DNA from: Octopus sinensis
Lineage: Eukaryota
DNA length: 64,000 nucleotides
NCBI RefSeq assembly: GCF_006345805.1
Contig: NC_043007.1
Span: 26,660,001-26,724,000 of the forward strand
Direction: 5' to 3'
The position numbers were made by a program, and so were the translations under genes. Shown here piece after piece: positions 1 through 64,000 of the stretch. The notes below the pieces were generated by a model. It was given only the letters and a program-made list of their open reading frames with translations. It did no database searches and was not told the origin of the DNA. How positions within the stretch are numbered: position 1 is the first letter of the stretch; each line of letters opens with the position of its first letter.

Positions 1-582
1 CCCCGCCACTTAGCGGTTCGGCCAAAGAGACCGATAGAATAAGTACTGGGCTTACAAAGAATAAGTCCCGGGGTCGATTTGCTCGACTAAAGGCGGTGCT
101 CCAGCATGGCCGCAGTCAAATGACTCAAACAAGTAAAAGAGTAAAGAGTAACTACAACTATCGATGCAACAACAATAACAATAACAACAGAAGCAGCAGC
201 GGTAGTAGCAGCAGCAGCGGCAAGAACAACAACAGAAAGAAGAGCCACCATAACAATAAACAAGAAGAAGAACAATAACAACAATAAGAACTGCTAAGAA
301 TAAGCAGCAGCAACTACAGAGTGGAGGTGCAATGGCCCAGTGGTTAGGACAACGGATTCGCGGTCGTAAGAACGTGGTTTCGATTTCCAGACAGGGCATT
401 GTGAGTATTTATTGAGCAAAAACACCTAAGCTCCACGAGGCTCCTGCGGGGGATGGTAGTAAACTGTCTTTTATCTTTTACTTGCTTCAGTCATTGGTTT
501 ACGGCCATAAGCACAGATAAGAAAGACGCACACAAATACCTACATACATTTATACATTCTTGTATGCATATATATATGTATG

Positions 583-615
<33 letters not shown>

Positions 616-616
<1 letters not shown>

Positions 617-867
617 AATATTAGTTATCGCCATACTAATATGGCATTCTTATAAAAATAAGAATAAAGCTGACCACTTATTAGCTCCATGAGGCCATCG
701 CCTTAAGTTAGCTATTTGATACACAAACTGTATCCATATAACCTTTGAACAAGGGAGGTCAGTCGCTCCACACTACTTAAGGCGATGGCCTCATGGAGCT
801 AATAAGTGGTCAGCTTTATTCTTATTTTTATAAGAATGCCATATTAGTATGGCGATAACTAATATTT
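616..867. mobile_element. Fold-back/MITE-like element with perfect 93-bp inverted arms
   Basis: 616-708 is the exact reverse complement of 775-867; 66-bp spacer. Confidence 0.75.
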
Positions 868-922
868 TCCGGGAACGCTGCCGTTGTTCTCTTTTAGAGA
901 GACTTAGTAATTTTAATATTTC

Positions 923-960
<38 letters not shown>

Positions 961-961
<1 letters not shown>

Positions 962-2526
962 GTAAACAGTAAAATTAAATACAGACATGGACAAGAACAT
1001 GAAACACCACAGAGACGACACAAGAACCACAGGACGGGACATTCGAGCCCTCAGTCATCAGTCAAGAACCAGATCATCTTAGCAATTTCGGCTGATAATC
1101 TTGAGATTGCTCCGATATGGCCAGCCCGCCAAGGGGAATCTAAGCCAAGCGCATTAGATCCCCTGGAAAAAGCTTCGAATGTATACCAACGAAAGGACGG
1201 AAAACGATCGAAGTACACAACACAAATACAGAATACGTGACCCATAAATACAAAAACGTAAAAACAATAACGGTAAAATAAAAAATAAACAACAAAAACA
1301 AACCAGGACGTAGGACAAGGGTCTTTCGACAGGACGATTTGAGTAGGGGCTGGCTTGTGAAGTTGTGCCTAAAGGCCACGGGGAGACGAACAAATCTGTG
1401 TTGCTTCTGAGGCTGCTGAAAACGAAAAGAGCGCTCAACGCGCTAGCTGTCACGTGAGAACAAAAGACAGGAGAAAGGGACAGATGAAAAGGGAGAGAAG
1501 GTGGACGAGGGAGGAGAAGAAGAGACAGATCGAGGGGGCTGGAGGTGAGAGAGATAGAGAAACGTAGAAAGGGGGGGGGACGGATGAGAGGGAAAGAACG
1601 GAAGTGGAAAAAGGGAGGAGGGAGAGAGAGAAAAAGAGACAGATTAAGAGTCGTATCAAAGCTTGAGAAAAAAATATACTTATCGTATAAGGACAATTGT
1701 GGATACGTAGCCGCCGATTATATAGGTAAACAGTAAAATTAAATACAGACCATGGACAAGAACATGAAACACCACAGAGACGACACAAGAACCACAGGAC
1801 GGGACATTCGAAGCCCTCAGTCATCAGTCAAGAACCAGATCATCTTAGCAATTTCGGCTGATTAATCTTGAGATTGCTCCGATATGGCCAGCCCGCCAAG
1901 GGGAATCTAAGCCAACGCATTAGATCCCCTGGAAGAAAGCTTCGAATGTATACAACGAAAGGACGGAAAACGATCGAAGTACACAAACAAAAATACAGAA
2001 TACGTGACACCAATAAGAATACAAAAACGTAAAAACAATAACGGTAAAATAAAAAATAAACAAAACAAAACAAACCAGGACGTAGGACAAGGGTCTTTCG
2101 ACAGGACGATTTGAGTAGGGGCTGGCTTGTGAAGTTGTGCCTAAAGGCCACGGAGAGACGAACAAATCTGTGTTGCTTCTGAGGCTGCTGAAAACGAAAA
2201 GAGCGCTCAACAGCGGCTAGCTGTCACGTGAGAACAAAAGACAGGAGAAAGGGACAGATGAAAAGGGAGAGAAGGTGGACGAGGGAGGAGAGAAAGAGAC
2301 AGATCGAGGGGGCTGGAGGTGAGAGAGATAGAGAACGTAGAAGGGGGGGGGGGACGGATGGAGAGGAAAGAACGGAAGTGGAAAAAGGGAGGAGGGAGAG
2401 AGAGAGAAAAAGAGACAGATTAAGAGTCGTATCAAAGCTTGAGAAAAAAATATACTTATCGTATAAGGACAATTGTGGATACGTAGCCGCGATTATATAG
2501 GTAAACAGTAAAATTAAATACAGACA
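961..2526. repeat. Tandem repeat: two ~770-bp units plus 27 bp of a third
   Basis: GGTAAACAGTAAAATTAAATACAGAC occurs at 961, 1725 and 2500; the units are near-identical; flanked by (AT)n. Confidence 0.92.
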
Positions 2527-2848
2527 TATATATATATATGTAATATAATATATATATGTATATAAATATATACATATATATATATATATATATTTTACAT
2601 ATATATATATATATATGCCTATTTGGTATATATACATATGTATATACATACATATGTATGTGTGTGTTTGTATACATATATTTTTGCTGCTGCTGCTGTT
2701 GTTTTTGTTCTACATCTTTGCATCCTCGCTTGAGCAGACCTATGATCAAAAGCATTCCCTCTTTGATCATACTGTTTTTTATCGACATTGTCGTCGTCGT
2801 CGCCGTTGTTGTTTAACCCCAGGTCAGCTTTGTCTAAGGAGACCTATG

Positions 2849-2893
<45 letters not shown>

Positions 2894-4085
2894 CAAATTC
2901 AAATAAACGGATATAAAACAAAAACAACAACAACAAACAACGAACATACGAAGGTGCACAACAAGTATATTAGCTTGGCGCACGGTGAAAAGAGAGAGTT
3001 TAATGTTTGGAGTATAGCTCTTCGTCAGAAGAACTCGCTAACGTACATATATATGCAAATTCACTGCAGCTACCATGGAGAAAATATTTTCTCTTCATGT
3101 AATAAGAGTAAAAACGACATATTTGTCCAGTGCTGCTCCCTGTCGGATTCCCAGACGTGTTTATAGCTCTTTAGCCATGATCAATGAGAAATATCAAAGG
3201 GAGGTAACTCTGAATATATTTAAAGCTGTAGATGAAACGTGGGATAATATGTCTCAAATTTAACCTTAGTTTAGAAGTAATGTAACCTTAACTTTAAACC
3301 TGTGAATGAAATACGAGATGACGCAACTCTAATTTAAGCAATTCGTAGAACGCTTGATGGCATATCGAGTAACGTTCCTCCATTTAAGCTTTAGAATGGT
3401 AGAAAGACCACAAGGTGATCTGGACATTATTTTACTTTAGATTAGTGAACGATACCTAGGGTACTTTGGTTCAGTTTTGGCCTTGAATGGTTTGTGATAC
3501 ACGGGATGATATTAGCTTAGCTGAGCATTCATAGAGCGGCGGAACACAGAATCTGAATCGCATCACTGGTGGTTATGCTGGTGTTGGTGGTGGTGGTTGT
3601 GGAGGCACCGACAGTGGCGATGACAGTAGGGATGGTGGTGGTGGTGGTGGTGGTAGAGACCGTCTCCCCTCATTACTAATATCCTTTCTACAATACGCAT
3701 GAGGCCTGAAATTTTGAGGGGAAGAGACTAGTCGAAAAGATCCACCCTAGTGTCCAACTGGTACTTCTTTTATCGACCGCCGAAAGGCTGAAATGTAAAG
3801 ACGACCTCAGCGTAATTTGAACTCAGAACGTAACGACGGACGAAATGCCGCAAAGCATTTTGTCCGGCTCGCTAACAATTGACTCTTTAAGTATTGGATA
3901 TGTTCAAATGCCACCGTATTTGACTTTGCTGTTTATCCAGATCGGAAAATCCACAATTACGAAAGAGGAAATAGTCAAGTGCTGGAGACGATTAAAGTGG
4001 CTTTCCTCGCCATTCTTACTAAAAGATAAAACGTTTCTAGCTGTGTGTTTATACAAGAAATCAAATTTACATTTCTTTCTAAAGA

Positions 4086-4402
4086 CTCCGCCGGTTACGA
4101 CGACGAGGGTCCCAGCTGATACGATCAACGGAACAGCTTGCTCGTGAAATTAACGTGCAAATGGCTGAGCATTCCACAGACACGTGTACCCTTAACGTAG
4201 TTCTCGGGGATAATCAGCGTGACACAGAGAGTGACAAGGCTGACCCTTTGAAATACAAGTAAACTCATTTTTGCCAGCTGAGTGGACTGGAGCAACGTGA
4301 AATAAAGTGTCTTGCTCAAGGACACAACGCGTCGCCGGGAATCGAACTCACAACCTTACGATCATGAGCCGAATGCCCTAACCACTAAGCCACGCGCCCT
4401 CA
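4086..4402 (-). mobile_element. SINE-D head (GTGTCCTTGAGCAAGACAC) fused to the SINE-A 3' module
   Basis: The tRNA-like head matches 57500-57645 and 18960-19070; the tail matches SINE-A. Confidence 0.82.
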
Positions 4403-5558
4403 CTTACATTTCTTAATGCGCAATTGTCTAACACCGTGGTGGTGATAGTGTTGGTGATAGTGCTGGTGGTGAGTGCGATAGCGGTGATAGTGGTCATGTT
4501 GGCGGTGGTGTTGCAATGTGAGGTTGTGATGGTGGTGGTGGTGGTAGCGGTAGTGGGGTGATAGTGGTGGTGGTGTCGGTGGTGGTGGTGGTGGTAGTGG
4601 TGGTAGTGGGGTGGATAGTGGTGGTGGTGTCGGTGGTGCTGCTTCTGGTGGTGGTTGTGGTAGTGGTGAGATGGTGGTGGTAGTGGTGAGGTGATGGTGC
4701 TTGTAGTGGTGGTGGTATCGGTAGTGGTGCGTCTTGTCGTGGTGGTGGTGGTGTTAGTGGTGGTGCTTCTGGTAGTGGTGGTGGCAGTGGTGGAGTGGTA
4801 GTGTGGTGGTGTGGCAGTGGTGCTTGTCATTGTGGTGGTAATGGTGGTGGTGATAGTGGTGGTGGTGGTGGTTGCCATGGTGATGGTTGTCATGGGGGTG
4901 TGGTGGTGGAGGTGGTGTCGGTGATGTTAGCGGTGGTTGTGGTGGAGCAGTATCGATGGCGTCTGTATGGTCGTGGTGGGATAGTCACGGTGGGGATGGT
5001 GGGGTGGAGGGAGGCTGATCATTGTCGTGGCAGATGTGGTGGTAGTGATGGCAAGATGTGTGACAGTGGTGGTGAAAGAGTGGATGCCGATGGTTGTAAT
5101 ACTGTTGCTGCTGGTATCGCTGCTGCTTCTTGTGGTGGTGGTGGTGGTGGTTTTGGTGGTGGTAGTGGTGGTGGTGGTCGGCATGGTGGTGGTGCCGATG
5201 GTGGTGGTGGTGACGGTGATAGCGCTATTGATGGTGCTGTCATCCCTGAATAAACGACAGACTGGGCGTTTTCCTTCAGCTACATTTAGGTCGCAATTTC
5301 AAAAATATTCCATAAGTTCTTTCTTTTGGCACGATGCCACTAATTTCGAGGATGAGTTACAGTCGATTATATCAGGCTCCGCTTTTGCAAGACATTTCAT
5401 TTCACCAAAACCTCAAGGGAAATATATACCCATCCTCAGTCTCAGCAGAATTCGAAATCAGAAGTTAAAGGATCACATCAAAATATTTCTAGGGAATTTC
5501 GCCGCTATTTTACCGATCCGTAAATAACTGGGAAGACGGGCTTAGACGAGTACATTGA

Positions 5559-5611
<53 letters not shown>

Positions 5612-5977
5612 ATGGTGGTGGTGGTGGTAGTGGTGGTGGTGGTGGTGGTGGTGGTGGTGGTGGTGGTGGTGGTGAGCTGGCAGAATCGTTCACACACCGA
5701 GCGAACTGCTTAGCGGTTCTTCGTCTGCCGCTACGTTCTGAGTTCAAATTCCACCGAGGTCAACTTTGCCTTTCATCCTTTCGAGATCGATGAAATAAGT
5801 ATCAGTTAAATACTGGGGTTGATGTAATCGACTCATCTCCTCCCAAAAATTGCTGCCCATGTGGCAATTATCATTATTATTATTATTTTATTATTATTAT
5901 TATTATTATATTATATTATTATTATTATATTATTATTATTATTATTATATTATTATTATATTATTATTAATATTATT

Positions 5978-7072
5978 GAGTGAGACAGCAGTCCATGCCA
6001 TCAAAGTGACACTGGGGTACAACTATGCGAAGCCCAGTATACTCATCATGACTCCCTATCTGATAAGGGTACACCAGCAACGCATCACAACAATATATGT
6101 GTTACATGGTGATCTCGTATCAAGATGAACAGCGCATAACATTGCAGGTGGCCAGTCAGAATTTTCTTCAGGTCGAGTAGCCTATCCCGCTGAGAAGGTC
6201 CTTGAATAAGGGTGGTTTAAGAATGGTGAAAAAAATACCTATGTTTCCAAAGGTGAATTATCCAAACCCTAAAGAATTCTTCAACGCACATGACTCTGAG
6301 CTCTCCCACTACTTCTGCTCGTGATCAGGGATGCACATATCGTCAGCCACTAAGGAACATGCTCAAATGGTTATAGTCAAACAAATGACAAGCAAGTTTG
6401 TGGATTTGAGCAGAATATTTACTATAGCCCATCTTTTATACCAAGACAAAACAATGTACATGATAACACTTCCAGTCAGTTAAGATCAGAATCCACGAGA
6501 GCCACTGCCTGGAACTTATTATTATTATTATGTGTGAGAGCGCAGTTCATGCCATCAAAGTGACACTGGGGTAAAATATACGAAGCCCAATATACCCATC
6601 ATGACCACCCGTCTGATAAAGGTACACCAGGCACATGCATCACAACCATATGTGCGCGACATGGTGATCTCATATCAAGATAAACAGGACATGACCTTGC
6701 AGGTGGGGCCCAGTTAGAATTTTCTTCAGGTTGAGTAGCCCATCCGCTCAAACGGTCCCTGAATAAGGGTTGTTTAAGAATGTTGAAAGAACCACCCATG
6801 TTTCCAGCGGTGAACTATTCAAACCCCAAAGAATCCCACTCAACACATGGCTATGATGCCCCCCACTACTTCTGCTCGTGATCAAGGATGCACATCTCGT
6901 CAGCCACTAAGGGACATGCTCAAATGGTTATGGTCAAACAAATGACAAGCAAGTTTGTGGATTTGAGCAGAATATTTACTGTAGCCCATCTTGTATACCA
7001 AGACAAAACAATGTACATGATAACACTTCCAGTCAGTTAAGATCAGAAGCCACGAGAGCCATTGCCTGGTAC
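5978..7072 (-). repeat. Tandem pair of a ~540-bp interspersed repeat with (TAA)n tail; third partial copy at 12671-13128 (opposite strand)
   Basis: 5978-6515 and 6533-7072 align end to end, separated and flanked by (TTA)n. Confidence 0.8.
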
Positions 7073-7116
<44 letters not shown>

Positions 7117-7216
7117 GATTATTATTGCCACTGGGCGCATTTACTCAATATACAGAGGAACCAAAACAATATCTAACATGAATTATTTAAAGATTTTAAA
7201 GTCACATTCAATAATT

Positions 7217-7598
7217 GGGAAGCACTCCGTCGGTTATGACGACGAGGGTTCCGGTTGATCCGATCAACGGAACAGCCTGCTCGTGAAATTAACGTGTAAG
7301 TGGCTGAGCACTCCACAGACACGTGTACCCTTAACGTAGTTCTCGGGGATATTCAGCGTGACAGAGAGAGTGACAAGGCCGACCCTTTGAAATACAGGTA
7401 CAACAGAAACAGGAAGTAAGAGTGAGAGAAAGTTGTGGTGAAAGAGTACAGCAGGGATCACCACCATCCCCTGCCGGAGGCTCGTGTAGCTTTAGGGGTT
7501 TTCGCTCAATAAACACTCACAACGCCTGGTCTGAGAATCGAAACCGCGATCCTATGATCGCGAGTCCGCTGCCCTAACCACTGGGCCATTGCGCCTCC
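7217..7598 (-). mobile_element. SINE-A, full length
   Basis: Reverse complement of 29987-30368; TSD CACATTCAATAATT (7203-7216, 7598-7611). Confidence 0.92.
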
Positions 7599-8300
7599 AC
7601 ATTCAATAATTACGTATTACACGAATAATCCTACATACGTAAGTAAATATTCGATAATTTAAGAAAATAAGAAAAAAACAGTCAAGAGCTGACCAAGCGG
7701 TACAAGGTCCAAAATCCATTAGTTATTGGAACCTATAACTCGGGTGCAACTAAAATTGCCCGTGCGCAATATTATGCAGTTGAGGTGGGGATCAAACACA
7801 TCAAATGACCCTTGGGAATACCTATTTTATTGCATGATAAAGCACGAGTGTGAAATACTTACTAATACATTCTGTACCGAGTTTAGGCATCACGTGACAC
7901 AGCAATGACGTCATCGACTCAAGTTACAAGAAAAACTTTGTATGTGTGAAGTCTGTGGCGAAATAGACAGACAGTTAGTCAGCTAGAATGTTAAGTATAA
8001 TTAGTCAGTGTTAGTCATATACAGCATTAATTTGTATTAGTTAGTGAGACAGGCTGCTAGTTAGTTTTTAATTAAAGAACAGGCGGTGTTTTGATTGAAA
8101 CTCAACATTACCCTTGGGAGATAACTAAGATGCTATTGACAAATAACATCATAGGTATATACGTATAACTCTAATATTTAAAGGGTTTCCTTGCCTTTTT
8201 TTGCTTGCTGCACTCTCACACATACATAAATATATATATATATATATACATATGCATATATCTATCAATATGTATATATATGTACATATATATGTATATA

Positions 8301-8511
8301 CTCTTTACTCTTTTTACTCTCTTACTTGTTTCAGTCATTTGACTGCGGCCATGCTGGAGCACCGCCTTTAATCGAGCAACTCGACCCGGGACTTATTCTT
8401 TTGTAAGCCCAGTACTTATTCTATCGGTCTCTTTTGCCGAACCGCTAAGTAACGGGGACATAAACACACCAGCATCGGTTGTCAAGGAATGCTAGGGGGA
8501 CAAACACACAA

Positions 8512-8544
<33 letters not shown>

Positions 8545-8715
8545 CATATATACGACAGGCTTCTTTCAGTTTCCGTCTACCAGATCCACTCACAGGGCAT
8601 TGGTCGGCCCGGGGCTATAGAAGAAGACAGTTGCCCAAGATGCCACGCAGTGGAACTGAACCCGGAACCATGTGGTTGGTTAGCAAGCTACTTACCACAC
8701 AGCCACTCTTGCGCC

Positions 8716-8716
<1 letters not shown>
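8301..8716 (-). mobile_element. SINE-C, full length, with internal (TA/TG)n tract
   Basis: tRNA-like head GAGTGGCTGTGTGGTAAG...GGTTCAGTTCC, internal microsatellite, and tail CAGCATGGCCGCAGTCAAATGACTGAAACAAGTAA(GAGTAAAA)n. Partial copies at 1-150, 28190-28620, 28790-29575, 37090-37460, 38060-38260, 48185-48370 and 51610-52135. Confidence 0.9.
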
Positions 8717-8749
<33 letters not shown>

Positions 8750-8934
8750 AGAGGGATGACCATAAGGTGGACAACCCTTATGCTAGAAGTAGATCCGCTA
8801 TGGTCTTACCACTAAGAAATGTTCTCAAGAAAATTCAGCAAACGCCAGAACGTAATCGAACAAGACAAATGATATATAATAAAAATATAGATTAATTATG
8901 GACATGTTTCGCTATTAACATTTTTAACTTTACT

Positions 8935-8972
<38 letters not shown>

Positions 8973-9162
8973 ATTTTTTTTTTTTTTTCCTCTATCTTCC
9001 CTTATCGGGATCTCTCCTTCTCTTTTGTTTCCGACGAAGAGCTCCGCTCGAAACCTTAAACCCTCCTTCCCTTCTTTCCTGAGCGTCAAATAATACTTTA
9101 ATTGTTCCACGTCCTCGCGTTGCTGTGTTTTTTGTTCTGTGTTTTCTTGTTTGGATTAACTA

Positions 9163-9195
<33 letters not shown>

Positions 9196-9199
9196 ATAC

Positions 9200-9440
9200 T
9201 GTGGGGAGAATCATTCTCTTTTGGCGCCTTGTACTTTAACACACTCACCGGTAAAATTTTCACTTATTTCTTTTTTATTTTTCTAAAATGTTCGTTGCGT
9301 CTTGCAACCTTTTCAATAATTTTGATTCTTAAATTATAAGGCACCAAAAGAGAATGACTCTCTTCCGACACAACAGAATATGCTTCAACACACGAACTCA
9401 CATAAAGAAGCTTGCAAACCAAATCCCCAAACGAAATATA
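9200..9440. mobile_element. Second copy of the 26362 fold-back family, with a different inversion junction
   Basis: Shares CACCGGTAAA...GTTGCGTCTTGCAACCTTTTCAATA and the ACACAACAGAA...CTTGCAAACCAAATCC tail. Confidence 0.65.
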
Positions 9441-9447
9441 TATATAT

Positions 9448-9484
<37 letters not shown>

Positions 9485-9961
9485 ATATCACCGCTTTAAG
9501 CGAGTCCTGCAATCATTATTGACATTGCTGTATGCCGGTTCACAAAAAATACCGGGGGCGGGGTAGGGGGGTCGATTATAATCGACTTCCAGTCAATCTT
9601 GAAATTGCTGGCCTTGTGCCAAAATTTGTAAAACAACTGTTAATTCGGCGGCAAGCTGATAGCATCGTTTGGAAGCTGGACTAAATATTTGTGGCATTTA
9701 ATCCGGCTTTACGTTCCTAGTACAAATGCGACGGGGTCGACTTTACTTTTTATCCTTTCGTGGTCGATAAAATAAATAAGCAGTTGAGCACCGGAGTCGA
9801 TGTAATCGACTTACCCGTTCCCCCGGGCTTGTTGATTTTTTCTTCCAAACCCGAAATCAATTTTATGCAATAGGCTCGAAATTTGGGAGGGAGGGTACTA
9901 GTCGATTAGATCAACCTGGTAGTTAATTTAGTTCTATATTTAAGAGATGGAGAATTATTTG

Positions 9962-10175
9962 CATTATTCACATTACTTACATTTGACGGATATTTGTCCT
10001 CATATTGTTTGTTGTTAACACAACGTTTCGGCTGATATACCCTCCAGCCTTCATCAGGTTCGATATTTCCCCAAGACACCTGATGAAGGCTGGAGGGTGT
10101 ATCAGCCGAAACGTTGTGTTAACAACAAACAAGATGAGGACAAATATCCGTCAAATGTAAATAATGTAAATAATG
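9962..10175. mobile_element. Penelope-type pLTR remnant in inverted (fold-back) arrangement
   Basis: 98-bp arms (9962-10059, 10078-10175) with 4 mismatches and an 18-bp spacer. Each arm carries CTGATGAAGGCTG...CAGCCGAAACGT. Confidence 0.8.
10075..10120 (+). ncRNA. Minimal hammerhead ribozyme motif (predicted)
   Basis: GACAC-CTGATGA-A-GGCTG(10 nt)CAGCC-GAA-ACGT-T-GTGTT gives stem I, core, stem II, a palindromic loopless stem III and a GUU site. Confidence 0.7.
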
Positions 10176-10491
10176 GTACTTAATTTATCGACCTCGAAAG
10201 TCAACCTCGGCGGAATTTGGACTCAGAACGTAAAGACAGAGGAAATACCGCTTAGCATTTCGCTCGGCGTGCTAACGTTTCTTATTCCTTTACTGCCCAC
10301 AAGGGGCTACATACAGAGGGGATAAACAAGGACAGACAAACGTTTCTGCCAGCTCGCAGCCTTCGATTCTGTGCAATATTTACACAAGACTAGAATTTTG
10401 ATCTGAGGCTGTAAAGAACCGTAAATAATACCAACTGGCTGTTTGACCGACTTTCTGACTATGCACAACCAAGAGATTTAAAAAATTAATA

Positions 10492-11057
10492 TTGGGTTGT
10501 CCAGAAAGTTCGTACCGATTTTTAAAGGAAAGAAAATGGTCAATAAATACTTGCCATTACATTTTTAATCAACCAAATATGAACCATTTTGTTGCACAAT
10601 GCGTCTCCATCTTTCCTTTAACTTCAAAATACCCTCTTCCCAGAATTGAGGTGGTTTCATGGCAAAGAATTCACCAAGGTATCTTTTTACGTCATCCAAG
10701 GAATTGAAATTTTTACCATTAAAACTATTCTGCAGAGACCTGAATGAATAGAAATCCGAAGCAGCAATATCTGGTGAATATGGAGTGTGGGGTAACACAT
10801 CCCATCCGAGCCGCAGCAATTTTTGTCTGGTTCCCAAAGCATCAAGTGCCGAAAATGAACTTTCTTATCGTCCATTTTAACGGGTTACAGAATTAACACA
10901 GGTTATAGGAACATAAACCTTCTTCCACGAAAAGACAGCTTAAACTCTGCTCTAAATGGATGTGTAGTCAAATCCTATTTTATGGACTCAACCATGTTCT
11001 AAAATAAGTCGAAAGGTAAGCTACTAGAAATCGGCACGAACTTTCCGGACAACCCAA
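10492..11057 (-). mobile_element. Internally deleted mariner with TIRs and TA TSD
   Basis: ~30-bp TIRs TTGGGTTGTCC(A/G)GAAAGTTCGT(A/G)CCGATTT flanked by TA. Transposase C-terminus LGWDVLPHTPYSPDIAASDF...WEEGILKLKERW. Confidence 0.92.
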
Positions 11058-11440
11058 TAAGTACTTACTAAAACCGTGCTCAGTTTTGGTATCACGTGAC
11101 GAAACAATGACATCATCCATAAACAAGTTACAAGAAAACATCAAGTGTTGTTTGTGGTAAACATACTATTAGTCAATTAGGAAGTTTTTAATATATTGTG
11201 TCACCATTAGTCATAATTAGTATTAGATTATATTAGTTTCCACTTATTAGTCTGCTAGTTAAGAAGAAAAAAGAACACGGAATGCTTGATTCAAGCGCAT
11301 TATCCCTTCGCAATGGTAATTTACTGGGACATAGATTTCTATTAAATGTTTAAACTCTGTTTCACAATGCCTTATGGAAAATAAGTTGCGGCATTTGAAC
11401 CCAGCAGGCGATCTTACTATTTTTCACCTTCTTCAGTATT

Positions 11441-12017
11441 ACTCTTTTACTTATTTCAGTCATTTGATTGTGGCCATGCGGGAGCACCGCCTTTAGTCGA
11501 GCAAATCGGTCCCAGCACTTATTTTTTAGAAGCCTAGTACTTATTCTATCGGTCTCTTTTTGGCGAAACCGCTGAGTTTATAGGAACATAAACCTTCTTC
11601 CATGAAAAGACAGCTTAAACTCTGCTCTAAATGGAGGTGTAGTCAAATCCTATTTTATGGACTCAACCATGTTCTAAAATAAGTCGAAAGGTAAGCTACT
11701 AGAAATCGGCACGAACTTTCCGGACAACATAATAAGTACTTACTAAAACCGTGCTCAGTTTTGGTATTACGGGGACGTAAACAAACCACCATCGGTTGTC
11801 AAGCGATGTAGGGGAGGGACAAACACAAACAGACAAACAGACACACACATACATATATATATATACATACATACGACGGTCTTCTTTCAGTTTCCGTCTA
11901 CCAAATCCACTCACAAGGCATTGGTCGGCCCGAAGCTATAGTAGAAGACACTTCCCCAAAGAGCCACACAGTGGGACTGAACCCGGAACCATGTGGTTGG
12001 TAGCCACTCCTACGCCT
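11441..12017 (-). mobile_element. SINE-C interrupted by a 190-bp foreign segment
   Basis: The consensus resumes exactly after 11578-11767. Confidence 0.85.
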
Positions 12018-12246
12018 AACAAATTCGTATTAGTATTAGTAATACATTCACGGCAACGATCTGGCAGAATCTGCCTGGGAAATTGCTTAGCAACATATCG
12101 TCCATCTTCGCGCTCTCAGTTGAAATTCCGTCGAGTAAAACCGATCTTCAGTCCAAATATACTGTTGGAATTATTTCTGTTATTTGGTGAACCGACATGC
12201 AGCAATGTTAATAATGATAGCAGGACTCGGCTATCGCGGTGAGATA

Positions 12247-12438
12247 CAGTAATTCCACGACTATCGTGGGTGTTACCCTCCAAAACACCTCGCGATAGGT
12301 GAAAATTCGCGAAGTAAAAACATTACTGTACTGTCTATTTATTTTATTATAAATGCAAAACACCACCACAGAGGAATCGACGTAAGTTTAAATAATAAAC
12401 CGCGATAGTTGAACCGTGATAGGTGAACCTCGATACTG
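12247..12438. mobile_element. Tigger-like MITE
   Basis: TA|CAGT...ACTG|TA ends with imperfect TIRs containing CGCGATAG repeats. Confidence 0.6.
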
Positions 12439-12612
12439 TAGATGATGATCATGATCATGATAATGATGACGATGATGATGACAGTGGTGGTGGTGGTTTC
12501 TATTTTGTGTTTTTGTTGTTGGTAGTGTTGGTAGTGTTTTTGTTGTTGGTAGTGATATGATAAAATTCTTTTATTAATTACCGGGGTTTAGATGAGGATG
12601 ATGATAATAATA

Positions 12613-12659
<47 letters not shown>

Positions 12660-13169
12660 TTAATAATAATAGGGCTACAGCAAATATTCTGCTCAATACC
12701 ACAGATTTGCTTTTCACGTGTTTGACCTTAACCAGTTGAGCATGTCCCTTGGTGGCTGATGATATGTGCATCTCTGATCACGAGCAGAAGTAGTGAGGAA
12801 GAATCATAGCCATGTGTTGAGAGGGATTCTTTGGGGTTTGAATAATTCACCTCTTGAAACATGGGTGTTTCGTTCAACATCCTTAAACAACCCTTTTTCA
12901 GGGACATTTTGAGTGGGATGGGCTACTCGACCAGAAGAAAATTCTAACTGGGCCCCACCTGCAAGGTTATGCGCTGTTTATCTTGATATGAGATCACCAT
13001 GTCGCGTACACATGGTTATGATGCGTGTGCCTGGTGTACCCTTATCAAAGGGGTAGTCATGATGAGTATACTGGGCTTCATATATTTTCACCTAGTGTCA
13101 CTTTGATGGCATGCACTGCTCTCTCACGAAATAATAAACTTTCTAAACTTGTCACAAGGCTAGCAAATT

Positions 13170-14836
13170 TGATGATGATGATGAAGTAGAAGACGACGAC
13201 GTCGACGACGACGACGAAGAAGAAGAAGAAAAGAAGAAGAAGAAGAAGAAGAAGAAGAAGAAGAAGAGAAGAATAAGAAGAGAAGACGAGAAGAGAAGAA
13301 TACTAAGAAGAAGAATACGAAGAGAATAGAAGGAAGAAGAACGAAGAAGAAGAAGAAGAAGAAGAAGAAGAAGAGAGAAGAAGAAGAAGAAGAAGATAAG
13401 AACGAAGAAGACGACGACGACAATGCTGGTTTGGCGAAGACGACGAGAATGAGAAAGACGATGAGGAGGGGGTTGGAAGAGGAAGAGAAAAATGACGATG
13501 GCGACGATGCCGATGACTTTGATGGTGGTGTTGATTGTGACGATAATGATGATGAGAAGGAGAGGAAGGAGTAGGAAGAGGAAGAAGAAGAAGAAGGCAA
13601 TGAAGATAGTGATGATGATGATGATGATGACGACGACGACGTCGGTAACGCTGATGACGATGATGATGATGGTGATGATGATTATGATGATTGATGATGA
13701 TGATGATGACGTTGGCTGAAAAAAACCTAAAAAAAAGCAAATCAAATCCTTCACACTCCCAAACCTCCACCACCTCTGCCCCACGATATAATAAAATTCA
13801 TAAAATAGAAACCCTGTAGGAAATATTTTGAAACTTTTAAATTCCAATATCCGGTAGAAGTATAAAGGATAATTAGGGAGAATTAAGGGACGTGTTGTAA
13901 CGAACCCCTTAGGGAATTAACAATTAATAGAGGGGGATAGGATGACGCAAGGTGTGAAAAGAAGTAAGGAATCTGAAAGAAAAGGGATCAGGTCTCTTGT
14001 TCATCAGGCTGGTATTATTGATAGGGCAGCCAGTGAAGTAGACGATGATGATGATGATGACGATGATGGTATGATGATGATGGTGATGATGATGATGATG
14101 ATGATGATGATATGATGATGATGATGATGATGAGGATAATGATGATGATGATGATGATGACGACGACAATAATGATAACGATGATGAAGAGGACTATTTT
14201 TACTTTTTGCCCACGTGTACATACATATATAAATATATATATATATATGTATGTATGTGTGTGTGTGTGTGTGTTTGTGTGTGTATACATATATAAACAC
14301 ATATATGTACATATATACATATATAAACACATGTACATACATATAATATTTTATACATATATATACATGCATACATATATGATGTTTGTGGTTATGTATA
14401 AATTTATTTATGCTTGTTTCTATATATGCATATAATATATACATGTGTGTGTATAAACATCATGTTAAAGTTTAAAATAGAATTTAGAAATGTGATTGTT
14501 ATTGTTGTTTGCATTCGTTATTTGTGATTGTTGTTCTGTACATTTGCTTCATTGATTATTTCTATAGAATTTCATGTTTTTGTTTGTTATAAAAAAATTA
14601 TAACGATACTACAACTACTGCTACTGCTGCTGCTACTGCTGCTGCTATTGCTGCTAGTGATTATAGTTATATCGACAGCAACAACAAACATAACAACATC
14701 AGTAATAATGAGGATGATCATAATAATGATGATGATAATAATAATAATGATGATAATGAATAATAATAATAATATAATAATAATAATGATGATAATGATA
14801 TAATAATAATAATAATAATATAATAATAATAATAAT

Positions 14837-14898
<62 letters not shown>

Positions 14899-14924
14899 TA
14901 ATAATAATGATAATGATAATAATA

Positions 14925-14956
<32 letters not shown>

Positions 14957-14971
14957 TTAATAATAATAATG

Positions 14972-15043
<72 letters not shown>

Positions 15044-15045
15044 TC
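13170..15045. repeat. Compound trinucleotide microsatellites (GAA, GAC, GAT, TAA) and (TA)n
   Basis: Direct inspection. Confidence 0.95.
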
Positions 15046-15140
15046 CAGAACGACAACCAATCAGTTCTACAATGATAAAAATTAGTCTGAAAATATATTT
15101 CTTAATGGGTAAAATGAATGAATAGGAATCAATAACAACA

Positions 15141-16014
15141 GTTCCGAGGAGGGGGAGGAAGTACTTCATGGAAAGTTCCAAGGAGGGTGAGGATCGGGAA
15201 TAATTACTTCCTGGAAATTTCCGAGATGAGGACAAATAACATCCTGGTTATTTCCAAGGAGGGGAAGAATTACTTCCTGGAAAGTTCCACGGAGGGGTGG
15301 AATTATTTCCTGGAAAGTTCCGATGAGGGGGAAATGCCTACGTGAAAGTTCCAAGGAGGGGGAGGAAATAAAGAATTACTTCCTGGAAAATTTCCAGATG
15401 GGGAGGAAAGTGAGGAATTACTTCTTGGGAAGTTCTGAGGAGAGGTAATACCAACTGAAAAGTTCCAAAGATTGTGAGTATGGGGATGAATTACTTCCTG
15501 GAAAGTTCCCAGGAAGTGAGGAATTACTTCCTGGAAAATTCCAAGGAGGGGGAAATGTGGAATTTCTTTCTGGAAAGTTCCGAAGAGGGAAGGAATTACT
15601 TCGTTGAAAGTTCCAAGAAGGGGGAGTAATTACTTAGTGGAAATTTCTGAGGATGGAGAATTACTTTCTGGAAAGTTCGAAGGGGAGGTATTCCTTCCTG
15701 TAAAGTCCCGATCTGGGGGTGAATGACTTCCTGAAAAGTTGCGAGAAGGGGGAGAAATTACTTCATGGAATGTTCCGAGGCGGAAGGTAGTACTTCCTGC
15801 AAAGTTCCAAGGAGGGGTGGGAAGAGGATGAATTACTTCTTACAGAGTTCCGAGGAGGGGGTATTACTACCTGGATAATTCCTAGGAGCAGGAGGAATTA
15901 ATTCCGAAACGTTCCGAGGAGGGCTTTCTTCCTGGAACGTTTCGAAGATGGAGAACTTTGTGGGAGATGCTGATGAGGGGACAGAGAGGAAGGACTTCCT
16001 GGAAAGTTCCGAAG
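15141..16014 (+). repeat. Minisatellite, ~30-45-bp variable unit (GGAATTACTTCCTGGAAAGTTCCGAGGAGGGG)
   Basis: About 20 diverged units visible. Confidence 0.9.
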
Positions 16015-17174
16015 AACTTGAAAACGCCCGTAAATATATTTCTAAGTTACATTGGAATACCTAATTAAGGACTCGCTGATTTTATAACATGGTCAGGCCT
16101 AACCAAAAGACTTCTTGACATTGGAGTAAACGTTATATTGGGGCATCAATTTAAAGTAGGTGAATGAGCGGAAGTGCTTTTAAAAGTTAGGAGCTCAGAA
16201 GAGATTATCAGATACGAGAATGAACGTAAAAATCATATGAAATTAAAATTACACAAAAATAACAATAATTTTTTTATTTTCAAACCCAAAAAATAATCAT
16301 TCGAAATAAAATAAAATAAAATTTCAGAAATTATATGTAATTCTGAAGAAGTACCAAAATCTGTTTCCTTCATCATTAAAAGGCTCTAATTGTGAAGAAC
16401 ATCCGCTAATTCAACTCTAAAAGCTTTGGCGTCTCCATTAATTTCTTTCTTACAGTTTCTGGTCTTTTCACTAACACAAAATGGTGCTTAAATTTCAAGT
16501 CAACATTTGTTGTTTTTTTTTGCCACTCGTTTAACATATTTCTTTCCATTTTTTTTTGTCTCAGTCGGGCTCTCTTATTATCTTATTCTTCTAATTCTTT
16601 CATTATGTTCTACCAAGCCATTTTTTTGTTTCTTCATTTCCTTCCTTCGTTTATAATTTTTTTACATTTTTCTCTTCCTTTCTTTCATTCTGTCTGTCTT
16701 TATATCCTTCTTTCTGGTTCTGTCTATTTCTACCTGCCTTTCTCACATCCATATATTTTTCTACTATTTCCTATTGAATCTCATTCTCTTTCTTTTTTTT
16801 CCTTCTTTCTTTCCTCCTCTATGTTAACACCTTTCCGCCATGACACATAAACAATAGAAGCAAATTATTTCAGAAGTCTGTTAACAAATTAAACACAGGG
16901 GTTGCCTAAGGGTCTAGAAATCTTTTATGCTTTTCTTTCCTTCTTTCCGACAACTTACATCCATCCAGCCCCGCTCCTCCTCAACACCACTGCAGGAAAA
17001 TATAAAAACAACAACGTAATAAACAATAATATAATTACACACAACAACAACAAAAACAACACCAACACCTGCTGCGACAAAAGAAACAAAAGGAAATGCA
17101 AAAAAAGAATTAATTCAGGAGATCACATCAAACACAAATACAAGAACGAAACAATTGAAGAAGCAAGCATAAAC

Positions 17175-17226
17175 AACACAAATAATAATAATAATAATAA
17201 TGATGATGATGATGATGATGATGATA

Positions 17227-17267
<41 letters not shown>

Positions 17268-17340
17268 AATGATAATGATAATAATAATAATGATGATGAT
17301 GCTGATAATGATAATAATAATAATAATGATGATGATGATG

Positions 17341-17372
<32 letters not shown>

Positions 17373-17468
17373 GATGATGATGATGATGATAATGATAATG
17401 ATAATAATAATGATAATGATGATGATGATGATGATAATGATAATAATAATATACTGATGATGATGATG

Positions 17469-17539
<71 letters not shown>

Positions 17540-17582
17540 AATGATGATGATAATGATAATAATAATAATGATAATAATAATA

Positions 17583-17617
<35 letters not shown>

Positions 17618-17640
17618 AATAATAATAATCATAATGATAA
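17175..17640. repeat. (GAT/AAT)n compound microsatellite
   Basis: Direct inspection. Confidence 0.95.
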
Positions 17641-18164
17641 ATTTTGACACAAGGCCAGCAATCTCAGGGAAGGGGTAGGTTGATTACATCGACCCAAGTA
17701 CTCACCTGGTACTTTTTCATTGACTACGAAAGGATAAAACGTAAAGTCAACTTCGAAAGGGTTTGAACTCGGAAGGTAAAGACAGACCAAATTTTGCCCG
17801 TCGTGCTAACAATTCTGCCAGCTTGCTGCCTTATTAATAATAAGGCTTTCAAATTTTAGTACAATGCCAGCAAATTCAGGGGGAGGGGATGAGGCGATTG
17901 CATTAACACTTGCACCTGACTGAGTCTTATTTTATCGAACCCAATAAGATGAAAAGTAAAGTCTATCCCGGTGGCATCTGAACTTAGGACAAAAAAAAAA
18001 TGCTGCGTAGCATATTCTTCTGGGACGATAACCATTTTGCCATCTCGTCACCTTCATTCGATACCAATATAGGCACAGGACCAACAGCGTCTATGGGAGG
18101 AGAGGAAAGTCGACTTCATCGAGCTCAGAACGCAACTGTATATGTGTGTATATATACATATATA

Positions 18165-18801
<637 letters not shown>

Positions 18802-18824
18802 TATATATATATATATAAAGTTAC

Positions 18825-19105
18825 CCTCCCAGGCACAAGTCCGGGCAAGGTTGTTTATGGAAGACCAGCAGTCGCCCATGCATACCAGCCTCCCCTCTCC
18901 ACGCCACCAGTGTTATCCAAGGGAAAAGCAAAGGCTGATACAGCTTGGCACCAGTGATTTTGCAACTCATTTCTACAGCTGTGTGAACTGGAGCAACGTA
19001 AAATAAAGTGTCTTGCTCAAGAACACAATACGCAGCCCGGTCCGGGATTCGAACTCATAACCTCACGTACGTACGCTCAACGCTCTAACCCCTGCGCTTT
19101 CACAT
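18825..19105 (-). mobile_element. SINE-D head with a second tail type
   Basis: Same CTGGAGCAACGT(A/G)AAATAAAGTGTCTTGCTCAAG block as 4290-4320, but an unrelated 3' part. Confidence 0.72.
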
Positions 19106-19129
19106 GTGTATATATATAGTAATTACATG

Positions 19130-19745
19130 GCAATATGTTTCTGCAGTACTGGTTTTTCTGGGTTTTAAGAAGTTATAGTGGATGAGTTCAGCACTACACC
19201 ACCAAACATTCACCATAATCTTCTTTTTGAAGAGCTCGGGTTTCAATGCTTCATTTTGATCCAGCCACTGCGAAGAACGTTTTTTTTATTATTGTACAGA
19301 ATCCAATTTTTATCACAAGTAACGACAGAATCCACTTTTTATCACAAGTAACGATACGGTCGAGAAAAGGATTTGTCTGGTTAGGGAGGAGAAATTATGA
19401 GCAAATTTCATATCTGCGCATTTTCTGATTTTCATTCAAAACATATGGTACCCATTTTGTCGAGCTTTTTTGATTTTCCGATTGCATTCAAATTGTTGCA
19501 GGCAGTTTTCTGGCTAACTTGAAGTTCTTTCGCCAGTTCTCAAACGGTTTTACGTTGCTCTTTTTCAGTGACGGTCTTTAACTGACCGTCATCAATGATA
19601 GATAGGCGTCCAATAGCTCACAACTTCACGGTTTAAGTTTCCACTGCGAAATCGTTTAAACCATTTTCCAGCTGACCACTCGCACTCACTGGTCATTTCC
19701 TCACCAAGCGTTTCGTTGATATCGTGAACAGTTTCAACTGCTTTA
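19130..19745 (-). mobile_element. Degraded mariner transposase fragment
   Basis: Minus-strand translation gives KWFKRFRSGN, KKLDK(W)VPYVLNE, FLDRIVTCDKKWI and KIMVNVWW, with stops and shifts. Truncated by the CR1-like insertion. Confidence 0.8.
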
Positions 19746-19748
19746 CGT

Positions 19749-20205
19749 CTGATTGATTGATTGATTCTAGTTTCAGCTCACGAGCTGTGGCCATGCTGGG
19801 GCACCGCCATTTGGTGTTGCTACATGGTTTTACTTCACGAATGCTTTTTAGCAACTGCCATTTGGTGCATGAGAGAGTTCGATGCAGCTGCCCTCATCTG
19901 CACCTCCTGCCGTGAAGTTGGTTCATCTGGGATACCTGACAAGAAGAGATCCAGTTTCATTTTAAAGACATCTGCATCCACCCCATGCAGGTCTCTTAGG
20001 TTCTTCGGGGGGATATTGAAGAGCTGTGGGCCTCGGAAGCCCAGGCTATCACAGTATCTTGTCCTACATCTTGATGGCAAATTTGGAGTCCTTGGCACTA
20101 TGCAGTGGCGCCCAGTTCTGGCATTTGTGTTACTCTCGATGCCAAAGTTTGGGACAAGTCCTTCCAGGATCTTCCAGATGTATATTATGGCATATCTTTC
20201 TCCTT
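19749..20205 (-). mobile_element. 5'-truncated CR1/L2-like LINE 3' end with (CAAT)n tail
   Basis: ERYAIIYIWKILEGLVPN...RGPQLFN...FKMKLDLFLSGIPDEP is typical of the CR1-group ORF2 C-terminus. Followed by a short 3' UTR and GATT repeats on the plus strand. Confidence 0.8.
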
Positions 20206-20554
20206 TTTTTTTTTTGGAAGATGAGTAACAAAATTGCTCGAATATCGCGCTTTGACACTTCCACTTCAGATAAGTGTAACAACGATGAAAAAAAATAGCA
20301 ATATTAATGTATTGATGCATTTGAGCAAGTCTGTGTCTTTATTATCAGACAATTGCAAAGAAATGTTTTAAAAATTCAAAACTTAGCAAAAATTCTGTAC
20401 AAATTCTTCACTTTCAAAGCATTGCTTTCTTTTTACTCAGCCTGAGAAATTGATAGACATACATACAGACACACAGATATGTAGGCATAAGTATATGAAT
20501 ATAATTACAATATTTTTGTAAAATTATTAAACTTACTCCACAAAAGACGTTTCT

Positions 20555-20642
20555 ATACATACATACATACATACATACATACATACATGCATACATACAT
20601 ACATACATACATACACACATACATACATACATACATACATAC

Positions 20643-20673
<31 letters not shown>

Positions 20674-21760
20674 CATACATACGTACATACGTACGTTCGT
20701 ACGTACATACATACATACATACATACATACATACATACATACATGCACAATGCCTAATTACCAATCTTGAGAAGTTAGGCTTCTCAAAACCAGTAAGGGG
20801 CAGACTATAGGTTCAAGCCATCACTGGAACCGTAAAAACCTGTAAAAGTCTCCAGAAGTTTATCATTTAAGTTTATACGAGTATATCTAGACATGCAACT
20901 ATATGCATGAGAAAACATACAAATCTGCACGTATACATACATACATACATACATACATACATACATACATACATACATACATACATACATACATGCATGC
21001 ATACATACATACATACATACATGCATGCATGCATACATACATACATACATACAAACATACATACAAACATCCATCCATACATACATACATACATACATAC
21101 ATACATACATACATACATACATACATACATACATACAAACAAACAAACAAAAATGCCCTGTTGTTGATGTTGAAATTCCAATGAAGGTACCTTGGATCTA
21201 GGTTAGAAACCGGCGCTTTCCCTATTCGCAAGAAATCTTGAAATAAAACTAAATAATGATACAGATACATACATAATACATACGTACACTCATACATACA
21301 TAAATACATATATACATACACACAAGCATACATACATATAATCACATACATGCATACAAACATACATTTATACACACATACATACATACATATATACACA
21401 TGCATAGATAAATACATACATGCATACATACATACATACATACTTATATACATACATACATACATACATACATACATACATACATACATACATAAAGCAT
21501 ACAGACATACATAAATACATACATACATAAATACATACGTAAATATATACATACATACATGCATATATACATTTATACACACATACATACAGACATACAG
21601 AGATGTAGGTATAAGCATATGAATATAATTACAATATTTTTGTAAAATTATTAAATTGTATGCATACATACATACATGCATACATACATACATACATACA
21701 CACATACATACATACATACATACATACATACATACATACATACATACATACATACATAAT
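20555..21760. repeat. (ATAC)n arrays
   Basis: Direct inspection. Confidence 0.95.
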
Positions 21761-22227
21761 GATGCATAAAGGTAATGTATCTTTCTACTTTAGATTTTAA
21801 AACAAAATTGTCCATTTTTTACTAGTCTGGTTTCACATTGCGCAAAATGAAATAATTATGAGATAGACACGTTTGTGTTATTGCTAGCTCTTCAATTCTG
21901 CATCTATTGGCTTTTAGCTGGTGCTTTTGTGTGCTTTCAAAAACATGCTTACTACTTCAGCTTCTTATATTTTGGAAAGTCTGCGATATAAACAGCAGAT
22001 AATGATAAACAGACAAACTCTATTGTTAGCAAACTTCCTGGAGAGCCTGTACTTGCAGTACAGCTCCTTGTTCAAAGCCAAACGCTTCATAATTATATTG
22101 TTAGATATCTGCAGGAAGAGACGCTTCCTATAGCGTGCCGTCTTATTCAAAACCGAACGAAACAGCTCTTGTTTGCTAAATATGTCCTGCTATGCTAGAG
22201 AAATAAGAAAGGTAACCGGTTATTATA

Positions 22228-22940
22228 TATAGGAAGGAGTACCCGAAAGAAACCGGAATTTTGCAATATTATTTTATTCAATTAGTTTTACATGTTCACA
22301 CTTTTATCGTCTTCAAATTATCCTCGATTTGAAGCCATGCATTGGTCCAGACGCGTCTTCCATTGTTCGAAGCAGTGCTGGAACTCTTGCGATTTGATGC
22401 CTTTTTTTTCTTCACCTCTTCCACATCTATAAATTCTGTAGTGCCAGCTTTCGTCACCAGTGATGACCTTCGAAAAAAGATCCGCATCAACTTCCAACTG
22501 TTCTTTCTGTTCTCGACACGTATTCAGCCGTGACTACTTTTGATCTTCCGTGAGCAAGCGAGGCACAAATTTTACTGCAACTTTCGCAATTCCACGCTCA
22601 AAATTTGTTGGCAGCAGGACCAGGACACGCCAGTCTTATCAACAAGTTGGTCAATTGTCCGATGACAGTCTCCCAAGATCAGTTTATCTAATTTTCATGA
22701 TGTTTTCATTCGTTCTAGAGGTCGACGACCGTCCTGAAAGAAGTTGGTCTTCGAGCTACAAGTGACCATTCCTTAAGAGTGAAAACCACTCGTAAACCTG
22801 CGTTTTGCTCACGGCAGCGTCCTTGTAAGCTGCTTGGTCGTCGTTTTCCCGAGCAGAAAACAGGATTTCACGAAAAAAAAAAAATAACACAATTACAATT
22901 GTCGTTGTTAAAGCATATCCCGGACGCGAATTTTTTTCCT
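22228..22940 (-). mobile_element. Degraded, internally deleted mariner
   Basis: Remnants such as KVAVKFVPRLL and DVEEVKKK...FQHCFEQWKTRLDQCMASN, in shifted frames. Confidence 0.7.
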
Positions 22941-23846
22941 ACGAGAGTTCCGGAACCCAGAAATGAACTCATTTGCATATAGCCAATCAGAGCTCACATT
23001 GACCTTGACAAGTTAAAAATCACACTCTACCATGTAAACTCAAGACTAAGAATGGTGTTGTAAGTTGACCGATCACCAAATTATGCCTGATTTTAGGGGA
23101 CAAGTAATTAGATTTGTATCAATATCTATTATCGGATTTTGTTTCGATTTGTTCGCTGTTTTCATTTCTCACATGCGACTATCTATAACTGACACTGTTA
23201 TAAAAACAATGATGTGATACTGGCTTCAAATTTTTATACAAGGCCAGCAATTTCGTGGGCTGGGGTGGAGGGGCGGTTAGTCGATTACATCGACCCCAAT
23301 ACCCGAATGGTACTTATTTTATTGACACCGATACGATGAAAGGTAACGTCGACCTCAGCGGAATTTGAACCGCTAAGCATTTTGTTCAGCGTGCTAACTG
23401 TTCTACAAACTCGCTACCTCAACTTGATGAAATATTAGTTTCAAATATTGGCACAAGGCCAGTAATTTCAGAGTAAGGCGCTGTACTGCAAGTACAGGCT
23501 CTCCAGGAAGTTTGCTAACAATAGAGTTTGTCTGTTTATCATTATCTGCTGTTTATATCGCAGACTTTCCAAAATATGTGAGAGATGTGGATGAGAAAAA
23601 TGTGGGTAGAGGGTGATGTGCTAGCAACCCTCTCTCTCCTTACTATTCTACAAAGTAAATAACAACACAAATGATGACGTAGAGGCAGAGAAGAACAAAA
23701 ACAACAAGCACTATTAAAAGAGAAAAGAAACATGGTCATTCCTTACCCATGTGATCATATCTTATCGCACATCACGTGTTATGCGCCCATAAATTTGTTT
23801 GATAGTTGAGCTCTGATTGGCTGTATGCAAATGATTTCATAACTGG

Positions 23847-24230
23847 TGGAAGCACTCCGTCGGTTACGACGACGAGGGTTTCGGTTGATCCGAATCAACG
23901 GAACAGCCTGCTCGTGAAATTAACGTGTAAGTGGCTGAGCATTCCACAGACACGTGTACCCTTAACGCAGTTCTCGGGGATATTCAGCGCGACAAAAGAG
24001 AGTGACAAGGCCGGCCCCTTGAAATACAGGTACAACAGAAACAGGAAGTAAGAGTGAGAGAAAGTTGTGGTGAAAGAGTACAGCAGGGATCACCAACATC
24101 CCTGCCAGAGCCTCGTGGAGCTTTTAGGTGTTTTCGCTCAATAAACACTCACAACGCCCGATCTGGGAATCGAAACCGCGATCTTATGACCACGAGTCCG
24201 CTGCCATAACCACTGGGCCATTGCGCCTCC
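23847..24230 (-). mobile_element. SINE-A, full length
   Basis: Family match; TSD TTCATAACTGG (23836-23846, 24234-24244). Confidence 0.92.
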
Positions 24231-24421
24231 TAGTTCATAACTGGGGTCCGGAACTCTCGCTGGAAAGAGGACAAATCCCACAAGTTGACTAACATAAAAA
24301 TAGCAAGAGATCGGAAGTCATTTTTAAACACACAATGATATTGATAAACATTAAAAGAAACCACTTGATTGGGCAAAGAAAGAAAAAACGTAGTTTTTCT
24401 TAAGTATTCCTGAGAGCATTC

Positions 24422-24952
24422 CCCTTCCTCGGAACTTTCCAGGAAGTAGTTACTCCCCTTCCTCTCCCTCCTCGAAACTTTCCAGAAAGTAATTCCTTTT
24501 ATCCCCACCTCCACGGAACTTTCCAGGAAGTAATTACTCCTGTCCTTGGAACTTTCCATTAAGTAATTCCACCAAGGATCTTTCCAGGAAGTACTTTCTC
24601 CCCTTCCTCTCCCTCCTCGTAACTTTCCAGGAGATAATTCCTTCTCCTCGGAACTTTCTAGGAAATAATTCCTCACCCTAGCTCTCCCTCCTCGAAACTT
24701 TCCAGAAAGTAATTCCTTTTATCCACACACACGGAACTTTCCAGGAAGTAATTACTCCTCTCCTTGGAACTTTCCATTAAGTAATTCCCCCAAGGATCTT
24801 TCCAGGAAGTACTTCCTCCCCTTCCTCTCTCTCCTCGTAACTTTCCAGGAGATAATTCCTTCTCCTCGGAACTTTCTAGGAAATAATTCCTCACCCTAGC
24901 TCTTCCTCCCTCGGAACTTTCCATGACATCATTCCTCCACCTCCTCGGAACT
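24422..24952 (-). repeat. Same minisatellite family in opposite orientation, with a ~220-bp higher-order duplication
   Basis: GGAACTTTCCAGGAAGTAATT units; the block starting at 24463 recurs at 24683. Confidence 0.9.
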
Positions 24953-26361
24953 AAATTGCTCCTTATCTAACTTGGTTCCATTGGAATGTCTGTGAGCTAC
25001 CTACTTCAAAAAATCAATTCTTCGACATGATAATTAACTCATAGCTAGGACCCTGACAGGTTTTTCTATTCCGGATCAGCAGAGATCTGAGAATAATAGT
25101 TGTACAACAGATAACTAAAGCATTACATTTTTAAGTGGAATAATGTTTTCTTTCGAATATGTCTCGCCATATTTAAAAGCCAGTTCTTCCTTTGTTGTTA
25201 AATCTACGAACACAGAAATTGACTAAGAAGATGATTGTCATCGCAAAACGTTACATTCCCTATCAAAATGACTCCAGCACCTTTTAAACAGGAGATATTG
25301 ATGTATAAGGAAATTTAAAATGTTTAAAATCCTATAATTTTGTTTAAACATTCCGATTTGTTCGCTGTTTTCATTTCTCACATGCGACTATCTATAACTG
25401 ACAATGTTATAAAAACAATGATGTGATACTGGCTTCAAATTTTTATACAAGGCCAGCAATTTCGTGGGCTGGGGTGGAGGGGCGGTTAGTCGATTACATC
25501 GACCCCAATACCCGAATGGTACTTATTTTATTGACTCCGATAAGATGAAAGGTAACGTCGACCTCAGCGGAATTTGAACCGCTAAGCATTTTGTTCAGCG
25601 TCCTAACTGTTCTACAAACTCGCTACCTCAACTTGATGAAATATTAGTTTCAAATATTGGCACAAGGCCAGTAATTTCAGAGTAAGGAGTAAGTTGATTA
25701 CATGGACTCTAGTAATCAACTGGTACTTATTTTACCCAACCCGACAGGATGAAAGCTAAAGTCGATGCTGGTGGGATTTGAACTCAGAGCGTAAAAATGA
25801 ACAAAATGCCGTCAAACATTTTGCCGGAGTGCTAACTATTCTGCCAGTTTGCCGCTTTAAATTGATGAAATATTAGAATTTATAAGGAAAGAAGTATACT
25901 CTTTCTTCTCACAAAAGTACCTGGTACAGCTTTGATTAGCAAATGCAGCATATTCGGAGCTTAACAGAGGACCTCTCCAAAGACGACAAGTTGGCAGAAC
26001 CGTTAACGGCATTTCACCCGTCTTTACTTTCTTAGTTCAAATTCCGCCGAGGTGGAGTTCGCCTTTTATCATTTTGTCATCGATGAAATAGGTACCAGTT
26101 GAGCACTGAGATTGATGCATTCGACTAACCCTTTCCACGGAAATTGCTGGCCTTGTGCCAAAACTTGAATTCGATATATATTATGTTTCGTTTTTAGTTT
26201 CTACGCACAAACACGTTCTACTTATATATGTTATAACACAACCCACTGATAATAAATGTCTTATTAGTATTTTCCACTAATACCAATAATATATCAGTAA
26301 CTGACTTGAATAATCTCTCCCTGGGAATGTTATGACTGTAATTTCTATTAAATAAAATAGT

Positions 26362-26860
26362 TTCTGTTGTGTCTGGGGAGAGTCATTTTCTTTTTGTGCC
26401 TTATAATATATATTTCTTTACTACCCACAAGGGGCTAAACACAGAGAGGACAAACATGGGCAGACAAACGGATTAAGTCGATTATATCGACCCCAGTGCG
26501 TAACTGGTACTTAATTTATCGACCCCGAAAGGATGAAAGGCAAAGTCGACCTCGGTGGAATTTGAACTCAGAACGTAATGGCAGACGAAATACCGCTAAG
26601 CATTTCATCCGGCGTGCTAACGTTTCTGCCAGCTCAACGCCTTATAATATAACACACACACCGGTAAAGTTTCCACTTTTTTTCTTGTTTTTATTTTCCT
26701 AAAATTTTCGTTGCGTCTTGCAACCTTTTCAATAGTTTTGACGCAAGACGCAACGAAACTTTCAGGAAAATAAAATTAAGAAAAAAGGGGAAATTTTACC
26801 GGTGAGTGTGTTATATTATAAGGCACAAAAAGAAAATGACTCTCCCCAGACACAACAGAA
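26362..26860. mobile_element. Fold-back element (Penelope-like), interrupted by a SINE-B
   Basis: Outer arms TTCTGTTGTGTCTGGGGAGAGTCATTTTC... are mirrored at 26860. Hammerhead-like motif at 26699-26735 (minus). Related copy at 9200-9440. Confidence 0.7.
26411..26638 (-). mobile_element. SINE-B, full length
   Basis: Family match; TSD GCCTTATAATATA (26398-26410, 26639-26651). Confidence 0.92.
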
Positions 26861-27269
26861 TGTGCTTCAACGCGCGAACTCATATAAAGAATCTTGCAAA
26901 CCAAATCCGAAAACAAAATAGTTTCGTTTTTTATTATTATTTTCAATTCGAAGATCCGGTTTTTTTTTGCTGGTGGTGGTGGTGGGGGGGTGTTTGCTAA
27001 AATTTTAAACCAATATCGAAATTTTACAGTTGATGCAGTTTTGAAGTTGATTAAAACTTTATTTGCAGTTGTATAAACAGTTGATTTTTCCTCATCCGCA
27101 TTCATTCCGTCAATACATCTCGATACGGATCAATTCTTTACGAGCTGACCTTGGTAATATTGTGTTGAATCAAAAATTTTTGCAATATTTCGATAATTCC
27201 TTTGTTTCTTTACATGTTCCGATCCATGGCTCACTTCCTGCGCTCGTGACGCTTCGTCAACCAAGATGA

Positions 27270-27480
27270 GGCAGAAGGTGTTTCAACGAAGGAGTTCATA
27301 GTCTCGAAGGACAAGAACTGGTATCAGCGTGGGATCACAGAACAGGCAGAAAGGTAGCTTCAGACGGTACAACATGATGGCCGCTACTTTGAATGCTCGG
27401 CTGCTTTCATTGTAACCTGACAAATAAAGCAAATAAGTTACCAACATATTACAATACTTTTGACTCAAAGCAATACAGTG
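27270..27480 (+). mobile_element. Mariner transposase C-terminal remnant
   Basis: KEFIVSKDKNWYQRGITEQAER*LQTVQHDGRYFE matches the mariner C-terminal pattern. Confidence 0.65.
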
Positions 27481-28746
27481 TGAACTCAGATTTACGACAA
27501 TCCAAATCACAAAAGACACCGCGGGTAGAATTAAAGTGTTTCCATTATTATGTGGTCGGGTAATTTTTGCGATAGTCTTGGATACCTAATAGGAAACAAG
27601 TAAACTATTTTCTACTTCAGATGTTCCATTACTAAATATTTGGTTGAATGTTTTGCCTCGTTCGGAATTCACTTTAATGATCTGTCTCTGCATGCTTTGG
27701 GATTCGTCTTTAAAAGGTTAACATTATTTACATGGATGCATGAGGTCATTTTAAACTGTCATCAATACATATACGGTACATTGGATACGTAATATTCCCT
27801 GTGATGGAGTAAAACTGTAAGCCAGATATTCAATGGAATATTTCCGACACCTTTCTCCACCACCACTACACAGACACGGATGATATCTACTGAACAATGT
27901 TTATTAAATATGGCGACTTGAGCTCTCACTTTTCAATTCTCAATGGCGATCCCCTATCAGCGACACTGCTCCATAGGATTGTAAAATATTAGCATTTACA
28001 AGGTAGATTGATTTTGCATAAACATCCAGCTTTCAACGTGATTTGTAATCAACAATCAAAACCGACTAAGATCATTAATCCACTTAAATAATTAATGATG
28101 TAGCAATGATATTATCTTTTGTCTTTCTCGCATCAATGAATATGAAACTAGACAAGTCTCACCGTGTGTATTTGTATGTTATGGCAGCAGTCATGGCTGT
28201 GCGGTTAAGACGGTCGTCTTTGTAAGCAGATGGTTGCGGGTTCAGTCCCACTGTGTGATATTTTAGGCAAGTATTACTGCAATAACCTTGAGATGACCAA
28301 TGCCTTGAGAGTGACTTTGGTTGACGGAAACGGTGCTGAAACCTGTTGTATATGTATGTACATATTTGTGTGTCTGTGTGCGTTTGTGTATGCATGCGCG
28401 CGCGAACATGTATGGATGTGCTGTTGTGTACGTCTTTGTTCACAACCGCTGTTGGCTTGCTTACATCCCTGTAACATGGCGGTGTGCCAAAACGAACTGA
28501 TGAAATATAAGCCACACTTAAAGTATAAATACAGGTGTCGATGATTCGATTAAGTCGTTCACGGCGGTGCCCCAGCATGATCGCAAGCCAATCGCTAAAG
28601 TGAGTAAAATGAAAGGTAATGTATATGTGTGTGTGATTATGTGTGTCCGTCTGTGTATGTATGCGCGTGTGTGTGCGCGCGCGCGTGTGTGTATGTGTGT
28701 ACGTATATAAAGATATATACATACATATATACATACATATATATTA

Positions 28747-28785
<39 letters not shown>

Positions 28786-29079
28786 TGCATTCTTTTGCTT
28801 GTTTCAGCTATTTGACAGCGGCCATGCTGAGGCACTGCCTTTAGTCCAGCAAATCGACCCCTGGACTTATTCTTCGTAAGTCTAGTACTTATTCTATCGG
28901 TTACTTTTGCCGAACCGCTAATTTAAGGGGACGTAAACGCACCAACATCGGATGTCAAGTGATGTTGAGAGACAAACACAGACAAACAAATATACAAACA
29001 TGCATAATACATATATACATACTTACATCCATATACATACGACGGGCTTCTTTCAGTTTCCGTCTACCAAATCCACTCA

Positions 29080-29131
<52 letters not shown>

Positions 29132-29335
29132 TATATATACATACAGGACGGGCTTGTTTCAGTTTCCGTCAACTTTGATCGGCCCGAGGCTATAATAGAA
29201 GACACTTGCCCAAGGTACCACGCAGTGGGATTGAACCCGGGAACATGTGGCTGGTAAGCAAACTACTTACCACACAGCCGCTCCTGCGCGTGTATATATT
29301 TATGTATACGTATATATTTGTGTGTGTGTGTGTGT

Positions 29336-29373
<38 letters not shown>

Positions 29374-29986
29374 TCCACCATCGCTTGACAACCGTTGTTG
29401 GTGTGTTTATGTCCCTGTAACCTAGCGCTTCGGCAAAATATCGACGATAGAATAAGTATTAAGCATACAAAGAATAAGTCATGGCGTCGATTTCTTTCGA
29501 GCAACACCCTTTAAGGAGGTGCTCCAGCATGGCCGCAGTCAAATGACTGAAACAAGTAAAAGAATAAAAGAATATAGACATTGGTTGTTAGACAGATAGA
29601 GTGAAAGAGGGAGAGAGAGAGAGAGAGAGAGAAAGCGGGAGAGATTATTAGAATGACACGGTTTCGTCACCTTCGAGTGTTTTATTTGAACGTGTTAACA
29701 ACCTTTTATATTTTAATACAGCTGAGCTAGATCACTGTATTAGATAACCTAAAACAGCTCAAGACATCGTTCTACCAGACAAACATAAACACACACACCC
29801 ATACAGACAAACACTAACATTCACACACACACACACGCACACATACACATACACATACATTCATACATGTGTACGTAAGTAAACATATTTCACACAATTT
29901 TTCCGCCAAATTCTTCAGAGTAAACATTTATTACCTCGAAGCTAAATTAAAGTCTCATGTGCAAGATACCGTATATTGGGATTGGC

Positions 29987-30368
29987 GGAGGCGCAATGGC
30001 CCAGTGGTTAGGGCAGCGGACTCGCGGTCGTAGGATCGCGGTTTCGATTCCCAGACCGGGCGTTGTGAGTGTTTATTGAACGAAAACACCTAAAGCTCCA
30101 CGAGGCTCCGGCAGGGGGTGGTGGTGATCCCTGCTGTACTCTTTCGCCACAACTTTCTCTCACTCTTACTTCCTGTTTCTGTTGTACCTGTATTTCAAAG
30201 GGCCGGCCTTGTCACTCTCTGTGTCACGCTGAATATCCTCGAGAACTACGTTAAGGGTACACGTGTCTGTGGAGTACTCAGCCACTTACACGTTAATTTC
30301 ACGAGCAGGCTGTTCCATTGATCGGATCAACCGGAACCCTCGTCGTCGTAACCGACGGAGTGCTTCCA
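29987..30368 (+). mobile_element. SINE-A, full length (~385 bp), tRNA-derived head
   Basis: A-box TGGCCCAGTGG and B-box GGTTTCGATTCC. Body ends CGTCGTCGTAACCGACGGAGTGCTTCCA. ~12-bp imperfect TSD ATA(T/C)TGGGATTG. Confidence 0.9.
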
Positions 30369-30476
30369 TCCATACTGGGATTGAAATCGGTAGAACGTCT
30401 CAGCGAAGCAAATGTCTGTGGTTCTTATAGTGATATAGAATAGAGAAGACACTGTATAATATATATATATATAATA

Positions 30477-30516
<40 letters not shown>

Positions 30517-30542
30517 TATATATAATATATATATATATGACA

Positions 30543-30828
30543 GAAAGTTTGAAAATGCAATTTTAAAGATTTTTATTCACTTGACCGGTTTCACTTTTTT
30601 AGAAAAAAGATTGTCAAAAGTAAAATGTAAAGCTTTGTATAAGCTTTGTTGTGTTAAGTACTGGTGGTCACAAAATATCACAATACATGTATACATTTTG
30701 TAATATTTTGTGACAACCAGTACCTAACACAACAAAGCTTTTACATTTTACTTTTGACAATCTTTTTCTAAAAAAGTGAAACCGGTCAAGTGAATAAACA
30801 TATTTGAAATTGCATTTTCAAACCTTTC
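30543..30828. mobile_element. Fold-back element (Penelope-like) within a (TA)n tract
   Basis: Arms at about 30543-30683 and 30698-30828 are near-perfect reverse complements. Each carries TTGACAA...GAAACCGGTCAAGTGAATAAA. Confidence 0.7.
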
Positions 30829-31061
30829 ATATATATTCCCATTCGTGCGGTACCTTACAATTTCTCTTTACATACGTATATATATATATGTATGTGTATG
30901 TATGTATATGTATGTATACATATGTATGTATACATGTATATATATATATGGCCTGCTCGCTTAGCAAGCGGGGTGGCGTTATTCAAAGGCTAAAACAATG
31001 CGAACGCATTGTGACCAGCGATGTGTAGCAACACCTGATAGTCTGGTCGGTCACGTGGTCA

Positions 31062-31133
<72 letters not shown>

Positions 31134-31197
31134 TATCTTATATTACATATATACACACATATATATGCACCAAACATATATGCGTATACATCCATAC

Positions 31198-31280
<83 letters not shown>

Positions 31281-31448
31281 AGAAAGAGACAGAGAACAGT
31301 TCGCTCCTGCACGCAATATATGTATTTCGAGTGAACCTTGGGTTTAAAGAGTTGCAGTAGAGCCATATTAAAGTGGCTACGAATATTACTTGTCAGTACA
31401 ACTACTACTTTGATCTCTTACAGAGATTTTAGCACTAGCATTTTTGCA

Positions 31449-31528
<80 letters not shown>

Positions 31529-31532
31529 TGGA

Positions 31533-31915
31533 TGGAAGCACTCCGTTGGTTACGACGACGAGGGTTCCGGTTGATCCGAATCAACGGAACAGCCTGCTCG
31601 TGAAATTAACGTGTGAGTGGCTGAGCACTCCACAGACACGTGTACCCTTAACGAAGTTCTCGGGGATATTCAGCATGACACAGAGAGTGACAAGGCCGGC
31701 CCTTTGAAATACAGGTACAACAGAAACAGGAAGTAAGAATGAGAGAAAGTTGTGGTGAAAGAGTACACCAGGGATCACCACCATCCCCTACCGGAGCCTC
31801 GTGGAGCTTTAGGTGTTTTCGCTCAATAAACACTCACAACGCCCGGTCTGGGAATCGAAACCGCGATCCTATGACCGCGATTCCGCTGCCCTAACCACTG
31901 GGCCATTGCGCCTCC
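31533..31915 (-). mobile_element. SINE-A, full length, inside a microsatellite
   Basis: Family match along its full length. Confidence 0.9.
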
Positions 31916-31924
31916 ACATACACG

Positions 31925-31976
<52 letters not shown>

Positions 31977-32010
31977 TGTATATATATTCATATATGTATC
32001 AATATATATA

Positions 32011-32078
<68 letters not shown>

Positions 32079-32327
32079 CACGCGCACATATATTGACACA
32101 TAAGCATATAGAATCGAAACTAAACAGGTATTCTATTAAGAATTCGATATTTTAAGTTACATAAACCTTCGCATACATATATTCGTAATAAAAAAAAACG
32201 CCAACATCTTTAACCATACGTATAGCATATATCAAGCACATACATGCATTGACACACACTCCTTGTCAAAATAATAATAATAATAATAAAAATAATAATA
32301 ATAATAATGATAATAATAATAATAATG

Positions 32328-32390
<63 letters not shown>

Positions 32391-32899
32391 TCAATAATAA
32401 TAATAAAATTCGGAATGAAATATCTGCATCTATAAAGAATTGTGCGTGTATCTTTAGCTGGGCTTTATTTCTTAGTTAATGTTATAAAGAACGAAAAAGG
32501 TACATTGTTTAAAGACTCTCGTCGACATGACATCTGACATGTTAGCCTCTGGTATTGACCATTTTAGACAAAAGATGGCAGCCTGCAAGTGACAGCTTCT
32601 CAAAGATTTTTAGATGAAAAGCCACGTCAGTAAAAAAAACGACCCGACCACCGCACAGGCACAAACAGGTAGAAACACACGTATTCCAGTACGCACATGA
32701 ACGAACAAACAAGCACACACTCACACCCACATACGCGCATACACACACACACACACATACGCGCATACACACACACACACACATACAGATAATCAGCCGC
32801 TTGCACTAAACATGGCGTCTTCTCTTACAAAAATAAGGAAGCCATTTTAAAAATTGTTCATCTTTTTATTTATTCCTCGTTGTTATTAGTACTGTTGTT

Positions 32900-33370
32900 G
32901 TCGTTGTTGCCGTCATTATCATCGCTGTCATCACCACCACCATCACCATAGTCATCATCATCATCATCATCATCGTCGTCGACATTATCATCATCGTCAT
33001 CATTGTCAAAATCATCAGCATCGTTATAATAATCATCACCATCCTCTTCATCCTCATCATCCTCATCATCGTCGTCATCATCATCATCGTCATCATCGCC
33101 ATAATCATCACCATCAACGTCATATCGTCAACATCGTCGTCATAATCATCATCATCATCATCATCATAATTATCATCATCATCTTCATTATCATCATCGT
33201 CATCGTCATCATCATCATCGTCGTCGTCGTCGTCGCCGTCGTCATCATCACAATCCTCATCGCCAGCACGGCGATCATCATCATCATCATCATCATTATC
33301 GTTATCATCATCATCGTCATAATCATCATTATCATTATCATTATCATCGTCATCATCGTCATCATCATCG

Positions 33371-33407
<37 letters not shown>

Positions 33408-33580
33408 TATCGTTATCATCATCATCGTTATAATCATAATTATCATTATCATCATGATCGTCATCATCATCGTCATCATCACAATCCTCATCTCCAGCGC
33501 GATGATCATCATCATCATCGTCGTCGTCGTCGTCGTCATCATCATCAGCATCATCATCATCATCGTTATCATCGCTTTGA
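32900..33580. repeat. (ATC/GTC)n compound microsatellite
   Basis: Direct inspection. Confidence 0.95.
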
Positions 33581-33796
33581 ACGCTATATAGTTTTCCATT
33601 TCGGTACGATTTCATTTCCATACGTCGTATATATTCAGTAAGTTTTAAATTGTGAATTTGCGATTTGTTTCTTTTTAGATGTGTGCGTTTCTGTGTGTAT
33701 GTATATAAAATCGCATTCATTCATTCATACATACACACACACACACATATATATACTTATATATACACATATATATACATATATATACAATATACA

Positions 33797-33864
<68 letters not shown>

Positions 33865-34211
33865 TATATATACAGATATATATATATAGATATATATATG
33901 CGTATATATGTATATATGTATATACATGAATATACATACATAGACACGCTTATATTAATAAGAAAACAGTTGATGATTGACAGCGCTGCCACTCAGAGTT
34001 TCATATCACGTGCATTTAACCAAACATTGACATATATTAAAATCACGTGTGCATAAGTAATGTAATGTATGTACACATTCTTTCTTTCATATGTACACAT
34101 AGGTGAATGCCCCTGTGCGAACGCATATATATATATATATATATACATATATATACACATACAGACATATATATATATATATACAATATACATATATATA
34201 TATACATATAC

Positions 34212-34260
<49 letters not shown>

Positions 34261-34552
34261 GGTATATATTAATAATTAAAAGATCGTATGATATACACCT
34301 GGTAGCTTGCTGGTAAAACACGTTCATTGGCTTAATATCACAGGGTATTTGATTAATGAGTGAAACGAAAGATGGAAAGAAGATAGCACGCGACGAAAGA
34401 TCTATCTTGCATCATCCGTCTCCCTTATCATATATACATATATGTATATATAATATTACATATAATATATATAATAATGTATTATATATATAATATATAT
34501 ATATATGTATATGTATGTATGTATTAGTAGCGCTTTAATACATGTATAGCGC

Positions 34553-34584
<32 letters not shown>

Positions 34585-34587
<3 letters not shown>

Positions 34588-34780
34588 TTTTTTTTTCTCT
34601 ATCCCCTGTTGCCCGCTTTGGGATCTTTCTTTCCTCTCTCTTCCTTCTTTATGTTTCCGACGAAGAGCTCCGCTCGAAACGTCATACCTTCCTGCTTCCA
34701 TTTCCTGAGCGCCTATTAATAATAATACTGTAATTGTTCCATTGTTGTTGTTTTTTTTGTTTATCGTTTGGATTAAAATT
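34585..34780 (+). mobile_element. Short Penelope-like pLTR remnant between (AT)n tracts (second copy at 8990-9160)
   Basis: Both copies share GTTTCCGACGAAGAGCTCCGCTCGAAAC...TTCCTGAGCG...TAATTGTTCCA...GTTTGGATTAA. Confidence 0.55.
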
Positions 34781-34802
34781 ATATATATATATATACACAC
34801 AG

Positions 34803-35410
34803 ACGAGGTGTGATCAATAAGTATCCGGACTGTTGCCATAGTATCAAAGCACCGCAGAGTAAAGTCGCCTGGCAAAGATTGACTTTGTACTCTGTTGTGT
34901 TTGCGCACTAAGTTTTCATGTTCTAGCTCACTGCCGCTGTCTACAGCAGTACTTGGAAGGAACGGGTGTAGCGTGTGACTGTAAAAGAGATAGTTGCCAT
35001 GGCCATACCTGCTCAGAGGCCTACGCAAAGTCGCAGAAAGTTTATGGAGAAGAGTGTATGAGCCGCACGCAAGTGTACAAGTGGTTCAAGCGTTTTCAAG
35101 ATGGCCGAAATATGTCGATATTGACGAACGTTCTGAGAGACCCGGAACCAGCAGAACTCAGAAAAACATCGCAGAGGTGCGTGCAGCTGTGAGTGGAAAA
35201 TTGTCGAATCACCATCCGTGAGTTATCAGAGGATGTGCAGATTAGTTATAGCTCAATTCGGTCCATTAACACTTGGGTATGAGACGCGTGTATGCCAAGT
35301 TTGTGCCAAAACTGCTTTCAGCTGACCAAGAAGATATTCGGGTTTCAGTTGAACAGGATTTCCTTGTTGTGTCGAGAACGATGAAAACTTTTTGGAAACT
35401 TTGCCTAGAT
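34803..35410 (+). mobile_element. Mariner 5' fragment (TIR plus HTH region)
   Basis: TIR-like start ACGAGGTGTGATCAATAAGTATCCGGACT. Translation gives VYGEECMSRTQVYKWFKRFQDGR, DERSERPGTSRT and LGMRRVYAKFVPKLLS. Confidence 0.85.
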
Positions 35411-36051
35411 CTCTAAACTGGTATCACCAAACTTTTGACAAAATTTCATACAGATTATCTTCTCAACTTTCTTTATCATAGTCAATACAATGTGCACACG
35501 CTACACACGTTCCTTCCAAGCACTGTTGTAAACAACGGAAGTGAGTTTTTTTCACTTTATAAAAAGAATAAAGGAATTCTTCAAAGAAGACGAAAGAAGG
35601 TTAGGCTTAGAGACGAATATCTCCTGCTGAGAAGCAACTCTGGTTTTCTGCTTCTACGTATATAGGGCTTCCTGCAAAAACCACCACATGTGTGTGTGTT
35701 CATTGTATATATATAAATAAATAAATATATACATATATATATTGCATGTATGCATATGCATATATATGCATATATATGGATATATGTATATATATATACG
35801 TATATATATATATGTATATATATATATATACACACATATATATATATATATATATGTATGTATATATGTATATATATGATATATATATATATACATATAC
35901 TTATACACACATATATTTGTGTATATATATGTATATATATATAAATATATATATATAATATATATATATACGTACATGCGTACGTACATATATATTTGTA
36001 TACACGCACACACATATATATATATATTTGTGTTTGCATATATATTTTTTG

Positions 36052-36104
<53 letters not shown>

Positions 36105-36142
36105 TCATACATACATACATATATATTTGTATACACACAAAA

Positions 36143-36180
<38 letters not shown>

Positions 36181-36608
36181 TTATGTATACATTGTTTGTT
36201 TGTTTAGTTCGCTTTACCCAAGCCTCGAATTTCATTTCGTGTCACCGCGATCTTTCTGGTGTATCCCCAACTCAACGAGTGCTTCTCGATTCGTAAACAC
36301 CACTCGTCTCCGTAGGAGTTGTTCATATTATGCAAACGTCATACTTTGTTAGAGGATAAGAAGAAGAAGAAAAAAAACGGAAACTAATCCATTGTTTATT
36401 TAAACTGATTGTTTTTCATCTCCTTACTTAAGTTTCACGCACGATATTACGATCATACCACAGGAATAATAGATGGACGTGACAGCCGTGAGAGTGTGAG
36501 AGGGAAAGGGAGACAGATGCATGCATGTTATCAAGCCTGACTGTGAGTTAAATGCAAATGTAAACTCGTTCTCTTTCTATACTGCTAATGTGCACACCAG
36601 CAGTATGG

Positions 36609-36982
36609 TGGATGCACTCCGTCGGTCACGACGTTGAGGGTTCCGGTTGATCCGAATCAACGGAACAGCCTGCTCGTGAAATTAACGTGTAAGTGGCTGA
36701 GCACTCCACAGACACGTGTACCCTTAACGTAGTTCTCGGGGATATTCAGCGTGACACAAGAGAGTGACAAGGCCGGCCCTTTGAAATACAGATACAACAG
36801 AAACAGGAAGTAAGAATGAGAGAAAGTTGTGGTGAAAGAGTACAGCAGGGATCACCACCATCCCCTGCCGGAGCTTTAGGTGTTTTCGCTCAATAAACAC
36901 TCACAACGCCCGGTCTGGGAATCGAAACCGCGATCCTTTGACCGCGAGTCCGCTGCCCTAACCACTGGGCCATTGTGCCTCC
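36609..36982 (-). mobile_element. SINE-A with a small internal deletion
   Basis: Family match; imperfect TSD CACACCA(G/A)CAGT. Confidence 0.88.
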
Positions 36983-37694
36983 ACACCAACAGTGACCCCA
37001 GTGATACATTTATATCATTCCTGGTTATATACACCACATTGTGCTTACACACACTTTCACTCACATACGCGCACATACACATTCTTTGACTCTTTTACAT
37101 GTTTCAATCATTTGACATCAGCCATGCTGAAGCATCGCTTTGAAGGGTTTTAGTCGAATAAATCGAGCCCAGGCCTAGCACCTATTCTATCGGTATCTTT
37201 TACCCAACCACAAAACGCACCAACATCGCACTAGGGTCGATGTAATCGACTTCACCCCATTGTCTGTCCTTGTTTGCCCCCTCTATGTTTAGTCCCTTGT
37301 GAGCAATAAAGAAAAAAAGTTTGCTTGCCAACCACATGTATCCGGGTTCAGTCTCATTGCGTGGTGCCTTGCAGAAATATTTTTTCTGCTATAGCCATGG
37401 GCCGACCAAAGCCTTGTGAGGGGATTTGGTGAAAGAAAACTGAAAGACGTCTGTCGTATTTATATAATCCAAATAATAACAAGACGAAGACAATTCTTTA
37501 ATACATCTTTAGTGATTCATTACATTTGTTTCTGTACCAGCTCTGTTTGCAACGCCGGGTTACGTAATAATTCGAAGTGAAAATTTACGTAATGTCTGCG
37601 ACCCGAGATATCAGAGAGGCACTTCATTAGTTTTGCATCAAAGGTGTGCTGTCACACACACACACACACACACACACAGATACACACACACACA

Positions 37695-37749
<55 letters not shown>

Positions 37750-38269
37750 TGTGTGTAAGAAATTTTTGCGTAATAAGATAAAAAAAACCAAGGCTGTATA
37801 GATATTAGAGCATTTATAGATAGAAGGTCTTACGGCTGTTTCTAGGATATTTATTAATAATATCCCTTCATCAAAGACGGTGTGAGAGGATAGTTAAGTC
37901 ATAATTAGTTTAGATGTGATAGAAAATAGAGAGTGAGGTGGAGGAATATTACCTAATCTGGAACTTAACTATGGTCTGTCTATAGCACTTATTCAGCATT
38001 ACCTGACACATTTGAGGCTCAATTACACCACTATCTCTTATATATATATGTATATACATGTGTCTTTGTGACTGTGTTTGCCCCCACCCCCACCCCAGTG
38101 CTTGACAACCGGGGTTGGTGTATTTACGTACCCGTAATCTTCACCAAGAAAAAACCGATAAGTACCGGGCTTAAAACAGTATTAAATACTGGCGTCTATT
38201 CGTCCGACTAAAATTCCTCAAGGCGGTGCCCCAGCTTAGCCGCGGTCCAATGAATAGATAGATATATTG

Positions 38270-38324
38270 ATAGTCGGACAGACAGACAGACAGATAGAAG
38301 ATAGAAAGACAGACAGACAGACAG

Positions 38325-38379
<55 letters not shown>

Positions 38380-38394
38380 CAGACAGATAGATAA

Positions 38395-38467
<73 letters not shown>

Positions 38468-38588
38468 CAGATAGGGAGAGGGAGAGAGAGAGAGAGAGAC
38501 AAACAGACAGACAGATAGATAGCCAGATAGATAGATAGATAGAGAGAGACAGAGAGAGAGACAGAGAGAGAGAGACAGAGAGAGAGAC

Positions 38589-38634
<46 letters not shown>

Positions 38635-38690
38635 GGACAGATAAATAGATAGATAGATAATAGATAAATAGATAGATAGATATACAATGT
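38270..38690. repeat. (AGAT)n/(AGAC)n array
   Basis: Direct inspection. Confidence 0.95.
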
Positions 38691-39469
38691 GCCCTAGCGT
38701 TTATGAGCTCGCGAGTTTTGACTTAGGGGCGATATGCTTACTATTTCTAGCAAACTGAACGATCGCACATATACTGGCTCCCTTGTTACTTCGTTGGAAA
38801 CTCCGTTATATAACGCCTCAGTTTACGGAACGTTATAAACAAGTTGATAACATGGGACGTTGTTTACTAAATTAATTCCCATTTTAAGTGTTCTCATATT
38901 GCTACTTAGCATTTCGTTTCATCGCCTCCTTCAAGGTTCTTGGTGGTGGCGTTGGTGGAAGTGATGGTGGTGGTGGTGGTGGCGGTAGTGATGTGATGGT
39001 AGTTGGTTGGTGGCGGGGACAGCGCCGATGGTGGTGATGGCAGCTGCGGCGCCGATAAAGATGGATGCGTTTGTTGTTTGTTGTGATGGTGGTGGTACTG
39101 GTGTTGGTGGTGCTTCCTTACGGTGGTGGTGGTGGTGGTGGTGGTCACGACGGCAGTGACGGTGCATGGCGACGGCAGCGGTGGTGGCTGTGGAGCTTGT
39201 TGTTGTTGTTGTGGTGGTGTTGATTACTGAGATGGTCATATTCTTGCTGTTGTTGTAGTGTTGGTGGTTGTAGAGGCGGTGGTTGTGTTTATGGTGGCAG
39301 TGATGATTGTGACGGTGGCGTATTATCGGTGCTAGAGCTGCTGCTGCTGCTGCAGACGGCAGAAGAGGCGGTGATGAAGGAGGTGGCCTTGTAGGTAGTA
39401 ATGGCATTGGTGGCGAGATGTCATTGATAGATGGGTGGAATGATGATAAAAGCGGCGGCGATATTAGCA

Positions 39470-40400
39470 ATAAGGCGCTGGGCAAAATGCTTAGCGGTAT
39501 TTCGTCTGCCGTTACGTTCTGAGGTCAAATTCCGCCGAGGTCGACTTTGCCTTTCATCCTTTCGAGGTCGATTAAAGAAGTACCAGTTACGCACTGGGGT
39601 CGATATAATCGACTTAATCCGTTTGTCTGTCCTTGTTTGTCCTCTCTGTGTGTAACCCCTTGTGGATAGTAAAGATATAGGTATTTCGTCTGCCGCTACG
39701 TTTTGAGTTCAAATTCCGCTGAGGTCGACTTTGCCTTTTATCCCTTCGGCGTCGATAAAGAAAGCACCAGTGAAACACTGGGGTCGACGTAATCGACTTG
39801 CAACTTCCTCCAAAATTTCAGGCCTTGTGCCTATAGTAGAAAGGATTATGATCTGAGTTCAAACTCCGCCGAGATCGACATTGCTTTACATCCTTTCGGC
39901 GTCGATAAAATAAGTACCAGTGAAATACTGGAGTCGATGTAATCGATTTATACCCTCCCGAAAAATTTCAGGTCTTGTACCTTTAGTGGGACAGCTGGCA
40001 GAATTATTTACACGCCGAGCAAAATATTTACCGGTATTTCATCTGTCTTTACATTCTGAGTTCAAATTCCACGAAGGTTGACTTTGCCTTTCACTCTTTC
40101 GGGGTCGAAAAAAATAAATACTGGTCAAGTACTGGGGTCGATGTAATCGCCTAGGACCCTTTGCCTTTAGTAGAAAGGGTTATTATCCCGATGAGAGCTG
40201 GCAGAATCGTTAACGCGCCATGCAAAATGTTTAGAGGCATTTCGTCCGCATTTACACTCTGCGTTCAAATTCCGCCGGGGCTGGACTTTACCCATTCGTG
40301 GTCGATAAAATAAGTATTAGTTGAGCATTGGCAATCGATGTAATCGATTTTGCCCTATCTTGAACTTACTGGCCTTGTACAAATTCTTGAAACCAATAGT
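39470..40400 (+). mobile_element. Head-to-tail cluster of about 5 SINE-B-related units
   Basis: Repeated GAGTTCAAATTCCGCCGAGGTCGACTTTGCC...GGGGTCGATGTAATCGA modules with two tail types. Confidence 0.88.
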
Positions 40401-40977
40401 GATGGAGGTGTGCAACCCTAGATCAACCTTGATCGTGCATACTTGCAAACAAAGACATATCCACCGTGACCATCTCGCATTTTGTTATTTCTATTCTTTT
40501 TTTTTTGTCACGCACAGGGAATCAAACAGTATGAAAATGTTTCCTTATTTCTTTATTGCCCACAAGGGGCTAAACATAGAGGGGACAAACAACGACAGAC
40601 AAAGGGGTCAAGTCGATTACATCGACCCCAGTGCGTAACTGGTTCTTAATTTATTGACCCCGAAAGGATGAAAGGTAAAGTCGACCTCGGCGGAATTTGA
40701 ACTCAGAACGTAACGGCAGACGAAATACCAATTTCTTTATTGCCCACCGGGGGCCAAACATAGATATGGACAGTACAACTGATGGGATCAGTGAATCGAT
40801 ATGATTTTACATAAATGTGACATCAAAAATAAAATACAATACATAAAAATCGAATGGAATACACTGTACAAAAACAATACAAATGAAGCGATGATCAAGT
40901 TACGCTCCGATCCCACAAGCCCCGATCTACCGCTGATACCTTTTTATTTTTCCTTATTTTTTTTTTTCCTCGTCTAT

Positions 40978-43900
40978 TCACACGGTTCCTTGCACGCACA
41001 ACACTCGTGCAACATACTTCCATCTCTTTTGGAACGTACACTCTGACAGACACCTCTTCTCCAGCCACAGTTTCCTTTTCAAATGAAAAGAAAAAAAGGA
41101 TCGTAAATTGTCACCAGAGATAAAGTTGCCTGTCTTAATTCCTTTTATCCTAGTATTCCATACAGCCTCTTTTGCTATTGCTACAACCGTGAGAAAACAA
41201 TTCTTACCTTCGTTCGTTAGAACTCCCGGTGGGTCAATTTTTATAATTGACTCAGTCGACAGCCGTACTCTTCCTTCGCCGGACAACAGATGTTCAGCAT
41301 AAGCCCACAGTTATCTGTTATCTCCGGACACTGAACAATAGCGTGAGGGACGGTTTCCCTGTCCCCACCGCATCTTGGACAGGTCGGCGACTGACGTTTA
41401 CCATGTCTTGCGAGCTTATCCCAAACGGGCAAGGCACCTCTGTAGCATTGCCAGGTAAGGACTTTTGGAAGTTGTCCAACGTTCTCAACCCGAATGTACG
41501 ATGAAACAAGCTGTCCAGTTGAATAAATCCGAGACCTAGAGTCGACCCCAGGCCATCGTCGCATTCAGACTCTACCAACCCACTATATAAAATCCGTGTG
41601 GAACCCCCACCGCTGGCGTTGCCCGAGCGCCAGAACAGCAAGAGGGCCTTACGGCACTCTTTATGCCACTCACTCGACCTCGGTCTACGAGAACACCAGG
41701 CTTCCTGTTCGCAAAAACTCTTGAACTCAGGGAACATTTGTCTGGCCAGCGGAGACCACACCCGTTCACTATCCAGGAGAATCCAGAGGTGCCTCAACCT
41801 CAACGCATGTCTGCGCATCATTAACCACGGCATCCCTAAACCTCCATTTAAAGGCTTTTGACAGCAGACAGAGCATTTCACAAGTGGCGACCTGCCCTTC
41901 CACAAAAAGCGAAAGAGCTGTCTCTCCAACCTGATCAACCACGAATCCGGACAGGGCACGACAGTCAGGCGGTAGGTAATGACCGATGCGATAAACACAT
42001 TGGCCACTTCCGCCCTCCCTTTCAGGGATAGCCACCGCCAAGACCAAGTCTTGACTACTGCAGCCACCCTGCTCAATACCTCCGTCCAGTTCTTCTCTAT
42101 CTGGAGGCCTGGTCCAAACCAGACTCCCAGCAACTTAACCGGTCCCTCCGTCCAGCGCCTAACAACACTGTCTGAAGGCATCGACTTGCCAACCCAGGTG
42201 CCGAGCTGCAAGCCGACCGACTTTTCCCGGTTAATCTTTGCTCCTGCTACCTCCTCGTAAGCCTCAATAGTCTTACCTACTTCACGTAGGCGTACCACTG
42301 TGGTTACACTGATAGTGATATCATCCGCGAAAGCCGTAACAAACTCCTCTAGTCCTGGTTCTCTCGGGATGCCACTCAACCTTTGCAGTAATGGCTCGAG
42401 AGCCATCACATACAAAAGTGGTGAAAGCGGACATCCTTGACGAACCGAGCGTCTGATGCAGAACGGCTTCGAAAGGAAACCGTTCACCCGAACTATCGAG
42501 TCAATGTTGTGGTACAAAGCGATAAACCACCTGAGGAAGCCAAGGCCCAGGCCAAACCGCGCAAGTACAGTCGCTAGGTATCGATGGTCAACCCTATCAA
42601 AAGCTTTAGACTGGTCCAAATGCACCAATGCCCCACCTTTGCCAGATTTATTACCAAACCTCTCTATGGTATAGCGAATAAGATGGAGGGTATCCTGAAT
42701 GGTTCTGCCTGGGATGGCACATGTCTGTGCCTCCCCGACTATACCATTCGCGACACGCGCCAACCTTTTTGCTAGAACCTTGGCCAAAATCTTCACTTCT
42801 GCGTTTAACAGAGTGATGGGCCTGAAATTCTCTAGAACGTCCCCCTTGTCCGGGTCCTTTCTGACCAACGTCACTACTCCCCGGCGCACAGATCTGGGGA
42901 TAAACCCATTCTGTTTCCAGTTCGCGTACACGTCAGTCAGTAGTTGCCCGAACAAGTCTGGCATACATTTATACAGCTCGTACGGAAGACCATCAAGTCC
43001 CGGTGACTTACCCGCTTTACAATCGGCCAAAGCCTCCATCACCTCCTCAAGTGTGATTGGCCCTTTGCAAGACTCCGCATCCGACCCCGAGAGGCACGGC
43101 AGCCCGGTAAGAAAGTCCTCGAGGGCTCTCCCACCACCAGGACCGCCGTCACCCCCGAACAGCTGGGCGAAGTACTCCCGAAAGACCTCACACATTTTCT
43201 CGGGTTCGTTTATCAAGACATCATTTTGATTCGTCAAAGACCGAATAGAGGAACTATTTCCTTGCCGAGCTTCCACCACTCGGGCCCATCCAGCGGCTTT
43301 GATTCCTTCACTTCCCATTGCACGTAACTTAGCTCTGGTAATACTTCCCATGTGGTGGGCTTCAAGATGCTGGTTTAACTCCAGTCTTTTCACCCTCGCT
43401 TGGTCTGTATTACCAGTCCTCCAGGCTTCTTCTAGTTCCTTAACTAGACCATCTCCTATTTTACGTCCCTTCTTAGCTAAACTTATGCTAAACCTAATAG
43501 ACTCATATTTGATGGCTCTTTTTAGGGCGTACCACCATTTGTTATTAATGATGGTACCTGTTAATGCCCTCTGTATTAACATCTTGATCCGCTTTCTGTA
43601 CTCCTCAATCGCCAAAAGGGACGTATTGAGTTTCCAGTAGCCAGATCCCTGTCTATGCAACTTATCTACCGTCAGTTTACAGGTAACCATCTTGTGGTCA
43701 CTGTAGCTGACTAGAAAAAACTGTGGACACTCAACTATGGACTTATCTTTTTCTCTAATTAAAATCCTATCTAGATATGTTCTGGTAGACCCGTCACTAT
43801 TTGACCACGTCCACTGTGGAGTGTTCGGGTGCTCCAACCTATATGGATTTGCTAGCTGAAATTGACTTAGCAGATCCCGAAAGCCTGTGTTACATTTTCT

Positions 43901-44380
43901 GTTCATGTTCGAGTTTGAGCCAACACAATCTGTGTGTGCTGCACATATTGTATTAGAGTCTCCTAACACTACTAGTGAATGCGACGTGGCTAGGAACTTT
44001 CCTAGGCCACGAAAATATTCAGTTTGCGGGCCAATAATGTTTGGTGCATAAATAGCGACCAGCCTGATTGTCTTGCCACAACTGAATGTCAAGTCGAGAA
44101 CGACCAGCCTGCCTTCTGGGTCAGAAAAAACCAACTTTTTCTCGGCTACCCGGTTTCTTTTTAGTAGGACCAACACCCCACCCCCACCTCCCGCCCGACT
44201 CGGAGAAACGTATTTCTCGTAGCCGTTCAGGAGGGGGAGCAGATCTCTTGGCCCCTTCACCCGGGTTTCCGTTGCAACAATTACATCCAAATTTCTCGAC
44301 CTGATGTCATTCAGAAAGCGTCCTTGCTTCCAGCTTGACAACAGGCCATGAACATTTAAACAACCAATGTGAATAGCCAT
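40978..44380 (-). pseudogene. LINE ORF2 (APE endonuclease, reverse transcriptase, C-terminal zinc-binding region) with two frameshifts near the C-terminus
   Basis: EN motifs CLNVHGL, ATETR, YAPN, GDSN, DRIL, SDH. RT motifs KSPGLDGLPYELY, RPITLLN, DQSKAFDRVDH, RQGCPLSPLLY, FADD. The frame continues as TWQCYRGALPV...CPRCGGDRETVPHAIVQC after a shift near 41460, then LWAYAEHLLSGEGRVRLSTES after a shift near 41310. Confidence 0.95.
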
Positions 44381-44403
44381 CACTTACCTGTTTAATTACC
44401 TGT

Positions 44404-45900
44404 TTAATTTTTTTTATCCAGGGTCGGAGGTGGACGGTCTTGGGAAATAGATTTGTCAAAATCCCGTCTCACCACCGACACAGAATTATCAGGTGGAGGG
44501 GGAATCTCCACCTTTTCCTTTTCTCGCGGGATCGGAGCTGGTAATCCATGAAATATCGACTTGTTAAAATCTAATCTCAATGAAGATACAGTCTTTCTGT
44601 ACTTATTTTGTAGAATTCTATAAGTCTTATTTGAGACTTCATATATGTCGTAATTGATAAATTCCTCTGAAAGGTTATCAATTTTTTTTACAGTCTTTAT
44701 GAGTTGAATGTCTGTCATGAGCTCAGTATCTTTAGTGTATACGGCTATTATGCCTTTTTCTTCTTTTTCTCTTCTGGCAGTCTTTTTTGGTCGTTGTTCT
44801 GTAGTAGTCGCCGCTCTCGGCTGGGTTGCTGGTTGTATTTTTCTTTTGTTTGTTGTTTTTTTCTCATCTGTTTCTTCTTTATCTTCTTCCTCTTTGTCTT
44901 TTTTCTCCTCTTCCTCCTCTTCTTCATTTTCCTTGCAGTTCCTTCGAATGTGGCCTAATTGACCACATAAAAAACATCGAGGTTTTCGGCCCTCAACAAA
45001 CACCACGAGGTTCTCCTACCCTACCTCAATTGTCTCAGGAATTGTTTGAATTATTTTAGGGTCCGCTTGAATGAGAAGATTAATTGTTTTACCATCCCAG
45101 CGTGGGTTTTCCGTAGCGGTAGCCTGGAGGAGTGTAATGTTTTCTACCTCTTTGATTAGGACTGCCGCCAACAACCACATAGGTTCGACCTCTGGCGGGA
45201 CCCTTGTAATTTTTATTCGCGACGTCCTCATCCCCATATAATAGGGTATTAACTCCACGTCGTTCGTTTTCAACGTTTCCACTGAGTTCTTGTGTGCTAT
45301 TTCTTTATTGGTGAACCTTACTTCCACCGTTCCGAATTTTTTTCCTCTTCTCAGAAATACTACGTCGCCCAATATTGGCTTTAAGCACTTTTCTATTTTC
45401 TCTTCTGACATTCTTTCAATTTTTCTATTTTGTAGACAATATGTTTTGAAAATTATTGTTTTTTGCTTTTCTTCCTGTAATAACTTTTGCGGAGGTTCAA
45501 TTTTCACACTGTTGTCATTTATTTCCATCATTTTGCTGTATTTCATAATTTCGCTTTTATTCGTCGACAGTATCTGGGTTCCACCCCCAGCAGCCAACGC
45601 AAAACTTTTTTTTCCATTTTTTGGTTCTATCTGGATGCTAGGCACATCAATTATTCTCTTCGACACAATGCCTTTGTTCTCTGGCAAAGTCAGAAACTCT
45701 TCTGGTGAAAGTTCTGACGAGCTCTCAGACACATCTCCAAAAATATCAAATATATTATCATCTCTGCTATTCCTTCTTGTAGCGGGGGAAACCCCTATTT
45801 CCTTGTCTGTAGTTGGCTCCTCGCCGGACATGTATTTCCTCCTCTCAACAGGAGAAACAAGTATTTCTGCTCCAACGGTAGGCTCCATGCTAGACGACAT
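44404..45900 (-). pseudogene. LINE ORF1 (~500 aa) with CX2CX4HX4C zinc knuckle, broken by one in-frame TAG
   Basis: Track ORFs 45016-45927 and 44404-45006 are in the same frame: ...IEVG*ENLVVFVEGRKPRCFLCGQLGHIRRNC. First ATG (MSSSMEP) is at 45900. Confidence 0.88.
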
Positions 45901-47297
45901 TCTTCCCCCCAAAGGGGGAATGAACAACGCGTGCTACCACAAGCACTAAGTGTTTTCAATTGAAAACTCCAACAGTTAAGTTATTCAACAGTTTAACAAG
46001 AAACAACAGTTGTTAACAATATTAACACCACGAAACAGCAATTCTTACTTCACGAACACATGTGCGGCAGACGAAATACCGCTAAGCATTTCGCCCGGCG
46101 TGCTAACGTTTCTGCCAGCTCGCCGCCTTATCAAACAGTAGGAAAATGTTTCCTTGTCTTTGATGATTGCGTTCCAAACGCAATTTTACTGCTATGTCTA
46201 GCAAAATAAGTAGGTAACTTTGTTATTGCTGCCGCTTCTGTTAAAGGCCCAGGTCAATTCTAATCGAGTGCACCTACGTACTATCAAATGACCTCTCTGT
46301 GCTTTGCTTAGTGCAAAGTGTCCTCTTTGTAAGAGAATACTGTCTGCTTTATGGGAAAATTGGTCGCCGTTTCCAGCATGTCAAGCGACGATGTTGAGTA
46401 TCTGTCATTCATAGTGGTGTTGGTTGTAGTGGTGGTGGTGTTGTTGTTATTGTTATTGTTTTTGGAAACCTTGGTGTTTGAGAGTTTTGTGATTTCTATA
46501 GTTGTTGTTGTTGTTGTGGGTGGTGGTGGTGGAGTTAGTGATGGTCGTCGTCGTCGTTGTCTTCGTAGTGGTGGAGGGGTGGAAGTAGTAGTGGTGGTGG
46601 TGATGGTGGCGGTGATTTGGTGCTGGCGATAACGATTAGACAGTGGTGGTAGTGGTGGTAGTAACGGTGGTGACGTCCGTGGCGAAGTAGGTGGCGGCGG
46701 CGGCGGTGGTGGTGGTATTGTAGTAATTGGTTGTTTTAGTGTTGGTGATAATGAATTAGTGATTTAGTAGGTGGTGTTAGTGGTGGTGGTGGGGATTATT
46801 GAGGACGTTGGTGGAAGGGGTGAGGTTAGTGGAGGGATGGTGTTGTAGTTTGGCGATAGTAGAAACGGTATAGGTATTAGTAGTGGTTATGGTAGTAGTT
46901 CGAGTTGATGGCGATGGTGGTGATGGTGGTGATGTCATTGTTTATAGAAGTAGAAAGGCGGTGGTGGTGGTGTTGGTGTGGTGGTGGGAAAAATTTTTTT
47001 TTTTTTTTTCATGCAATTATATAAAGGAACGAGGGATGAATGTGATGGTGGCGATGATGATGATGATGATGATGATTATGATGGGAGCGGTGTTGGCAGG
47101 CGTAACGATGGCGGGACTGGGTGTAATGGAAGTGTTCAAGTGTTTGTAGTGGTAGTAGTGGTGGTGCCCTTCCTGTGTTTTCTTTCCGTGTTCATTGTTC
47201 TCATGCTTCAGATGTAGTAGAGAAACCCAGCCGCTACCCGAGGAATGCAGGTTCGATTCATGTGGCTGTCTGTTGTCAGCTTTTTTTCCCCCGTCTT

Positions 47298-47599
47298 GGA
47301 TGGGATGGAAGCACTCCGTCGGTTACGACGACGAGGGTTCCGGTTGATCCGAATCAACGGAACAGCCTGCCCGTGAAATTAACGTGTAAGTGGCTGAGCA
47401 CTCCACAGACACGTGTACCCTTAACGTAGTTCTCGGGGATATTCAGCGTGACACAGAGAGTGACAAGGCCGACCCTTTGAAATACAGGTACAACAGAAAC
47501 AGGAAGTAAGAGTGAGAGAAAGTTGTGGTGAAAGAGTACAGCAGGGATCACCACCATCCCCTGCCGGAGCCTCGAGGAGCTTTAGGTGTTTTCGCTCAT
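47298..47599 (-). mobile_element. SINE-A, 5'-truncated
   Basis: Family match lacking the tRNA head; TSD CCCCGTCTT (47289-47297, 47600-47608). Confidence 0.88.
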
Positions 47600-47805
47600 C
47601 CCCCGTCTTATAAGGCTAATGATAAGCAAATGTTTTTGAGTTCTCACGGTTATACTGCGTTCGAAATATTACCTTCTTATCTGTACAATACGATACACAT
47701 TCGAGACTTCTAAAAGCAAAATAAAAGATTGTATACAAATATACATATACTGTTGTAGCACACACATCATATATATATCTATATATCTATATATCTATCT
47801 ATCTT

Positions 47806-47850
<45 letters not shown>

Positions 47851-48150
47851 GGAGGTGCAATTGCCCAGTGGTTAGGGCAGCAGACTCGCAGTCATAGGAT
47901 CGCGGTTTCGATTCCCAGACCGGGCGTTCTGAGTGTTTATTGAGCGAAGACACCTAAAACTCCACGAGGCTCCGGCAGGGGGTGGTGGCGATCCCTGCTG
48001 TACTCTTTCGCCACAACTTTCTCTCACTCTTTCTTCTGTTGGCCTACTCGCTTAGCCAGCGGGGTGGCGTCATTTGAAGGCTAAAACAATGCGAAGCGCA
48101 TTGTGACCAGCGATGTGTAGCAACATCTGATAGCCTGGTCGGTCACATGA
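47851..48150 (+). mobile_element. SINE with SINE-A head and a different 3' module
   Basis: Matches SINE-A up to CTTTCTCTCACTCT, then switches to GGCCTACTCGCTTAGCCAGCGGGG...GGTCGGTCAC. That tail also occurs alone at 30950-31065. Confidence 0.8.
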
Positions 48151-48841
48151 TGATGATGATGATATATATATATGCATATATTCATACATATACGTATAGC
48201 CTCAGGCCAACCAAAACCTTATGAGTAGAAATGGTAGACAGAAACTGAAAGAAACCCGTCGTATATATATATATACATACACGCACACACACACATATAT
48301 ATATATAAAATTTATATATATGTGTCTGTTTGTCCCCATCTCCATCGATTGACAACCTATGAGTTTATCATGATTTTATCCAATATATTCCCCTTCTCAG
48401 TTTCACACTTACTGCAGTGGTCCTACAGTTTTTTTCTAAGCTTGTAAAAAAACTTAGAAGGTTGGGCCTTCAACGAAGCTTTACGTGATACCTTTAAAAC
48501 CAGAAACTTTTCAGCAATACGTTTGTATATTATAGACAAGCCAGGAGCTGCAGTGCTAGTCCAGGAAAAGACTTCTTCAGAGACGTATATTGTTACGTAG
48601 ATAATATACTTCAGATCTAGGCGAAATGAAATCGTCCCGGAAGCGAAAAGTAGAGTGACGTCAGATATGAATGAAGTTGCATCATTTCCTACACCAAATC
48701 GTCCCAGTCTGTCTTAAGTATATAGAAACTGCAAATAAACAATAAACAATTTCACAGGCCTGCGAATATGCCGCCTGGCGGAGAAAGTTGGAATTATGCA
48801 ATAGAAACAACTCCAGATTAAAATATTTATCTGCATGAGAA

Positions 48842-49295
48842 CCAGGTCCACCAATGTTTTCCATTGCTTGTGGTCCCATGCCAGCCCCTCCGAGGTGACA
48901 TCGAACTTCTGGAGATCTTCCCAGAGACATCATCATGCTTTGAGCTGACCAGGTCCAGCAATGTTTTCTATTGCTTGTGGTCCCATGCCAGCCCCTCCGA
49001 GGTGACGTCGAACTTCTGGAGATCTTCCCAGAGACATCATCATGCTTTGAACCGACCGGATCCACCAATGTTTTCCATTGCTTGTCGTCCCTCCGAGGTG
49101 ACATTGAACTTCTAGAGATCTTCCCCAATCACATCAACTCTCTGGAGATCTTCCCAGAGACATCATCATGCGTTGAACCGACCGGGTCCACCAATGTTTT
49201 CCATTGCTTGTGGTCCCTCCGAGGTGACATTGAACTTCTAGAGATCTTCCCCAATCACATCAACTCTCTGGAGATCTTCTCCAATCACGTCGAGT
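48842..49295. repeat. Four-unit tandem repeat (107, 107, 126 bp, partial)
   Basis: Units start at 48842, 48949, 49056 and 49182 with CC(A/G)GGTCCACCAATGTTTTCCATTGCTTGT-like sequence. Confidence 0.88.
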
Positions 49296-49884
49296 CTTCG
49301 AGTCATCTGGTTCAAGGCCTGCCAAGAGATGTCTTCCAGCTCGGAGCTGCTGCATCGAATGCGTATATATATTACATATACACTAATAAAATAAACTAAT
49401 GGCACTCAGATTTAGATTTAGCATTCTTCGTCTCCCTGTTTATTTCCTCCATAGCTACGTCTCCGTCTTTTACGTGTTTATAAAACAGAACTGAATATTT
49501 TACTAAATAAATGCGCCATTTTGAATATACTTCCCTCTCTTCCACATTAAACTGCTAAACTGATATTTACATCCAGATGCATTTTCAACAGCGACTTGAG
49601 AATATACCACAGTGTGTGCGAGCGTGAGTGTATGTGTAGGTGTGTATGTGTACGCTCATACACGTTGTTGTTGCGTCGTACATAGCTTTTATGCTGATGC
49701 CTATTGTACAACAGCCATATTTAATTCAATGTATTCGCTTATAAGGATTGTTTATTTTTCGTTTGTTTTCGTCTTAAATTATCTGTTCAACTTGAAATCA
49801 TAATAATTGAAATAATCCACTCGAACTGTACAAAAAAGTCAACGACCGATGCCTCAATTTATGGTTTTGCTGCTGTTACAGGAC

Positions 49885-49891
49885 GTCGTCG

Positions 49892-49956
<65 letters not shown>

Positions 49957-50183
49957 CGTGGTGGTGGTGGTGGTGGTGGTGGTGGTGGTGGTGGTGGCGG
50001 TGGTGGTGGTGGTGGTAGTGGTGGTGGTGGACGTAACGTTGATAGTGATGTAAAGGTGATGTTTTCGTAGTTGATTGCGATGGTGGTAGAGGTGATGCTG
50101 CTACAGGTAATAGTGGTGGTGGTGGTGGTGGCAGTGGTGGTTGCAGTGGTAGTTACAGTGGTGGTAGTGGTGGTGGTAGCAGT

Positions 50184-50239
<56 letters not shown>

Positions 50240-50950
50240 CGGCCGAGGTGATGGTTGTGGTGGAAGTGACCGTAAAGGTGTTATTGGTTGAGAAAGCAGA
50301 GTTGACGGTGATAGAGTGTGACTGCGATAATACGATGATGGCGATCACGATGATTGTAGGGTTGTCGGCGTTGATTGGATAATGGAGGGGACGATGGTAG
50401 TGAGGATGCAGATGGTGGTTGGTATCGATGGTAGTGATGGAGGTTCTTTGATGGTGACAATGGTGGTAGCGGTGTGGTGGTAGTAGTGGTGCTAGAGGTG
50501 TTGGTAGTGGTAGAAGTGGTGGTGGTGATTCGATAATAGTACTGATGTTAGTATTGATGATAGTGATGATGGAGATTCTCAGGTGGTCATCGTGATAATT
50601 GTTGCATATGCGATAGCGGTGGGGATAGAGAGAGAGTTATTCGTACTGGTGGTGGTGGTGGTGGTGGTTATGATGATGATAATGATAGTAATGGTGGTGT
50701 TGATTGTTGTGGTGGCAGTGGTTTTGGTAAGGCGGGGTTGGGCCGGCAGCGGCGGCGGCGGCGATGGTGGTGGTGGTGGTGGTGGTGGTGGTGGTGATAG
50801 TGGTGATAGTGGTGGTTATGATGATGATAATGATAGTAATGGTGGTGTTGATTGTTGTGATGGCAGTGGTTTTGGTAAGGCGGGGTTGGGCCGGCAGCGG
50901 CGGCGGCAGTGGTGGTGGTTGTGGTGGTGGTGGTGGTGGTGGAGGGTTGA
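49885..50950. repeat. (GTT)n/(GGT)n low-complexity tract (similar tracts at 4430-5240, 38940-39400, 46400-47100)
   Basis: Direct inspection. Confidence 0.93.
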
Positions 50951-51484
50951 TGGCGCTGAAGCTATCGTTGGAGCCATCACGATGGAAGTATAAGAGTAGA
51001 GCTGTGTTTTCTTTTCACCAATCAATCTACTCGTCTTTGTTTATTTGCACGGCATGTCAACTTAGCAGAACTGTTGATTTTTCAGATTATCTCCCCTTCA
51101 TATGCGGTGGCAGTTTTCAATTACTGTTGGGTAATTGTCACATTCACCTCTAGAAACGGAGATATTTCCAAGGACTCTAAAGTATTTGATATACCTGTAT
51201 TTCTCAAGGTATCCTACTTTCCAGCGAGTTCTTGCTCTTAGAACATTCTTGTATGTATATATGTATGAATGTATACATACATACAAACATACATATATTT
51301 ATATTATGTATATTAATCTATCAATTTATCTATTTATATATATACACATACACGTATAGATATATACATATATATATATATATGTAGGTATGTATATATA
51401 CATATGTATGTATATGTATATATATGTATATGTATATATATATGTATATATATATATATATGTATATATATATTTATATTTATA

Positions 51485-51523
<39 letters not shown>

Positions 51524-52368
51524 ATATGAATATGTATATATATGTGTGTGTATATGTATATATGTATATCTGTCTGTGTGTATATATATATATGTGTGTG
51601 TGTGTATGTATATTCTTTTATTTGTTTCAGTTATTTGACTGCGGCCATGCTGGAGCATCACTTTAGTCGAGCAAATTGACCTCAGGATTTATTCTTTCTA
51701 AACCTAGTACTCAATCCATCGGTCTCTTTTGCCCAACCGCTGACTTACGGGGACATTACGGGGACAGCATCGGTTGTCAAGCGATGCTGGAGTGACAAAC
51801 ACAGACACACAAACATATACATATACATATATATGCATGTATATATACATATATATGTAGGTATGTACATATATGTATGTATATATGCATATATTTATAT
51901 ATTATTTATATTATTGTACATATATATGTATGTGTGTGTGTTTGTGTGTCTGTGTTTATCCCCCTAACATCGCTTGACAACCAATGCTGGTGTGTTTACG
52001 TCCCTCTAAAGAGACCGATAGAATAAGTACTAGGCTTACAAAGAATAAGTCCTGGGGGTCGATTTGCTCGACTAAAAGCGGTGCTCTAGCGTGGCCACTG
52101 TCACATGACTGAAACAAGTAAAAGAGTAAAAGAGGATATGTATATATGTATATTTACAAATGTAGATACACGCGCACGCACATACACTCGCACACATGCA
52201 CATGTATTTAAATACGTACATACATACATACACACAGAAACATATCAGAATCGGAATGGATTTGGTACTTGGTGTTACTTTCAATGCTCGTGATGACTAT
52301 ATTGGGAAATACAGAAAGGTATTTAGATGCTGTAAGACTTCCAAACGGCTAGAAACACAGGGACATAC

Positions 52369-52609
52369 ATATTTCTTTACTACCCACTAGGGGCTATACA
52401 CAGAGAGGACAAACAACGACGGACAAACGGATTAGGTCGATTATATCGACACCAGTGCGTAACTCGTACTTAATTTATCGACCCCGAACGGATGAAAGGC
52501 AAAGTCGACCTCGGTGGAATTTGAACTCAGAACGTAGCAGCAGACGAAATACTGCTAAGTATTTCGCCCGGCGTGCTAACGTTTCTGCCAGTTCGCCGCC
52601 TTGTTGCAT
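52369..52609 (-). mobile_element. SINE-B, full length
   Basis: Family match; TSD AGGGACATAC (52359-52368, 52610-52619). Confidence 0.9.
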
Positions 52610-52765
52610 AGGGACATACCATACACTTGCGTACCCATTTCCCCCACCCTCTCTATCACTAACGATATATCAGAGCTTGTGTGCTCGCGTATACGGGAGC
52701 ACATGTATGCACGTTCGCGTTCGTGCCAATTTGGATGCGTATTTTGTGACTTCATATATGTATAT

Positions 52766-52813
<48 letters not shown>

Positions 52814-52863
52814 ATACACACACACACACACACACACACACCACACACACACATATATATATA

Positions 52864-52909
<46 letters not shown>

Positions 52910-53490
52910 TCACGTGTTTGTTCATGTGTGTGATTATGTACGTATGGATATGAGATATGAAAATGTGATTAGCTGTCTCTTGTGGGTTCGTTTGAAGCAT
53001 TGTCTACAAAGCGGGTATAAGGGGTGGATGTCAGCAATGATGTGTTGGTGTTCCGGGTAGCCATAGCAACAGATGTGGCAGCAGCTGTAGTAGGCTGTAG
53101 CAACGGTTGTAGTTTCAGGAATATCTCTGCTAGGTGCATCTATGCATGTAATCGATAATTTGGTGACATTTCGTTTGAAGAATATTGACATCAACAACGG
53201 TAGTAGCAGCAGCAGCAACAACAACAATGATGACGACGATGACAACAACAACAACAACAATAAACAGCAATAACGCTAACAACAACAAAAACATAAACGA
53301 CAGTTCCGAAAGTATTAATGCATCAGGAAACGGCTATATCAGAACAAGCTCAATAATTACATCGAAAACATGAAAAGTGAAAGTGAAAGTAAAAACAATT
53401 ACGATAATAACAATAACAACAATAACAACAACAACAACAACAACAATAGGCGGGCAAGGGAGCTGCTACGCTCTCTCTCTATCTCTCTCT

Positions 53491-53762
53491 CTTTACTCAT
53501 TTCTCTTTTACTTGTTTCAGTTATTTGACTGTGGCCATGCTGGAGCACCCCCCTCCTTTAATCAAGCAAATCGACTCCCAGGACTTATTCTTTGTAAGCC
53601 TTAGTACTTATTCTATCGGTCTTTTTTTTTGCCGAACCGCTAAGTTACGGGAACGTAAACACACCATCATCGGTTGTCAAGCGATGTTGGGGGGGACAAA
53701 CACAGGCACACACACACATACACACACACACACGCACACACACACACACACATATATATATA

Positions 53763-53825
<63 letters not shown>

Positions 53826-53988
53826 GACGGGCTTCTTTCAGTTTCCGTCTACCAAATCCAATCACAAGGCTTTGGTCGGCCCGAGGCTATAGTAGAAGAC
53901 AGTCGCCCAAGATGTCACGCAGTGGGACTGAACCCGAAACCATGTGGTTTGTAAGCAAGCACCTTACCACACAGCCACTCCTACGCCT
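53491..53988 (-). mobile_element. SINE-C, full length
   Basis: Family match, with an expanded internal (CA)(TA)(GA) tract. Confidence 0.9.
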
Positions 53989-54119
53989 ATTTGAAGGTAC
54001 TTACCACGTGCATTGATCTGCTAGAAATAGCAGTCCAAGCTCTCTCTCTCTCTCACTCTCTCGCTTTCTCGTTATAGTCTCATATAGTTTGGTACATTAC
54101 TGAATAGCGAATCCAATTT

Positions 54120-55000
54120 TTGGCACAAGGCCAGCAACTTCGGGTGAAGGAAATAAATTAATTACATCGACCCCAGTGCTCGAATGGTGGTACTTATTTT
54201 ATCGACCTAGATAGAATGAAAGGCAAAGTCAACCTCGGCGTAATTTGAACTCAGAGTGTAAAGACGGACAAAATACAGCTCGGTATTTTGCCTGACGTGT
54301 CAATGACTCATACAGCTTGCCGCCTTTTTTCACTGTCTGAAATAAAGAAAACCTTGGTTGATGGACTACCTGGCAACAGGCAGAGCACCTTTGATCACAG
54401 ATCAGCTCAAGTAGGGTATTTCAATCTAGCATTTATTTTATAGATCTCTGCTTGATAAATTTTGAGACGTAGTGGACAGAATACTCGGTTTAACAAAAAA
54501 ATGTAAGCACATATACACACACACATTAGGTGCAAAAATGATTATGTGGTTGAGAAGTTTGCGACGGGCTTCTTTTAGTTTCCGTCTACCAAATCCAATC
54601 ACAAGTCTTTGGTCGGCCTGAGGCTATAGTAGAAGACACTCGCCCAAGGTATCACGAAGTGGGACTGAACCCGAAACTTATATAATACTTCTTACTACTA
54701 ATGGTACAAGACCTGGAATTTTGGAAGAGTGTGCTAGTCGATTGCATCAACCTCAGTACACAACTTGTACTTAATTTATCGACCCCAAAAGGATGAAAAG
54801 CAAAGTCGACCTCGGCGGAATTTGAACTCAGAATGTGCTTACGATTCTCAGAATGTTCTTACGATTCTGCCAGCTACAAGGGCAAGGTTTGAAATTTTGT
54901 GGGAAAAGGCAGAGTTGACCTCGGTGGAATTTGAACTCTGAATACACAGCCAGCAGAAATGTCATTAAGCGTATGCCCGGCCTGCTAACAACTGTACCAG
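54120..55000 (-). mobile_element. Cluster of older SINE-B-related copies plus a SINE-C head
   Basis: Several diverged GAAAGGCAAAGTCGACCTCGGCGGAATTTGAACTCAG modules. Similar diverged copies lie near 3720, 5675, 9600-9900, 10180, 17650-18000, 25450-26160 and 59860. Confidence 0.75.
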
Positions 55001-55355
55001 GTCAATCCTTTGCTCTCTGTTCTAGTATAGAAGAATTTCATCATACCAGTAACATCAACAACAATAAAAACAACAAACAATAACTACAAAAATAACAACA
55101 ACAACAGCAACAACAACAATAGCAGCAATAATATATTTTAACTTTGTTCTTCTCTCCAATTTAAAACTAGAATATAAATAACAAGGATCTGATGTTTTGC
55201 TGAAAATAACAGGAAAAAAGAAAACGAGAGAAGAATCAGGTGACATAGAAAGAAAGAGAAGAAGAAAAAATGACAGGGAGAGTGAGTGAGAAGGTGAATG
55301 TATGAGGGAGGGAGGGAGGGAGTGGGAGTGGAGAAAGAGAGAGATAGAGATAGAG

Positions 55356-55392
<37 letters not shown>

Positions 55393-55919
55393 TGGAGAAT
55401 GAGTGAATGAATGTAGGAATTTAAGAAGAGGGAAAAAAAGAGGGAGAGAGAGAGAGAGAGAGAGAGAGCCAGATGGACAGAATGGCAGACAGACAGACAG
55501 ACAGGCAGGCAGGCAGACAGATGTAGAGAGGCAGACTAGTTGTCAGACAGACAGACAGACTGAAAGAAGAAGACCGAGAGACTGTCTCCACTATCGGTAA
55601 TATTAATGACGCCATTGTTCCCGAAATGTGTCCTTACCGGAAATCTACAAGAAATGTGGAAGACAAGTACTTCCGGTGAAAATGTAAAGGTTTCCTATAC
55701 TTGAGATGATCTTTTGCATGCCTGATATTGTGTAGTTGGAAATAGTGTGGTGGTGGTTGTTGTTGTTGCTTTGGTGGTAGTACTGATGATGATGGTGGTG
55801 GTGGTGGTGGTGGTGGAGATGGTGGTGGTGGTGGTGTGAGTATGTTGTGCGTACAGATGTGTAAGTATGCTTGATGATTGTATGTAAATGTGCACGTGTG
55901 AATATGAACGTATGCAAGT

Positions 55920-55956
<37 letters not shown>

Positions 55957-56090
55957 GGTGTATGTGTCATAGTGTGACTTTGAGTCTGCACGTGCGTGTG
56001 TGGGATTGGGGGGTGGCGGGGGTTAGTACATATAAGAAGGGATTGTGCGTGACTGAATAACTGAATATTTTGTAGTGCCATTATATATAT

Positions 56091-56142
<52 letters not shown>

Positions 56143-56838
56143 TATATATATAAGAGAAAAAATATATATATTATATAGAGAAATATATATATATATATAT
56201 AGAGAAAAAATATATATATATATATATATATATTTGTGCGTGTGTGTGTGTGTGGTGTGTGTGTGTCAGTGTATGTATACATATATATACATACTTACAC
56301 ACCCACACACATACATACGCACATATATGTATCTATGCACGTTTGCATATACGTACGCATGTATATAAAGACAATATAAAGACAATATAGTACATAGGTC
56401 TATATATATATTTTCGTATACACACTATACATACGTAAGCATGTATATGCATATATGTGCGTGTGTGTGTATGAATATGTGTATATAAGTATATAAAAAT
56501 GTGTATGTATATATATATATATGCACACACACATATATACACCTTCGGGCGGATGCTTTCTGTAGTTATCAGTGTATTTTGGGGATTGAAATAAGAGTTT
56601 TGACTGTTATTTCCAGCAGGTACACATCCTTAGTATGTCCTTTGATTAATTTTATTCCTGCAGCTATTTAATGCTATTGGGTGGCCTGCAATCGCCTATA
56701 TTATTGATTCTGTTATTATCACTTTTAATTGTTACACTAGATAATAACAGAATTAATGATATCTTCACAAATTATTTTTTCGTGAATTGTTTTCTCTCTC
56801 TGAATTGTTTGCTTCGTACTGATATATATATATATATA

Positions 56839-57230
56839 ATAGCAGTATCGCCCGGCGTTGCTCGGGTTTGTAAGGGAAATAACTATATAAGCATTTTTAG
56901 AGAGTTATAGCCAAAAAAATATTTAAAAAATGCATTAAAAATGGAAAAAAAATTATGGTAATTTTTTTTTAAATCGTTGACTCATCGTAGACATTTTTAG
57001 AGAGTTACTTCCCTTATATAATAGCGAACAAAATGCATTAAAATGGAAAAAAATGATGGTAAATTATTTTTAAAATTGTAGACTCATCGTAGACGCGCGT
57101 TAATACCCAGAAGGGCTCGATATGAATCACGACTATCAGATACCCGGTTTTGGTTACACTGCACCGCAAAATGTGGGAGTAGTTAGGAATCTAAATCGTA
57201 GGAGACAGGCACACAACTTCACTTTTATAT
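56839..57230 (-). mobile_element. Non-autonomous Helitron, same family as 58234
   Basis: Near-identical reverse complement of 58234-58629, including the hairpin; terminus reads CTAT. Confidence 0.82.
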
Positions 57231-57378
57231 ATATATATATATTTTATTTAAAGCAGCGGAAAATACAACAAAACCAGTTACAGGTTGAATTTTCCGCTGC
57301 TTTAAATAAAGCATATTACTCTACCACTGGTATTTGAGTACTCTTTTTCCACCTTGTTTCACATTTACGTGTTTACTC

Positions 57379-57445
<67 letters not shown>

Positions 57446-57499
57446 CATGTATGTTTGTATGTATGTATATATGTATGTATATATATTTGTGTGTGTGTG

Positions 57500-57745
57500 T
57501 GGAGGCGCGTGGCTTTGTGGTTAGGGTGTCAGTATCAAGATCATAAGATTGTGGTTTCGATTCCCGGACCGGGCGACGCGTTGTGTTCTTGAGCAAATCA
57601 CTTCATTTCACGTTGCTCCAGTCCACTCAGCTGGCAAAAATGAGTAACGCTGCGATGGATTGGCGTCCCCTCCAGCTGGGGGACACATACGCCATAGAAA
57701 CCGGGAAACCGGGCCCACGAGCCTAACTAGGCTTTAAAAGGGCGC
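57500..57745 (+). mobile_element. SINE-D head with a third tail type
   Basis: GGAGGCGCGTGGCTTTGTGGTTAGGG...TTTCGATTCCCGG...TTGCTCCAGTCCACTCAGCTGGCAAAAATGAGT, followed by a different tail. Confidence 0.75.
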
Positions 57746-58233
57746 TTTTATTATATAAGCACTATTAGTATAAAATAGCAATCTGTGAATCATACTGTGA
57801 ATCATCTTTTGAATCTGCGTCAAGTATGACTTGACTATGACGTCAAGTCATACTTGACGCAGATTCAAAAGATAGATAGATAGAAACACAAGGATGTAGA
57901 CAGATAGACAGACAGACAGATTGATTGATTGATTGATTGATAGTTCCACGATACGCTATGTAAATGCGAAATCATGAAGGAAAGTCGGGAGTTATTTTTT
58001 AAAAAGGTTCTTTGCTAATGATTTCTCATTTAGTCACATCGCCAAACTTTTCTAGAGGGAAGCGGTAAGCCAGTTGATTTGAACCCAGTATTCATTTGGT
58101 ACTTCCCTTTATTTGTTCTGAAGGGACTAAAGGCAAAATTACCCTCAGTGGGAGAACCGGAAGGAAGAATGGAAGGGTCTTTTTTCAACATTCAAACGAT
58201 TTTACCTACCCGCTGCCTTAAGGGTATTGTTAA

Positions 58234-58629
58234 TCTTTATATATAAAAGAGAGGTTGTGTGTCTGTCTCCTACGATTTAGATTCCTAACTACTCCCACAT
58301 TTTGCGGTGCAGTTTAACCAAAACCGGGTATCTTATAGTCGTGATTCATATCGAGCCCTTCTGGGTATTAGCGCGCGACTACGATGAGTCTACGATTAAA
58401 AAAAAAATTACCATAATTTTTTCCATTTTAATGCATTTTTTCGCTATTATATAAGGGAAGTAACTCTCTAAAAATGTCTACGATGAGTCAACGATTTAAA
58501 AAAAAAATTACCATAATTTTTTTTCCATTTTTAATGCATTTTTTTGCTATTTTTTGGCTATAACTCTCTAAAAATGCTTATATAGTTATTTCCCTTATAA
58601 ATCCGAGCAACGCCGGGCGATACTGCTAG
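58234..58629 (+). mobile_element. Non-autonomous Helitron
   Basis: Starts A|TC, ends CTAG|T, has the subterminal hairpin CCGAGCAACGCCGGG, and no TSD. Confidence 0.85.
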
Positions 58630-58744
58630 TTTAAAATAAAAATAAAACAGGGTTAACATTTAAATGGTTAAATATTTAAATGATTAATTATACAAAAATA
58701 TGATTTAAAAATATAATTATCATGTGCGTAATTGTTTGTTTGAT

Positions 58745-58778
<34 letters not shown>

Positions 58779-59314
58779 TGTGTGTGTGTGTGTTTGCTCC
58801 GATATAAGAACCGTTGTTATTTACGTTTTGCTGATGTGCATCTTGTCTCTAGTGGTTCGACAAAGAGAAATCAATAAAGTAAGTACCGGACATAAACAGG
58901 TAGAGCGTTCGATATGACAGACTGTAATCTACGACGCCCATGTCCCCCCTCCATATCACCAGTCCAATAACTGAAACCACTAAAACGGTAAGTCACGTGT
59001 CACTTGTTTTAAATGGCCTTTGTATGAAGTGTCTGTATTATTGACTGTCATTTACTCTTGAAGATATTAAAACCATTGTTCTTTGTTTTTCGATAGTTGA
59101 AAATCAACGACACAATAACTATTAGGTTTCGTTTCCTTATCTTCTTTATTCAGTATAGCTAACCGTCTGGTAAAATCAATAATTTTTCGGTTGCGTAATT
59201 TTTCTTTCAGATCAGAGTAAAGTTTTTCGCAGATCGTTTTGCTTTATTTTTGTTCTTTTTTTTTTTTTTATTCATATCCGTCGAGGCCTCGGATTCATAA
59301 GGACGGTTACCCGG

Positions 59315-59724
59315 CGAGCTGGCAGAATCGTTAGCACGTCGGGCGAAATGCTGAATGGTATTTCGTCTGCCACTACGTTCTGAGTTCAAATTCCGCCGAG
59401 GGCGACTTTGCCTTTCATCCTTTCGGGGTCGATTAAATAAGTACCAGGTACGCACTGGGGTCGATATAATCGACTTAATCTGTTTGTCTGTCATTGTTTG
59501 TCCCCTCTGTGTTTAGCCCCTTGTGGGTAATAAAGAAATAGGTATTTCGTCTGCCACTACGTTCTGAGTTCAAATTCCGCCGAGGTCGACTTTGCCTTTC
59601 ATCCTTTCGGGGTCGATTAAATAAGTACCAGGTACGCACTGGGGTCGATATAATCGACTTAATCTGTTTGTCTGTCATTGTTTGTCCCCTCTATGTTTAG
59701 CCCCTTGTGGGTAGTAAAGAAATA
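59315..59724 (+). mobile_element. SINE-B dimer inserted as one unit
   Basis: Head plus two tail-bearing units joined at AAAGAAATA|GGTATTTCGTCTGCC (59541). TSD GGTTACCCGG (59305-59314, 59725-59734). Confidence 0.92.
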
Positions 59725-60037
59725 GGTTACCCGGTTTACATAGCATATAAGTAACTGAGATCATAGCATTTCTTTTGAACATAAGGTCGGTCCGTTAGAG
59801 GATTCAAAGCCTGCGATTTGAAGGCGAGATGAGGTAGGGTGGGAGGTAGGTTGATCAGATCAACCCCAGTACTTGTTGGGTGCTTTATTTTATTGAACAA
59901 GAAGGGATGAATACAAAGTTGACCTCAGCGGGATTGGAACTCAGGACGTATAGAGCCGGGAGAAATACCTCTATTCATTTTCTCCAAAGTGTTAACGGTT
60001 CTGCCAGCTCACCGACTAGTATGTTACTTGTCGCAAT

Positions 60038-60392
60038 GGATCTTTTCACTTTGACCGGCAGATTTTAAAAATAATTTCTTTGTAACTAAACACTTTTAAA
60101 CTTCGTATACTAATAGTGTGTTACATAAAACATCTTTTCTCTTGACTTTCTTGAGAAAATTCTGTAGTTTGTAAGCTATTTGTTGTTTAATTTGGTGCAT
60201 TTCCGCAATTTCAACCAATCAATGACCTCTATTGAGGTGAATACAATATCCGCCGTATTTTGTCAACAACAAAGCCAAGAAAGCCAAGAGAAAAAGATGT
60301 TTTATGTAACACACAACCAGTATACGAAGTTTAAAAGGGCTTAGTTACAAAGAAATTATTTTAAAAATCTGCCGGTGAAAGGGAAAAGATCC
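60038..60392. mobile_element. MITE-like element with ~115-bp imperfect TIRs
   Basis: GGATCTTTTCACTTTGACCGGCAGATTTTAAAAATAATTTC... is mirrored at the right end. Confidence 0.75.
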
Positions 60393-60799
60393 GTCGTAAT
60401 TGCATTCTATACTAGTATCATTACAAATCAAATAATTTACCAGAATTCTTGCAAATTATACTACATATTTTAGGATTTTTGCAAGATTCAGTGAGTCTGG
60501 ATCTTTGACATGACACTCATTTTCGCCATTTCGAAATATTGGGACCTTGTCAACTAAATCTTCTTCATTCAATCCCTTTCCGAAAACAATCCTAGATTTT
60601 TTTTTCTGTATTATTCTATCGTTCACCTTTTATAGAACGAGCGATATTAATTATATCTGCATTTAGATTCCTTGTTCCGCCATCACTACCATTCGGAGAT
60701 ACTCCTGGCAAAATAGCGGTATAACTTGCATTGACAGGTCGTTAAATTGTTTTCCTTTTTAAATTTCACATAATTCTTTTATCATTTCTTTCACAGAAT

Positions 60800-61260
60800 G
60801 CAGAATATTAATTTTTTCTTTTTCCAGACCTGTGAAACAGAAACTGGTTTTCACCCAAATCATCCAGTATTTTTTTTTTATAAGAATGTTTAACAGAATT
60901 TGTCTTGAAGTTACAATTTATATCTTGGTCCAATAATTAGATAAGTGGCCTGGCATTGGATCGTAATACCGTAACTTTAACGTATGATTGTTCTAAATTA
61001 CATGGATGCGATGGAAAGTTATCAATTACTAATAAAATACTGTAGTCGATGTTATTTTCTTTAATAATAAATGTCAGCTTCAGGAAAGAATTTCTGATAA
61101 AACTAGTGTTCGAATATTGTAGCAGTCTTCCATGATTGATTTTAATTTGCACCACCAGTAAGCTATAGCGCTTTTTATTCAATCTATTCATTCCACATGG
61201 ATTGTGAGCCCTATTAATTAATAATGGCTTCATGAAACAGCTACCAAATGAATTGTAGCA
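60800..61260 (-). mobile_element. Tigger/pogo-type DDE transposase remnant
   Basis: CYNSFG...KPLLI...NP...LLVIDNFPSHP...VTVLRSNARPLI*LLDQD matches the pogo DDE_1 pattern (LLILDNAPGHP...NTTSLIQPLDQ). Confidence 0.7.
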
Positions 61261-61280
61261 TAATAATAATAATAATATAA

Positions 61281-61932
61281 TAATAATTAATTCTTTTATT
61301 GACCACAAGGGCTGACAAAAATTAGTTTAAAAGATAAAGGGACAAAACAGGATGAAAGGTTACAAAGGGTTTTGTCCGTTTGTAAAAAAACCGTGTAAAA
61401 ACAGTGTAACAACGAAAAACTCCCAATAGGGGGAGGCGTAACGAAAGGTTCCTGGTGGAAAAGCCCATAAAAGCTACGGGAGCCTGGTCAAAAGGGGTGG
61501 GGGAGTAGAGAGCTCCTTTCTCCTTTTGTAATACGTTTTTTTTACAGGTGTATCCTCAGAATGGCTCCTTTCAAACTGGCCATTCTTGCGACATTTATCC
61601 ACCTTTCACTAAACTTGCTATCGGACAGCACTTCCCTCTCTACTCTCATCTTCCTTTTCAAGTGAGACTTGAAAAAGTTGATGAGGCCTGGGCCAAAGAG
61701 GAAAGTGACTGACCGTAGCCCTTTCAAACGGGTCCACCATACAACCTCTTTCGCCACAGCCACTAGGCACAGGAAAACTGCGTTGCCCTCCCGGTTAAAG
61801 GAGGTCGGCAGGGCAATTTTCACTATGGATTCAACGGACAAAACCCTTTGTAACCTTTCGTCCTGTTTTGTCCCTTTATCTTTTAAACTAATTTTTGTCA
61901 GCCCTTGTGGCCAATAAAAGAATTAATTATTA
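61281..61932 (-). mobile_element. 3' fragment of a second Tx1-type LINE family, with an inverted second copy of its 3' end
   Basis: ORF 61542-61841 aligns with the ORF2 C-terminus at 40978-41286 (SVESIVKI/STESIIKI, AVAKEVVW/AIAKEAVW, HLKRKM/HLKRKL, SERW/QKRW). 61281-61380 and 61833-61932 are inverted repeats with 2 mismatches. Confidence 0.9.
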
Positions 61933-61941
61933 TTATTATTA

Positions 61942-62080
<139 letters not shown>

Positions 62081-62094
62081 CATTATTATTATTA

Positions 62095-62140
<46 letters not shown>

Positions 62141-62773
62141 GCCAGATCTGTCCTATACGCGACAGTAGCTGTTCGACATAAACCCATAGTTCAGCAATAC
62201 TCGGACACTGGACGAGTGCATGCAGAACGGTTTCGTCGTCCTAGCAGCACCTCGGGCAGGTCCGGCTGACGGCACTTCCGTGCCGGTAGAGTTTATCTCG
62301 AATAATAGCGTGATTTGTTCTTTAGAGGCTTTGAAGCTGTTATTATTATTTTTTTTTTTTGCTGTTATTGACGTAAAATATCCCTTTAATGTTTTCTTCT
62401 AGAATGGAACGATTCCATCAACATTAAATATGTTTTGTTTTTTTAAAGGAAAGGGATTCTTCTTCAATTATATTTACTAATTGTAATAGAAATTATTCGA
62501 CAATAAGTTCATGACATAATTTCTTATTCCTATGCAATTTCAATTTCTTGTGGGTGGGGAGTGTGTGTGTGGGTGTGGGGGGAGAGTGCGTTGGCGCCCA
62601 TGTCTGTGCGCGCGCATACGCGGGTGTGTTTGTACGTGTCTGTGTTTGCATGTATGTATGCATGTATGTACGTAGGTACGCATGTATGTATGTATGTTTG
62701 TTTGTTTGTTTGTTTGTATGTATATATGTATGTATGTTTGCATTTGTAATTTTGTCTTAACGTACTTAAAGTA

Positions 62774-63954
62774 TTGAAGCTGAAAAAGCTGCTTAGAAAT
62801 AATTATTTAGTGCGGAAAACTACGTTCTCTGATATGCGAGCAGCTGAGTCTCAGGAAGCACGTTCCATACGTCATCTTCGAAACAGACGTAGAACTGCAG
62901 CAACCAGAGCAGCTGAGTCTCAGAAAGCACGTTCAACGCGTTTACTACGAAACAGACGTACAACTTTAGCAACCCGATCTGCTGAGTTTCAGGAAGACAG
63001 TTCGGCACGCCTTACATTGAACCGACGTAGAACTGCAACAAGCCAAGCAGCTGAGATTCACAAAAAGCGTGCCCACCACCTCTTACAAGCATCCAATAAG
63101 CAAGCATTTATTACGAAAATTCGCAGTATAGACAGTGTTACTATAACGAGTACAAGTGTCCAACATATAATGCCTGCCACCCCCACCCATGTACCAATGG
63201 AAGGTGCATCTTGCGAAGAGAAATCGGCTCTTAGATATGATCCTAATTTAGATTACAGTGAAGAACCTGCTGTAAGAGTAGGCGGGCTATCGCATCTGTG
63301 CAGGTTCTGTGGAGTAAAGAAGTTTATGTGTGAAAGTCCTGGAATGTGTTGCTCTGGAGGCATGATTCAGATTCCTGTTTTACAATCTCTTCCACAGCCA
63401 TTATTTGACTTGCTTGATGCGTATACTGCAGAATCAACGATTCAAGGGCAGGTGAACCACTTGATAGGGTTGCTCCTAACATCCAGCGATGGTAGAGTTT
63501 CTGCAAATATACTTTATGTGGAACAACCAGTAGCATTTAAGGAGACGCTGTCAGATAATAACAACCTTGCATAAGGACGTCATTTCTGTTCTGCGAACCA
63601 TGTTTTTGGCCTACAATAATCTGATTCGACAACTCAGAGTTACAACAGAATGGAAACAAATTTCAAATGACTTCACACAAGCCACAAGAGCCGACAAAAA
63701 ATCCGTTGGACTGCTCTCAGGTTGAGACAATGCCTTTGCAGGAGATTTCCGTCAAATATTACCAGTTATATCACGGGGTACGTGAGCTGACGAGATCTAT
63801 GTGTGTCTGAAGTCTTCATGACCGAAAAGCATGTTTATTAAGAAGAGTTGTTTGCTTCACCCTCCTCGTGTGCCGATTCTACCCATAAGAAAGAAAGAAA
63901 TAATACAATGTGACTGTAGGTTATAAAACCTAGGCAACGCCGGGATGCATTGCT

Positions 63955-63956
<2 letters not shown>
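62774..63956 (+). mobile_element. Internally deleted Helitron (RepHel remnant)
   Basis: N-terminal R/A/E-rich repeats, then CRFCGVKKFMCESPGMCCSGG and IQGQVNHLIG. Then a Pif1-type helicase motif FAGDFRQILPVISRGT*ADEIYVCLKSS (63735-63818). Ends in a hairpin GCAACGCCGGG plus CTGG|T. Confidence 0.85.

Positions 63957-64000
<44 letters not shown>

What the first reader, a model, noticed from the sequence alone, without database searches (positions are those of the whole stretch)
40521..46155. Candidate self-targeting retroposon system: a Tx1-type LINE inserted at a defined 16-bp site in its likely partner SINE
Seen: a full-length LINE lies inside SINE-B with a perfect TSD GGTATTTCGTCTGCCG (element sense), located between the SINE's A-box-like and B-box-like motifs. 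The identical junction AAAGA(A/T)AT(A/T)|GGTATTTCGTCTGCC joins SINE-B units at 39680 and 59541, so there are three events at one site in 64 kb. Known: Tx1-clade LINEs include sequence-specific families targeting tRNA-gene arrays, U2 snRNA, 5S rRNA, microsatellites and other transposons. Inference: this LINE's endonuclease prefers a site in the head of the SINE it mobilises, so SINE spread creates new landing pads and SINE-into-SINE insertion rebuilds an intact Pol III promoter. Specificity is not absolute, since solo SINE-B copies (26411, 52369, 59315, 40547) have unrelated TSDs.
Basis: partly seen in the sequence, partly recalled or inferred. Interest (0 to 1): 0.88.

Follow-up and report, generated by a model that had tools for sequence, protein, structure and literature searches.

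The report
LINE insertion hot-spot inside partner SINE
A dead but complete L1/Tx1-type jumping gene sits in a short repeat (SINE) that shares its tail, at the same nucleotide where two SINE-to-SINE joints lie, so its cutting enzyme probably favours that motif, though one window cannot prove it.

Summary
A 5,335-bp LINE (minus strand, 40730-46064) splits a SINE-B copy and is flanked by a perfect 16-bp duplication, GGTATTTCGTCTGCCG. The split SINE has its own 26-bp duplication. SINE-B tails abut the same 16-mer at 39679|39680 and 59540|59541.

- The LINE is complete in structure but dead: one in-frame stop in ORF1 and two frameshifts in ORF2.
- It belongs to the L1 group. Tx1-clade membership is plausible but could not be tested.
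- The two units of the 59xxx dimer are 98.4% identical, so this may be a local or same-source event.
- The solo copies do not all have unrelated targets. Copy c52370 landed in non-SINE DNA at GGTATGTCCCTATG, and c59312 at GGTTACCCGG.

Best reading: the LINE endonuclease has a relaxed preference for nicking before GGTAT(T/G)TC. The commonest copy of that motif in this genome lies in the SINE head. SINE-into-SINE events resolve in register and give partial dimers.

The closest precedent is crocodilian Tx1-Mar and SINEU, which target a Mariner element with a 16-bp duplication and form tandem copies. No other copy of this LINE could be reached in any collection, so a genome-wide census is still the decisive test.

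The parts
40730..46064 (-). L1/Tx1-group LINE, 5,335 bp. It is complete in structure (5'UTR, ORF1, ORF2, 3'UTR and tail) but inactivated.
   Evidence: It is the only copy in the window (blastn and tblastn).
46065..46080 (-). 5' copy of the LINE target-site duplication GGTATTTCGTCTGCCG (SINE positions 81-96).
   Evidence: 16/16 identical to 40714-40729.
40714..40729 (-). 3' copy of the LINE target-site duplication.
46081..46129 (-). Head of the host SINE-B, with the A-box-like TTAGCACGCCGGG at 46094-46106.
   Evidence: Neither ARAGORN nor Rfam calls it a tRNA.
40547..40713 (-). Rest of the host SINE-B (positions 97-264): B-box-like GAGTTCAAATTCC at 40692-40704, core, and LINE-like tail.
46130..46155 (-). 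5' copy of the host SINE's own 26-bp target-site duplication.
   Evidence: 25/26 identical to 40521-40546.
40521..40546 (-). 3' copy of the host SINE's own target-site duplication.
44404..45900 (-). ORF1, with a CCHC zinc knuckle at 44929-44979. It is interrupted by an in-frame TAG at 45016-45018.
   Evidence: No Pfam domain was found in the N-terminal 303 aa.
40978..44383 (-). ORF2: APE endonuclease at 43694-44317, reverse transcriptase at 42119-42844, zf-RVT at 41322-41465. Two frameshifts lie near 41456-41483 and 41286-41312.
   Evidence: (relatives L001 and L003 read through in one frame).
40730..40777 (-). LINE 3' tail shared with SINE-B, including a 4-bp hairpin (40742-40754) followed by AATAAAGAAAT.
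   Evidence: In one search, 93% of cells are paired and one pair shows a GC<->CG compensatory change between the Octopus-type and Argonauta-type tails.
39452..39845 (+). Composite: a diverged SINE head (39452-39495), the 16-mer (39496-39511), a SINE-B body and tail (39512-39679), the 16-mer again (39680-39695), and the remainder of a different SINE family (39696-39845).
   Evidence: The head has 2-3 indels in about 50 nt. The body has none in 168 nt.
59305..59734 (+). SINE-B partial dimer: head (59312-59356), unit 1 (59357-59540), unit 2 (59541-59724). An outer duplication GGTTACCCGG lies at 59305-59314 and 59725-59734.
   Evidence: period 184, 98% match; 181/184 identical, with 3 private shared variants.
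52356..52620 (-). Solo SINE-B (52370-52602) inserted in non-SINE DNA. Its duplication GGTATGTCCCTATG / TGTATGTCCCTGTG (52607-52620 and 52356-52369) resembles the hot-spot.
   Evidence: About 0.07% of window positions match GGTATTTC at 7 of 8 or better.
10274..10347 (-). Counter-example: a 5'-truncated SINE-B tail (10283-10338) inserted in another SINE head at a different site, with duplication AGAAACGTT.
26398..26651 (-). Solo SINE-B with an unoccupied perfect 15-mer (26580-26594) and its own duplication TATATTATAAGGC.

Best explanation
The window comes from an octopod-like cephalopod genome. A stringent-type L1/Tx1-group LINE and a tRNA-related SINE (SINE-B) share a roughly 35-48-nt 3' tail with a small hairpin.

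Proposed mechanism:
1. The LINE's APE endonuclease nicks the bottom strand so that the new copy's tail is joined directly 5' of GGTAT(T/G)TC on the top strand.
2. The second nick falls about 16 nt downstream.
3. The preference is relaxed, not absolute.
4. A perfect, very abundant copy of the motif lies in the head of the SINE family itself (positions 81-96). Many insertions of the LINE, and of the SINE RNAs it mobilises, therefore land there.

Outcome by template:
- LINE cDNA has no homology with the 16-nt top-strand overhang. The result is a complete insertion with a 16-bp duplication.
- SINE cDNA can anneal to that overhang in register. The product is then head + [81-264] + [81-264], a partial dimer with no separate duplication.

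Shown: the anatomy, the coincidence of the junctions, the look-alike non-SINE target, and the shared tail.
Inferred: that the endonuclease (rather than RNA annealing) sets the site, that this LINE family mobilises SINE-B, and the in-register resolution of the 5' junction.
For: - A perfect 16-bp duplication flanks the LINE inside a SINE that has its own 26-bp duplication.
- Tail|GGTATTTCGTCTGCC junctions occur at 39679|39680 and 59540|59541, in the same orientation as the target.
- The probability by chance is about 2e-11, or about 2e-5 within SINE sequence.
- Solo SINE-B c52370 sits in non-SINE DNA at GGTATGTCCCTATG. It occupies one of the only two non-SINE GGTAT[GT]TC sites in the window. A match of 7/8 or better to the motif has P of about 0.006-0.01 after multiple trials.
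- The outer duplication of c59312 starts with GGT.
- Three of the 4 perfect sites are occupied, against 0 of the 4 imperfect sites.
- The tail is shared by LINE and SINE-B. In Argonauta hians the same tail type is shared by the LINE relative (60% aa identity) and local SINEs, with hairpin covariation.
- The Argonauta LINE has a 17-bp duplication, so a stagger of about 16-17 nt is a family trait.
- ORF2 has APE + RT + zf-RVT domains, and its best solved-structure match is human L1 ORF2p at E = 2e-62.
- Literature precedent: Tx1-Mar LINEs and SINEU share a preferred site in a Mariner element, with a 16-bp duplication and tandem copies arising from sequential insertion (PMC4494074).
Against: - There is only one LINE copy and nine tails in 64 kb.
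- No further copies could be retrieved from any collection.
- The two units of the 59xxx dimer are 98.4% identical, against 88-94% for other SINE-B pairs. They are bounded by a 3-nt GGT microhomology, so a local tandem duplication is possible.
- Four or five of the nine tails lie at sites with no resemblance to the motif (host SINE, c26411, c10274, c37227).
- The Argonauta LINE copy is in a unique AT-rich site, not in a SINE.
- The site is also the 3' arm of a 13-bp RNA hairpin in the SINE head. RNA-level processes could therefore favour the same position.
- Nothing here tests the endonuclease directly.
Confidence: 0.6

Rival explanations
1. RNA-guided homing rather than endonuclease specificity. 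Copies already sitting at the site give read-through transcripts whose 3' ends carry GGTATTTCG. These ends anneal to the nicked bottom strand of other copies of the site, so the site propagates itself. This resembles the 3' read-through and annealing described for some site-specific LINEs.
For: - In Argonauta, 9 of 12 tails are followed by the same C+TAT. This looks like a templated or annealed 3' extension.
- In a sister family, tails run into (ATT)n.
- The junction base after GAAAT varies (A or T).
Against: - c52370 landed at a look-alike site in unique DNA that differs from the SINE site after 8 nt.
- The 5' copies of the duplications show that GGTAT belongs to the target and not only to the RNA.
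- Annealing alone does not explain where the first nick is made.
Confidence: 0.15
2. The SINE-SINE junctions are not insertions at a DNA hot-spot. They come from local tandem duplication by microhomology, or from SINE RNAs cleaved in the hairpin loop at 80|81 followed by end-to-end template jumping of the reverse transcriptase. On this view the LINE hit at the same nucleotide is a coincidence.
For: - The 59xxx units are 98.4% identical and share private variants, with GGT microhomology at both ends.
- One duplication (GGTTACCCGG) flanks the whole dimer.
- Position 80|81 is the boundary between loop and arm of a 13-bp RNA hairpin.
- A SINE-A partial dimer with its junction near position 99 lies next door.
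Against: - The LINE duplication proves a staggered DNA cut whose first nick is at exactly 80|81.
- A coincidence with two junctions has a chance of about 1/230 each.
- The junction falls exactly at the SINE's 3' terminus, which is the signature of target-primed reverse transcription.
- At 39680 the two units belong to different SINE families. The head upstream is more decayed than the SINE-B body, as expected for a nested insertion.
- No solo copy starting at position 81 is present in the window.
Confidence: 0.15
3. This is chance plus ascertainment. SINEs cover much of this genome, nested repeats are common, and the reader picked out a striking coincidence after the fact.
For: The sample is very small. 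The window is dense in SINEs, with about 30 blast segments.
Against: - Nucleotide-exact and orientation-exact coincidence of three junctions has P of about 2e-5 even if all insertions are forced into SINE sequence.
- There is in addition a look-alike non-SINE target.
Confidence: 0.05

Closest known systems
Tx1-Mar LINEs and SINEU SINEs of crocodilians (Kojima 2015, PMC4494074)
   Same: - A Tx1-type LINE and the SINEs it is thought to mobilise share a preferred insertion site inside another abundant repeat.
- The duplication is 16 bp (AGGTTCCCATCAGCAT).
- Tandem SINE copies 'sandwiching' the duplication are explained by sequential insertion.
- The preference is graded, from 13% to 90% of copies.
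   Different: - There the target is an unrelated Mariner DNA transposon. Here it is the head of the SINE family that shares the LINE's tail.
- There, hundreds of copies were counted. Here there is one LINE and nine tails.
- SINEU has snRNA-derived heads. SINE-B has a tRNA-like/CORE-type head.
Classical target-specific Tx1-clade families: Tx1L in Tx1D (Xenopus), Keno (U2 snRNA), Mutsu (5S rRNA), Dewa (tRNA-Leu spacer), Kibi and Koshi (microsatellites)
   Same: - L1-group architecture (APE + RT + zinc finger, and an ORF1 with a CCHC knuckle).
- Sequence-dependent choice of a repeated target (PMC4494074, PMC3706591).
   Different: - Those families are largely confined to their target. Here about half of the events lie elsewhere.
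- Clade membership of this LINE was not tested by phylogeny.
Human L1 and Alu: Alu-into-Alu insertion at A-rich stretches
   Same: A relaxed endonuclease motif that happens to be carried by the partner SINE makes the SINE population a frequent landing site. This comparison rests on my own knowledge and was not checked here. ORF2 is homologous to L1 ORF2p.
   Different: - L1 recognises the poly(A) tail (relaxed type) and the motif TTTT/AA.
- Here the tail is a specific sequence with a hairpin (stringent type).
- Here the preferred site is a specific 8-16-mer in the SINE head.
Stringent LINE/SINE pairs with a common 3' tail (for example eel UnaL2/UnaSINE1; reviews PMC3747384, PMC4176376)
   Same: A shared 3' tail of about 35-48 nt, ending in a small stem-loop plus a short A-rich terminus. 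The tail is conserved between Octopus-type and Argonauta elements.
   Different: No mobilisation assay exists here. Those pairs are not known for a site preference inside the SINE.
Octopus CORE-SINEs OR1/OR2 (Ohshima and Okada 1994, cited in PMC4824008 and PMC4758252)
   Same: A tRNA-related head followed by a conserved core, in octopus. SINE-A and SINE-B here share the head and core but carry different tails.
   Different: Identity with OR1 or OR2 could not be tested, because their sequences are not in the tools. The resemblance of the core is from memory only.

Membership tests
L1 group of non-LTR retrotransposons | ORF2 with an N-terminal APE-type endonuclease followed by a reverse transcriptase homologous to L1 ORF2p. 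| tested here: met
   - Pfam Exo_endo_phos at 1.9e-10 and RVT_1 at 3.1e-29.
- The best solved-structure match is human L1 ORF2p at E = 2.4e-62 over residues 6-868. R2 scores only 5e-20.
L1 group of non-LTR retrotransposons | C-terminal cysteine-rich (zf-RVT) domain. | tested here: met
   zf-RVT at 4.4e-08 in the frameshifted piece 41241-41564. The domain is contiguous in relatives L001 and L003.
Tx1 clade | RT-domain phylogeny places the element with Tx1 reference elements rather than with L1 proper. | not testable with these tools
   No Tx1 reference sequences could be reached. Weak hints only:
- The best named homologue is 'Transposon TX1 uncharacterized 149 kDa protein' of Stylophora, at 312 bits and 30% identity, against 214 bits for human L1.
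- O. vulgaris is reported to hold 13 recently active L1-Tx1 families (PMC13282606).
Tx1 clade | ORF1 of the RRM/zf-CCHC kind (a Type I variant; PMC5203782). | tested here: inconclusive
   A zf-CCHC is found at 2.8e-05. No RRM or any other domain is detected in the first 303 aa.
Target-specific LINE family (Kojima's working criterion: one sequence type in more than 20% of flanks) | A recurrent target sequence at the 3' junction of independent copies. | tested here: inconclusive
   - There is a single LINE copy.
- Counting LINE plus SINE-B tails, 3 of 9 lie at the SINE 16-mer and 1 of 9 at a look-alike.
- One of the three may not be independent.
Strictly site-specific LINEs (R1, R2 or Keno-like) | Nearly all copies lie in one target. 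| tested here: not met
   - Host SINE, c26411, c10274 and c37227 have unrelated targets.
- The Argonauta relative sits in a unique AT-rich site with duplication TATTTTTAAAATTTGTA.
LINE/SINE partnership (stringent type) | The SINE 3' tail is homologous to the LINE 3' tail. | tested here: met
   - 34 nt at 85-91% identity, or about 48 nt with gaps.
- The same relation holds in Argonauta.
- The hairpin is kept, with one compensatory pair.
LINE/SINE partnership (stringent type) | The LINE proteins mobilise the SINE RNA. | not testable with these tools
   This needs a retrotransposition assay.
tRNA-derived (SINE2) / CORE-SINE | Head recognisable as a tRNA, with A and B boxes. | tested here: inconclusive
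   - ARAGORN finds no tRNA.
- Rfam finds nothing at E <= 5.
- Only the motif-level TTAGCACGCCGGG and GAGTTCAAATTCC are present. The head folds into a long hairpin.

The most novel reading that the evidence does not exclude
A LINE/SINE pair in which the preferred nick site of the LINE endonuclease is carried in the head of its own partner SINE. Each SINE amplification would then multiply harmless landing pads for both elements, and in-register SINE-into-SINE insertion would regenerate a complete SINE. This would be a self-propagating 'safe harbour', a strategy not described for Tx1-type elements, whose known targets are unrelated repeats or RNA genes.
Probability: 0.3. Interest if true: 0.7.

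Novelty: new variant of a known kind. Interest (0 to 1): 0.5.

Why it matters
If a genome-wide census confirms it, this would extend the known range of Tx1-type target choice to the element's own non-autonomous partner. Known targets so far are RNA genes, microsatellites and DNA transposons.

It would also give a simple explanation for SINE dimers and clusters in SINE-rich octopod genomes. It would supply a defined 8-16-bp substrate for studying how an APE-type LINE endonuclease reads sequence. Finally, it matters for repeat annotation: partial dimers produced by nested insertion should not be called separate SINE subfamilies, a point already made for SINEU-3B in PMC4494074.

Tried and rejected
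1. Collecting other genomic copies failed.
   - Protein searches with ORF2 found nothing closer than 59-63% identity.
   - The 102-aa C-terminal piece found nothing.
   - Exact DNA scans for the SINE site or the junction gave zero hits in viral, metagenome and prokaryote-genome contigs.
   - Literature string searches for the SINE sequence gave zero hits.
2. A tRNA origin of the head was not detectable with ARAGORN or Rfam.
3. A Tx1 phylogeny could not be built. No reference sequences were available, and the supplement of PMC5203782 is not held.
4. A possible extra decayed SINE-B tail at 39388-39407 lies in GGT-rich simple sequence, and I dismissed it as chance.
5. Tandem arrays of relatives at 45% identity in ENA sample ERZ21867824 were examined for a sandwiched duplication. 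The junctions were not interpretable, so they are not used as evidence.
6. A cruciform in the target DNA was considered. The inverted repeat is good in RNA because of G-U pairs, but poor in DNA, where only 6 perfect bp remain, so I did not build on it.
7. A microhomology tandem duplication for the 59xxx dimer could not be excluded, and I kept it as a rival explanation.
Full report
**What is there.** The window is AT-rich eukaryotic DNA, dense in microsatellites and in SINEs that share a head and core. On the minus strand, 40730-46064 is a 5,335-bp non-LTR retrotransposon.

- ORF1 (45900-44404) carries a CCHC knuckle. It is broken by an in-frame TAG at 45016-45018.
- ORF2 (44383-40978) has an APE endonuclease, a reverse transcriptase and a zf-RVT domain.
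- Relatives read ORF2 in a single frame. This copy needs two frame changes, near 41456-41483 and 41286-41312.
- The element is therefore complete in structure but dead. It is the only copy in the window.

**The insertion.** The LINE is flanked by GGTATTTCGTCTGCCG, matching 16/16 (40714-40729 and 46065-46080). Outside these copies lie the two halves of one SINE-B. That SINE is bracketed by its own 26-bp duplication, matching 25/26 (40521-40546 and 46130-46155). One SINE was thus split by a staggered cut. The first nick lies between SINE positions 80 and 81, and the second between 96 and 97. The site lies between an A-box-like and a B-box-like motif, but neither ARAGORN nor Rfam recognises a tRNA. 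In the predicted SINE RNA, the 16-mer is the 3' arm of a 13-bp hairpin, and 80|81 is the boundary between loop and arm.

**The recurrent junction.** Nine LINE-type tails (...GTGGGYARTAAAGAAAT) occur in the window.

- Three are followed directly by GGTATTTCGTCTGCC: the LINE itself, 39679|39680 and 59540|59541. All three lie in the orientation of the target SINE.
- Under uniform insertion this has P of about 2e-11. If every insertion is forced into SINE sequence, P is about 2e-5.
- Of 8 distinct pre-insertion sites with two or fewer mismatches, 3 of the 4 perfect sites are occupied and none of the 4 imperfect ones.

**How firm each event is.**

- The LINE event is unambiguous.
- At 39452-39845 the two units belong to different SINE families. 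The second has a different tail. The head upstream has 2-3 indels in about 50 nt, whereas the SINE-B body has none in 168 nt. This is what a young SINE-B nested in an older SINE would give.
- At 59312-59724 the two 184-bp units are 98.4% identical, while other SINE-B pairs are 88-94% identical. They share three private variants and are bounded by a GGT microhomology. The whole dimer is flanked by GGTTACCCGG.
- That third event could be an insertion from the same or a sister locus, a retrotransposed dimer, or a local duplication. I count two firm events and one ambiguous one.

**New evidence for a sequence preference.** They are not all unrelated.

- c52370 sits in non-SINE DNA, with its duplication starting GGTATGTCCCTATG (the 5' copy at 52607-52620).
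- GGTAT[GT]TC occurs 12 times in the window. Only two of these lie outside SINE heads, and one of those two is this occupied site.
- A match of 7/8 or better to GGTATTTC is found at 0.07% of window positions. Allowing for five other events and an offset of one nucleotide either way, P is about 0.01.
- The outer duplication of c59312 also begins with GGT.
- The other targets show no resemblance: AAGGAAAC..., TATATTAT..., and AGAAACGTT, the last inside another SINE head.
- The preference is therefore real but relaxed.

**Partner SINE.** The LINE and SINE-B share the last 34 nt at 85-91% identity, or about 48 nt with gaps. The closest named relative of ORF2 (60% aa identity) is in Argonauta hians.

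- In 22 kb around that copy, the LINE and the local SINEs again share the same tail type.
- Across 21 tails, a 4-bp hairpin is paired in 93% of cells. One pair switches between GC and CG in the two lineages.
- This fits a stringent-type LINE/SINE partnership, though mobilisation itself is untested.
- The Argonauta LINE has a 17-bp duplication, TATTTTTAAAATTTGTA (L002 6869-6885 and 12651-12667), in unique AT-rich DNA. The stagger is thus a family trait, but the SINE target is not.

**Mechanism proposed.**

1. The endonuclease nicks the bottom strand at ...CGAAATACC|GC...
2. Reverse transcription starts at the tail.
3. The top strand is cut 16 nt downstream.
4. For a LINE template, the 5' end is joined without homology, giving a full copy with a 16-bp duplication.
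5. For a SINE template, the 16-nt top-strand end can anneal to its complement in the cDNA and prime second-strand synthesis. This gives the in-register partial dimer that is observed.

Steps 1 and 3 follow from the duplication. Steps 2, 4 and 5 are inferred from the standard model of target-primed reverse transcription.

**Comparison with what is known.** ORF2 is L1-group: its best solved-structure match is human L1 ORF2p at 2e-62. Tx1-clade membership is plausible but rests on indirect hints, because no phylogeny with reference elements was possible.

- One homologue is named after Tx1 and scores higher than L1.
- ORF1 has a CCHC knuckle (PMC5203782).
- L1-Tx1 families are reported as active in O. 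vulgaris (PMC13282606).

The closest precedent is Kojima 2015 (PMC4494074). Tx1-Mar LINEs and SINEU SINEs share preferred sites in Mariner-N4_AMi, have a 16-bp duplication, form tandem copies by sequential insertion, and show graded preference. What would be new here is that the target lies in the partner SINE itself.

**Verdict.** The finding is best described as an insertion hot-spot caused by a relaxed nick-site preference, not as a strict self-targeting system. No further copies of this LINE or SINE could be reached in any collection, so the decisive genome-wide census remains to be done.

Noticed in passing
window 61250-62300: Two inverted tails of a sister family (...GTCAGCCCTTGTGG(C/T)CAATAAAAGAAT, ending at 61290 on the minus strand and 61923 on the plus strand). 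Each runs into (ATT)n, with about 71 units at 61926-62140. A weak LINE C-terminal similarity lies at 62161-62271. The metagenome relative L003 has the same tail type, followed by (ATT)n.
   Followed up: partly
window 23279-23414 and 25488-25623: Two copies, 2,209 bp apart, of a SINE variant with a 24-nt internal deletion. The deletion begins right after the GG of the hot-spot (...GCTTAGCGG|TTCAAATTCC). It could be a scar at the nick site or a coincidence.
   Followed up: no
window 39704-39987: A partial dimer of the other SINE family (period 150, 81% match), whose second unit starts near SINE position 99. That is close to the second nick of the 16-mer. Together with 39452-40350 it forms a head-to-tail pile of five SINE units.
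   Followed up: partly
L004-L007 (ENA sample ERZ21867824): LINE relatives at about 45% aa identity sit in head-to-tail arrays of full-length copies that are 99.7-99.9% identical, with periods of 6,596 and 6,820 bp. A similar GGCCTTGTGCC...AAATAAAAT tail motif is present. The junctions could not be interpreted.
   Followed up: partly
L002 12017-12650 (Argonauta hians): The Argonauta LINE carries two copies of its 3'UTR and tail (ending at 12285 and 12650), separated by about 140 nt with a B-box-like GGTTCAATC. In addition, 9 of 12 tails in the locus are followed by C+TAT.
   Followed up: partly
window 46094-46129 plus 40692-40729 (SINE head; any SINE-B copy): The SINE head RNA is predicted to form a 13-bp hairpin, GGGCGAAAUGCU/GGUAUUUCGUCUG (z = -2.2). 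Its 3' arm is the hot-spot itself.
   Followed up: partly
window 15196-15817 and 24426-24943: Arrays of a 31-74-bp unit (GGAACTTTCCAGGAAGTAATTCC...) are present in opposite orientations about 9 kb apart.
   Followed up: no
window 4436-5674, 38930-39440, 46400-46600, 49891-50942: Long degenerate (GGT)n / (GTG)n tracts recur. One of them directly adjoins the SINE pile, and another adjoins the host SINE of the LINE.
   Followed up: no
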